A stretch of DNA of 9,346 bases, from IMG/VR virus record IMGVR_UViG_2778261360_000018; one strand, 5' to 3'. The notes below the pieces were generated by a model. The model was given only the letters and a program-made list of their open reading frames with translations. It was not told the origin of the DNA and ran no database searches. How positions within the stretch are numbered: position 1 is the first letter of the stretch; each line of letters opens with the position of its first letter. This document shows positions 1-9,346 of this stretch, in pieces. The DNA comes from a virus (Duplodnaviria; Heunggongvirae; Uroviricota; Caudoviricetes). The translations under genes were made by a program, and so were the position numbers.

Positions 1-1251
1 GTGCTTACCGATACAAAATTAAAAAACCTCAAGCCGCAGGACAAACTGTACAAGGTCTCCGATCGTGACGGGCTGTATGTAGCTGTGCTTACGTCAGGCA
101 CGGTCTCGTTTCGCTATGACTACCGTATCAACGGTCGCCGCGAAACACTGGTAATCGGGCAGTATGGGCGTGACGGTATCAGCCTGGCAGAAGCGCGAGA
201 AGAACTGATTGCTGCAAAGAAGCTGCTTAAAGCAGGCCAGTCGCCGGCTGAGGCTAAACGTGACGGTATCAAAAAGATTCGTGGTGCCGAGACGTTTGCG
301 GTACATACCGACAGTTATATGAAACACGTCATCCTGGCTGACAGTACCCGCGCAATGAAGCAGGCGGTGATCGACCGTGACATACTTCCGGTTCTTGGCA
401 ACAAAATGATGGCTGAAATTACCACATCGATGGTTCGTGATTTGTGTGACCGGATTGTCGAACGCGGTGGTCGGGCAACAGCAGTACAGGCCAGGGAAAT
501 CATCAGCAGCGTATACCGTCACGCCAATGACCGTGGTCATGGTTTGTTTAATCCTGCGGCTGACATTAAACCTTCGTCTATCGCCATATTTAAACCACGA
601 GAGCGAACACTGACACCAGAAGAAATTGGCCTGTTCTTCCGCACGCTGGATGCCATTGGTGCTATGGGCACTATGAAAATGGCTTTAAAGCTGGTGCTTA
701 TCACTATGGTTCGTAAAGGCGAATTCACCAATGCAACGTGGGATGAAATAGATTTTAAAAAATGGACATGGACAATTCCTTCAGACCGCATGAAGGGAAG
801 CCGGGCGCACGTTATTTACCTGCCTAAACAGGCACAGGATATATTGGTTGGGTTGCAGATGTGCGCTGGTGGAAGTGAATATCTGGTTCCTGGTCGTTAC
901 AATTTCCGGAAGCCATTATCTAATGCCGCGCTGAACTCTCTGATCGACAGAACGGTGAAAATAATAAATGAAGATGGTGAGCATATTCAGGGCTTCACCG
1001 TACACGATATGCGCCGTACAGCCAGTACGTTGTTGCATGAGGCTGGTTATCCTTCAGACTGGATTGAAAAGGCTCTGGCACATGAGCAGAAAGGTGTGCG
1101 CGCCGTATATAACAAAGCGGAATACGCCAGACAGCGCGCCTACATGTTGCAGCAGTGGGCCGATATGATTGATTCCTGGATTAACGGGGAGCATACGGAT
1201 CTGATTCCGTTCTCCCCGTCGAAGTTTGAGAAGTGGATGGCGGGGGAATAA
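1..1251 (+). CDS. int: Tyrosine recombinase / phage integrase, P4-like family
   Basis: 416-aa ORF. N-terminus MLTDTKLKNLKP...GLYVAV...FRYDYR matches the arm-binding domain pattern of P4-like integrases; C-terminus HDMRRTASTLLHEAGY...AHEQKGVRAVYNKAEY fits the R...HxxR...Y catalytic signature. Start is GTG at base 1, so the true start and attachment site may lie just upstream, off-window. Confidence 0.9.
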   Translation: MLTDTKLKNLKPQDKLYKVSDRDGLYVAVLTSGTVSFRYDYRINGRRETLVIGQYGRDGISLAEAREELIAAKKLLKAGQSPAEAKRDGIKKIRGAETFAVHTDSYMKHVILADSTRAMKQAVIDRDILPVLGNKMMAEITTSMVRDLCDRIVERGGRATAVQAREIISSVYRHANDRGHGLFNPAADIKPSSIAIFKPRERTLTPEEIGLFFRTLDAIGAMGTMKMALKLVLITMVRKGEFTNATWDEIDFKKWTWTIPSDRMKGSRAHVIYLPKQAQDILVGLQMCAGGSEYLVPGRYNFRKPLSNAALNSLIDRTVKIINEDGEHIQGFTVHDMRRTASTLLHEAGYPSDWIEKALAHEQKGVRAVYNKAEYARQRAYMLQQWADMIDSWINGEHTDLIPFSPSKFEKWMAGE

Positions 1252-1254
1252 CGT

Positions 1255-1449
1255 TTAATAGTTCTGCTGATTTTCTTCCATCTTTGCTTCTGCTGCCAGT
1301 GATTCAATTTTGTTTTCGAATATTGCTGACAGCGTTGCAAATTCAGCATCAGTGACAGCGGGAATGGGAACAAACCGGATCCCGCTGTGTGCAAGCATGT
1401 TTGCAGTTTCAAGGCATTTCCTTAAATCTGCTGGTGATGCCCGGTTCAT
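1255..1449 (-). CDS. Hypothetical small protein (64 aa), last gene of the leftward operon
   Basis: ATG at 1449-1447 overlaps the methyltransferase stop (ATGA overlap, plus-strand tcat at 1446-1449), suggesting translational coupling. Translation MNRASPADLRKCLETANMLAHSG...EENQQNY. Stop lies 3 bp from the integrase stop (convergent). No family recognised. Confidence 0.5.
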   Translation of the reverse strand: MNRASPADLRKCLETANMLAHSGIRFVPIPAVTDAEFATLSAIFENKIESLAAEAKMEENQQNY

Positions 1450-2096
1450 GCTGCACGCTCCCGCCCCTGGTTGTCTGTTGGTGACAGCGGAGCATTGCTG
1501 AATGCATTTGTTAATCCGCCAATATCCAACGCGTATCCAGGGTGTAGTTGCACTGCCGGGTCTTCGCACTGATTACCCCAAACATCGAAGCCATGAGACG
1601 ACTGGCGGGCGAACAGTTCAATGCGAGAAACATCGCCTAACAATTGCACAAGTTTTTCACGAACGATATCTGGCTTTCTTGAATGCTCAAGCCGCGGTGC
1701 GGTAAATGACTGAACGATCCCTGCATTAATGCGCGTAGGTAGTTTTCCCTTTACCGCAAACAGGCAATCTTCACTATTGGCGCGAGTCATGTGTCCCATA
1801 CCCATAACCAGTTTATCTGGTTGTCGACTACCACATTTTATCCACGTGAATCCCTTCATGGTCATCAGACGGAATCCCCAGGCTTCAACAACTTTTAGTG
1901 CTTCTAGTGGTTGTGTTGGCACCCACCACATGGCCAACAGACAGTTTTCATCGGCCAAATCCCACACAGGAAGGCGGCAGATATCCAGCACACTCATAAC
2001 CGGATATTTAAAACCGGCACCGCGATTACCATCTGCGGCTTTGTCCCGGTATACCCAGGGGGGATCTGCATAGATTAGTGTGTATTTCTTAGTCAT
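1446..2096 (-). CDS. MT-A70 family N6-adenine DNA methyltransferase (orphan, no cognate nuclease seen)
   Basis: N-terminal MTKKYTLIYADPPW carries the DPPW catalytic motif typical of MT-A70-type adenine methyltransferases. ATG at 2096-2094 preferred over the upstream GTG at 2108 because of the GGGGTGG Shine-Dalgarno-like stretch just upstream. 216 aa. Confidence 0.8.
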   Translation of the reverse strand: MTKKYTLIYADPPWVYRDKAADGNRGAGFKYPVMSVLDICRLPVWDLADENCLLAMWWVPTQPLEALKVVEAWGFRLMTMKGFTWIKCGSRQPDKLVMGMGHMTRANSEDCLFAVKGKLPTRINAGIVQSFTAPRLEHSRKPDIVREKLVQLLGDVSRIELFARQSSHGFDVWGNQCEDPAVQLHPGYALDIGGLTNAFSNAPLSPTDNQGRERAA

Positions 2097-2340
2097 AAAC
2101 CACCCCACAACATCCTATGCCGCTATAGTCGCCACGGCGAAGGCCGTTACCTTTTGTGATACATTGGTCCCTGCGAACCGCGATCCTTGCACGCTCAACA
2201 TCACCAGAAGCAACATCCATACACTGAAGCCAAAGGTGAGCGGCAATGCGGAACTGCCCTTTTTTCTCTCTTTCAATCGCGCGTTTTTCGATCTCTATCG
2301 CCGCAGGAGTAACGGCGACAATCTTTGACGGACTGCGCAT
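2089..2340 (-). CDS. Hypothetical protein (about 83 aa; start uncertain)
   Basis: Minus-strand ORF 2089-2388, co-directional with the operon; stop overlaps the methyltransferase start by 8 nt. ATG at 2340 has an AAGG Shine-Dalgarno-like sequence 5 nt upstream; alternatives are ATG at 2355 and GTG at 2388. No family recognised. Confidence 0.4.
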   Translation of the reverse strand: MRSPSKIVAVTPAAIEIEKRAIEREKKGQFRIAAHLWLQCMDVASGDVERARIAVRRDQCITKGNGLRRGDYSGIGCCGVVYD

Positions 2341-2497
2341 TGAAACCTTGTTCATGTGATATTTTTCAAGTCGGCTTAACTTTCTCACTTAATCCAACCC
2401 TCTCTGAAAATTAATGCCAGCAGATAAAGCCATGCTGAAACAGAGGCCAGGAATAAGTACCATCCTGACCATTTGCTCCAGTGCCTTAGCAGCACAC

Positions 2498-2746
2498 TCA
2501 TGCAGCGTTGCTCACAGGACGATATACACGTTGCTGAACCGGAGGCTTTTTACCCTGGAACTCTGCCGGGCTTGCTGCCTGACGTTCATCAAGCCAACGC
2601 TCAACTTCGTCACGGTTCCATGCGCAGCGTTTGTCAGTGATATACCAGCGTTTAGGAAATTCACCTGCGCGCTCCATACGGTCGATAGTGCTCCATGACA
2701 GTGGCACCACCGCCAGGAGTTCCTTCTTACCTAATGCACCTTTCAT
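2498..2746 (-). CDS. AlpA-like HTH regulator / putative excisionase
   Basis: 82 aa; LAVVPLSWSTIDRMERAGEFPKRWYITDKRCAWNRDEVERWLDER resembles the AlpA/Xis family of small prophage HTH proteins. Shine-Dalgarno AGAGAGG 5 nt upstream of ATG 2746. Confidence 0.7.
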   Translation of the reverse strand: MKGALGKKELLAVVPLSWSTIDRMERAGEFPKRWYITDKRCAWNRDEVERWLDERQAASPAEFQGKKPPVQQRVYRPVSNAA

Positions 2747-2768
2747 AAATACCTCTCTTGGTTGCAGT

Positions 2769-2787
2769 GCGGCGCGCGTGGCGCCGC
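2769..2787. other. GC-rich perfect hairpin between the bet-like stop and the alpA-like start
   Basis: GCGGCGC-gcgtg-GCGCCGC: 7-bp all-GC stem with 5-nt loop. Not followed by a U-tract on the transcribed (minus) strand, so not a classic intrinsic terminator. Confidence 0.4.
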
Positions 2788-2795
2788 GGTGGTGG

Positions 2796-3677
2796 TTACA
2801 TAGATGTTTCGTTTAATTCTTCCCGGCGAACGCTGTAAACGTCGGTGGCTTTTGCCAGCAGTTCGTCATCATCTGAAAGTTTTTGTGCAATGTATTTGTA
2901 AGCCTTATCTAGTTCGGAGACAGTGCTGTAATTCATCGCTGCGCTGGTAAAGGCCATCAGCATTTCTTCTGGATCACGGCTATCCGCTTTACGCGTTTGC
3001 TCATCAGGCTTTTTCACTGTTTTAGCGTTGATCAGACTGTTCATTCCCGCAGCAGTGGTCGTTTGCGGAGTAATGTCTCGCTCAACGCGCGGTGCCGTTT
3101 CCTGTAATTCGTCTGGTGTGTAAACACCGAGAAGTACATCAGGAGCGTGCAGGCGAGCCCATCGTTTCGTGCAAAGATAGGCAAGCTGCTGGCGCGGATC
3201 CTGTTCCCACAATGGAGAGTTACGCACTCCGGCTTGCGCCATACTGATGGTAAGCTCACGTGGTTCTGCTTCTCCTTTAAGAACTGCTGACACAGTTACC
3301 GTCAGATTAGGTGATTTATCTGTTTTGCCGTTAACATTCGACCAGTCACCGCTCCAGCGATAATTCAGGCGTGTCGCCAGCAGGCTGGAAGAGGATACGA
3401 CCGCGTTTACCAACTGTGCTTCGTAGCCTAACGTTCCGTTTACCACATGCGTTTTCTGCGCCACGGCGAACGGGTTCATTCCCCACTGTGCCGCCTGCAT
3501 GGTCACCGCCAGGCAATCGGCAGGTTTGCCTTCAAGATGTTTCGGTACAGTTGCTTTGCTTTGTGACATCAACTCCGCGAAACGCACCAGTTGATTCATG
3601 CCCTCGGGGCTGAAGATTGCCGCAGCAGTGCCTACAGTTGCGCCTGGTTGTGATGTGATTGCGATATCATTGCTCAT
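2796..3677 (-). CDS. Single-strand annealing recombinase, RecT/Red-beta (Bet) family
   Basis: 293 aa. By recall of lambda Bet, shares short motifs: ERDITPQ (lambda ERDITPV), GMNPF (lambda GLNPW), WEQDPRQQL (lambda WQSHPKRML). Start overlaps the upstream exonuclease stop (ATGA at 3674-3677). Confidence 0.7.
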   Translation of the reverse strand: MSNDIAITSQPGATVGTAAAIFSPEGMNQLVRFAELMSQSKATVPKHLEGKPADCLAVTMQAAQWGMNPFAVAQKTHVVNGTLGYEAQLVNAVVSSSSLLATRLNYRWSGDWSNVNGKTDKSPNLTVTVSAVLKGEAEPRELTISMAQAGVRNSPLWEQDPRQQLAYLCTKRWARLHAPDVLLGVYTPDELQETAPRVERDITPQTTTAAGMNSLINAKTVKKPDEQTRKADSRDPEEMLMAFTSAAMNYSTVSELDKAYKYIAQKLSDDDELLAKATDVYSVRREELNETSM

Positions 3678-4495
3678 ACATACATATCCTGTTTACGTGC
3701 CCAGTCAGGGCGTTTAATAATTTCCACTCCGCCCCATTCATCGTTGATGCGGCATTCGTGATAGGTATTCAGATCCCGGCGGAACAGAGCGTGCCCGGCA
3801 TCGACATCCGGCGCATCCAGCTCGAACACGCGTACCGGATACCGACCACAATCAATGCTTTCGCTCACGGCAAGAAAGAAAAAACCATGCGGCTGACCAG
3901 TAACCCTCATTGCGCCTTCGCGGTACATTGCGTCCTGCACGTGGTAGCGGAATTCCTCGATGTGACGTGCAAAACGGTCCATATCTGCAACCTTTTTCAC
4001 GTCGACGATCACGTTGTGCTCGTTCAGCCATTTGTCTGGACGAATTCGGCACAACTCACCAGTCTCTTCATCGTTCCAGTACATTGACGCTTCGCAGTAA
4101 CCAGGTGCTTCCAACATCCAGCGTGCAGCCGGGTGAGCCATTGCGCTATCACGCATCAGCTCCAGTTTTCGCCACTGCTCGACATCAAGTACCGTAATAC
4201 CCATATCCGCCACATCACGAAGAAATGCTTCTTCGTCAGCTTTACCTTGTTTTGTCCGACGATCGAATTTCGGTGAAACGATGAAGCGCTTGTCGAATTC
4301 TCCAGGTTCCAGAAGCAGACAGTGCAATGCGGTTCCCATATCCAGTGCAGACTTTTTCTCTTCGTCTTCTGGTGCTGCCTGAACCCATTTAAGAAGCGCC
4401 GGATTCTTGGCAACCATGTCCAGTTGCGACTTACTCACGCCGTCACCGGCGTGGTAGTCTTCGTTGCTGATGTCGAAATAAATTCCCGGTTTCAT
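3674..4495 (-). CDS. PD-(D/E)XK-family exonuclease (RecE/exodeoxyribonuclease VIII-like, DUF3799-type), partner of the annealing protein
   Basis: 273 aa. N-terminal GIYFDISNEDYH, then D/E-rich blocks and IVDVKK resembling PD-(D/E)XK nuclease motifs. Coupled to both neighbours by ATGA overlaps (4492-4495 and 3674-3677). Shine-Dalgarno AGAGGGA upstream. Confidence 0.7.
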   Translation of the reverse strand: MKPGIYFDISNEDYHAGDGVSKSQLDMVAKNPALLKWVQAAPEDEEKKSALDMGTALHCLLLEPGEFDKRFIVSPKFDRRTKQGKADEEAFLRDVADMGITVLDVEQWRKLELMRDSAMAHPAARWMLEAPGYCEASMYWNDEETGELCRIRPDKWLNEHNVIVDVKKVADMDRFARHIEEFRYHVQDAMYREGAMRVTGQPHGFFFLAVSESIDCGRYPVRVFELDAPDVDAGHALFRRDLNTYHECRINDEWGGVEIIKRPDWARKQDMYV

Positions 4496-4791
4496 GCCGC
4501 GTCCCTCTGCCCATCAAGCTGATCAGCCAGATCCCAGCGGGCGATAATTGCCATTGCCTCTCGCCGGTAGGCATCCATCAGTTCTTCGAACTCAGGGCTG
4601 TCTTTAGCAGCCTCCAGTACTTCCTGACGAACGCCTTTGCCTGTTACAACGTCGAAAGTTGAGGCCAGTTGATGAAGCCGGATACTCTCAATCAGTTCAA
4701 CTTGTCGGTCATATAGCTGTTCTGACAGGCGGTAGTCCTTGTCGAATGCCAGCATGATTTTTTGAAGATTTTTCTGCTGATTAACGTTCAT
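4492..4791 (-). CDS. Hypothetical acidic protein (99 aa), early-left operon
   Basis: ATG at 4791 preceded by GGGAGGG; the track's longer 4806 start lacks this. MNVNQQKNLQKIM...PEFEELMDAYRREAM. No Arg-rich N-like motif. Faint resemblance to the lambda Gam C-terminus is speculative. Confidence 0.6.
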   Translation of the reverse strand: MNVNQQKNLQKIMLAFDKDYRLSEQLYDRQVELIESIRLHQLASTFDVVTGKGVRQEVLEAAKDSPEFEELMDAYRREAMAIIARWDLADQLDGQRDAA

Positions 4792-4793
4792 TA

Positions 4794-4946
4794 TCAGCCC
4801 TCCCATATCTCGTTATCGTTGGCCACATCGCGAGCTTCTTTGCTGACGAAAGCCCACTTAATGCCTTCCTGTAAGGTGCGGAACTTCCAGCTCATGAATC
4901 CGCATGCAGTAACGCAGTACCAACCGTTGATGATTTTCCACTGCAT
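4794..4946 (-). CDS. Hypothetical small protein (50 aa), first ORF after the pL-like promoter
   Basis: Below the 60-aa track cutoff; found by hand. ATG at 4946-4944 with GAGGT Shine-Dalgarno 8 nt upstream, stop TGA at 4796-4794. Translation MQWKIINGWYCVTACGFMSWKFRTLQEGIKWAFVSKEARDVANDNEIWEG has an aromatic/hydrophobic N-terminal half. Confidence 0.35.
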   Translation of the reverse strand: MQWKIINGWYCVTACGFMSWKFRTLQEGIKWAFVSKEARDVANDNEIWEG

Positions 4947-4952
4947 AACTTG

Positions 4953-5043
4953 TTACCTCGGTTTGTTACCGTTGAGGTAATAATTATGCGTATTTGGTTT
5001 GATGTCAATAGATATGAGTTAAAAAAATTACCCGTTAGGTAAT
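4953..5043 (-). promoter_or_regulatory. pL/OL-like leftward early promoter with two operator palindromes
   Basis: Minus-strand perfect -35 TTGACA (plus 5003-5008) with an AT-rich -10 candidate near 4980-4988. Palindromes gTTACC-gttga-GGTAAT (4965-4981, over -10/+1) and ATTACC-cgtta-GGTAAT (5027-5043, upstream of -35). Longer 7-bp arms TTACCTC/GAGGTAA at 4953-4959 and 4974-4980. Confidence 0.5.
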
Positions 5044-5050
5044 CGAATAG

Positions 5051-5079
5051 GCAATAAAAAAGCCGCCAGAAGGCGGCTT
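5051..5079 (-). terminator. Intrinsic terminator downstream of the repressor gene
   Basis: Stem AAGCCGCC / GGCGGCTT (5060-5067 / 5072-5079) with loop agaa; on the minus strand it is followed by TTTTATTGC (plus 5051-5059). Lies between the repressor stop (5100) and the pL-like promoter. Confidence 0.6.
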
Positions 5080-5099
5080 ACTTACTGAAAAATATGATT

Positions 5100-5684
5100 T
5101 TATTGTTTGTTTTTTTCGTTCTGGTTGATGACAAATTCAATGTAACTTTCGATCTTTGCCTTCTCTGTTTCAGGTAACAATGCGTAGCGCGAGCGATCAT
5201 AGTTGATGGTCGCAGGGTCGTGCGGGTGAATCAGTAATTCATAGCCGTGACGCCCGAATGCGGATGCAACATTCTCCAGGGTGGAAATGGAAACGCTGAC
5301 CTCATTGTTTAACAGGCGGCTGATTGTCACCTGGGCGACGCCGGATGCGCGGTGTAGTTTTCCCTGCGTTGAAAGGTCGCGGCTTTCGCTCATCCAGCGT
5401 TCCAGGTTGTGAGCCGCCAGCTGTCCAATGTCGCTTGGGCCGACAGGCTGAAAACCTTCCTGAGAAAGCGAGCGATCGATATCAAGCCAGTTACGGGGTT
5501 TATTGGCGGCAGCTTCAATTTTTCGCGCAACCTGGTCGCCGATAACCTTCTTGCCAAGAGCCCAGCGGTTTACCAGATTTGCCTGAGTTCCAAGTTTTTC
5601 TGCCATCCGCGTCTGAACACCATTGAATTCACGGTCGATCAAGTCGTTGAGATTTTGCCTGCGGACGTCCTGAATACTTTTCAT
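5100..5684 (-). CDS. Prophage immunity repressor, CI-like by position; two XRE-type HTH domains, no S24 peptidase domain
   Basis: 194 aa. HTH 1 about residues 20-65 (VQTRMAEKLGTQANLVNRWALGKKVIGDQVARKIEAA); HTH 2 about residues 105-150 (LSTQGKLHRASGVAQVTISRLLNNEVSVSISTLENVASAFG). No LexA/CI-type autocleavage module. Divergent from the cro-like gene across an operator-rich region; poor Shine-Dalgarno, as for lambda cI from PRM. Confidence 0.75.
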   Translation of the reverse strand: MKSIQDVRRQNLNDLIDREFNGVQTRMAEKLGTQANLVNRWALGKKVIGDQVARKIEAAANKPRNWLDIDRSLSQEGFQPVGPSDIGQLAAHNLERWMSESRDLSTQGKLHRASGVAQVTISRLLNNEVSVSISTLENVASAFGRHGYELLIHPHDPATINYDRSRYALLPETEKAKIESYIEFVINQNEKNKQ

Positions 5685-5738
5685 TTTCTGGAAAATCGCC
5701 TCATATATGAATCAGTAGATGATTCAATTTAAAGCAAT

Positions 5739-5813
5739 ATTACCCAACGGGTAAATGCACCCCATAGGTAACTATCCTTGATTTTTGTTACCTTATGGGT
5801 GAATATTTATTAT
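5739..5813. promoter_or_regulatory. OR-like divergent promoter/operator region between the repressor and cro-like gene
   Basis: Three related palindromes: ATTACC-caacg-GGTAAA (5739-5755), gcACC-ccata-GGTAAc (5757-5772), TTACC-ttatg-GGTgA (5788-5802). Candidate rightward promoter -35 TTGTTA (5785-5790), 17-nt spacer, -10 TATTAT (5808-5813). Confidence 0.5.
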
Positions 5814-5838
5814 CTGAAATAAATATCAGGCAATAGCT

Positions 5839-6069
5839 ATGAGCGATAACGGACATTTCGATTTCAAAAAGCACTGGCTTGCACTTACTCCGGATGAGCG
5901 TGAAGCCTTCGCACAGGAAGCCGGAACGACGAGTCACTATATCCAGACTCACTTAACAGGTAAGCGCAAAATGCCAGGTAAGGTATTGATGAATGGGCTT
6001 TTTAAAGCCTGTAAAACAAGACAATGGCTGCGCTCAAAAGCAGAACTGGCATACTTCTTCTACTCATGA
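5839..6069 (+). CDS. Cro/CII-like small HTH regulator, first gene of the rightward operon
   Basis: 76 aa. LTPDEREAFAQEAGTTSHYIQTHLTGKR is HTH-like. Sits where cro sits in lambda. Weak Shine-Dalgarno CAGG 8 nt upstream. Confidence 0.55.
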   Translation: MSDNGHFDFKKHWLALTPDEREAFAQEAGTTSHYIQTHLTGKRKMPGKVLMNGLFKACKTRQWLRSKAELAYFFYS

Positions 6070-6090
6070 TATCCAGCCACAACCCTCTGT

Positions 6091-6114
6091 AGACCGCCAT
6101 CCGGCGGTCTTTTC
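6091..6114 (+). terminator. tR1-like intrinsic terminator candidate after the cro-like gene
   Basis: Stem AGACCGCC / GGCGGTCT (6091-6098 / 6103-6110), loop atcc, followed by TTTC. The U-tract is short, so termination may be partial. Confidence 0.45.
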
Positions 6115-6219
6115 ATATCTATTCGCACCTTAAAGGTAATAAAAAACCAAATATGGTTGATCTTTTTTTTGTGTCAGCACAAAATAACCGTAATCCCAAT
6201 ACTAATAACAGGGCTTACC

Positions 6220-6420
6220 ATGGAAATCATTACACGTATTGATGCCGCAAAGCGCGGACTTAAACGCTACTACACCGGAAAAACATGTAAGCACGGACAT
6301 GACAGTGAACGCTGGGTTTACAACGGACACTGTGTTGAGTGCACCATGGAATCAAACCGTCGTATCAGGGCAGAGATTAAGCAGATCATGATTAATTCCT
6401 CCCCACAACATTCAAGCTGA
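6220..6420 (+). CDS. Small Cys/His-rich putative zinc-binding protein (66 aa), in the cII position
   Basis: MEIITRIDAAKRGLKRYYTGKTCKHGHDSERWVYNGHCVEC... with C-x-H-x-H-x9-H-C-x2-C spacing. ATG at 6220 chosen over the track's 6157 start, whose N-terminal extension is hydrophobic junk. Family not recognised. Confidence 0.5.
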   Translation: MEIITRIDAAKRGLKRYYTGKTCKHGHDSERWVYNGHCVECTMESNRRIRAEIKQIMINSSPQHSS

Positions 6421-6435
6421 TAGCGGAGATTAATC

Positions 6436-7227
6436 ATGAGCAGACATGCAACAGATTGGGCCTGGGAGACAGATCCAGGTAGCTCGTCATTAAAGCTCAT
6501 ACTGCTCTCGATGGCTGACAGAGCCGATGAATATAACCTTTGCTACCCCAGCATAGAACGCCTCGTTAAAGACACTTGCCTGAATAAAAAAACCGTGCAG
6601 GCCGGGCTTATATCGCTCATGAAAATGGGGCTTATTTCAGATACCGGAGAGAGAAAGGGAGCGACGAAAAGAGTGCGGGTTTTCTCTCTTAATATAACCA
6701 AAAACGGGAACATTAAAGGCAACCGGGAAGGGGGTAATGAACCCGAAAACGGTAATGTTACCGAAAACGGGAATATACCCAAAAACGGGGTGTTGAATGA
6801 TCCCAAAAACGGGATCCAGAACCAGTCATATAACCAGTCATTTAACCAAGAGAGGGAGAGCAGGACAAAAAGCGGGGATTCTGTGCCTCATGACCCCGGC
6901 GCAAACAACGCCGTGATGAATAACTTTGTTTCTCCTGGTGGGCCAGGGCAATTAGGCAAATTTGTCATGCATGAACAATGGCAGCCATCAGATGACTTTC
7001 TTCGGAAAAGCTCATTGCAGGGGATCTACCTGGACAGTCTGCCAACGGCACAGGAACTTGCAGAGTTCAGAATTTACTGGATGGCTGAGGGTAAGGCATA
7101 CCATCAGGCACAGTGGGAGCAGAAGCTGGCAAGGCGGCTGCAGATTAGCAGACAGAAGCAATCAACATTACCTGATAACAACGTTCCGCACTGGAACAGC
7201 CCTGAAGCGTGGGAGGATTTCTTGTGA
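6436..7227 (+). CDS. Replication initiator, lambda O-like (N-terminal winged-helix, low-complexity linker, C-terminal DnaT-like region)
   Basis: 263 aa. N-terminal LKLILLSMADRADEYNLCYPSIERLVKDTCLNKKTVQAGLISLMKMGLI is HTH-like; central N/G-rich linker is encoded by DNA iterons; C-terminal QWQPSDDFL...EFRIYWMAEGKAYHQAQWEQKLARRLQ. Located directly upstream of the P homolog. Confidence 0.75.
   Translation: MSRHATDWAWETDPGSSSLKLILLSMADRADEYNLCYPSIERLVKDTCLNKKTVQAGLISLMKMGLISDTGERKGATKRVRVFSLNITKNGNIKGNREGGNEPENGNVTENGNIPKNGVLNDPKNGIQNQSYNQSFNQERESRTKSGDSVPHDPGANNAVMNNFVSPGGPGQLGKFVMHEQWQPSDDFLRKSSLQGIYLDSLPTAQELAEFRIYWMAEGKAYHQAQWEQKLARRLQISRQKQSTLPDNNVPHWNSPEAWEDFL
6694..6847. repeat. Iteron array (putative replication origin) inside the O-like gene
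   Basis: Five direct repeats with core AAAACGG(G) starting at 6701, 6746, 6764, 6782 and 6806, with 18-bp periodicity for the central three; then a tandem CCAGTCAT(A/T)TAACC x2 at 6822-6847. Confidence 0.6.
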
Positions 7228-8009
7228 ACAACGTTTTTACCGCGATACAAAACCGTGACGGAGAAGCCCTTTCTCGCATGTCAGGTTATGAGCATCAGTA
7301 CGTCAACAATGACAATGTGGTGAACATGTCAGCAGAGAGGCTTGTTGATGCCCTTTTCAAACAGCTGAAACAACTGTTTCCGGCGGCAGTGGTAACCAAC
7401 CTGAAGACGCCAGAGCAGGAAGTAGCTGCAAAACAGCAGTGGATTGCTGCGTTTGCCGAAGGGGGGATCCGAACCCGTGAACAGGTTTCTGCTGGTATGC
7501 GCCACGCCCGCGCCAGTGAATCTCCGTTCTGGCCGTCGCCTGGGCAATTCATCAAGTGGTGTAAAGACAGCAAGATGGTTCTTGGCGTCACCATTGACGA
7601 TGTGATGGCGGAGTTTCACCGGTACAGCAAGGAAAAAAGTTTATATCCTGGTGGTCCCGAAAGATTCCCGTGGCGGCATCCTGTTATGTACTGGGTCGTA
7701 TGTGATACCCGCCGTGCAATGTATCAGCGCCAGCTTAGCGAGATTGAGGTTGAGAAACACGCGTGCAGGCTGCTCGATGATTGGGCGAAAAAGGTGGCTT
7801 CCGGACAGCAGATACCCGATCCGGTGATCAGCATACAGGCAAAGTCAGAGCCCATGAGTACACCTCCGGACACAGGGAGAGACGTTTACCATCCACTAGG
7901 GCGAAGTTTCGGGTGCATGCCTAACGCCGCCACCCTTGGGGGAATAACACCGGCGCAGTGGCTGATGGAGGAATACAGGCGGGGAAAGGAGGCAGGATTT
8001 ATCAAGTAA
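7224..8009 (+). CDS. Replication protein P-like (replicative helicase loader)
   Basis: GGIRTREQVSAGMRHARASESPFWPSPGQFIKWCKD closely matches my recall of lambda P (NGITTMEQVNAGMRVARRQNRPFLPSPGQFVAWCRE); SLYPGG...FPW...YWVV also matches. Start assigned to GTG 7224 (GTGA overlap with the O-like stop, Shine-Dalgarno GGGAGGA at 7211-7217) rather than the track's GTG at 7209. Confidence 0.9.
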   Translation: MNNVFTAIQNRDGEALSRMSGYEHQYVNNDNVVNMSAERLVDALFKQLKQLFPAAVVTNLKTPEQEVAAKQQWIAAFAEGGIRTREQVSAGMRHARASESPFWPSPGQFIKWCKDSKMVLGVTIDDVMAEFHRYSKEKSLYPGGPERFPWRHPVMYWVVCDTRRAMYQRQLSEIEVEKHACRLLDDWAKKVASGQQIPDPVISIQAKSEPMSTPPDTGRDVYHPLGRSFGCMPNAATLGGITPAQWLMEEYRRGKEAGFIK

Positions 8010-8014
8010 TACCA

Positions 8015-8034
8015 GCGCGATAGCGCATTTTTTT
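8015..8034 (+). terminator. Weak intrinsic terminator candidate after P
   Basis: GCGC-gata-GCGC (4-bp stem) followed by A then T7 (8028-8034). The stem is short, so this is low confidence. Confidence 0.3.
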
Positions 8035-8045
8035 ACGCCTCAGCA

Positions 8046-8125
8046 ATTACCTGTTGGGTAATAAAATATTCTAAATTCTATTGATTTCGTGTCTTATGTG
8101 GTTTTTAATTACCTTAGGGGGTAAA
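8046..8125 (+). promoter_or_regulatory. Second rightward operator-flanked promoter downstream of P
   Basis: Perfect palindrome ATTACC-tgttg-GGTAAT (8046-8062) upstream of -35 TTGATT (8081-8086); 17-nt spacer; -10 TTTAAT (8104-8109) overlapped by ATTACC-ttaggg-GGTAAA (8108-8125). Same motif family as the OL and OR sites. Confidence 0.45.
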
Positions 8126-8127
8126 TC

Positions 8128-8472
8128 ATGAGAAAACAGATACAGGCTCTTGGTCGACTCAAAACAGGCCAGATGAACAAAACAGAATCTGCGTATTGCC
8201 AGCACCTTGAGCTGCGTAAACGTGCAGGAGAAATCGTCTGGTATCGATTTGAGGGTATCAAGCTGCGGTTAGCTGACAACACGTTCTATACGCCCGATTT
8301 TGCTGTGATGCTCGCCACTGGCGAGATGGAACTGCACGAAGTGAAAGGTTTCTGGACCGACGACGCCAGGGTGAAAACCAAAGTCGCCGCAGATCAGTAT
8401 CCGTTCCGAATCATCGGGGTAACGGTTAAACCAAAGAAAGCAGGTGGTGGCTGGAAAATCGAAGAGTTCTGA
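8128..8472 (+). CDS. Small PD-(D/E)XK-fold nuclease-like protein (VRR-NUC/DUF1064-like)
   Basis: 114 aa. FYTPDF ... ELHEVKG ... TDDARVK fits a D...(D/E)xK active-site arrangement. Shine-Dalgarno AGGGGG 6 nt upstream of ATG 8128. Confidence 0.55.
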   Translation: MRKQIQALGRLKTGQMNKTESAYCQHLELRKRAGEIVWYRFEGIKLRLADNTFYTPDFAVMLATGEMELHEVKGFWTDDARVKTKVAADQYPFRIIGVTVKPKKAGGGWKIEEF

Positions 8473-8512
8473 ATCGACGATCTTTTTAGTTATCAATGTA
8501 ATCAATAAGTTA

Positions 8513-8521
8513 TGTGGATAA
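8513..8521. promoter_or_regulatory. Perfect DnaA-box 9-mer (TGTGGATAA, complement of TTATCCACA)
   Basis: Exact consensus match in the 61-bp intergenic gap just upstream of the ORF starting at 8534. A single site, so function is uncertain. Confidence 0.3.
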
Positions 8522-8533
8522 GCGAGGGTAAAG

Positions 8534-8986
8534 ATGGAAATTAATATCAAAGGGTTAGTTGCCGCCGGGCATGAGATGACTTCGGAACTGAAAGCTGAAT
8601 GTGGTGCCGTTGATATGCGCAGTGTGGCAAAGCTGATCAGCGATTTGGCAACGCAACTGGAAGTGCAACTGGTGCGTGCTAATGCGCTGGCTGCTGAGAA
8701 TGCGGGGCTGAAGTCTGGCGCTATGGACGAAATCAAGGTTATCAACCGTGGAGGTCAGGCATATTGCGTAAAAGATGGAGTGCGAGTTAATCCCATGTAT
8801 GCAAGAGGGTGGAATGACTATCGCGCAAAGTCTCTGCAATCAGACACCCCAGCCACCGATGCTTTCCTGGCTGAAATTCGTGCACAGGGGGTTGAGATGT
8901 TTGCTGACAATCTGTTGTGTCCAGACCTTGATGGCACTATCCGTGACTTTGCTGCCCAGCTTCGCAAAGGAGGAGGGCAAAAATGA
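8534..8986 (+). CDS. Hypothetical phage protein (150 aa)
   Basis: ATG 8534 with GAGGG Shine-Dalgarno 6 nt upstream; stop overlaps the next ATG (ATGA at 8983-8986). Alanine-rich, predicted helical N-terminal region. No family confidently recognised. Confidence 0.6.
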   Translation: MEINIKGLVAAGHEMTSELKAECGAVDMRSVAKLISDLATQLEVQLVRANALAAENAGLKSGAMDEIKVINRGGQAYCVKDGVRVNPMYARGWNDYRAKSLQSDTPATDAFLAEIRAQGVEMFADNLLCPDLDGTIRDFAAQLRKGGGQK

Positions 8987-9300
8987 CAATCACAAAACAA
9001 CGAGTAGAAGAAATCATATCGCGCATTGAAATGTATGGGCATGGTGCAGGGTATACCGCCGAAGAGGTTTATGACCTTGCTGTACTGGCGCTGAATTTAT
9101 CAAATATCGCAAACCTGAAGCGATACGAGCTTGATATGGGAGGTTGCGACTCGTGCGGTCAGGATTGTGGCGCAGATATGACTGAAGATCCTGATGGTGA
9201 TTATGTCCTGTTTGATGACGTGGTTAAGTTGTTTGAATTTGATACAACCACTCAAAAGTTAGAAATCCCGGCAAAGGAGGCAACCAGTGAGCGAAATTAA
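8983..9300 (+). CDS. Hypothetical acidic phage protein (105 aa) with a Cys-rich patch
   Basis: Strong Shine-Dalgarno AGGAGGG before ATG 8983; translationally coupled to the upstream gene. Contains CDSCGQDCGAD and an acidic tail. Confidence 0.6.
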   Translation: MTITKQRVEEIISRIEMYGHGAGYTAEEVYDLAVLALNLSNIANLKRYELDMGGCDSCGQDCGADMTEDPDGDYVLFDDVVKLFEFDTTTQKLEIPAKEATSERN

Positions 9301-9346
9301 TTACCAGGCACTGCGTGAGGTGGCGGAACGTGCAATTCCAGCAATG
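9287..9346 (+). CDS. 5' end of a further ORF running off the window (N-terminus resembles ead/Ea22-like proteins)
   Basis: GTG 9287 preceded by AAGGAGG (9274-9280); overlaps the upstream stop. Translation VSEINYQALREVAERAIPAM... recalls the conserved QALRE(A/V)AE N-terminus of Ea22-like proteins, from memory only. Confidence 0.35.
   Translation, partial: MSEINYQALREVAERAIPAM

Follow-up and report, generated by a model that had tools for sequence, protein, structure and literature searches.

A predicted adenine methyltransferase gene at the end of a leftward phage operon overlaps the gene for a 64-aa protein, and this arrangement raises two linked questions: whether the small protein is a partner of the enzyme, and what the enzyme methylates. 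About a tenth of complete E. coli genomes carry a module with this methylase, and a relative from an Stx phage raises both spontaneous prophage induction and virulence. A relative's targeting protein, PNB-2, is missing here; whether the enzyme acts on DNA (at GATC) or on RNA bears on how far a prophage rRNA methyltransferase mechanism reaches beyond STEC, and its substrate would also tell whether loss of the partner switches substrate. Gene overlap alone is no evidence of protein partnership in the tightly packed operons of phages. The window referred to below is the whole 9,346-nucleotide stretch of Caudoviricetes DNA that was analysed (IMG/VR record IMGVR_UViG_2778261360_000018), numbered from its first letter.

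The methylase lies at the promoter-distal end of an early-left operon

Positions 1200-2800 of the window share 98% DNA identity with Escherichia phage phiV10 (Uetakevirus, epsilon15-like) and with several other coliphages, and homologous DNA was found in 561 of 5426 complete E. coli genomes. The locus is the promoter-distal end of the early-left operon of a common phiV10-type (Uetakevirus) E. coli prophage, and has the following features:

1..1251, plus strand: P4-type tyrosine integrase (Pfam Arm-DNA-bind_3 and Phage_integrase)
1255..1449, minus strand: 64-aa homologue of lambda Orf63 (DUF1382; Pfam PF07131, 101.1 bits against a cutoff of 27)
1446..2096, minus strand: predicted 216-aa MT-A70-family SAM-dependent N6-adenine methyltransferase of the M.EcoGV / M.EcoPA8orf6770P clade (Pfam PF05063)
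2089..2388, minus strand: PerC-family small regulator (Pfam PF06069, 30.5 bits against a cutoff of 22.6; phrog_868)
2385..2501, minus strand: gene for a 38-aa membrane protein (phrog_17484 membrane protein, E 4.7e-27)
2498..2746, minus strand: AlpA-family excisionase/regulator (Pfam PF05930, 24.2 bits against a cutoff of 21; phrog_66)
2796..4806, minus strand: upstream operon genes, namely RecT (2796-3677), a PD-(D/E)XK exonuclease (3674-4495) and a 104-aa ORF (4492-4806)
4966..5043, minus strand: probable early-left promoter with operators (TTGACA-17-AATTAT at 5008-4980)

The rest of the window fits a phage of the phiV10 type, with genes for an AlpA-like excisionase, RecT and a PD-(D/E)XK exonuclease as well as a CI-like repressor, DnaT-like and lambda-P-like replication proteins and a DUF1064 protein. 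In phiV10 itself (NC_007804.2), PhiV10p32, p33 and p34 are annotated as a DUF1382 family protein, a DNA methyltransferase and a PerC-type transcriptional activator. Gene order, overlaps and the convergent P4-type integrase are alike in the two, with few substitutions; in its annotation phiV10 differs from the window in that the PerC gene is 88 aa long and RecE-RecT forms a single fused gene. O157 typing phages 9 and 10 and TL-2011b group with phiV10 as the nearest known systems. Public records already carry annotations for these genes. Both small proteins fall into named families, and for one of these there is a solved structure; the methylase is an uncharacterised member of a known clade whose enzymes have been studied experimentally.

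The junctions among alpA, the 38-aa gene, perC, the methylase and orf63 are all overlaps of 4-8 nt, the 38-aa gene having an ATGA overlap with the alpA stop and a GTGA overlap with the perC start. Farther upstream, RecT, the exonuclease and the 104-aa ORF overlap by 4 nt at each junction (by ORF coordinates; Pfam RecT and DUF3799). Since genes overlap at every one of these operon junctions, coupling tells nothing specific about the pair formed by the methylase and the 64-aa ORF. The integrase converges on the operon, its stop codon lying 3 nt from that of the orf63-like gene. An Rfam scan of the window returned no RNA family.

The probable early-left promoter is directly downstream of the repressor gene's terminator (5079-5060) and has an operator-like palindrome, TTACC-N5/6-GGTAA, on either side (4966-4981 and 5028-5043); epsilon15 has annotated repressor sites at the equivalent position. 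No terminator was predicted between the promoter at 5008-4980 and position 1255. A promoter and terminator scan, in which overall counts were not above those of shuffles, gave no internal promoter or terminator upstream of 2388 by which the methylase could be expressed in lysogens as a moron, as it is in phage phiPA8. The placement of these genes at the end of the leftward operon, made earlier from the letters, thus holds, and the operon's end is both promoter-distal and repressor-controlled. We infer that the methylase is expressed only from the early-left promoter, pL.

The methylase is an orphan MT-A70 enzyme

The methylase ORF runs from ATG at 2096 to TGA at 1446 and encodes 216 aa, beginning MTKKYTLIYADPPW, with a DPPW motif at residues 11-14, near the N-terminus (permuted order). 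Residues 5-176 match the whole Pfam MT-A70 profile (PF05063, positions 1-172 of 172; 79.7 bits against a cutoff of 23.9, E 3.3e-22), and the protein also matches the phrog_359 DNA methyltransferase (E 3e-120) and PADLOC MTase_II (E 2.8e-77); NCBIfam gave no match for either the methylase or the 64-aa ORF. The DPPW motif is invariant among seven aligned relatives and aligns with the DPPW of 7F4R/7F4L. These Tetrahymena MT-A70 proteins and METTL3 are the nearest solved structures in the PDB, at remote similarity (phmmer E ~4e-13 against the ciliate proteins and ~6e-06 against METTL3). The METTL3-METTL14 and ciliate MTA1-MTA9-p1-p2 complexes have the catalytic fold and DPPW in common with the window methylase, and such heteromers offer a precedent for a minimal MT-A70 core that needs accessory nucleic-acid-binding subunits. 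Unlike them, the window has no paralogous inactive subunit and no fused RNA- or DNA-binding domains.

The gene is intact in 80 of 80 loci, and its pN/pS of 0.17 (61 alleles from phiV10-like loci) indicates purifying selection. No restriction endonuclease was found by Pfam on 16 window ORFs or among the annotated genes of complete phiV10, and when nine smaller window ORFs were searched against the PADLOC defence library, only the methylase matched, to MTase_II, with no endonuclease. We conclude from these searches that the methylase is an orphan, and a restriction-modification reading was rejected on the same grounds. The preliminary description, which had recognised a DPPW-motif MT-A70 methyltransferase without an adjacent endonuclease, is borne out by the full-profile match and the nuclease scans, and its coordinates and overlaps, read from the minus strand, are correct apart, most likely, from the start of the upstream gene.

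The enzyme is a PNB-2-less member of a characterised clade

The window methylase is 75% identical to the enzymes of Stx2a phage phiPA8 (KP682374, M.EcoPA8orf6770P) and O104:H4 phage P13374 (M.EcoGV), 81% identical to that of Enterobacter phage Tyrion, and 77-78% identical to relatives in epsilon15 and a Klebsiella phage. Over residues 1-187, identity to the phiPA8 enzyme is about 83% (82-83% by tblastn), with divergence confined to the tail. From approximately residue 178 to residue 216 the C-terminal tail is unrelated to the STEC form (PGYALDIGGLTNAFSNAPLSPTDNQGRERAA versus PGIVKFLEKTNERKNDVDKGITS), and in an alignment with seven relatives the window's tail is common only to Tyrion. M.EcoGV is virtually identical to the phiPA8 enzyme and is likewise an orphan; it differs from the window's enzyme in phage type and gene neighbours.

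The phiPA8 enzyme was studied by Gong, Chakraborty and Koudelka (NAR 2024; PMC10810198). Disruption of its gene by IS629 lowers spontaneous induction and virulence, and the defect was complemented by the wild-type enzyme, a plasmid with the methylase alone being sufficient, and not by a DPPW-to-APPA mutant (PMC10810198). Purified M.EcoPA8orf6770P alone, tested in vitro on dam- DNA, had near-background, non-specific activity; PNB-2, a winged-helix protein whose gene lies directly upstream, joins it in a 1:1 complex, and this holoenzyme, reconstituted with PNB-2 alone, favours RNA over DNA more than 13-fold and prefers 16S rRNA in 30S subunits (PMC10810198). The O104:H4 homologue M.EcoGV, overproduced without PNB-2, methylated GATC in vivo (PMC10810198, PMC6602927), a result that the phiPA8 authors regard as a possible overexpression artefact (PMC10810198). 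The same paper suggests that PNB-2 binding may depend on the C-terminal 27 residues of the STEC enzyme, and describes shorter, non-STEC forms of the enzyme without PNB-2 (PMC10810198). Our literature searches found no measured specificity for the phiV10 or epsilon15 enzyme.

By tblastn, PNB-2 had no match in the window or in ~160 phiV10-like loci with 3-kb flanks, and none in complete phiV10, where the best E was 5.8. The protein is readily found beside the methylases of Stx2a phages; HK639 has it near a methylase of 45% identity, and several Klebsiella phages have it too. The phiPA8 gene has PNB-2 directly upstream, a terminator and a stationary-phase-induced promoter, and its product has the distinct 27-aa C-terminal tail, whereas the window methylase has a PerC-family gene upstream, no PNB-2, a Tyrion-type tail and no detected promoter of its own. 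With the PNB-2 gene and the STEC-type tail both missing, the window enzyme is a PNB-2-less member of the characterised clade. The idea that such an enzyme has a small partner protein suits the clade, where one is needed, but the partner shown in phiPA8 is the upstream PNB-2, which has no counterpart here. In Tyrion a small winged-helix gene lies directly upstream of the methylase; we considered its product as a diverged PNB-2 and rejected this, the only match being a marginal one to a helix-turn-helix (E 0.048).

The flanking ORFs encode PerC-family and Orf63-family proteins

The two small ORFs that flank the methylase had been described as unrecognised. Matches to Pfam, phrog and PDB entries place them instead in the PerC and DUF1382 (lambda Orf63) families. 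The PerC-like ORF ends with TAA at 2089-2091, inside ATGACTAA, and overlaps the methylase start by 8 nt, as first described. Its start had been set at ATG 2340; judged from the sequence, GTG 2388 (99 aa) is the most likely start, with ATG 2355 and ATG 2340 as alternatives, because GTG 2388 provides the GTGA overlap with the 38-aa gene and a product of the same length as the 99-residue phrog_868 profile. The shorter form already matches positions 17-99 of 99 in that profile, a transcriptional activator (E 1.3e-51), and there is a weak match to the ANR family, below cutoff. The PerC-like gene is upstream of the methylase in 76 of 80 loci. Its product was also considered as a diverged PNB-2 and rejected, as the two gave no alignment.

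The 64-aa ORF runs from ATG at 1449 to TAA at 1255, and its ATG overlaps the methylase TGA as ATGA, so that the coupling reported earlier can be read directly from the sequence. The protein matches the entire DUF1382 profile (positions 1-60 of 60, E 3.5e-29) and the NMR structure of lambda Orf63 (PDB 8DSB, E 2.9e-12), with about 48% identity to lambda Orf63 over 61 residues. The RFVPIP strand, E36 and K47 are invariant in the Orf63 alignment and are positions singled out in earlier work (PMC10869804). A pN/pS of 0.16 (28 alleles from phiV10-like loci) indicates purifying selection on this gene too. A chance ORF, and a longer form starting at GTG 1569 (104 aa), were both rejected, given that the DUF1382 profile begins at residue 1 of the 64-aa form; a GGGAG Shine-Dalgarno-like sequence lies 8 nt upstream of the shorter form's start.

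Lambda Orf63 is an obligately dimeric helix-strand-helix protein of the exo-xis region and is non-essential (PMC10869804, PMC10695390). When orf63 is put back into a deletion phage, fewer hosts survive and fewer lysogens are obtained; a cleft in the protein binds an amphipathic helix, with no known partner (PMC10869804). The lambda and window proteins are of the same size, and in lambda the gene is an early-left, non-essential accessory gene. Its setting differs: the lambda gene has orf60a (DUF1317) and orf61 as its neighbours within the exo-xis region, whereas the window's gene is the last of the operon, beyond xis/alpA, following the methylase and abutting int, and has no DUF1317 gene next to it.

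The gene after the methylase occupies an exchangeable slot

We counted the genes downstream of the methylase in 80 IMG/VR loci whose methylase is at least 98% identical to that of the window. A DUF1382 gene starts at the same ATGA junction in 53 of them; at that junction 20 loci instead have a gene for a 219-aa NinI-like metallophosphatase, and the other seven a gene for an unrelated 82-aa protein (phrog_9805). The position after the methylase is an exchangeable cassette slot, in which DUF1382 is replaced in 27 of 80 loci. More distant relatives agree with this. In Tyrion, epsilon15, the Klebsiella phage and HK639 the methylase is followed by unrelated small genes, and no DUF1382 gene was found among the immediate methylase neighbours in 16 other Enterobacterales species (0 of 32). 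Tail type does not track DUF1382 in the present sample, Tyrion having the same tail and no DUF1382. In lambda, 933W and VT2-Sakai, orf63 has DUF1317/ZapA-type neighbours and not a methylase, and these phages are absent among the 60 matches listed for the window methylase.

Viewed from the small gene, the association is tighter. The methylase is upstream in all 80 loci that carry the window's orf63 allele, and in phiPA8 and P13374 a DUF1382 gene (47-48% identical) lies directly downstream, overlapping the methylase 3' end by 41 nt and so forming a different junction; the phiPA8 paper does not discuss this gene (PMC10810198). On co-conservation, which the preliminary description had put forward as a check, the orf63 allele always comes with the methylase, and in 27 of 80 loci a methylase at least 98% identical comes without DUF1382. 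The suggestion that the coupled protein is a specificity or regulatory partner fares poorly against the swapped slot and the lack of a DUF1382 neighbour in the 16 other species. As far as the sequences indicate, the methylase and orf63 would be two accessory genes that are common in temperate phages of E. coli and share a promoter-distal neighbourhood, with Orf63 an unlikely partner, and we regard any functional link between them as improbable.

Probable roles of the methylase and the Orf63 homologue

We propose, with a probability of about one half, that the operon's end holds three independent accessory genes, a PerC-family regulator, a PNB-2-less GATC methyltransferase and a separate Orf63 homologue, strung together by overlaps of 4-8 nt. 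The methylase would be expressed only on infection or induction, when pL fires, and would work without PNB-2, alone or as a homodimer, transferring the SAM methyl group to adenine N6. Its most probable target would be GATC in replicating phage and host DNA, as for M.EcoGV without PNB-2, in a Dam-like top-up that may protect against GATC-directed restriction or alter timing and regulation. The Orf63 homologue would be a dimeric developmental (pro-lytic) modulator in the last slot, and not a methylase subunit. We favour DNA over rRNA as the substrate because the RNA preference of the relative came from PNB-2, which is missing here. The preference of the phiPA8 holoenzyme for 16S rRNA nonetheless makes protection of DNA from restriction, one of the roles first suggested for this methylase, less certain. 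Several points stand against the proposal as a whole: the isolated relative is near-inactive, the GATC result may be an overexpression artefact, the methylase-orf63 order recurs in an unrelated Stx2a lineage, the orf63 allele is linked to the methylase in 80 of 80 loci, and Orf63 has no known partner.

Because the phiPA8 enzyme is nearly inactive in vitro on its own, alternatives involving RNA or another partner retain some probability. The enzyme could act mainly as an RNA methyltransferase on 16S rRNA in 30S subunits, tuning prophage induction, with a different targeting subunit or the divergent C-terminal tail in place of PNB-2. We consider this a tentative alternative, and on balance unlikely. 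The catalytic core is ~83% identical to that of M.EcoPA8orf6770P, whose holoenzyme has the more than 13-fold RNA preference and the 16S/30S target described above and whose DPPW-to-APPA mutant fails in complementation (PMC10810198); the nearest solved structures are those of heteromeric MT-A70 enzymes, and in Tyrion, which has the same C-terminal tail, the methylase is directly preceded by a small winged-helix gene. However, it is PNB-2 that confers the RNA preference, and PNB-2 was not found in the window or the whole phiV10 genome, while the 27 C-terminal residues proposed to bind it are replaced. No winged-helix gene adjoins the window methylase, its upstream neighbour being of the PerC family, and we found no promoter or terminator of its own of the kind that gives the phiPA8 pair expression in lysogens. 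It is far less probable that the methylase gene has decayed to a remnant without function, or that it is the modification component of a restriction-modification system that has been lost or lies elsewhere. Its PADLOC match is to Type II methyltransferase models, and prophage methylases often show no motif in lysogen methylomes (PMC6602927), yet silence in lysogens is what would be expected of a gene driven from pL. The DPPW motif is intact and the domain full-length, the gene is under purifying selection and undisrupted in every locus, as given above, and neither the scanned window ORFs nor phiV10 supplied an endonuclease.

That the Orf63-like protein is itself a specificity or regulatory subunit of the methylase, with the ATGA coupling serving stoichiometric co-production, seems very doubtful to us. 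In its favour, two unrelated phage lineages have the overlapping methylase-DUF1382 order, each with its own junction, and the window's orf63 allele always stands behind the methylase; MT-A70 enzymes usually require partners, the Orf63 cleft accepts an amphipathic helix and has no known partner (PMC10869804), and Orf63 and the phiPA8 methylase both push towards lytic development. Against it, a phosphatase gene or the 82-aa gene takes the slot in 27 of 80 loci behind methylases at least 98% identical, and DUF1382 is missing beside the relatives in Tyrion, epsilon15, the Klebsiella phage and the 16 other species. Lambda, 933W and VT2-Sakai have orf63 with no adjacent methylase, none of them is among the methylase matches listed, and lambda orf63 has a phenotype of its own. 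Coupling by overlap is universal in the operon, and in phiPA8 the holoenzyme was rebuilt from the methylase and PNB-2, while a plasmid with only the methylase complemented the phenotype (PMC10810198). A broader form of the idea, which we also hold to be improbable, is that Orf63-family dimers are a second accessory factor of the M.EcoGV/M.EcoPA8 clade, perhaps binding the variable C-terminal region or the nucleic-acid substrate. Such a role would explain the overlapping methylase-orf63 order in both phiV10-type podoviruses and Stx2a Oslovirus phages. If true, it would also connect two phenotypes, the pro-lytic one of Orf63 and the induction-promoting one of the methylase, and the PNB-2-less phiV10-type enzyme, carried by ~10% of E. 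coli genomes, would have a target that is neither GATC nor 16S rRNA.

The composition of phiV10 was examined for hints of the enzyme's target through counts of 4-mer palindromes. GATC has an observed/expected ratio of 0.79, an uninformative value, and the only depleted palindromes are CTAG, GGCC and AGCT.

Overlapping junctions and the ends of the early-left operon

At nearly all gene junctions of the early-left operon (window 1255-4806, minus strand), neighboring genes overlap by 4-8 nt:

1446-1449, minus strand, ATGA overlap
2089-2096, minus strand, ATGACTAA overlap
2385-2388, minus strand, GTGA overlap
2498-2501, minus strand, ATGA overlap
3674-3677, minus strand, ATGA overlap
4492-4495, minus strand, ATGA overlap

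Given overlaps at nearly every junction, translational coupling is therefore the rule across the whole early-left operon. In the window, two separate but overlapping open reading frames encode RecT (2796-3677) and the exonuclease (3674-4495), as is the case in epsilon15 and Tyrion, whereas in phiV10 RecE-RecT is annotated as a single fused gene of 1761 nt (5597-7357 of the phiV10 record L001). At the downstream end of the operon, the orf63-like gene (−) converges with the integrase gene (+), with 3 nt between their stop codons, and we found no terminator between the two genes (window 1249-1257). Leftward transcripts should run on antisense into int. In epsilon15, RNase III sites are annotated at the equivalent place.

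We also identified repeated TTACC-N5/6-GGTAA palindromes, probably operator sites, flanking the pL-like promoter and between the repressor and cro genes:

4966-4981, palindrome
5028-5043, palindrome
5740-5754, palindrome
5755-5804, palindrome

Gene exchange on both sides of the methylase

Comparison of the 80 IMG/VR loci whose methylase is at least 98% identical to that of the window (L008-L087) showed that cassettes are exchanged in the slot following the methylase, where the ATGA junction is invariant (at about position 3645-3651 in each locus). This slot holds a DUF1382 gene in 53 loci, a NinI-like phosphatase gene in 20, and a gene for an 82-aa phrog_9805 protein in seven. The DUF1382 gene of one locus, L053, lacks a normal start. 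A DUF1382/Orf63 homologue is also part of the methylase operon in Stx2a phage phiPA8 (L168 2056-2268), where it overlaps the methylase 3′ end by 41 nt, and a homologue overlapping the methylase 3′ end is likewise present in the O104:H4 Stx2a phage P13374 (L004 2727-2939). The published study of the phiPA8 methylase makes no mention of that phage's homologue (PMC10810198).

Directly upstream of the methylase, the small protein encoded at window 2089-2388 is a PerC-family regulator, its match to the ANR family being weak and below cutoff. PerC/Pch homologues of EPEC and EHEC prophages activate ler, the LEE regulator, and phiV10 infects O157:H7. In 3 of the 80 phiV10-like loci (L061, L080 and L081) the PerC gene is replaced by a gene for a 367-aa DndB-family protein (PF14072, DGQHR motif), which together with the methylase may constitute a distinct methylase/DndB pairing; a similar annotation occurs in a Salmonella relative, phage SPC32N. 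In a part of its genome that the window does not cover, phiV10 has a gene for an ASCH-domain protein (38492-38773 of the phiV10 record L249); one review predicts binding of modified nucleic acids by the ASCH domain (PMC4738411).

Follow-up and report, generated by a model that had tools for sequence, protein, structure and literature searches.

A putative Gam-like RecBCD inhibitor and a small tryptophan-rich protein encoded at the head of the early-left operon of a phiV10/epsilon15-like prophage

Herein, we propose that two small leftward genes, ORF50 and ORF99, belong to a translationally coupled pL operon in which the Gam-like protein ORF99 probably acts as a RecBCD inhibitor and ORF50 may be a host-directed factor, and we assign a probability of about 0.6 to this putative combined explanation. 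Both genes were found in a stretch of 9,346 nucleotides (the window) that represents the early-left region of a prophage of the phiV10/epsilon15 type (Uetakevirus). The initial annotation, made from the sequence alone, had noted a faint and speculative resemblance of the C-terminal part of the 99-residue protein to Gam. This resemblance is now supported by profile-profile statistics, the predicted fold and the gene context, and the results support the conclusion that ORF99 is a distant, previously unannotated homologue of lambda Gam.

Organization and conservation of the early-left genes

The features of the region are listed in the table. The repressor gene shares about 98% DNA identity with PhiV10p40, and overexpression of the ZX5 repressor ORF21, the sequence of which is reported to be the same as that of phiV10 ORF40, blocked the lytic genes (PMC9782041). 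The predicted terminator downstream of the repressor gene probably insulates the pL operon against repressor-gene transcription. Five TTACC-N5-GGTAA sites were observed in the window, compared with 0.12 expected, and none of 200 shuffles reached five. The operator motif ATTACC-N5-GGTAAT is identical to the repressor-binding motif annotated in the epsilon15 record, and epsilon15 and Tyrion share the promoter/operator arrangement. Thus, ORF50 and ORF99 are predicted to be the first two genes downstream of a repressor-controlled pL-type promoter, and the operator-flanked promoter fits the initial suggestion that these are immediate-early leftward genes.

Table. Predicted features of the early-left region of the window
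Feature	Position	Strand	Remarks
RecT single-strand annealing protein	2796..3677	-	Pfam PF03837 at 1.1e-31
Exonuclease, RecE-type 5'-3' (DUF3799)	3674..4495	-	Pfam PF12684 at 1.7e-21; phrog_412; NCBIfam PRK09709 positions 606-873
ORF99 (PhiV10p38, epsilon15 gp36, phrog_856), 99 aa	4492..4791	-	Divergent Gam-fold protein, putative RecBCD inhibitor
ORF50 (PhiV10p39, epsilon15 gp37, phrog_898), 50 aa, first operon gene	4794..4946	-	Trp-rich orphan
Proximal operator TTACCGTTGAGGTAA	4966..4980	.	Abuts -10 hexamer, covers likely transcription start; motif search
pL-like sigma-70 promoter TTGACA-17-AATTAT	4980..5008	-	10/12 consensus match; predicted
Distal operator TTACCCGTTAGGTAA	5028..5042	.	Upstream of -35 hexamer; motif search
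Intrinsic terminator downstream of repressor gene	5060..5079	-	8-bp stem, 6 GC pairs, T-run; terminator annotated in phiV10
Repressor, two HTH domains	5100..5684	-	Homologue of phiV10 gp40 and SPC32H Rep; Pfam HTH_3, HTH_26

The minus-strand coordinates and lengths of the two leftward ORFs at 4492-4946 were confirmed. The gene order pL, ORF50, ORF99, exonuclease and RecT was also observed in relatives, with ORF50 absent from three loci (L012, L013 and L014), and the window exonuclease matches the C-terminal domain of exonuclease VIII. ORF50 is preceded by a conserved Shine-Dalgarno sequence, GAGG at 4956-4959, 9 nt before its ATG. As first noted, the 3' end of ORF50 contains the Shine-Dalgarno sequence of the next gene, because the final codons of ORF50 include GGGAGGG (4798-4804), which is followed by TGA-TA-ATG. 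ORF99 starts with the ATG at 4791. Translation from a further ATG in the same frame, at 4806, would yield 104 aa, but this codon lacks a Shine-Dalgarno sequence. The stop of ORF99 and the start of the exonuclease gene overlap as ATGA, as do the stop of the exonuclease gene and the start of RecT. These overlaps and ribosome-binding signals indicate that the ORF50, ORF99, exonuclease and RecT genes are, as predicted from sequence, translationally coupled.

Both ORFs proved to be conserved. Each family occurs in 36 phage records with identical genus breakdowns, apparently the same 36 records, and both genes are present in 559 of 5426 complete E. coli genomes, with "hypothetical" as the annotation everywhere. 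The NG86 dN/dS values were 0.08-0.33 for ORF99 and 0.04-0.3 for most pairs of ORF50 (up to 0.94 for one), indicating purifying selection, and synonymous changes were numerous in both. The conservation, the low dN/dS and the many synonymous changes indicate that ORF50 and ORF99 are genuine genes rather than frames open by chance. Scans of both proteins against Pfam, NCBIfam, PADLOC and PHROGs returned just two PHROG families of unknown function; no profile match to P22 Abc2 (PF11043) was obtained in the Pfam scan, and no signal was observed in comparisons with the Rac proteins RacC, YdaE, KilR, YdaF, YdaG and RcbA.

Sequence and predicted structural similarity of ORF99 to Gam

Several lines of evidence relate ORF99 to Gam. 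First, the general properties of the two proteins are alike. The description of the 99-aa protein as acidic, helical and located directly upstream of the exonuclease holds: ORF99 (11.5 kDa) contains 19 D+E against 13 K+R, has a pI of 4.71 and is predicted to be all-helical. Lambda Gam (GamS form; PF06064; PDB 2UUZ, 2UV1, 5MBV) is likewise an acidic, all-helical protein of about 98 residues, with a pI of 4.99 for the 98-aa GamS. However, the identity between the two proteins is about 20%, below the Pfam threshold.

Second, profile comparisons point to Gam. In a search of all PDB sequences with an ORF99-family HMM, GamS (5mbv_A, 2uuz_A) was the top single-stretch match; the match is collinear (27-87 against 29-91), and its E of 0.08 is not significant alone. 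The Pfam Gam family PF06064 was the best weak match (E 0.0042) in one of 14 ORF99 family members; the window ORF99 itself gave no Pfam match even at E up to 10, and the curated threshold of PF06064 was missed. In hhalign comparisons of the ORF99 family with a Gam alignment, the probability was 82-88% and the E-value 1e-5 to 3e-6, with residues 31-86 of ORF99 aligned to residues 33-90 of GamS in 56 collinear columns that are central and C-terminal in both proteins. The score of 36.6 compares with maxima of 19.0 in 200 column shuffles and 23.5 in 200 block shuffles, and with 17.8 for a reversed profile.

Third, the predicted structure resembles that of GamS. The AlphaFold2 model of ORF99, generated without templates from an alignment without any Gam sequence, had a pLDDT of 92.8 and a pTM of 0.77, and shows the GamS fold, a helical domain with a long N-terminal helix; for an earlier model from a shallow alignment (pLDDT 66), Foldseek had found no Gam match. 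In the Foldseek search of the newer model against the PDB, the top six matches were all GamS chains (probability 0.95-1.0), with about 2 Å over 69-74 columns in five of them and 11.8 Å over 94 columns for 5mbv_A; the next match had a probability of 0.10, and none later was above 0.13. The predicted fold superposes on GamS at 1.8 Å over 76 residues.

Gene context, Chi sites and the target of ORF99

The gene context of ORF99 is also similar to that of lambda Gam, which is encoded in a repressor-controlled early-left operon beside the genes for a phage exonuclease and an annealing protein, although the partner recombinase is of the RecE/RecT type for ORF99 and is Exo/Beta for Gam. In L012, a KilR gene directly precedes the ORF99 homologue, resulting in the order kil-gam-exo-recT as in lambda (kil, gam, bet, exo). 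Many ORF99 relatives (L014-L017 and L021-L024) lie downstream of a gene for a Mog (agt, "modifier of Gam") homologue of 319-337 aa, with 45-69% identity to phi80 Mog and E-values down to 4e-127, and the spacing of 7 nt equals that between phi80 mog and gamL. Unlike the phi80 GamL locus, the window has no Mog gene, which is also absent upstream of ORF99 in phiV10 and epsilon15. Since Mog-family genes also occur at a distance from any Gam gene, e.g. Sf6 gp33, this context is supportive and not specific. GamL inhibits RecBCD and has the Gam fold with a sequence very different from that of Gam (PMC12315714). It resembles ORF99 in being a sequence-divergent Gam-fold protein (93 aa, pI 4.70) and in its place within the operon. 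No similarity between ORF99 and GamL was detectable (HMM E 0.15, hhalign probability 0.4%), and the half shared with Gam differs, being the N-terminal helix in GamL and the C-terminal part in ORF99.

Nuclease inhibition is therefore the best reading of ORF99, as a putative function predicted from homology. The Gam homodimer binds RecBCD and blocks the binding of DNA ends, and the N-terminal helix of GamS enters the ssDNA channel of RecB (PMC5218532). Residues 1-30 of ORF99 correspond to this helix and are not covered by any alignment to Gam, which counts against a full block of the lambda type; their sequence, unrelated to that of Gam, is conserved inside the ORF99 family. The abundance of Chi sites, which are mostly scarce in genomes of the lambda type, also speaks against a simple shut-off of RecBCD as in lambda: phiV10 contains eight and epsilon15 six Chi sites, all co-oriented, compared with about 1.3 expected, and none is located in the early region. 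As a literature correlate and not a definition, phages with a RecBCD inhibitor are mostly without Chi, and exceptions with both an anti-RecBCD gene and Chi sites have been described (PMC12315714).

These observations would fit an alternative in which ORF99 has the Gam fold, but its target is changed or modified because the N-terminal helix has been re-specified. It might then modulate RecBCD without blocking the enzyme, or inhibit some other enzyme that processes DNA ends, for example SbcCD or a nuclease or helicase of a defence system. The over-represented co-oriented Chi sites suggest that RecBCD-Chi activity still matters to these phages (PMC12315714), and the retention of the opposite Gam half in phi80 GamL implies that the two halves can evolve separately. 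However, the size, charge and predicted overall fold of ORF99 match those of GamS, and its genomic slot is that of known anti-RecBCD genes, so that we regard an altered target as unlikely. It is similarly doubtful that ORF99 represents a third Gam-fold sequence type that tunes or redirects RecBCD, or blocks another nuclease of end processing or defence, in Chi-rich headful-packaging phages, with the invariant Trp-rich ORF50 representing a novel type of early small protein directed at the host or at ORF99.

Short acidic helical proteins are prone to spurious matches, the Foldseek E-values for ORF99 and GamS were 0.2-0.9, and the PDB on which AlphaFold2 was trained includes GamS. The resemblance might thus be an artefact of helical bundles, leaving ORF50 and ORF99 as conserved proteins of an entirely unknown kind. 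This is quite improbable, because the shuffled and reversed profile controls were far below the observed hhalign score, GamS ranked first in three independent searches at 1.8-2.2 Å compared with about 5 Å for the runners-up, and the KilR and Mog loci agree independently. Least probable of all is that ORF99 serves the phage exonuclease/RecT recombinase, as a regulator or accessory subunit, rather than inhibiting a host enzyme, with ORF50 as a further regulator of the module: ORF99 adjoins the downstream exonuclease gene in most contexts examined, with the stop/start overlap in the window, but the exonuclease switches between two families (DUF3799 or YqaJ) across relatives and ORF99 does not change with it, the two genes are separated by an additional small ORF in Tyrion and BUCT711, and the sole structural or sequence relative of ORF99 is Gam, which acts on a host enzyme.

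Under the preferred reading, a RecBCD inhibitor within a coupled operon, for which we infer the dimerization and RecBCD target of ORF99, the timing of expression and every function of ORF50, inactivation of the prophage repressor would allow the operator-flanked pL to fire. A single leftward transcript would then direct the coupled translation of ORF50, ORF99, the exonuclease and RecT. Most likely, ORF99 would form a dimer and bind the DNA-end-binding site of host RecBCD, so that linear phage DNA ends and rolling-circle tails would be protected, and recombination would be left to the phage exonuclease and RecT.

ORF50 and the biological meaning of the gene pair

ORF50 is a small soluble protein that is strongly constrained and separate from ORF99. 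Its N-terminal half is hydrophobic and aromatic, as originally described, with five Trp among the 50 residues of the protein, and is predicted to be beta-rich. This half is nearly invariant: dN was 0.02-0.08 and dS 0.16-1.8 in the first 25 codons, and the many synonymous changes in the 5' half place the constraint at the protein level. Several candidate properties were rejected. The hydropathy (maximum 17-residue mean 0.70) falls short of that of a membrane helix, a zinc or disulfide role of Cys11 is not consistent with the Leu at this position in the L015 and L017 homologues, and an Rfam scan of the window revealed nothing relevant to a known RNA element in the invariant 5' half. ORF50 is also not an obligatory partner of ORF99, since the three loci lacking it retain ORF99 homologues.

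No homologue of known function was detected for ORF50 in pairwise, HMM or profile-profile comparisons. Among 22 family members, no Pfam match to Kil/KilR (PF06301, PF27398) was obtained at E up to 10; the ORF50 HMM gave E above 0.2 against KilR and phi80 Kil; the hhalign probability was 0% against Kil and 1.2% against CIII, and hhalign comparisons with the Gam and ORF99 profiles were negative. Pairwise scores against lambda CIII, Kil, Ral, Ea10 and Gam were inside the shuffle range. The N-terminal resemblance of ORF50 to lambda CIII (MQY.I.GW) was not significant (pairwise score 22, shuffle mean 20.6), and no similarity to CIII was seen that would extend to its central amphipathic helix. Kil and KilR are inhibitors of cell division that block the formation of FtsZ rings and cause filamentation, and CIII inhibits FtsH. 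Lambda Kil, Rac/phi80 KilR and lambda CIII are, like ORF50, small proteins (43-73 aa) encoded in the early leftward operon just upstream of gam; unlike them, ORF50 is rich in Trp and its N-terminal half is predicted to be beta-rich, and it has no sequence or profile similarity to them. The early idea that both ORFs might encode host-takeover or nuclease-inhibitor proteins thus survives in part: inhibition is the best reading for ORF99 through its homology to Gam, whereas tests of ORF50 against Kil, KilR, CIII and Gam were negative and its assignment follows from position. Our guess, by analogy of position and not of sequence, is that ORF50 may be a host-directed accessory factor comparable to Kil.

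The gene pair occurs in roughly 10% of the complete E. coli genomes and in all sequenced epsilon15/phiV10-type phages. If ORF99 is Gam-like, the operon would encode a phage recombination module complete with an inhibitor, an exonuclease and an annealing protein, and these phages would shift from having a recombinase without a RecBCD inhibitor to the rare class that combines an inhibitor with many Chi sites, a class that bears on the current model in which Chi density is linked to a lack of anti-RecBCD genes. A Gam variant with an N-terminal helix of unrelated sequence would be useful for studies of RecBCD targeting, recombineering and RecBCD-guarding defence. Moreover, ORF50 offers a well-defined and strongly constrained 50-residue target for functional work on small proteins.

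The ORF99 family and the Gam fold

The 99-aa product of ORF99 is predicted, from sequence comparison, to be an unannotated new member of the known Gam family, and we estimate a probability of approximately 85% that it has the Gam fold or is homologous to Gam. The initial annotation had seen a faint resemblance to this lambda protein, an idea now backed by profile statistics, predicted structure and gene context. First, when the ORF99-family profile was compared with all PDB sequences, the best single-stretch match was GamS, the 98-aa form of lambda Gam (E 0.08), collinear over residues 27-87 and 29-91, respectively; the pentatricopeptide designs ranked above it are sums of repeated 2-3-bit matches. 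Gam (PF06064) was also top among the weak matches in a Pfam scan of family members (E 0.0042), and a profile-profile comparison with a 20-protein Gam alignment placed ORF99 residues 31-86 onto GamS 33-90 with a probability of 82-88%, the score of 36.6 comparing with maxima of 19.0 for 200 column-shuffled controls, 23.5 for 200 block-shuffled controls and 17.8 for the reversed profile. Second, AlphaFold2, provided with a diverse 19-sequence alignment without Gam sequences and without templates, yielded a model with a pLDDT of 92.8 and a pTM of 0.77. The six best Foldseek matches of this model in the whole PDB were all GamS chains (probability 0.95-1.0), five superposing at approximately 2 Å over 69-74 columns and 5mbv_A at 11.8 Å over 94; the next match had a probability of 0.10, and none later exceeded 0.13. 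This result depends on alignment depth, since a previous run on a shallow alignment gave a poor model, with a pLDDT of 66 and no Foldseek match. In size and charge, ORF99 (11.5 kDa, pI 4.71) is close to lambda GamS (11.6 kDa, pI 4.99).

Third, the gene context favours the Gam reading. Distant ORF99 homologues (29-48% identity) lie directly ahead of an exonuclease gene in every case with enough sequence, followed by RecT wherever the contig reaches that far. The exonuclease is either DUF3799 or of a different, YqaJ family (e.g. epsilon15 gp35), and because two families occupy this position, a role for ORF99 as a dedicated exonuclease subunit is disfavoured. In the related locus L012, a KilR gene precedes the ORF99 homologue, and the resulting order of kil, gam-like, exonuclease and RecT parallels kil, gam, bet and exo of lambda. 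In loci L014-L017 and L021-L024, the preceding gene encodes a protein of 319-337 aa with 45-69% identity to phi80 Mog (E as low as 4e-127), itself annotated as "modifier of Gam / anti-toxin for Gam", and ends 7 nt upstream, just as mog precedes gamL, the gene for the Gam counterpart of phi80. This context is supportive only, since early-left operons commonly carry genes of the Mog family, which can occur away from any Gam gene, e.g. Sf6 gp33.

Among close relatives, the exonuclease alternates between DUF3799/RecE-like and YqaJ/lambda-Exo-like types (also in E. coli ECSC054, hit H178), with no change in the position of ORF50 and ORF99; such alternation is module shuffling within the recombination cassette. 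Optional inserts are a Mog-like protein or a 57-aa ORF between ORF50 and ORF99, and a 45-aa four-cysteine protein (Enterobacter phage Tyrion) or an 84-aa ORF (BUCT711) between ORF99 and the exonuclease.

Organization of the probable early operon

At approximately 98% identity, the window matches the early region of Escherichia phage phiV10 and of related phages (genus Uetakevirus, epsilon15 group). Past the repressor gene and its terminator, the leftward order is promoter, ORF50, ORF99, RecE-type exonuclease (DUF3799) and RecT, followed by genes for an AlpA-like protein, a 38-aa membrane protein, a PerC-like protein and an MT-A70 methylase. ORF50 is PhiV10p39 and epsilon15 gp37, and ORF99 is PhiV10p38 and epsilon15 gp36. 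Every record examined labels both "hypothetical", as does the re-annotated RefSeq entry of epsilon15, in which many other genes carry HHpred notes, and neither of their PHROG families (898 and 856, respectively) has an assigned function there. Separate ORFs that overlap by ATGA encode the exonuclease and RecT in the window and in most relatives, and the single fused CDS of 1761 nt in the phiV10 RefSeq record (PhiV10p37) may be a frameshift or sequencing artefact.

A copy of TTACC-N5-GGTAA is present on either side of the promoter, TTGACA-17-AATTAT: the first is upstream of the -35 hexamer, and the second abuts the -10 hexamer. Two further copies flank the divergent rightward promoter, and the window holds 5 such sites versus 0.12 expected. 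In the epsilon15 record, the same sequence, ATTACC-N5-GGTAAT, is annotated as a repressor-binding site around the equivalent promoter, and in the near-identical phage ZX5 the overexpressed repressor turned off lytic genes (PMC9782041). ORF50 has the Shine-Dalgarno sequence GAGG 9 nt ahead of its ATG. The coordinates and properties assigned to both ORFs by the initial annotation were correct, as was its placement of the ORF99 Shine-Dalgarno sequence in the 3' end of ORF50, where GGGAGGG lies within the final codons and is followed by TGA-TA-ATG. ATGA overlaps join ORF99 to the exonuclease and the exonuclease to RecT. Judged from these signals, the layout appears to be that of a translationally coupled early operon. 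The ORF99 start codon is ATG in E. coli phages and GTG in Salmonella, Klebsiella and Enterobacter relatives.

The space separating the replication gene from the DUF1064 gene contains a perfect operator-like site, TTACCTGTTGGGTAA, the fifth in the window, and the epsilon15 record likewise annotates a repressor site just past the replication gene and several more elsewhere; therefore, control by the repressor may extend beyond the two early promoters. Past the cro-like gene, at the position of the cII slot in lambdoid phages, a small homologue of PhiV10p42 and epsilon15 gp40 carries a CxHGH...CxxC pattern, which suggests a zinc-binding protein.

Coordinates of features in the window and in related loci
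Feature	Locus	Position	Strand or direction	Remark
Repressor gene, two HTH	window	5100-5684	leftward	first in transcription order; intrinsic terminator after gene
Promoter	window	5008-4980	leftward	
ORF50	window	4794-4946	-	50 aa
ORF99	window	4492-4791	-	99 aa
Exonuclease and RecT	window	2796-4495	leftward	two ORFs
Integrase gene	window	far end	opposite to leftward genes	
Zinc-binding candidate ORF	window	6157-6420	+	
Fifth operator-like site	window	8047-8061		
Chi site GCTGGTGG	window	865-872		
Fused PhiV10p37	L001 (phiV10 RefSeq)	5306-7066		
Exonuclease switch	L003	2800-3699		
Exonuclease switch	L016	715-1614		
Insert, Mog-like	L015	264-1244		
Insert, Mog-like	L017	2980-3993		
Insert, Mog-like	L021-L024	3147-4106		
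Insert, 57-aa ORF	L020	3147-3320		
Insert, four-cysteine protein	L002 (Tyrion)	3783-3920		
Insert, 84-aa ORF	L006 (BUCT711)	2797-3051		
GTG start of ORF99	L003	2501		
GTG start of ORF99	L002	3484		
GTG start of ORF99	L004	3001		
GTG start of ORF99	L005	2501		
ORF50 homologue	L002	3330-3479	+	unannotated
Chi sites	L009 (phiV10 genome)	6746-27798	same strand	8 sites
Chi sites	L010 (epsilon15)	6443-27918	same strand	6 sites

Conservation of both ORFs and the nature of ORF50

Conservation analysis, proposed in the initial annotation, found both ORFs conserved and mostly at low dN/dS. Each occurs in 36 phage records, apparently the same set since the genus breakdowns (Escherichia, Salmonella, Klebsiella, Enterobacter) are identical, and 559 of 5426 complete E. 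coli genomes carry the two together. In codon alignments of five divergent relatives, dN/dS was 0.08-0.33 for ORF99 and 0.04-0.3 in most pairs for ORF50, with one pair at 0.94. Over the initial 25 codons of ORF50, there are 2-10 synonymous differences against only 1-4.5 replacements, so the constraint is on the protein rather than on DNA or RNA; Rfam found no RNA family in this 5' region. The ORF99 family is small: when its profile was searched against 1.84 billion representative proteins, 32 clusters were recovered, all of them similar to proteins of enterobacterial phages. The intact Tyrion homologue of ORF50 lies under a 70-aa gp39 annotated on the opposite strand, which is probably a miscall.

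The N-terminal half of the ORF50 family is almost invariant, MQWK(I/V/F)..G(W/F)Y.VT.CG.MSWKF..L, a conserved (G/A)I.WAF..K segment comes next, and the tail varies, with several distinct types; Cys11 is not conserved. Its sequence pattern tentatively suggests a small, soluble protein made of a beta-hairpin or sheet and a helix, and a membrane helix was ruled out by hydropathy. The suggestion that ORF50 might be Kil- or CIII-like is supported by its position in the operon, always first or second past the promoter, and not by its sequence: comparisons detected no relation to lambda Kil, KilR, CIII, Ral, Ea10, Gam, the Rac small proteins or any Pfam or PDB entry. ORF50 is an orphan small protein. 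Our best guess, held with low confidence, is that it occupies the kil slot of other phages as an accessory protein directed at the host; a target in cell division or growth is likewise proposed with low confidence. Alternatively, ORF50 may modulate ORF99, without which it was never seen among the loci examined. ORF50 is not an obligatory partner of ORF99, since ORF99 occurs without it in L012, L013 and L014 and the Mog or 57-aa genes can separate the two.

ORF99, RecBCD and Chi

RecBCD inhibition is the probable function of ORF99, a prediction held less firmly than that of the fold. The structure of RecBCD with GamS shows the 3'-ssDNA channel of RecB plugged by one N-terminal helix, and the body of the dimer on the RecB arm as a mimic of duplex DNA (PMC5218532). 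The N-terminal 30 residues of ORF99, although conserved within its family, are unrelated in sequence to those of Gam. Phi80 GamL has been described as a Gam-fold RecBCD inhibitor of very different sequence (PMC12315714), which has only the N-terminal helix in common with lambda Gam, whereas ORF99 has only the central and C-terminal part; no similarity between ORF99 and GamL was detected. Because the two share different parts of Gam and not each other, ORF99 is a third sequence type of the Gam fold.

The phiV10 and epsilon15 genomes carry more Chi sites (GCTGGTGG) than the approximately 1.3 expected, numbers reached by no shuffle, with none in the early region with the recombination module and none from approximately 28 kb to the right end. 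According to two studies, Chi is mostly avoided by phages that have a RecBCD inhibitor, and those with a recombinase and no inhibitor are Chi-rich (PMC3784561; PMC12315714). Exceptions are on record (PMC12315714), and the pattern in phiV10 and epsilon15 is of that type. These Chi-rich genomes therefore count against a simple lambda-like mechanism for ORF99. Either these phages belong to the rare class with both an inhibitor and many Chi sites, or ORF99 adjusts the activity of its target rather than abolishing it, or it acts on another enzyme. The interest of this putative Gam protein lies in its prevalence, its unusual pairing with Chi-rich genomes and an N-terminal helix unrelated in sequence to that of Gam.

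Follow-up and report, generated by a model that had tools for sequence, protein, structure and literature searches.

Related repressor-operator systems

The operator family considered here is already known from phage epsilon15, whose GenBank record (AY150271.2) annotates seven of its sites as repressor-binding, including one post-replication site. Three are at OL, one follows the replication gene, and the others precede terS, the head operon and the tailspike gene. Only perfect 17-mers are marked there, so annotation is lacking for the OR sites, for the proximal site after the replication genes and for the 62-bp paired geometry described below. In the phiV10 GenBank record, operator annotation is absent. 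The epsilon15 record is reportedly tied to Kropinski et al. 2007, Virology 369:234.

Rep, the repressor type found in phage SPC32H, acts as a DNA-binding tetramer in which the pairs of DNA-binding domains come from different dimers. DNA binding has been described for the N-terminal HTH alone, the second HTH-like domain being a dimerisation domain, and the tetramerisation domain is of the p53-like "looping" type. Rep is inactivated by an antirepressor. The SPC32H Rep/Ant switch is said to be the subject of Kim & Ryu 2013 J Virol and of Kim et al. 2016 PNAS, with PDB entries 5D50 and 5D4Z. In phage ZX5, repressor overexpression abolished free phage; this repressor, identical to the one encoded in the present sequence, blocks phage release and lowers holin/endolysin mRNA by >99.9%.

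As proposed here for Rep, the C1 protein of phage P1 is one repressor whose operators are dispersed over many transcription units and whose immunity is modulated by an antirepressor. However, C1 is an unrelated protein that acts as a monomer on asymmetric 17-bp sites, and promoter-bracketing pairs are not part of its system.

An epsilon15-type immunity and replication region

The window, meaning the whole 9,346-nucleotide stretch that was analysed, is 97–98% identical to phages of the phiV10 group. Judged by its sequence, it comes from a phiV10/epsilon15-like (Uetakevirus) E. coli prophage, of which it forms the immunity and replication region; the phage is of the epsilon15/phiV10/SPC32H temperate podophage type, not of the lambda type. 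It shares with epsilon15 both the genome organisation and the 17-bp palindrome ATTACC-N5-GGTAAT, although the operator spacers of the window contain G/C, whereas those of epsilon15 are A/T-rich. Comparisons covered phiV10, epsilon15, SPC32H, Tyrion, Klebsiella BUCT711 and six prophages from Superficieibacter, Erwinia, Klebsiella, Citrobacter and Scandinavium. The post-P region is carried by 530 of 5,426 complete E. coli genomes. No N/Q antitermination genes are recognised here, and the phage encodes an MT-A70 methylase (annotated in phiV10).

One family of operators

An earlier note on this DNA had listed seven palindromes, and on rechecking the coordinates all seven sit where it placed them. 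Exact TTACC-N5-GGTAA occurs four times in the window (at 4966, 5028, 5740 and 8047) against 0.01 expected, and none of 200 shuffled controls reached four copies. All four lie within the intergenic 9% of the window, and the earlier observation is confirmed. With up to two mismatches allowed, 10 matches are found versus 2.5 expected; the 812 intergenic bases hold eight of these, where 0.5 would be expected. The operator set comprises the four exact sites and one with a single mismatch, and the site at 8109–8124 deviates by a 1-bp insertion.

The same half-sites are found at the same three places (OL, OR and post-replication) in 12 relatives, both phages and prophages, which represent eight host genera; SPC32H follows this operator pattern in all three. 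In a 12-sequence alignment, operator arms are invariant and spacers variable. Additionally, relatives carry further sites at five promoter regions outside the window, those of the terS, head, tailspike, lysis and int genes. These data support the reading of the palindromes as one operator family, as had been claimed; the claim of three promoter regions is an undercount, as the window also holds a weak fourth site that is conserved. Given this weak site, which follows tR1, and the further sites of the relatives, the post-P pair is not unique among extra operators.

The repressor

The gene at 5100–5684 (minus strand) encodes a 194-aa Rep repressor, assigned by its homology to SPC32H Rep (PDB 5D50), which it matches over residues 1–190 (E 4e-42). 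It is 42–43% identical to SPC32H Rep and epsilon15 gp38 and matches the repressors of phiV10 and ZX5 at 100% identity; the Rep proteins of relatives are 41–78% identical. The recognition helix NLVNRW (residues 36–41) is invariant in the five Reps aligned, which are 43–78% identical. At the aromatic C-terminal interface positions of SPC32H Rep, F184 aligns with F190 and is invariant, and Y181 aligns with F187. Homology predicts an N-terminal HTH DNA-binding domain, an HTH-like dimerisation domain and a C-terminal tetramerisation/Ant-binding domain, in that order. The protein would accordingly resemble SPC32H Rep along its full length as a tetramer-type repressor with an N-terminal DNA-binding domain and without a RecA-cleavable domain, despite an identity of only ~42%.

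This protein is almost certainly the cognate regulator of the palindromes, and it is these particular sites that Rep would bind. The earlier identification of a dual-HTH repressor as the regulator holds for the protein itself; of its two HTH motifs, only the N-terminal one is described as DNA-binding, and the second dimerises. Pfam matches are limited to HTH_3 and a YdaS-type HTH (residues 21–61), the latter weak and below the curated cut-off, and Pfam finds no Peptidase_S24 domain in Rep. Lambda CI-type immunity was therefore rejected for the window, the best structural relative being SPC32H Rep. An intrinsic terminator of rep, with an 8-bp stem and a T-run, lies at 5060–5079 (minus strand; terminator scan, annotated in phiV10).

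In phiV10, which is 97% identical, p24 is a homologue of epsilon15 gp19, a gene in the ant position of SPC32H, and it is preceded by CTGTGTATTTATACAG. The window contains no LexA box; the candidate ant gene and its putative LexA box lie outside it and were seen only in phiV10.

Operators flanking rep

Downstream of rep, the promoter scan called PL at 4980–5008 (minus strand; 10/12 matches), with a -35 element TTGACA (5008–5003), a 17-nt spacer and a -10 element AATTAT (4985–4980); "ctaTTGACA" of the -35 is kept in relatives. The proximal OL operator, GTTACC-GTTGA-GGTAAT at 4965–4981, is an exact match conserved in all relatives and has an edge base in common with the -10. The distal operator, ATTACC-CGTTA-GGTAAT at 5027–5043 and likewise exact, is placed 62 bp from its proximal partner (61–63 bp in relatives) and precedes the -35 by 19 nt.

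In the window and its relatives, the OL pair or triple downstream of rep is matched by a triple, OR, upstream of rep. The three OR sites lie around PR and the rep promoter, which diverge. Nearest rep is the distal, OR3-like site ATTACC-CAACG-GGTAAA (5739–5755, an exact match), whose position ~55 nt ahead of the rep ATG is kept in all relatives. The middle, OR2-like site (5757–5771, GCACC-CCATA-GGTAA) is degenerate, with two mismatches, and is credible only because relatives (epsilon15, SPC32H and those from Klebsiella and Citrobacter) carry exact sites at the homologous position. The OR1-like site TTACC-TTATG-GGTGA (5788–5802, one mismatch) covers the -35 and spacer of PR; relatives show its GGTGA/TCACC variant at this position too. 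PR itself is called at 5785–5813 (plus strand; TTGTTA, 17 nt, TATTAT; 9/12 matches). Its first gene, at 5839–6069 (plus strand), encodes a Cro-like small regulator (PHROG 35 "transcriptional repressor", E 5.6e-13), which may bind the same sites as Rep.

A tR1-like intrinsic terminator follows at 6091–6110 (plus strand; terminator scan, annotated in phiV10). Beyond it lies the weak palindrome copy that had been noted after this hairpin, and its position is conserved in all relatives examined. On this positional conservation we place a fourth module here (6125–6175, plus strand): a weak operator, GCACC-TTAAA-GGTAA(T) at 6125–6139, and a candidate promoter with -35 TTGATC (6147–6152), 17 nt and -10 CAAAAT (6170–6175). 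The pattern xxACC-N5-GGTAAT with "ggTTGATC" and "aAAAT" is kept in phiV10, E. coli 214-4, Tyrion, Klebsiella BUCT711, Superficieibacter, epsilon15 and SPC32H.

This organisation resembles that of lambda in its divergent PRM/PR region with three operators, its PL operators overlapping the promoter, its Cro-like first gene and its tR1-like terminator. It differs in that the PL operators form a 62-bp bracket, whereas those of lambda are adjacent, and in that operator-guarded promoters also stand behind the replication genes and, among relatives, at late operons. Moreover, Rep lacks the S24 autoprotease, and repressors of its type are switched off by an antirepressor. The picture of a lambda arrangement with a third operator added is abandoned in favour of a predicted SPC32H-type tetramer.

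The cassette after gene P

A short terminator, GCGC-GATA-GCGC followed by T7, lies at 8015–8034 (plus strand; -8.7 kcal/mol, z -2.3), and a putative terminator is annotated there in phiV10. Its stem and T-run are invariant and its loop variable among 12 aligned relatives. The distal operator of the post-P pair (O3), ATTACC-TGTTG-GGTAAT at 8046–8062, is an exact match with invariant arms and a variable spacer in the same alignment; its epsilon15 homologue (35906–35922) bears the annotation protein_bind "repressor". In the window, a 19-nt gap separates the distal operator from the -35 of a downstream candidate promoter, P3 (8081–8109, plus strand, identified by eye), comprising TTGATT (8081–8086), a 17-nt spacer and TTTAAT (8104–8109). 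The -35 is conserved in all relatives, with "ATTGA" invariant in the alignment. A strict sigma-70 consensus scan that called PL and PR did not call P3, owing to its weak -10, which lacks the A that the scan requires at position 2; P3 may need an activator. A ATGTGGTT box occupies 8096–8103 within the spacer, and the box AT[AG][TA]GG[TA]T stands at a fixed 47–59 nt from operators at the P3, head, tailspike and lysis promoters.

The proximal operator, ATTACC-TTAGGG-GGTAAA (8108–8125; exact arms, conserved), spans the -10 edge, the predicted +1 and the Shine-Dalgarno sequence. The 6-nt spacer previously reported for one copy is present here, at 8109–8124, as a private 1-bp insertion and not a family trait: it is one extra G in a G-run, where all 11 other aligned relatives have N5. 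E. coli 214-4 has N5 as well, the closest genome reads TTACC-TTAGG-GGTAA, and none of the E. coli or phage matches reproduces the window exactly across the 51-nt stretch at this site. The resulting 11-bp half-site spacing may weaken binding. The first gene downstream (8128–8472, plus strand) encodes a DUF1064-type Holliday-junction resolvase (Pfam DUF1064; PHROG 190 "Holliday junction resolvase", E 5.6e-43), and in epsilon15 and Tyrion a RuvC-type resolvase replaces it downstream of the same cassette.

In 11 relatives, the two operators lie 61–62 bp apart between the replication genes and the resolvase gene. The order is terminator, distal operator, 19 nt, -35, 17 nt, -10 adjoining the proximal operator, and SD/ATG; the 19-nt gap, 17-nt spacer, adjoining -10 and 62-bp operator spacing are those of PL. 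The proposed third operator pair after P is thus upheld, and the comparative data support a real, conserved, PL-like operator/promoter cassette. To our knowledge, there is no report in the accessible literature of Rep binding to the post-replication sites.

Proposed mechanism and alternatives

We consider it probable (roughly 0.8) that the palindromes are Rep operators, that pairs of them bracket PL and P3, and that P3 drives a Rep-silenced resolvase operon. The cassette is most likely a Rep-clamped promoter for that operon, and direct repressor control of the post-P genes, as first suggested, should hold outside its lambda frame. Each 15–17-bp operator, with half-site centres 10 bp apart, would be read by an N-terminal HTH pair. 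At PL and P3, operators 62 bp (~six helical turns) apart bracket the promoter elements; the distal one is centred near -62, and the proximal one extends over the start site and the edge of the -10, as well as the ribosome-binding site in the case of P3. Since each Rep tetramer has two DNA-binding pairs, a single tetramer could hold both operators at once and occlude RNA polymerase. Such bridging has parallels in Rco of pLS20 (operators 75 bp apart), LacI and GalR, tetrameric repressors with two DNA-binding pairs whose paired operators flank a promoter at an integral number of helical turns; Rco also shares the p53-like tetramerisation fold. For Rep, however, looping is suggested by spacing alone, and 62 bp would be an unusually tight loop, energetically costly enough that separate tetramers could occupy the two sites instead. 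The short terminator would end the replication operon upstream of P3, so that transcription restarts from P3 into the resolvase operon, which would continue toward the packaging genes and be silenced directly by Rep in the lysogen.

A broader version, in which Rep tetramers clamp a portable cassette as a ~62-bp micro-loop of exactly six turns and directly guard essentially every lytic unit, is more tentative, and we would not give it even odds. If true, it would imply a flat, repressor-gated programme, not a lambda-like antitermination cascade. The units concerned would be PL, PR, replication, resolvase, terS, head, tailspike and lysis, many with the ATGTGGTT box.

Alternatively, the post-P pair and the dispersed sites could be auxiliary anchors that concentrate Rep locally, or could form long-range loops to OL/OR, as in the OL-OR octamerisation of lambda or at the FL/FR flanking sites in phage 186; 8081–8109 would then hold no promoter. 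The failure of the consensus scan to call P3, the looping-type tetramerisation domain and the single weak site after tR1, which lacks a proximal partner, fit this idea. We nevertheless regard it as improbable, as the cassette agrees base for base with PL in its promoter geometry, has an invariant "ATTGA" at its -35, lies between a conserved terminator and a conserved SD/ATG, and stays constant while the downstream gene swaps between DUF1064 and RuvC types, the behaviour expected of a portable promoter.

Slightly less probable still is that the P3 sites serve mainly the Cro-like protein (5839–6069) or another regulator, or that P3 is primarily an activator-dependent middle/late promoter keyed by the ATGTGGTT box, with the palindromes in a secondary role. 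While the "transcriptional repressor" PHROG of the first PR gene, the fixed 47–59-nt placement of the box and the weak P3 -10 are consistent with this, the P3 half-sites are identical to the OL/OR ones flanking rep and track the invariant Rep recognition helix. Furthermore, Cro-type proteins normally share repressor operators and do not replace the repressor, and box and operators can coexist. Finally, although the terminator scan scores 5740–5754 as a weak hairpin and the phage encodes a methylase, the reading of the palindromes as chance AT-rich inverted repeats, hairpin/terminator elements or restriction-modification targets devoid of a regulatory role is effectively refuted by the enrichment of exact sites (4 against 0.01 expected), their intergenic position, invariant arms with variable spacers across eight host genera and fixed distances to promoter elements.

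Predicted operators and a proposed third Rep-guarded promoter

The palindrome TTACC-N5-GGTAA occurs in exact form four times in the window (at 4966, 5028, 5740 and 8047) against an expectation of 0.01, and none of 200 shuffles of the window reached at least four exact copies. The palindrome family described in the earlier note is therefore real. Its seven "clear" sites reduce to these four exact copies and one site with exact arms and a 6-nt spacer (8109-8124); the other two are weaker than stated, with GCACC as the left arm at 5757-5771 and one mismatch, in the right arm (GGTGA), at 5788-5802. When up to two mismatches are allowed, the window contains 10 matches versus 2.5 expected, and eight of these lie within 812 intergenic bases, where 0.5 would be expected. 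The palindromes are ruled out as hairpins or terminators because their arms are just 5 bp long and AT-rich. A one-mismatch match at 6758-6773, the only other with a 6-nt spacer, was rejected as an operator since it lies inside the iteron-like CCNAAAACGG repeats of the O-like initiator gene, and two-mismatch matches in coding sequence at 4443 and 5949 fit chance.

One group of predicted operators, O3, lies behind the helicase loader gene P. The stop codon of P (8009) is followed by a short terminator at 8015-8034 (-8.7 kcal/mol, z -2.3), with which the phiV10 annotation agrees, and then by the predicted distal O3 operator (8046-8062). A gap of 19 nt separates this operator from the candidate -35 element of promoter P3 (TTGATT, 8081-8086), and a 17-nt spacer leads to the candidate -10 element (TTTAAT, 8104-8109), the final T of which is also the first T of the proximal operator arm. 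The spacer and right arm (GGGGGT) of the predicted proximal operator (8108-8125) constitute the Shine-Dalgarno sequence, and the ATG of the resolvase gene is at 8128. The layout of PL, the candidate promoter at the operators downstream of rep (OL), is exactly the same: distal operator, 19 nt, TTGACA, 17 nt and AATTAT, whose last T is common to the proximal operator. The proposal of a third operator-guarded promoter under the same regulator is thus right in substance, given predicted sites and a PL-like layout that are conserved in relatives.

If transcription starts near 8116, the centre of the distal O3 site falls at about -62, and the proximal O3 site covers about -7 to +9. Half-site centres within an operator are 10 bp apart, a distance that suits an HTH pair, and the distal and proximal operators are separated by about 5.9 helical turns, on the same face of the DNA. 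In the most economical model, one tetramer of the repressor Rep would hold both operators, burying the promoter.

The gene behind the cassette (8128-8472) encodes a Holliday-junction resolvase, which is of the DUF1064 type in the window, phiV10, SPC32H and Klebsiella and of the RuvC type in epsilon15 (35987-36451) and Tyrion (sequence L003, 1616-2080). It is probably also RuvC-type in Erwinia and C. werkmanii, judging by shared N-terminal coding sequence. This exchange is a swap of functional analogues at a fixed promoter, and the cassette, unchanged despite the swap, therefore acts like a portable promoter situated on a mosaic boundary.

Conservation across relatives

Homologous regions were compared from the phages phiV10, epsilon15, SPC32H, Enterobacter phage Tyrion and Klebsiella phage BUCT711, from E. 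coli strain 214-4, and from six prophages in genome contigs of Superficieibacter, Erwinia dacicola, Klebsiella, two Citrobacter species and Scandinavium. Rep proteins of these relatives are 41-78% identical to that of the window, with an invariant helix, NLVNRW. Three locations of TTACC-N5-GGTAA are common to all relatives compared: OL, immediately downstream of rep, holds two or three sites; OR, on the upstream side of rep, has three positions; and a further pair lies in the gap separating the last replication gene from its successor. Start-to-start distance is 61-62 bp for the post-replication pair in every case and 61-63 bp for the OL pair, and the conserved sites extend over eight host genera. 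Invariant features in a 12-sequence alignment of the post-replication region are the four operator arms, the GCGC/GCGC stem and T7 run, the -35 core ATTGA and the GGT that the Shine-Dalgarno sequence shares with the operator; variable features are the spacers of the operators and the loop of the terminator. Invariant arms with variable spacers are a signature of selection on protein-contacted half-sites. Altered operator specificity was sought, as a covariation test of whether the three regions change together, and the recognition helix and half-site proved alike in all full-length Rep homologues found. At five distant loci (Paraburkholderia, Hydrogenovibrio and Thiomicrospira), similarity to Rep is confined to the N-terminal ~70 residues; no site pattern like that of the full-length Rep loci was found there, the loci holding none to two isolated one-mismatch matches.

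The proximal O3 spacer is 5 nt long in 11 of 11 other sequences of the 12-sequence alignment. Over the 51 nt of 8085-8135, identity to the window was found in none of the 530 region-bearing genomes among 5,426 complete E. coli genomes and likewise in no phage record. The match spans 50 nt of the 51-nt query in 23 of 25 sampled records, and the closest E. coli genome reads TTACC-TTAGG-GGTAA; the window therefore has one extra G in its G-run (8117-8121), the product either of slippage private to this sequence or of a sequencing error in the homopolymer. A real extra G would widen the half-site spacing to 11 bp, which may make for a weaker operator.

The repressor and the element that carries it

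The 194-aa product of 5100-5684 matches Rep of SPC32H (PDB 5D50) over its whole length (E 4e-42). It contains two HTH-like regions, and a search of the protein for an S24 peptidase domain found none. According to the secondary literature, Rep is a tetramer when bound to DNA, with paired N-terminal DNA-binding domains contributed by different dimers, a middle HTH-like domain that serves dimerisation, and a C-terminal p53-like tetramerisation domain of a kind linked to DNA looping; Ant, a tetrameric antirepressor, inactivates Rep by breaking up the tetramer. The mechanism of repression is described there as not extensively characterized. The term "dual-HTH repressor" therefore holds as a description of the sequence, and only the N-terminal HTH is expected to read operators. 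The repressor of phage ZX5 is 100% identical to Rep of the window, and its overexpression abolished free phage and lowered holin and endolysin transcripts by 99.97-99.99% (ZX5 paper).

In the 9.3-kb window, a P4-type integrase gene, a leftward recombination operon and the leftward repressor gene come first. The rightward operon includes a Cro-like gene, a DnaT/O-like initiator gene and a lambda-P-like helicase loader gene, after which come the DUF1064 resolvase gene and small accessory genes. E. coli podophages of the phiV10 group (phiV10, BP9, PAS61 and phiv142-3) share 97-98% identity with region 4900-8200, and ZX5 matches about 60% of this region at 97.5% identity. By these alignments, the closest phages belong to the genus Uetakevirus (epsilon15-like), so the window is not from a lambdoid siphophage, and presenting its operators as a departure from lambda was a mis-framing. 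Serotype-converting phages of E. coli O157 and of Salmonella are members of the same phage family, and the prophage region is present in 530 of 5,426 complete E. coli genomes (about 10%).

Predicted operators beyond the three regions

OL, OR and the post-P region are all present, as the earlier note had it, and a count of three regions is too low. A weak copy at 6125-6139, immediately 3ʹ of the tR1-like terminator, has the form xxACC-N5-GGTAAT in every relative examined, and is followed at 6147-6175 by a promoter-like sequence (TTGATC /17/ CAAAAT) that is likewise conserved in all of them. The replication genes may be served by this module (6125-6175) as a promoter under the influence of Rep. 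Beyond the window, scanning the complete genomes of phiV10, SPC32H and epsilon15 located additional exact or one-mismatch sites in five places: four precede terS, the head operon, the lysis cassette and int, and the fifth is the interval from ant to the tailspike gene. All 11 exact sites of epsilon15 are intergenic. With the sites in the window, these places make Rep look like a global gatekeeper, guarding transcription units phage-wide.

Several of these regions share a second element, AT[AG][TA]GG[TA]T (typically ATGTGGTT), which is located just upstream of the -10 and whose distance downstream from a predicted Rep operator is fixed at 47-50 or 59 nt. Boxes of this type are found at window 8096-8103, at phiV10 3311, 20924, 24742 and 35119 and at epsilon15 2991, 19943 and 24754. 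They occur at P3, in the promoter regions of the head operon, the tailspike gene and the lysis genes and, in Tyrion and Erwinia, at PL. In phiV10, each of the three plus-strand copies of ATGTGGTT falls in such an operator/promoter region. An extended -10 was considered, and TG is not at -15/-14; the box may serve as a spacer element of the promoter or as a site for an activator.

Relation to earlier annotation and to other repressors

In the GenBank record of epsilon15, ATTACC-N5-GGTAAT is annotated seven times as "protein_bind: repressor / lysogeny": OL has three of these features, terS, the head operon and the tailspike gene are each preceded by one, and the seventh (35906-35922) is the distal member of the post-replication pair. 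Given this annotation, the site family was already known from these phages. The repeats are reportedly discussed in the 2007 paper on the epsilon15 genome. The phiV10 record has no operator annotation, the ZX5 paper maps no operators, and full-text literature searches returned no relevant text on the motif or on epsilon15/phiV10 operators. The proximal partner site, the fixed 62-bp bracket common to PL, the conservation over eight host genera and the fourth weak site are refinements beyond the visible annotation. Because the basic fact is already annotated for epsilon15, the value added is comparative detail, not discovery.

With sites at many transcription units, the design of the Rep system is nearer to P1 C1 than to lambda CI. 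A further-reaching reading, to which we give a probability of roughly one in three, is that a Rep tetramer micro-loops the 62-bp promoter cassette and that the phage runs a flat programme gated directly by the repressor, with the ATGTGGTT box as an additional element common to P3 and the late promoters. One antirepressor-controlled tetrameric repressor acting at several promoters, among them a PL-like cassette behind the replication genes, would account for tight lysogeny without a lambda-type cascade. The conserved bracket would offer a compact natural system in which to test short-range bridging of DNA by a tetramer, and the bracket cassettes a ready-made set of orthogonal operator/promoter parts.

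Additional features

At 4952-4957, the transcribed strand has a lone half-site, GGTAA(C), inside the Shine-Dalgarno sequence (GAGGTAA) of the first PL gene, an arrangement that parallels the layout of P3. In the relatives from Salmonella, Klebsiella, Citrobacter and Scandinavium, this gene is directly preceded by a third OL-like site, full or near-full.

In phiV10 (87-119) and E. coli 214-4 (L019, 13856-13888), the predicted operator pair near terS falls within the terS ORF as annotated, and in epsilon15 it is upstream of terS; the phiV10-type terS start codon may be annotated too far upstream. A LexA box, CTGTGTATTTATACAG, is present in phiV10 at about 20800-20900, beyond the window, ~25 nt upstream of p24; this gene is homologous to gp19 of epsilon15, which takes the place that ant has in SPC32H. 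A one-mismatch predicted Rep operator is also present in this divergent ant/tail-fiber region of phiV10; no LexA box was found within the window.

Five iteron-like CCNAAAACGG repeats lie at 6700-6815, within the O-like initiator gene, and AAAACGG occurs six times in the window against 0.6 expected; the repeat stretch is probably the replication origin. Positions 6220-6420 encode a conserved 66-aa protein of PHROG 1081 (function unknown), in which a Cys/His pattern (C-K-H-G-H ... C-V-E-C) is suggestive of a zinc ribbon. More speculatively, this protein would be a candidate small transcription factor for the ATGTGGTT-box promoters.

Follow-up and report, generated by a model that had tools for sequence, protein, structure and literature searches.

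The leftward gene rep, in the immunity region of the window (the whole 9,346-nt stretch of phage DNA analyzed here), most likely encodes a lysogeny repressor of the Rep type, belonging to a temperate podophage or prophage of E. coli that is phiV10-like (epsilon15-like, genus Uetakevirus). Its sequence matches phiV10 p40 (PhiV10p40), ORF21 of vB_EcoP_ZX5 and E. coli WP_000836290.1 at 100% identity, and further Uetakevirus records carry the identical repressor as well. The explanation as a whole, a Rep-type repressor relieved by the antirepressor Ant and not by self-cleavage, is held with high confidence. A two-HTH, non-cleavable repressor working with an antirepressor is already known, having appeared in publications or record annotations on identical proteins or homologues, and the significance of the finding is little beyond correct annotation. 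'HTH domain-containing protein' and 'VapI antidote' are unsuitable names for the gene, which is better called a prophage repressor of the Rep type (SPC32H-like); for the 85-aa product of related prophages the name Ant should replace 'hypothetical protein', and induction in phiV10-like prophage genomes should hinge on LexA and Ant, not on repressor cleavage. The features of the region are listed in Table 1.

Table 1. Features of the repressor gene and its surroundings (window coordinates; a dot marks features given no strand).
Feature	Position	Strand	Remarks
Operator-like palindrome TTACCGTTGAGGTAA, putative leftward operator 1	4966..4980	.	exact match; touches the -10 of the predicted leftward promoter
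Predicted leftward early promoter	4980..5008	-	TTGACA, 17 nt, AATTAT; 10/12 consensus; between the putative leftward operators
Operator-like palindrome TTACCCGTTAGGTAA, putative leftward operator 2	5028..5042	.	62 bp from the first; syntenic with SPC32H 33666
Intrinsic terminator directly 3' of rep	5060..5079	-	8-pair stem (6 G-C) plus T run
rep, lysogeny repressor (most likely)	5100..5684	-	194 aa, ATG start; stop codon 5100-5102; ORF call
C-terminal tail, CAD/TetDloop equivalent	5103..5228	-	aa 153-194; model, SPC32H Rep homology
Second XRE-type HTH-like domain	5229..5432	-	aa 85-152; Pfam HTH_3, five helices, 5D4Z match
Flexible linker	5433..5480	-	aa 69-84; pLDDT below 50 at residues 74-83
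N-terminal HTH, probable operator-reading domain	5481..5684	-	aa 1-68; model, PHROG, SPC32H Rep homology
Operator-like palindrome TTACCCAACGGGTAA, rep/cro intergenic	5740..5754	.	exact match
Degenerate operator-like site GCACCCCATAGGTAA	5757..5771	.	two mismatches; 17 bp from the 5740 site
Predicted rightward promoter, cro-like gene	5785..5813	+	TTGTTA, 17 nt, TATTAT; 9/12 consensus
Operator-like site TTACCTTATGGGTGA	5788..5802	.	one mismatch; within predicted rightward promoter 5785-5813
Divergent Cro-like regulator	5839..6069	+	76 aa; phrog_35 'transcriptional repressor', E=5.6e-13
Terminator after cro-like gene	6091-6110		
Operator-like palindrome TTACCTGTTGGGTAA	8047..8061	.	exact; between P-like replication gene and DUF1064 gene

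Identity and distribution of the repressor

The DNA around rep is 98.1-98.7% identical to phiV10 and ZX5 (98.7% to phiV10 over the immunity region), and the order of genes in the region is syntenic with that of phiV10, SPC32H and epsilon15. The repressor is described as 'two helix-turn-helix motifs; similar to putative repressor epsilon15p38' in the phiV10 record, and as 'HHpred: 5d50_A Repressor' in the epsilon15 record. When compared to PDB sequences by phmmer, the protein matched 5D50_A, 'Repressor', over residues 1-190 (E=4e-42) and 5D4Z, a fragment spanning residues 92-198 (E=4.4e-20). According to the entry titles 5D4Z is Rep, and 5D50 the Rep-Ant complex, of a Salmonella temperate phage; the phage is SPC32H. 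The SPC32H Rep is 42% identical to the window repressor over the full length (BLASTP, E=2e-53), identity reaching 54% in the N-terminal module, 31% in the linker, 32% in the middle domain and 43% in the tail. Full-length homology, the same three modules and an immunity context with flanking palindromes place the protein among the Rep repressors of the SPC32H/epsilon15 type. The primary reports on SPC32H Rep and Ant are those of Kim & Ryu 2013 (J Virol) and Kim et al. 2016 (PNAS).

The repressor family is frequent in Enterobacteriaceae (86 clusters). Of 5,426 complete E. coli genomes, 1,430 match at least part of the 9.3-kb window and 366 contain at least 80% of it; these counts overstate the carriage of the repressor, because the window consists in part of widespread lambdoid modules.

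One record names the repressor 'plasmid maintenance system antidote protein VapI', and weak matches to HigA and HipB, far under the cutoff, were found in NCBIfam. The chance that the gene is a toxin-antitoxin antidote of the HigA/VapI type, and not an immunity repressor, is nonetheless practically negligible. No toxin gene is adjacent, because a terminator follows rep, and rep is flanked by early promoters and faces a cro-like gene. In ZX5 lytic genes are repressed by the identical protein: overexpression of ORF21 left no free phage and lowered holin and endolysin transcripts by 99.97-99.99% (PMC9782041).

Modular organization of the protein

The initial annotation had assigned two HTH domains to the 194-aa protein. 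Both were recovered by Pfam, PHROG and AlphaFold analyses; a third module, corresponding to residues 153-194, had been missed. Searched with the whole repressor, HTH_3 is matched in two stretches (Pfam, E=1.2e-9), the best of which covers residues 106-147. When residues 81-154 are scored alone, HTH_3 reaches 27 bits and passes the cutoff of 23. Residues 1-80 alone stay under cutoff in Pfam, with 16 bits for HTH_3 (E=0.013) and 20.5 bits for YdaS_toxin; in the scan of the whole protein residues 20-61 match YdaS_toxin and DUF739, both of which we take to be HTH-type families. The N-terminal HTH was accepted despite the weak Pfam scores because residues 1-76 are covered by PHROG repressor families (E=2.8e-11 and 4.1e-10), because this module shows the 54% identity to SPC32H Rep given above, and because it is modelled as a helical bundle. 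Residues 10-186 are covered by phrog_8. No Pfam family matched residues 153-194 in the Pfam scan, nor residues 155-194 scored alone. A common origin of the two HTH domains by internal duplication was considered and rejected, the two halves showing no similarity to each other by BLASTP.

The AlphaFold model built from 43 homologue sequences (alignment A2) has a pLDDT of 81.5, against 45 with single-sequence input; one homologue, P0064, looked frameshifted and was excluded from the alignment. In the model the first bundle is made up by helices 4-19, 24-31, 35-43 and 50-59, and the second by helices 82-100, 107-114, 118-125, 133-142 and 147-151. Residues 74-83 of the linker between them are disordered (pLDDT below 50), and the tail consists of an extended segment, a short helix (164-168) and a long one (172-193). 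Across the family the N-terminal domain is the most conserved module, the linker the least conserved segment and one of variable length. The top Foldseek matches to the model in the PDB are 5D50 and 5D4Z, with TM values of 0.71-0.76 to the 5D4Z chains over the C-terminal two-thirds. These are followed by XRE-type HTH proteins (3VK0, 3OP9, 1Y9Q, DdrO, SinR, C.BclI).

In SPC32H Rep the corresponding modules have been described as an N-terminal DNA-binding domain, a middle dimerisation domain (MDD) and a C-terminal CAD or 'TetDloop', which builds tetramers and binds the antirepressor Ant (PMC9986798). On DNA the SPC32H protein is a tetramer, the dimer binding weakly, and the DNA-binding domains which pair in the tetramer come from different dimers (PMC9638917). 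As the window Rep shares no more than 42% identity with the protein that was crystallised, its oligomeric state and its contacts with Ant are extrapolated. The initial annotation had the second HTH stand in the place of an S24 peptidase domain. The HTH is there; a simple swap does not describe the protein, the SPC32H equivalent of this domain being a dimerisation module, with the tail lying beyond it.

That both HTH domains bind DNA, recognising two kinds of site, and that the second is more than a dimerisation module, is improbable. The middle domain passes the HTH_3 cutoff, resembles LacI-type HTHs too, and carries at typical DNA-contact positions three polar residues, Q107, Q118 and R123, which are invariant in 43 close family members. 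Yet SPC32H Rep has E and P at the positions of Q107 and Q118 and uses the same TTACC/GGTAA half-sites, and it is in this phage that the equivalent domain has been described as serving dimerisation (PMC9986798). Rep proteins of the phiV10 type and SPC32H Rep share the recognition helix NLVNRW of the N-terminal domain. Since NLVNRW is kept and the middle-domain residues Q107 and Q118 are not, the comparison fits the N-terminal domain as the operator reader.

Absence of self-cleavage features

Lack of an autocleavage domain, also proposed in the initial annotation, was borne out. Peptidase_S24 had no match in the repressor even at E<=10 (Pfam); neither an AG or CG dipeptide nor a GDSM-like motif is present among the 194 residues. 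The AlphaFold model is all-helical and has no beta-rich domain, and no S24 fold occurs among the Foldseek PDB matches. Profile-HMM searches and structure prediction, the check suggested along with that annotation, thus agreed on both points, two HTH domains and zero S24 fold. The repressor does not join the lambda CI/LexA family, in which an HTH is combined with Peptidase S24.

Cleavage might still occur, by the protein itself or by a partner protease such as a metalloprotease of the ImmA/IrrE type, as happens to ImmR or DdrO, and DdrO, an XRE repressor cleaved by a protease, is found among the distant Foldseek matches (E about 0.1). We regard this as very improbable. The repressor lacks the S24 domain, the AG/CG site and the GDSM motif alike. 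No peptidase domain was found in any of the window ORFs scanned, and a terminator follows rep, which sets the locus apart from the ImmR/ImmA and DdrO/IrrE systems, where a COG2856/M78 metalloprotease gene adjoins that of the repressor; no peptidase is named in the phiV10 annotation either. The close homologue, SPC32H Rep, is controlled by a binding antirepressor, the route preferred here for the window repressor.

Putative operators, predicted promoters and terminators

The excess of palindromes was assessed for one candidate motif, TTACC-N5-GGTAA. Allowing for at most one mismatch, 5 sites were counted in the window vs. 0.12 expected, 14 in phiV10 and 18 in SPC32H vs. 0.65 expected in each. 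Judged by their sequence and placement, the palindromes are likely Rep operators. The site at 4966 is syntenic with the one at 33528 in SPC32H, and with a repressor site annotated in epsilon15; that at 8047 is syntenic with sites at 35070 in phiV10 and 35972 in SPC32H, and with the annotated epsilon15 repressor site at 35906-35922. Sites in the rightward cluster are spaced by 17 and 31 bp in the window vs. 17 and 30 bp in SPC32H, and the degenerate site at 5757 forms an 18-nt inverted repeat with residues 5787-5804. When compared to annotated gene coordinates, the palindromes of phiV10 and SPC32H occupy syntenic, mostly intergenic positions. The two phages have them in common downstream of rep, in the rep-cro gap, after the replication genes, close to the terminase gene, and upstream of ant, int and the lysis genes. 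In the epsilon15 record seven sites of this kind carry the label 'repressor / lysogeny', and the dispersed TTACC-N5-GGTAA sites were therefore dropped as a new observation. Both the leftward and the rightward promoter are predicted from consensus match only, and may be positioned as indicated in Table 1. The terminator which follows rep corresponds to an annotated terminator at the equivalent position in phiV10.

Additional degenerate sites, with two mismatches each, were noticed at 8109-8123, again between the P-like replication gene and the DUF1064 gene, and at 6125-6139, beyond the terminator of the cro-like gene; phiV10 too has a site after its cro-like gene. The imperfect rightward sites at 5755-5804, ATGCACCCCATAGGTAAC and GTTACCTTATGGGTGAAT, are inverted copies of each other set 14 nt apart, each pairing a consensus half-site, GGTAA, with a variant one, CACCC. 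The pair could represent a larger symmetric unit, suited to the binding of a tetramer.

The antirepressor gene and its LexA box in relatives

No antirepressor gene or LexA box had been spotted by eye in the window, and motif counts and domain scans lead to the same result. The window contains no exact CTGT-N8-ACAG, and its six one-mismatch matches, against 3.2 expected, are not significant. Ant, Bro-N, KilA-N and peptidase domains were not detected in the 16 largest or best-placed window ORFs (Pfam, PHROGs). In relatives ant lies outside the region corresponding to the window, between the structural (virion) genes and the tailspike gene; in phiV10 it is located about 32.7 kb downstream of the start of int, in prophage order. 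The phiV10 gene product p24 (85 aa, 'hypothetical protein') matches chain E of 5D50, 'Anti-repressor protein', with E=2.9e-46, and the LexA box TACTGTGTATTTATACAGT is found ahead of its gene. The E. coli 13E0780 prophage, which adjoins guaA, encodes an identical Rep and an Ant 87% identical to that of SPC32H, preceded by the LexA box TACTGTATATTTGTACAGT; TACTGTATAAATATACAGT is the box upstream of ant in ZX5, where the Ant homologue is annotated as hypothetical. An exact LexA box precedes ant in six of the seven phages aligned (phiV10, ZX5, 13E0780, SPC32H, epsilon15 and Tyrion), and a box with one mismatch in the seventh, Klebsiella phage BUCT711. Among the 36 phage records containing a Rep homologue of full length, 35 have Ant too, and records lacking such a homologue all lack Ant; in phage BP9 (PP488543.1) the Rep is identical and no Ant was seen, the match lying at the end of the record. 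Compared with SPC32H, Ant shows far higher conservation than Rep (87-88% vs. 42%). By similarity to its relatives, the source genome of the window probably carries ant too. The earlier suggestion that a non-cleaving repressor would need an antirepressor is thus supported by the homology to SPC32H Rep, and by the presence of Ant and of the LexA box in relatives with identical Rep.

In the case of Kim & Ryu 2013, self-cleavage of LexA leads to the production of the antirepressor, which inhibits the repressor by protein-protein contact (PMC7380047). Inactivation of SPC32H Rep by Ant made after LexA self-cleavage is described in secondary sources (PMC7380047, PMC9638917, PMC9986798).

A Bro-N gene adjoins ant in several relatives (ORF4, 1078-1773, in ZX5; 37336-38046 in E. 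coli 13E0780; p23, 19646-20230, in phiV10). The 'anti-repressor' tested in the ZX5 study appears to be this Bro-N protein, and not the 85-aa Ant homologue (PMC9782041). Induction could proceed mainly through a Bro-N/Ant-like antirepressor or some other LexA-independent route, the 85-aa Ant being secondary. In the Bro-N proteins of ZX5 and 13E0780 the C-terminal domain resembles Ant (42-43% identical residues over 74 aa; E=1e-19 and 2e-20), no LexA box was seen in the sequence upstream of the Bro-N gene, and ZX5 lysogens spontaneously release 10^7 PFU/mL (ZX5 report). Overexpression of ZX5 ORF4 made the prophage titre about 1000-fold lower (PMC9782041). Three facts make this course of induction unlikely to be the main one, and we give it a low probability. 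The Bro-N protein of phiV10, which is viable and temperate, has its Ant-like domain cut down to some 29 residues; stand-alone ant, together with its LexA box, is kept in every relative aligned; SPC32H has no annotated Bro-N gene, yet uses Ant. The 85-aa Ant under LexA control is therefore preferred as the principal trigger.

In all seven aligned phages a Rep-type palindrome, TTACC-N5-GGT(A/G)A, is conserved ahead of ant, some 37 nt upstream of the LexA box (alignment A3), for instance at 20877-20891 in phiV10, 20013-20027 in another phage of the set, about 38697-38711 in 13E0780 and about 2421-2437 in ZX5. The site upstream of the ant homologue is annotated as repressor-binding in the epsilon15 record. 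Dual control of ant by Rep and LexA, and a role for the Bro-N/Ant-like protein, are possible; both concern DNA outside the window. Were ant doubly repressed, induction would need LexA cleavage, and would then reinforce itself as Ant clears Rep from the ant promoter. The fusion of Bro-N to an Ant-like domain, found in many E. coli members, could serve as a trigger independent of SOS, or work across different prophages. Taken jointly, double repression of ant and the SOS-independent Bro-N/Ant-like trigger make a tentative proposal, its chances being somewhat short of even.

An extra insert in the 13E0780 prophage (33772-37034) codes for three proteins: a regulator of the Arc family, a 'phage antirepressor N-terminal domain' protein and the toxin YafO. 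The regulator and the antirepressor-domain protein presumably resemble the immI region of P22; if this likeness is true, a third candidate antirepressor would reside in this single prophage.

Proposed mechanism

The N-terminal HTH would read the TTACC-N5-GGTAA palindromes, which flank rep and may cover both the leftward early promoter, downstream of rep, and the rightward promoter of the cro-like gene. The second HTH-like domain would dimerise Rep, and the C-terminal tail would link two dimers into the DNA-binding tetramer. Lacking an S24 peptidase, Rep would not be triggered by RecA to cleave itself. DNA damage would instead inactivate the host LexA, expected to sit on the LexA box ahead of the 85-aa ant gene; Ant would then bind Rep and free it from its operators, and lytic growth would follow. 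The ORF and its domains, the missing S24 domain, the identity to known repressors, the presence of Ant and LexA boxes in relatives with identical Rep, and the overrepresentation of the palindromes together with their location were observed here, to which the scheme adds tetramer formation, Ant binding, LexA control and lytic-gene repression by analogy, from the literature on homologues. The presence of ant in the source genome, the operator role of the palindromes and the positions of the promoters enter it as probable.

Comparison with known systems

The closest system is that of SPC32H. The two repressors are homologous over the full length (42%), feature the same three modules and occupy the same genomic place in syntenic epsilon15-like genomes. 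TTACC-N5-GGTAA palindromes are shared, and relatives of the window carry an 87-88% identical Ant and an equally placed LexA box. SPC32H differs by having three strong leftward sites vs. two in the window, and by palindrome spacers which are less rich in G and C than those of the window. The repressor has diverged much more than Ant; nothing suggests a different mechanism. With phiV10 p40 and ZX5 ORF21, the repressors being identical, there is no difference.

Like lambda CI, P22 C2 and LexA, the window Rep is linked to the SOS response, and like the phage members of this set it would act as a lysogeny repressor whose gene lies between divergent early promoters and is flanked by operators. Unlike them it has neither S24 domain nor cleavage site, and the SOS signal would be indirect, passing through a LexA-controlled antirepressor. 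The Gifsy repressors and 186 CI/Tum are similar in that a non-cleavable repressor is inactivated by a small LexA-repressed protein, a likeness of shared logic; the Rep tetramer and the two HTH-like domains are, in contrast, specific to the epsilon15 group. LexA-repressed antirepressor systems of the 186 Tum and Gifsy type have been grouped together (PMC7380047). Rco of the Bacillus plasmid pLS20 combines an N-terminal HTH with a C-terminal strand-helix TetDloop tetramerisation module, and has a protein antagonist (PMC9986798). Rco differs in lacking the middle HTH-like dimerisation domain, and controls plasmid conjugation, not phage lysogeny.

Other features of the window

The 76-aa Cro-like regulator had no Pfam or PDB match. 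Five direct repeats of 18-19 nt (6690-6813), with a consensus of about TAATnnnnCCAAAAACGGG and mostly 18 bp apart, reside in the DnaT-like replication initiator gene (6436-7227), where the encoded stretch is rich in Asn and Gly. Their appearance is that of origin iterons placed within the initiator gene, as in lambda O.

RecT and a PD-(D/E)XK exonuclease are encoded in the window by separate ORFs (2796-3677 and 3674-4495) overlapping by 4 nt, whereas the phiV10 record has one fused RecE-RecT gene of 1761 nt (p37), which may reflect either a frameshift difference or a difference in annotation.

The window starts exactly at the GTG start codon of a P4-type tyrosine integrase gene (1-1251). In E. 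coli 13E0780 (1488-4514) the equivalent prophage directly follows guaA, the gene whose 3' end is the reported attachment site of ZX5 (ZX5 report).

Follow-up and report, generated by a model that had tools for sequence, protein, structure and literature searches.

A hairpin with the features of an intrinsic terminator follows the cro-like gene of a phiV10-like prophage, upstream of the genes for its replication proteins, and the question arises how transcription reaches the latter. An earlier note on this DNA treated the hairpin as an element in tR1 position, reasoned that expression of the replication genes needs read-through and, having spotted neither an N-like protein nor nut sites, named three possible routes: a weak terminator, an RNA-based mechanism of the HK022 put kind, or an antitermination protein encoded elsewhere.

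The window, that is, the whole stretch of DNA analysed (9,346 nt), is a 9.3-kb piece of a prophage of the phiV10 type (genus Uetakevirus, epsilon15 group) and covers its early region, from the integrase gene to the early-right arm. It is ~97-99% identical to phiV10 and its relatives, with positions 4700-8200 being 97-98% identical to phiV10, PAS61, BP9 and others, and a search of 5,426 complete E. coli genomes found matches to it in 561. The genes of the window that matter here are as follows.

1-1251, plus strand: P4-type integrase
~4946 down to 1255, minus strand: leftward operon (50-aa ORF, 104-aa ORF, exonuclease, RecT, AlpA-family protein, PerC-like protein, methylase)
2089-2388, leftward operon: PerC-like protein
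2498-2746, leftward operon: AlpA-family protein (Pfam PF05930)
4492-4806, minus strand: leftward ORF of 104 aa (99 aa from the second Met)
4794-4946, minus strand: leftward ORF of 50 aa
5100-5684, minus strand: repressor Rep (PDB 5D50, E = 4e-42, full length; Pfam HTH_3)
5839-6069, plus strand: cro-like gene, 76 aa, homologue of phiV10 gp41 (phrog_35 'transcriptional repressor', E = 5.6e-13)
6220-6420, plus strand: gp42 homologue, 66 aa, Cys/His-rich (phrog_1081, a PHROG of unknown function)
6436-7227, plus strand: initiator with HTH_36 and DnaT domains
7209-8009, plus strand: lambda-P-like helicase loader
8128-8472: DUF1064 gene

The cro-like gene and the repressor gene diverge from each other across the OR operators; within the pR unit, no gene other than the cro-like one precedes the terminator. 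The first gene downstream of both the terminator and the proposed promoter P2 (see below) is that for the gp42 homologue, a protein with no match in either Pfam or PDB, and it is followed by the replication genes (6436-8009), which match Pfam families PF17948, PF13730 and PF06992 as well as PHROGs 1032 and 109.

The hairpin behind the cro-like gene

The element in question has the following coordinates.

6091-6118, plus strand: intrinsic terminator, consisting of a stem-loop (6091-6110) and the U-tract UUUCAUAU (6111-6118)

The hairpin starts 21 nt past the stop codon of the cro-like gene. The stem-loop, AGACCGCC-AUCC-GGCGGUCU, contains eight pairs, six of them G-C, and a loop of 4 nt (dG -12.9 to -14.5 kcal/mol), and is followed by UUUCAUAUCU. 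The U-tract (UUUUCAUAU) is moderate, with five U within the first eight positions and a T-score of 2.9-3.6, compared to 4.4 for the terminator after rep. The same ranking is obtained with a d'Aubenton-Carafa-type score, which amounts to +7 to +17 for the hairpin and to +38 for the terminator behind the repressor gene; this score was used for ranking only. The 171-nt stretch at this place folds better than all 200 shuffled versions (z = -4.6). Hits to the generic terminator pattern are no more frequent in the window than expected (9 versus 9.8), and the case therefore rests on the quality of the hit, its position and its conservation: the hairpin is one of the two best hits to this pattern in the window and is located just past a stop codon. 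The same element occupies the same position in phiV10, between PhiV10p41 and p42 (DQ126339.2/NC_007804.2, 33078-33100), with only two base differences, both in the adjacent operator-like site; the identical hairpin is annotated in DQ126339.2 as a 'putative rho-independent terminator'. Taken with its folding and its conservation with covariation (see below), this annotation bears out the view of the earlier note that a hairpin terminator follows the cro-like gene. We therefore regard the element at 6091-6118 as an intrinsic terminator, the strength of which is predicted from the sequence to be moderate.

The conservation of the hairpin was assessed in a set of 169 related loci. The scan of genome contigs gave 9 loci, a first scan of viral contigs gave 80 loci with a cro-like protein identical to that of the window, and a second scan, with a divergent query, provided the diversity used in the comparisons; the set contains 98 distinct downstream sequences. 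The loci were tabulated for the hairpin except for L101, which is devoid of the anchor motif. A hairpin is found at the equivalent place in all 168 tabulated loci, which represent 33 hairpin types and ~10 lineages, from Escherichia, Salmonella, Citrobacter, Klebsiella, Enterobacter, Kluyvera, Buttiauxella, Pseudocitrobacter and Scandinavium. Across the 168 loci, the loops are free to vary and the stems are kept. For instance, in Scandinavium a G-C pair is replaced on both sides by A-U, and epsilon15 has a G.U pair. In the aligned arms, 84% of the cells are paired and three pairs have changed on both sides. The covariation score is 0.239, compared to 0.161 for shuffled alignments, 4 of 500 of which reach 0.239, so that the support from covariation is modest, because the core pairs seldom vary.

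The tails downstream of the stem differ between lineages. A run of 4-6 U directly 3' of the hairpin is present in 6 of the 11 hairpin types that were scored, namely, the phiV10/TL-2011b type, Tyrion, L133/L156, Buttiauxella, Pseudocitrobacter and Scandinavium. Strong canonical terminators are found in Buttiauxella (U6) and Scandinavium (UUUUCUUUU), both of which keep the downstream block described in the next section. The epsilon15-, Klebsiella-, Kluyvera- and L135-type relatives retain the hairpin with U-poor tails and scores of -11 to -39.

The conserved block downstream of the hairpin

The hairpin is separated from the next start codon by 110 nt, in which four sequence elements can be delineated.

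6125-6139, unstranded: repressor-operator-like site GCACC-TTAAA-GGTAA, with a perfect right half and a degenerate left half
6145-6158, unstranded: near-palindrome AACC-AAATAT-GGTT, overlapping the -35 hexamer
6157-6185, plus strand: proposed promoter P2, with -35 TTGATC (6157-6162), a 17-nt spacer and -10 CAAAAT (6180-6185)
6185-6199, unstranded: half-operator TAACC-GTAAT-CCCAA, abutting the -10 hexamer, with a degenerate right half

This block, laid out as an operator-like site, 17 nt, TTGATC, 16-18 nt, CAAAAT and a half-operator, is present in all 98 distinct related sequences and is conserved far above the coding DNA on either side, where phiV10 and epsilon15 share only ~67% identity. P2 begins 47 nt past the hairpin, and each of its hexamers matches the consensus at four of six positions. 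The -35 hexamer is TTGATC in 92 of the 98 sequences, TTGATA in five and TTGACC in one, both variants being closer to the consensus TTGACA. The spacer measures 16, 17 or 18 nt throughout (98/98), even though its sequence drifts, and the -10 hexamer is invariably [C/G/A]AAAAT (98/98). The GGTAA half of the upstream site lies 16-18 nt upstream of the -35 hexamer in every sequence, and its left half follows the pattern xxACC in 96 of the 98. The left half found in the window, GCACC, is shared with the middle OR operator (5757-5771), and the phiV10 orthologue of the site differs from the operator by one mismatch. Downstream of the -10 hexamer, T(A/T/G)ACC occurs in 78 of the 98 sequences, and the half-operator at 6185-6199 is placed like the downstream operators of pL and P3. 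Unlike the operators at these two promoters, both operator-like sites at P2 are half-degenerate.

Scoring of the window with a sigma-70 position weight matrix, which was home-made from consensus frequencies rather than taken from a curated model, gave pL the highest and pR the second-highest score, a result that served as a sanity check. P2 scored 9.14 and ranked 9th, next to P3 (rank 10), and it is the top plus-strand site, at the identical position, in 9 of 10 divergent orthologues. The score of P2 is not significant by itself, given that 316 of 2000 dinucleotide shuffles of the A/T-rich stretch 6070-6219 (16%) reach 9.14, and the case for P2 accordingly rests on conservation. The conserved bases extend past the hexamers, to the GG before TTGATC, the ACC after the -10 hexamer and a T-run, and thus could mark protein-binding sites instead, i.e. 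the AACC-N6-GGTT palindrome and the operator half-site. Even so, the conservation of a Rep-type site past a terminator is most readily understood if something there has to be repressed, and from the pattern as a whole we infer that P2 probably acts as a promoter and that Rep may bind at 6125-6139.

The near-palindrome at 6145-6158 belongs to a second, CATATGTGGTT-like motif, members of which occur at five orthologous places between genes in phiV10 and epsilon15: at P2, at P3 and in three late-gene control regions. The sequence AACCATATATGGTT is a putative protein-binding sequence.

Other readings of the block were considered and set aside. A pRE-like promoter on the minus strand (6177-6150; CTGACA, 16 nt, CATATT) is absent from all divergent orthologues, and matches by eye to a DnaA box and an IHF site vary between lineages.

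Operators, promoters and the Rep-Ant immunity system

The remaining control elements of the window considered here are located at the two divergent early promoters and behind the P-like gene.

4966-5042, minus strand: pL region, with operators at 4966-4980 and 5028-5042, -35 TTGACA (5008-5003) and -10 AATTAT (4985-4980)
5740-5813, plus strand: OR/pR region, with operators at 5740-5754, 5757-5771 and 5788-5802, -35 TTGTTA (5785-5790) and -10 TATTAT (5808-5813)
8015-8034, plus strand: second terminator-like element, GCGC-GAUA-GCGC followed by A and U7, after the P-like gene
8047-8124, plus strand: third promoter region, P3 (predicted), with operators at 8047-8061 and 8109-8124, -35 TTGATT (8081-8086) and -10 TTTAAT (8104-8109)

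The stem of the element at 8015-8034 is weak (dG -5.9), and its phiV10 counterpart (35038-35057) carries a terminator annotation. The upstream operator of P3 has an orthologue in epsilon15 that is annotated as a 'repressor' binding site (35906-35922). A common design is recognizable at pL, P2 and P3: an operator, 17-19 nt, TTGAnn, 17 nt, a -10 hexamer and an operator. At pL and P3, the distance between the paired operators is 62 bp in the relatives examined, apart from 63 bp at pL of a Klebsiella phage.

The operator, TTACC-N5-GGTAA, is represented in the window by four exact and four near copies, all of them intergenic, and matches with up to two mismatches number 10, compared to 2.7 expected. 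The phiV10 genome contains 14 such sites (≤1 mismatch) against an expectation of 0.58; 12 of these are located between genes, and the other two (87-119) lie inside the start of the small-terminase CDS (41-715), within its first 80 nt. In phiV10, operators precede structural, tail-fibre, lysis and integrase genes, and further sites are found at OL, OR and P3 as well as after the cro terminator (one site). Several orthologous sites are marked as repressor-binding in the GenBank record of epsilon15.

The repressor itself aligns over residues 1-190 to the Rep protein of Salmonella phage SPC32H (PDB 5D50) and conforms to its type, which combines two HTH regions with a tetramerisation domain at the C-terminus. 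The Rep protein of SPC32H is a tetramer when bound to palindromic DNA, and the antirepressor Ant, itself tetrameric, dismantles it (PMC9638917). The tetramerisation domain of Rep is of the DNA-looping type (PMC9986798). A tetramerising Rep would fit the pairs of operators that bracket promoters. The antirepressor gene lies outside the window; in phiV10, gp23 combines a Bro-N domain with matches to anti-repressor PHROGs. For the relative ZX5, the role of the antirepressor has been demonstrated by overexpression, in a paper that contains no mapping of terminators, operators or transcription start sites (PMC9782041).

Antitermination, read-through and repressor control

No components of a canonical N/nut system were found by sequence search. 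The first two leftward ORFs, in which the earlier note had seen no arginine-rich motif like that of lambda N, were examined by motif scan and by Pfam and PHROG searches, with the same outcome: the 50-aa and 104-aa products match no Pfam family and only PHROGs of unknown function, and an arginine-rich stretch is lacking from every genuine ORF of the window. Nut sites, which the note had failed to pick out by eye, did not emerge either, as boxA (CGCTCTTTA, ≤1 mismatch) was found zero times in the window and an Rfam search across the entire window, with E values allowed up to 10, yielded nothing but sub-threshold chance hits, most of them on the terminator after rep; for put RNA this negative result is of limited reach, since Rfam possibly contains no put model. 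Furthermore, the leaders predicted from the best-scoring promoters are only ~19 nt (pR) and ~27 nt (pL) long and the gap between the cro-like stop codon and the hairpin is 21 nt, so that there is no room for nut or put elements. Prediction of RNA structure downstream of pR, a check proposed in the note, gave a transcript (5818-6120) that is not unusually structured compared to its shuffled versions (z = -1.4). Together, the missing untranslated space, the ordinary fold and the empty Rfam scan argue against a put-like mechanism. The suggestion of an antitermination protein encoded elsewhere fared no better: neither the annotation nor our searches of the complete phiV10 genome revealed an antiterminator of the N or Q type.

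One protein of the window deserved separate consideration in this respect. AlpA of P. aeruginosa is a proven antiterminator that is loaded via DNA and bypasses intrinsic terminators (PMC7969949, PMC9371919). The AlpA-family protein of the window matches PDB 8C3T only, with no P. aeruginosa AlpA chain matched at E values up to 1, which makes an AlpA-type antiterminator doubtful. The protein is encoded in the leftward operon, three genes from the P4-type integrase, and belongs to phrog_66. AlpA-family proteins in such a position are usually excisionases.

Against this background, it appears extremely unlikely that an unrecognised phage protein (the AlpA-family protein, the PerC-like protein or phiV10 gp55) or a cis-acting RNA modifies RNA polymerase coming from pR so that it ignores terminators. 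The recurrence of terminator-like hairpins along the early-right arm (6091-6118 and 8015-8034) and the P. aeruginosa precedent, in conjunction with the presence of a PF05930 protein in the window, would be in keeping with such antitermination; however, no N, arginine-rich motif, boxA or Rfam hit accompanies them, space for nut or put is lacking, the pR transcript is structurally unexceptional, the AlpA-family protein has its own structural match and an excisionase-like context, and phiV10 has no annotated or detected antiterminator of the Q type or any other. Moreover, the need for antitermination is removed, since each unit behind a terminator has its own operator-flanked promoter-like element. 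Hardly more credible, and in our opinion very unlikely, is the reading in which the early-right hairpins, including the U-poor versions of epsilon15 and Klebsiella, are regulated terminators overcome by a mechanism of neither the N nor the put kind. The candidate here could be a factor that acts through the second palindrome (AACC-N6-GGTT/CATATGTGGTT) and that, if this reading were true, could time the switch from early to late transcription. A different function of the hairpin, as an RNA 3'-end or stability element or as a pause site for the cro-like message, with termination as a lineage-specific by-product, is likewise unlikely, if less so. Such a function would be consistent with the retention of the stem in every lineage, even where the U-tract is lost, and with the epsilon15 record, in which many terminators are annotated elsewhere and none at the position of the cro hairpin. 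Yet the run of 4-6 U directly behind the hairpin in 6 of the 11 types is the defining arrangement of an intrinsic terminator, and a 3' stabiliser presupposes a 3' end that is generated at this place by termination or processing. A pure RNA-stability role is possible in the U-poor lineages and unlikely here, where UUUU adjoins the stem.

A leaky terminator has to be taken more seriously, and we regard it as a possible, if doubtful, explanation that most transcription of the replication genes starts at pR and passes the hairpin by passive read-through. The hairpin would then only set the ratio between the cro-like and the replication genes, and the block would consist of protein-binding sites, such as a Rep roadblock or looping site or the palindrome of another regulator, with no promoter. 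The U-tract is indeed short (UUUU, then C), the score of the hairpin is well below that of the terminator after rep, and in the epsilon15, Klebsiella, Kluyvera and L135-type relatives the negative scores of the U-poor tails imply that pR transcription must largely run through the hairpin. Neither is the pattern score of P2 significant alone, and the conserved bases reach beyond the hexamers. What this explanation fails to account for is that the hexamers and their spacing of 16-18 nt have been held in 98 of 98 sequences while the spacer drifted, that the -35 variants change towards the consensus and that the layout of the block copies those of pL and P3. In addition, with terminators as strong as those of Buttiauxella and Scandinavium, the replication genes would be starved of transcription if there were no restart promoter. 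The weak terminator suggested in the earlier note is therefore plausible as a contributor, the U-tract being moderate here and poor in epsilon15 and Klebsiella, and is contradicted as the sole route by the strong-terminator lineages. The more general claim that the replication genes need read-through is not supported, given that a repressor-controlled layout of the sigma-70 type, conserved in 98 of 98 sequences, precedes the next gene.

On balance, we cautiously favour a mechanism in which a terminator is combined with separate Rep-controlled promoter units on the early-right arm and which dispenses with N/nut antitermination. The hairpin at 6091-6118 would end, or strongly attenuate, a short pR transcript carrying only the cro-like gene, and gp42, the DnaT-domain initiator and the P-like loader would be expressed mainly from their own sigma-70-type promoter, P2, which appears to be bracketed by the Rep operator-like site (6125-6139) and the half-operator (6185-6199). 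The pattern would be repeated after the P-like gene, where the predicted terminator at 8015-8034 is followed by the operator-flanked P3 (8047-8124). The early-right arm would thus be divided into a series of units with promoters of their own, each directly shut off by a tetrameric repressor of the SPC32H type, and removal of Rep by the antirepressor would cause all units to fire together, which would make processive antitermination unnecessary. Passive read-through of the terminator probably adds to the output of P2, considering the weak or missing U-tract of epsilon15 and the Klebsiella relatives; initiation at P2 and leaky read-through probably coexist.

The hairpin shares with lambda tR1 its position, after a cro-type gene and before the replication genes, and the gene order as a whole is lambdoid (repressor, cro, O-like, P-like). 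Lambda tR1 itself depends on Rho and is under the control of N. The element described here differs in having an intrinsic hairpin with a U-tract, in the lack of N, an arginine-rich motif, boxA and boxB, and in the predicted restart promoter that takes their place. The put RNA of HK022 would likewise explain how a terminator is bypassed without an N protein. Put elements are two-stem RNAs of ~65 nt that reside in untranslated stretches downstream of pL and pR, whereas the corresponding stretches in the window are confined to ~19-27 nt and 21 nt, and the pR transcript has no excess structure. The closest likeness is to the Rep-Ant system of SPC32H and epsilon15, with which the window shares a full-length Rep homologue and the same ATTACC-N5-GGTAAT operators; those common with epsilon15 are found at orthologous positions, at OL, upstream of the resolvase gene and in late-gene regions. 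In the epsilon15 record, by contrast, the post-cro site and the P2 block are unannotated, and the epsilon15 hairpin has no U-tract. The use of one repressor at many sites throughout the genome, rather than at one or two operators combined with an antitermination cascade, is reminiscent of mycobacteriophage L5, in which the 'stoperators' bound by gp71 were reportedly found spread through the genome by Brown et al. in 1997. In L5, the sites lack symmetry, are located within transcription units and act by blocking elongation, whereas those described here are palindromes that lie between genes, on both sides of promoter-like elements.

Much of this system is largely known, namely, the terminator from the annotation of phiV10 and the many-operator immunity of the Rep/Ant kind from earlier descriptions. 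In the public record of phiV10, the terminator is annotated, and neither a promoter nor an operator is marked behind it; the probable restart promoter and the operator-like sites, which are sequence-based predictions, are thus absent from public records. They correct a lambda-centred reading of the locus: the epsilon15/phiV10 group is lambdoid in gene order, but its control of early transcription appears to be different, relying on many repressor-guarded promoters parted by terminators instead of an antitermination cascade. Because phiV10-like prophages are common (561/5,426 E. coli genomes), the practical value lies in better prophage annotation, which, with no new mechanism involved, would gain a likely promoter for the replication genes and additional Rep sites.

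Rep operators and possible bridging of promoters

The Rep operator pairs flanking the leftward early promoter pL (4966/5028) and the third proposed promoter P3 (8047/8109) are separated by 62 bp, start to start, in every relative examined (L002-L006), the one exception being a Klebsiella phage, in which the distance at pL is 63. Such constant spacing among relatives suggests that a single Rep tetramer bridges both operators across the promoter. The repressor gene itself has a candidate maintenance promoter, which overlaps the leftmost OR operator:

5755-5726, minus strand: TTTACC, 18 nt, TAAATT; score of 8.7 with our home-made sigma-70 weight matrix

Further Rep-type operators are scattered over the phiV10 genome (L176):

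87-119, 3252, 20497, 20877, 24692 and 26870

Those at 87-119 fall in the opening 80 nt of the small-terminase gene, and the others stand ahead of the structural genes, the tail-fibre gene, the lysis genes, oac and the integrase gene; direct silencing of late and accessory promoters by Rep may thus occur in phiV10, as judged from operator placement.

A second recurrent motif near the operators

A second repeated motif, CATATGTGGTT (palindromic form, AACCATATATGGTT), is found at the following positions:

Window: 6145-6158 and 8090-8103
phiV10: 3308, 20921, 24739, 33135 and 35116
epsilon15 (L177): 2988, 19940, 24751, 33752 and 35953

In phiV10 and epsilon15, the motif occupies five orthologous intergenic regions each, downstream of a Rep operator, namely, before the structural genes, the tail-fibre/tailspike gene and the lysis cassette, at the proposed promoter P2 and at P3. 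In each of the three late regions, TAnnAn comes 7 nt after the motif. The number of copies with up to two mismatches is not above chance, and the case for the motif is built on the copies with at most one mismatch and on their orthologous positions. It may represent a regulator-binding site or a late-promoter element.

The junction in the proposed P2 and the replication module

A mosaic junction is located at 6162/6163, directly 3' of TTGATC and within the proposed P2 spacer. The window and the TL-2011b/ZX5-type phages share a common sequence through 6162, beyond which the latter have another gp42 and another replication module; GTGCAAAAT is regained at the right distance in these phages despite the module change. 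The junction after TTGATC is seen in TL-2011b (L004, at 2973) and in other loci, such as L016, L019 and L024.

The first gene past the terminator in every relative, module swap included, encodes a Cys/His-rich protein (66 aa in the window, 6220-6420; C-x3-H ... C-x2-C), which occupies the position of cII in lambda and has no match in Pfam or PDB.

Within the DnaT-domain initiator gene, positions 6690-6815 contain five to six direct repeats of ~18 nt each (unit, AAT..ACC.AAAACGGGA; spacing, 18-45 nt) that encode an NG-rich repeated peptide. The repeats are probably origin iterons, which would lie inside the gene, as in lambda O.

Other features

The leftward operon includes a very G+C-rich inverted repeat without a U-tract, between the RecT and AlpA-family genes:

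2769-2787, transcribed on the minus strand: GCGGCGC-GCGTG-GCGCCGC

The orthologous feature of epsilon15 is annotated as 'stem-loop; transcriptional pausing'.

A cro-like protein identical to that of the window is also encoded by a contig of 408 bp that is assigned to a myxobacterium, Corallococcus exercitus (L007, NZ_RAVW01000927.1; coverage 0.75). This contig almost certainly reflects contamination of the assembly with an E. coli prophage.

Follow-up and report, generated by a model that had tools for sequence, protein, structure and literature searches.

A small early protein of phiV10/epsilon15-type phages appears to be a nuclease-less copy of a predicted zinc module carried by HNH and endonuclease VII proteins

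A gene in the early region of a phiV10/epsilon15-type (Uetakevirus) prophage encodes a basic protein of 66 residues, MEIITRIDAAKRGLKRYYTGKTCKHGHDSERWVYNGHCVECTMESNRRIRAEIKQIMINSSPQHSS, which includes the stretch KTCKHGHDSERWVYNGHCVEC. On the evidence of sequence homology, this protein appears to be a nuclease-less solo copy of a module that is arrayed N-terminally in HNH and endonuclease VII proteins, and it is likely derived from a homing endonuclease. In the fused nucleases the module most plausibly serves in recognition of the DNA target, and by analogy the solo protein is probably a small DNA-binding protein. Its zinc binding, DNA binding, timing of expression and actual role are inferred, and we favor one reading, at a probability of roughly 55%: that it would be a non-catalytic, domesticated DNA-binding factor acting locally on the early rightward/replication operon. 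The window referred to throughout is the whole stretch of 9,346 nucleotides that was analyzed.

The gene occupies positions 6220–6420 of the plus strand (stop codon included), running from an ATG at 6220 to a TGA at 6418–6420. A first-pass annotation, made from the letters of the DNA, had reported a Cys/His-rich open reading frame of 66 codons here. Its translation was correct, and the frame is a genuine gene rather than a chance one, being conserved and under purifying selection. In particular, PHROG 1081 ("unknown function") aligns with the entire protein (E = 1.8e-42, residues 1–66 on profile positions 1–66 of 67). A Shine–Dalgarno-like AGGG (6210–6213, plus strand) lies 6 nt 5' of the ATG, and purine-rich, Shine–Dalgarno-like equivalents are likewise found in seven diverged relatives. 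Among seven orthologues sampled from phages and prophages of Escherichia, Salmonella, Klebsiella and Pantoea and from one metagenome, synonymous sites are saturated (pS 0.64–0.93, with pN 0.10–0.46), and dN/dS, where computable, is 0.05–0.45 and mostly at or below 0.2. The pI is about 9.5 for the window protein and 9.2–10.1 across seven orthologues. The orthologues all start M-[EK]-I-I-T-R, which reads M-K-R-I-T-Q in the epsilon15 subtype. Because the homologues align from this start, a longer frame of 87 aa that would begin at a TTG at 6157 was ruled out.

The gene is already catalogued, as phiV10 p42, epsilon15 gp40 and PHROG 1081, and no function is assigned to it there. PhiV10p42 is 98.5% identical to the window protein, and epsilon15 gp40, also an orthologue, is about 54% identical over residues 1–48; these are the same gene between the same neighbors, with a full-length HMM match and with entries that carry no functional annotation. 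DNA of the gene was found in 458 of 5,426 complete E. coli genomes, where it is always annotated "hypothetical protein", and the exact window protein occurs on at least 1,000 contigs. A word-indexed protein search with the window protein returned close orthologues only. The family comprises three allelic subtypes (phiV10-, epsilon15- and TL-2011b-type) that differ mainly in their C-terminal helix. Note that the records of TL-2011b and vB_EcoP_ZX5 have no feature annotated under the homologue, that the HEMP4 record is entirely without annotation, and that the TL-2011b copy (locus L089, 3501–3713) has a TTG start and is 70 aa long.

Comparison of 363 distinct module copies defines a conserved CHCC module that takes up residues 1–41 (6220–6342, plus strand). 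Cysteine 23, histidine 27 and cysteine 38 are conserved in 100% of the copies and cysteine 41 in 99% (codons 6286–6288, 6298–6300, 6331–6333 and 6340–6342, plus strand), whereas H25 and H37, although they add to the Cys/His-rich look of the protein, are conserved in 36% and 16%. Since these two histidines are poorly kept and the other four positions are near-invariant, the ligand set reads C-x3-H-x10-C-x2-C. That this pattern is 99–100% conserved over hundreds of diverged copies makes it very probable that the window protein binds zinc, in agreement with what the first-pass annotation had supposed. Moreover, A9, G26 and R31 are conserved in at least 94% of the copies and the stretch Y-[FY]-T-G is strongly kept; all residues of the flanking motif I-I-[ST]-R-x-[ED]-A ... 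G-L-x-R-Y-[FY]-T-G and of the ligand pattern are present in the window protein.

The AlphaFold2 model of the window protein had a pLDDT of 76 when the alignment held close orthologues only, and a pLDDT of 93.5 with a pTM of 0.70 when it held 73 sequences of diverse modules. In the model a short strand at residue 3 is followed by a helix (6–12), a strand (16–18), the loop that carries C23 and H27, a small hairpin and a helix (39–60), and C38 and C41 are placed at the N-terminus of this last helix. The predicted arrangement is a knuckle-hairpin-helix that resembles a treble clef, in which C23, H27, C38 and C41 presumably coordinate the zinc. Residues 42–60 (6343–6399, plus strand) make up the remainder of the predicted long basic helix and, in the alignments, are the part that defines the subtypes. 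The model found no structural match in the PDB.

To place the protein among more distant relatives, a profile was made from 21 orthologues and scored against 1.84 billion cluster representatives, 12,599 of which were matched at E ≤ 1e-3 and 1,287 at E ≤ 1e-10. Most of the top matches were proteins of 100–540 aa in which residues 1–50 of the query matched two to five times, and in this profile search those residues correspond to a single copy of a widespread module. Among 146 representatives that carry the module, the residues before the first copy never numbered 80 or more (0 of 146), a C-terminal tail of at least 80 aa was present in 89, a His-Me-type motif (DH..P...N..K) followed the last copy in 62, and 41 consisted of the module only. 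Pfam identified HNH in 36 and Endonuclease_7 in 18 of 145 module proteins. The module therein takes the form of one to four detected N-terminal tandem copies, with basic linkers, ahead of HNH or endonuclease VII domains, an architecture of the homing-endonuclease type that thousands of proteins from phages and bacteria display, and in sequenced phages it underlies genes annotated as HNH, endonuclease VII or homing endonuclease. DNA binding by the module is suggested by these tandem N-terminal arrays before nuclease domains.

The closest non-enterobacterial relative is a 226-aa protein of Vibrio phage 1.240.O; its N-terminus and the window protein share 62% identity over 53 aa, and its C-terminal part matches PHROG 1035 ("endonuclease VII"). 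Nonagvirus SE1 has a 162-aa module protein wedged among genes of the queuosine pathway, and Klebsiella phage KpV52 has a terminator-flanked module gene for 205 aa. The settings of these three genes are typical of free-standing homing endonucleases, and similar fusions of module and nuclease are found in HEG-like, free-standing positions of lytic phages. The window protein has no nuclease domain; it ends at residue 66, it gives no Pfam match to HNH or Endonuclease_7, and the initiator gene begins 15 nt past its stop codon.

An analogy for the role of the module comes from homing endonucleases, which, according to PMC5714182, carry modular DNA-binding domains. The known DNA-binding modules of these enzymes are likewise short, are single or in tandem, and are joined by linkers to an HNH or GIY-YIG catalytic domain. 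The Pfam models NUMOD, AP2 and HNH_repeat do not match the module described here, and there is no sequence relation to them; unlike the NUMOD/AP2-type modules, it has a predicted zinc-binding CHCC unit and stands N-terminal to the nuclease. Free copies of such modules can turn into regulators, as in plant AP2 proteins, and I-TevI acts as an autorepressor.

Searches of Pfam, NCBIfam and PADLOC with the window protein gave nothing but a spurious Pfam match to YneP (Pfam at E ≤ 1), and Pfam at the same threshold gave nothing consistent on 73 module sequences. Matches to NCD3G, Zf_WRKY19 and metallothionein in a few module proteins were set aside as Cys-rich noise. No match was obtained in the PDB by sequence search, whether with the single sequence or with the profile, and a full-text literature search for the motif strings returned irrelevant matches only. 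The abstract on vB_EcoP_ZX5 names as lysogeny-related proteins only ORF4, ORF12 and ORF21. In the keyword-bearing passages of a paper that classifies the His-Me finger proteins no such module is described. The HMM and structure searches that had been recommended for this protein led to PHROG 1081 and to the module family, and came back empty from Pfam, NCBIfam and the PDB. Clear homology to a characterized family with a known unrelated role had been named as a result that would speak against the first-pass proposal; the homology now found is clear, but the module itself has never been characterized. New in this analysis are the connection with homing endonucleases, the definition of the CHCC module family with its size, and the observation that Pfam, NCBIfam and the PDB contain no curated model or solved structure of it.

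The window starts with the GTG of a P4-type integrase gene (1–1251), and because it starts exactly there the integrase promoter and the attachment site lie outside it. Past the integrase, a leftward operon encodes RecT, a PDDEXK exonuclease and small ORFs. RecT and the exonuclease (DUF3799) are two ORFs (2796–3677 and 3674–4495, minus strand) with a 4-nt overlap; the phiV10 counterpart (L001, 516–2276) is annotated as a single fused RecE-RecT gene of 1761 nt. Next come a double-HTH repressor gene (5100–5684, minus strand) and a cro-like gene for 76 aa (5839–6069, plus strand; PHROG 35, E = 5.6e-13), which by synteny is the constant upstream neighbor of the zinc-module gene. The downstream neighbor in the window is a gene for a DnaT-domain, O-like initiator (6436–7227, plus strand; PHROG 1032, E = 3e-101), followed by a gene for a lambda-P-like loader (7209–8009) and a DUF1064 gene (8128–8472; PHROG 190 "Holliday junction resolvase", E = 5.6e-43). 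The initiator gene contains five iteron-like direct repeats of about 18–19 nt (6690–6813; core ACC[CAG]AAAACGG, 18–45 nt apart), which resemble a lambda-type origin and, at the protein level, specify an initiator linker rich in N, G and K. The first-pass annotation had placed the small gene after the cro-like gene and its hairpin and before the initiator gene, and this placement is confirmed in the window.

In the relatives the upstream half of this arrangement holds and the downstream half does so only in part. The gene directly follows the cro-like gene in 16 of 16 related loci, from at least 10 enterobacterial genera, whatever gene comes next. Nine of the 16 loci were retrieved through the cro-like protein (from Citrobacter, Erwinia, Kluyvera, Pseudescherichia, Buttiauxella, Pseudocitrobacter, Scandinavium and Klebsiella), and in these nine the next ORF is always a family member of 64–69 aa. 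The gene that comes after it is not always an initiator gene: it varies among initiators with different N-terminal sequence types, a C5-methylase and a phosphatase-like gene. Pairwise identity of the zinc-module proteins is weakly correlated both with that of the cro-like proteins (r = 0.22) and with that of the initiators (r = 0.32), and in TL-2011b the cro-like protein is identical to that of the window whereas the zinc-module protein is merely 50% identical. The gene is an independently exchanged cassette at a fixed position, and the weak correlations mean that co-evolution assigns it to neither the immunity nor the replication module. A scan of viral contigs for diverse orthologues yielded near-identical phiV10-type loci only, which were of no use for analysis of mosaicism. 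Note that a contig of very low coverage from a myxobacterial assembly, that of Corallococcus exercitus (L094, NZ_RAVW01000927.1; 408 nt, cov_0.75), bears a cro-like gene whose protein is 100% identical to that of the E. coli prophage; this match is almost certainly contamination.

Solo modules also adjoin replication genes in elements unrelated to this phage group. In locus L107 a solo module of 87 aa is encoded by the first gene of a rightward operon and overlaps the gene for a Phg_2220_C-type initiator, and in locus L106 a solo module of 96 aa comes after a DUF5906 primase. A DUF1064 gene is found downstream of the replication genes in L107 too, next to the solo module.

The DNA between the cro-like and zinc-module genes holds several candidate control elements. 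After the cro-like gene lies a GC-rich hairpin with a T-run (6091–6114, plus strand) that looks like an intrinsic terminator and is annotated as a terminator in phiV10. The hairpin (6091–6110) has a core, CCGCC-loop-GGCGG, that is conserved at the corresponding places in relatives (L002, L003, L086, L087 and L097–L099), and the outer pairs change on both sides. The T-run is missing from the epsilon15 and Klebsiella versions, and the hairpin may therefore not be a simple intrinsic terminator everywhere. Immediately beyond it is an operator-like site, GCACCTTAAAGGTAA (6125–6139, plus strand), of the TTACC-N5-GGTAA family, which is the prophage's family of repressor sites; the repressor sites of epsilon15 are annotated as ATTACC-N5-GGTAAT. 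This family has 10 matches in the window against 2.7 expected, a count that none of 200 shuffles reached. Sites of the operator family lie at 4966–4980, 5028–5042, 5740–5754, 5757–5771, 5788–5802, 6125–6139, 8047–8061 and 8109–8123. Of these, two are to the left of the repressor gene, three occupy the gap separating it from the cro-like gene and one stands just before the zinc-module gene, with a perfect copy at 8047–8061 between the P-like and DUF1064 genes. This placement suggests that the repressor controls several early promoters. The motif was also considered as a new site for the zinc-module protein and rejected, since the repeat, though significant, is the repressor operator family.

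A non-coding block 5' of the gene (6140–6195, plus strand) is kept in seven diverged loci; together with the operator-like site (6125–6195) it has stayed conserved there although blastn no longer detects similarity in the coding DNA on either side. It contains a palindrome, AACCAAATATGGTT (6145–6158, plus strand), that is single-copy and not above chance, as well as a −35-like TTGATC (6157–6162) separated by 17 nt from a −10-like CAAAAT (6180–6185, plus strand). The zinc-module and replication genes may thus have their own repressor-controlled promoter besides read-through from the cro promoter, an idea that we put forward as a hypothesis because both hexamers score 8 of 12, which is weak and falls short of the scan threshold. 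Upstream of int in phiV10 (L105, 2369–2384; about 26868–26883 of the phiV10 record) lies ATTACCTTAAAGGTAT, which overlaps a −10-like TATACT hexamer and has the 12-mer ACCTTAAAGGTA, spacer included, in common with the site at 6125–6139. From these sequences, int and the zinc-module/replication operon may be under common control. The search for a binding site gave no candidate that recurs or that varies in step with the three subtypes of the protein, and nothing similar lies upstream of the solo module of an unrelated high-GC phage.

The first-pass annotation had also raised the possibility of an alternative lysis-lysogeny regulator, and the position of the gene invites comparison with CII. Lambda CII and P22 C1 are, like the zinc-module protein, small and basic, and are encoded in the same place of the early rightward operon, between cro and the replication genes. 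An analogue of CII, made from the early rightward transcript, would activate the establishment of lysogeny by driving leftward transcription of the repressor gene and perhaps of int. Consistent with such an activity, the gene sits in the cII slot, from the cro-like to the replication genes, in all 16 loci, no other CII-like HTH gene was seen in the early rightward operon, a promoter-like CTGACA-16-CATATT on the minus strand (6177–6150) faces the repressor gene, and the site at 6125–6139 has a 12-mer in common with the upstream region of phiV10 int. However, the −35 of the minus-strand promoter is not kept in relatives, and the shared 12-mer belongs to the repressor-operator family and at int lies between promoter-like hexamers, which is the geometry of a repressor site and not that of an activator site. 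The protein itself is without CII homology: CII is an HTH tetramer whereas the window protein is predicted to be a zinc module with one long helix, and, as the first-pass annotation had held, it is not of the CII type, with no match to Phage_CII (Pfam at E ≤ 1, NCBIfam) and none in Pfam, NCBIfam or PDB sequences generally. Neither a CII-type direct-repeat site nor a conserved leftward promoter was found. Moreover, homologous solo modules adjoin replication genes in unrelated elements, and lytic phages, for which lysogeny does not matter, have fused copies. Position is the only feature that the zinc-module protein shares with CII in particular, and homology to the repeat modules of HNH and endonuclease VII proteins points to nucleic-acid binding generally and not to a CII analogue specifically. 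The lysis-lysogeny proposal finds no support here, and we regard a CII analogue as distinctly unlikely.

A replication accessory factor, which would bind at the origin or the initiator, or close by, and promote assembly or licensing of the phage replisome, is somewhat easier to accept, although still doubtful. In phiV10-type loci the gene abuts the initiator gene, in L087 and in the loci from Klebsiella and Pantoea the stop codon of the one overlaps the start codon of the other, solo modules lie against at least three families of initiator or primase (DnaT-type, Phg_2220_C-type and DUF5906), and the fused Vibrio relative is encoded just upstream of a DUF6291/DnaB block. Adjacency of this kind may nonetheless reflect ancestry rather than function, since free-standing homing endonuclease genes usually insert beside conserved replication genes, favoring the intergenic sites that flank them; in addition, a methylase or phosphatase-like gene intervenes before the initiator gene in epsilon15- and TL-2011b-type loci, and the zinc-module alleles track initiator type weakly. 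The same ancestry could have left a DNA-binding stump of an invading homing endonuclease, one that has no role for the phage or that persists by occupying or masking the target site of related nucleases. The closest distant relatives being full-length proteins with module and nuclease, the lack of a nuclease domain in the window protein and the exchange of alleles as an independent cassette all fit such a leftover. We consider it very unlikely because three observations argue against a decaying remnant: purifying selection is strong and synonymous sites are saturated, all 16 loci, from many genera, have retained the gene, and the C-terminal helix is conserved and subtype-specific; we know of no precedent for a target-masking role. 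A slimmer chance still is that the module is a finger for a host or phage protein, such as RNA polymerase, DnaB or a chaperone, and not for DNA, much as Ogr/Delta and other small zinc proteins of phages contact RNA polymerase. Several such proteins, P2 Ogr and lambda Q among them, work by binding to other proteins, and no DNA site was identified for the window protein here. Ogr and P4 Delta, together with Mu Com, are phage-encoded zinc proteins of about 60–75 aa with regulatory roles, but they are Cys4 proteins with a spacing unlike the CHCC of the window protein, and they are not known to be fused to nucleases. At E ≤ 1, Pfam gave no match to Ogr_Delta or zf-dskA_traR in the window protein or in the 73 module sequences, and N-terminal tandem arrays with basic linkers before nucleases are the hallmark of nucleic-acid recognition.

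We therefore return to a domesticated, non-catalytic DNA-binding factor as the preferred reading. According to this proposal, the gene would stem from a homing endonuclease module; purifying selection has kept it in one fixed location, where it follows the cro-like gene and opens the replication gene block of phiV10/epsilon15-like temperate phages. With one zinc module and one long basic helix, its product would be a small basic early protein that lacks a nuclease, binds DNA without cutting it and is made only when the prophage repressor is absent. Its local action on the early rightward/replication operon could be that of an accessory factor for transcription or for replication initiation, or that of an autoregulator. 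In a bolder version, the module by which a homing endonuclease recognizes DNA would have been captured and domesticated by the epsilon15/phiV10-type temperate phages and would now supply the early decision or licensing factor that they lack, either a zinc-finger functional analogue of CII or an origin/promoter switch, that acts on the block upstream of its own gene; we think this version improbable.

In about 8% of complete E. coli genomes, and in every Uetakevirus-type phage that was examined, this gene is present as a "hypothetical protein", and phiV10 and epsilon15 are in use as reporter, typing and structural model phages. The solo form is a practical way into a large family, whose zinc module occurs in over 12,000 protein clusters and has no entry in Pfam, NCBIfam or the PDB, and the module may show how one class of HNH homing endonucleases reads its targets. 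If it binds DNA, a compact, repeatable unit of about 45 aa would also be of interest to protein engineers. Should the solo protein prove to act as a regulator, phages would here clearly have recruited a module of a selfish nuclease for their own control, and the gap left by the missing CII homologue in Uetakevirus-type phages would be filled. The bolder version, if true, would provide a bacterial-virus parallel to the plant AP2 transcription factors, which descend from HNH-AP2 endonucleases.
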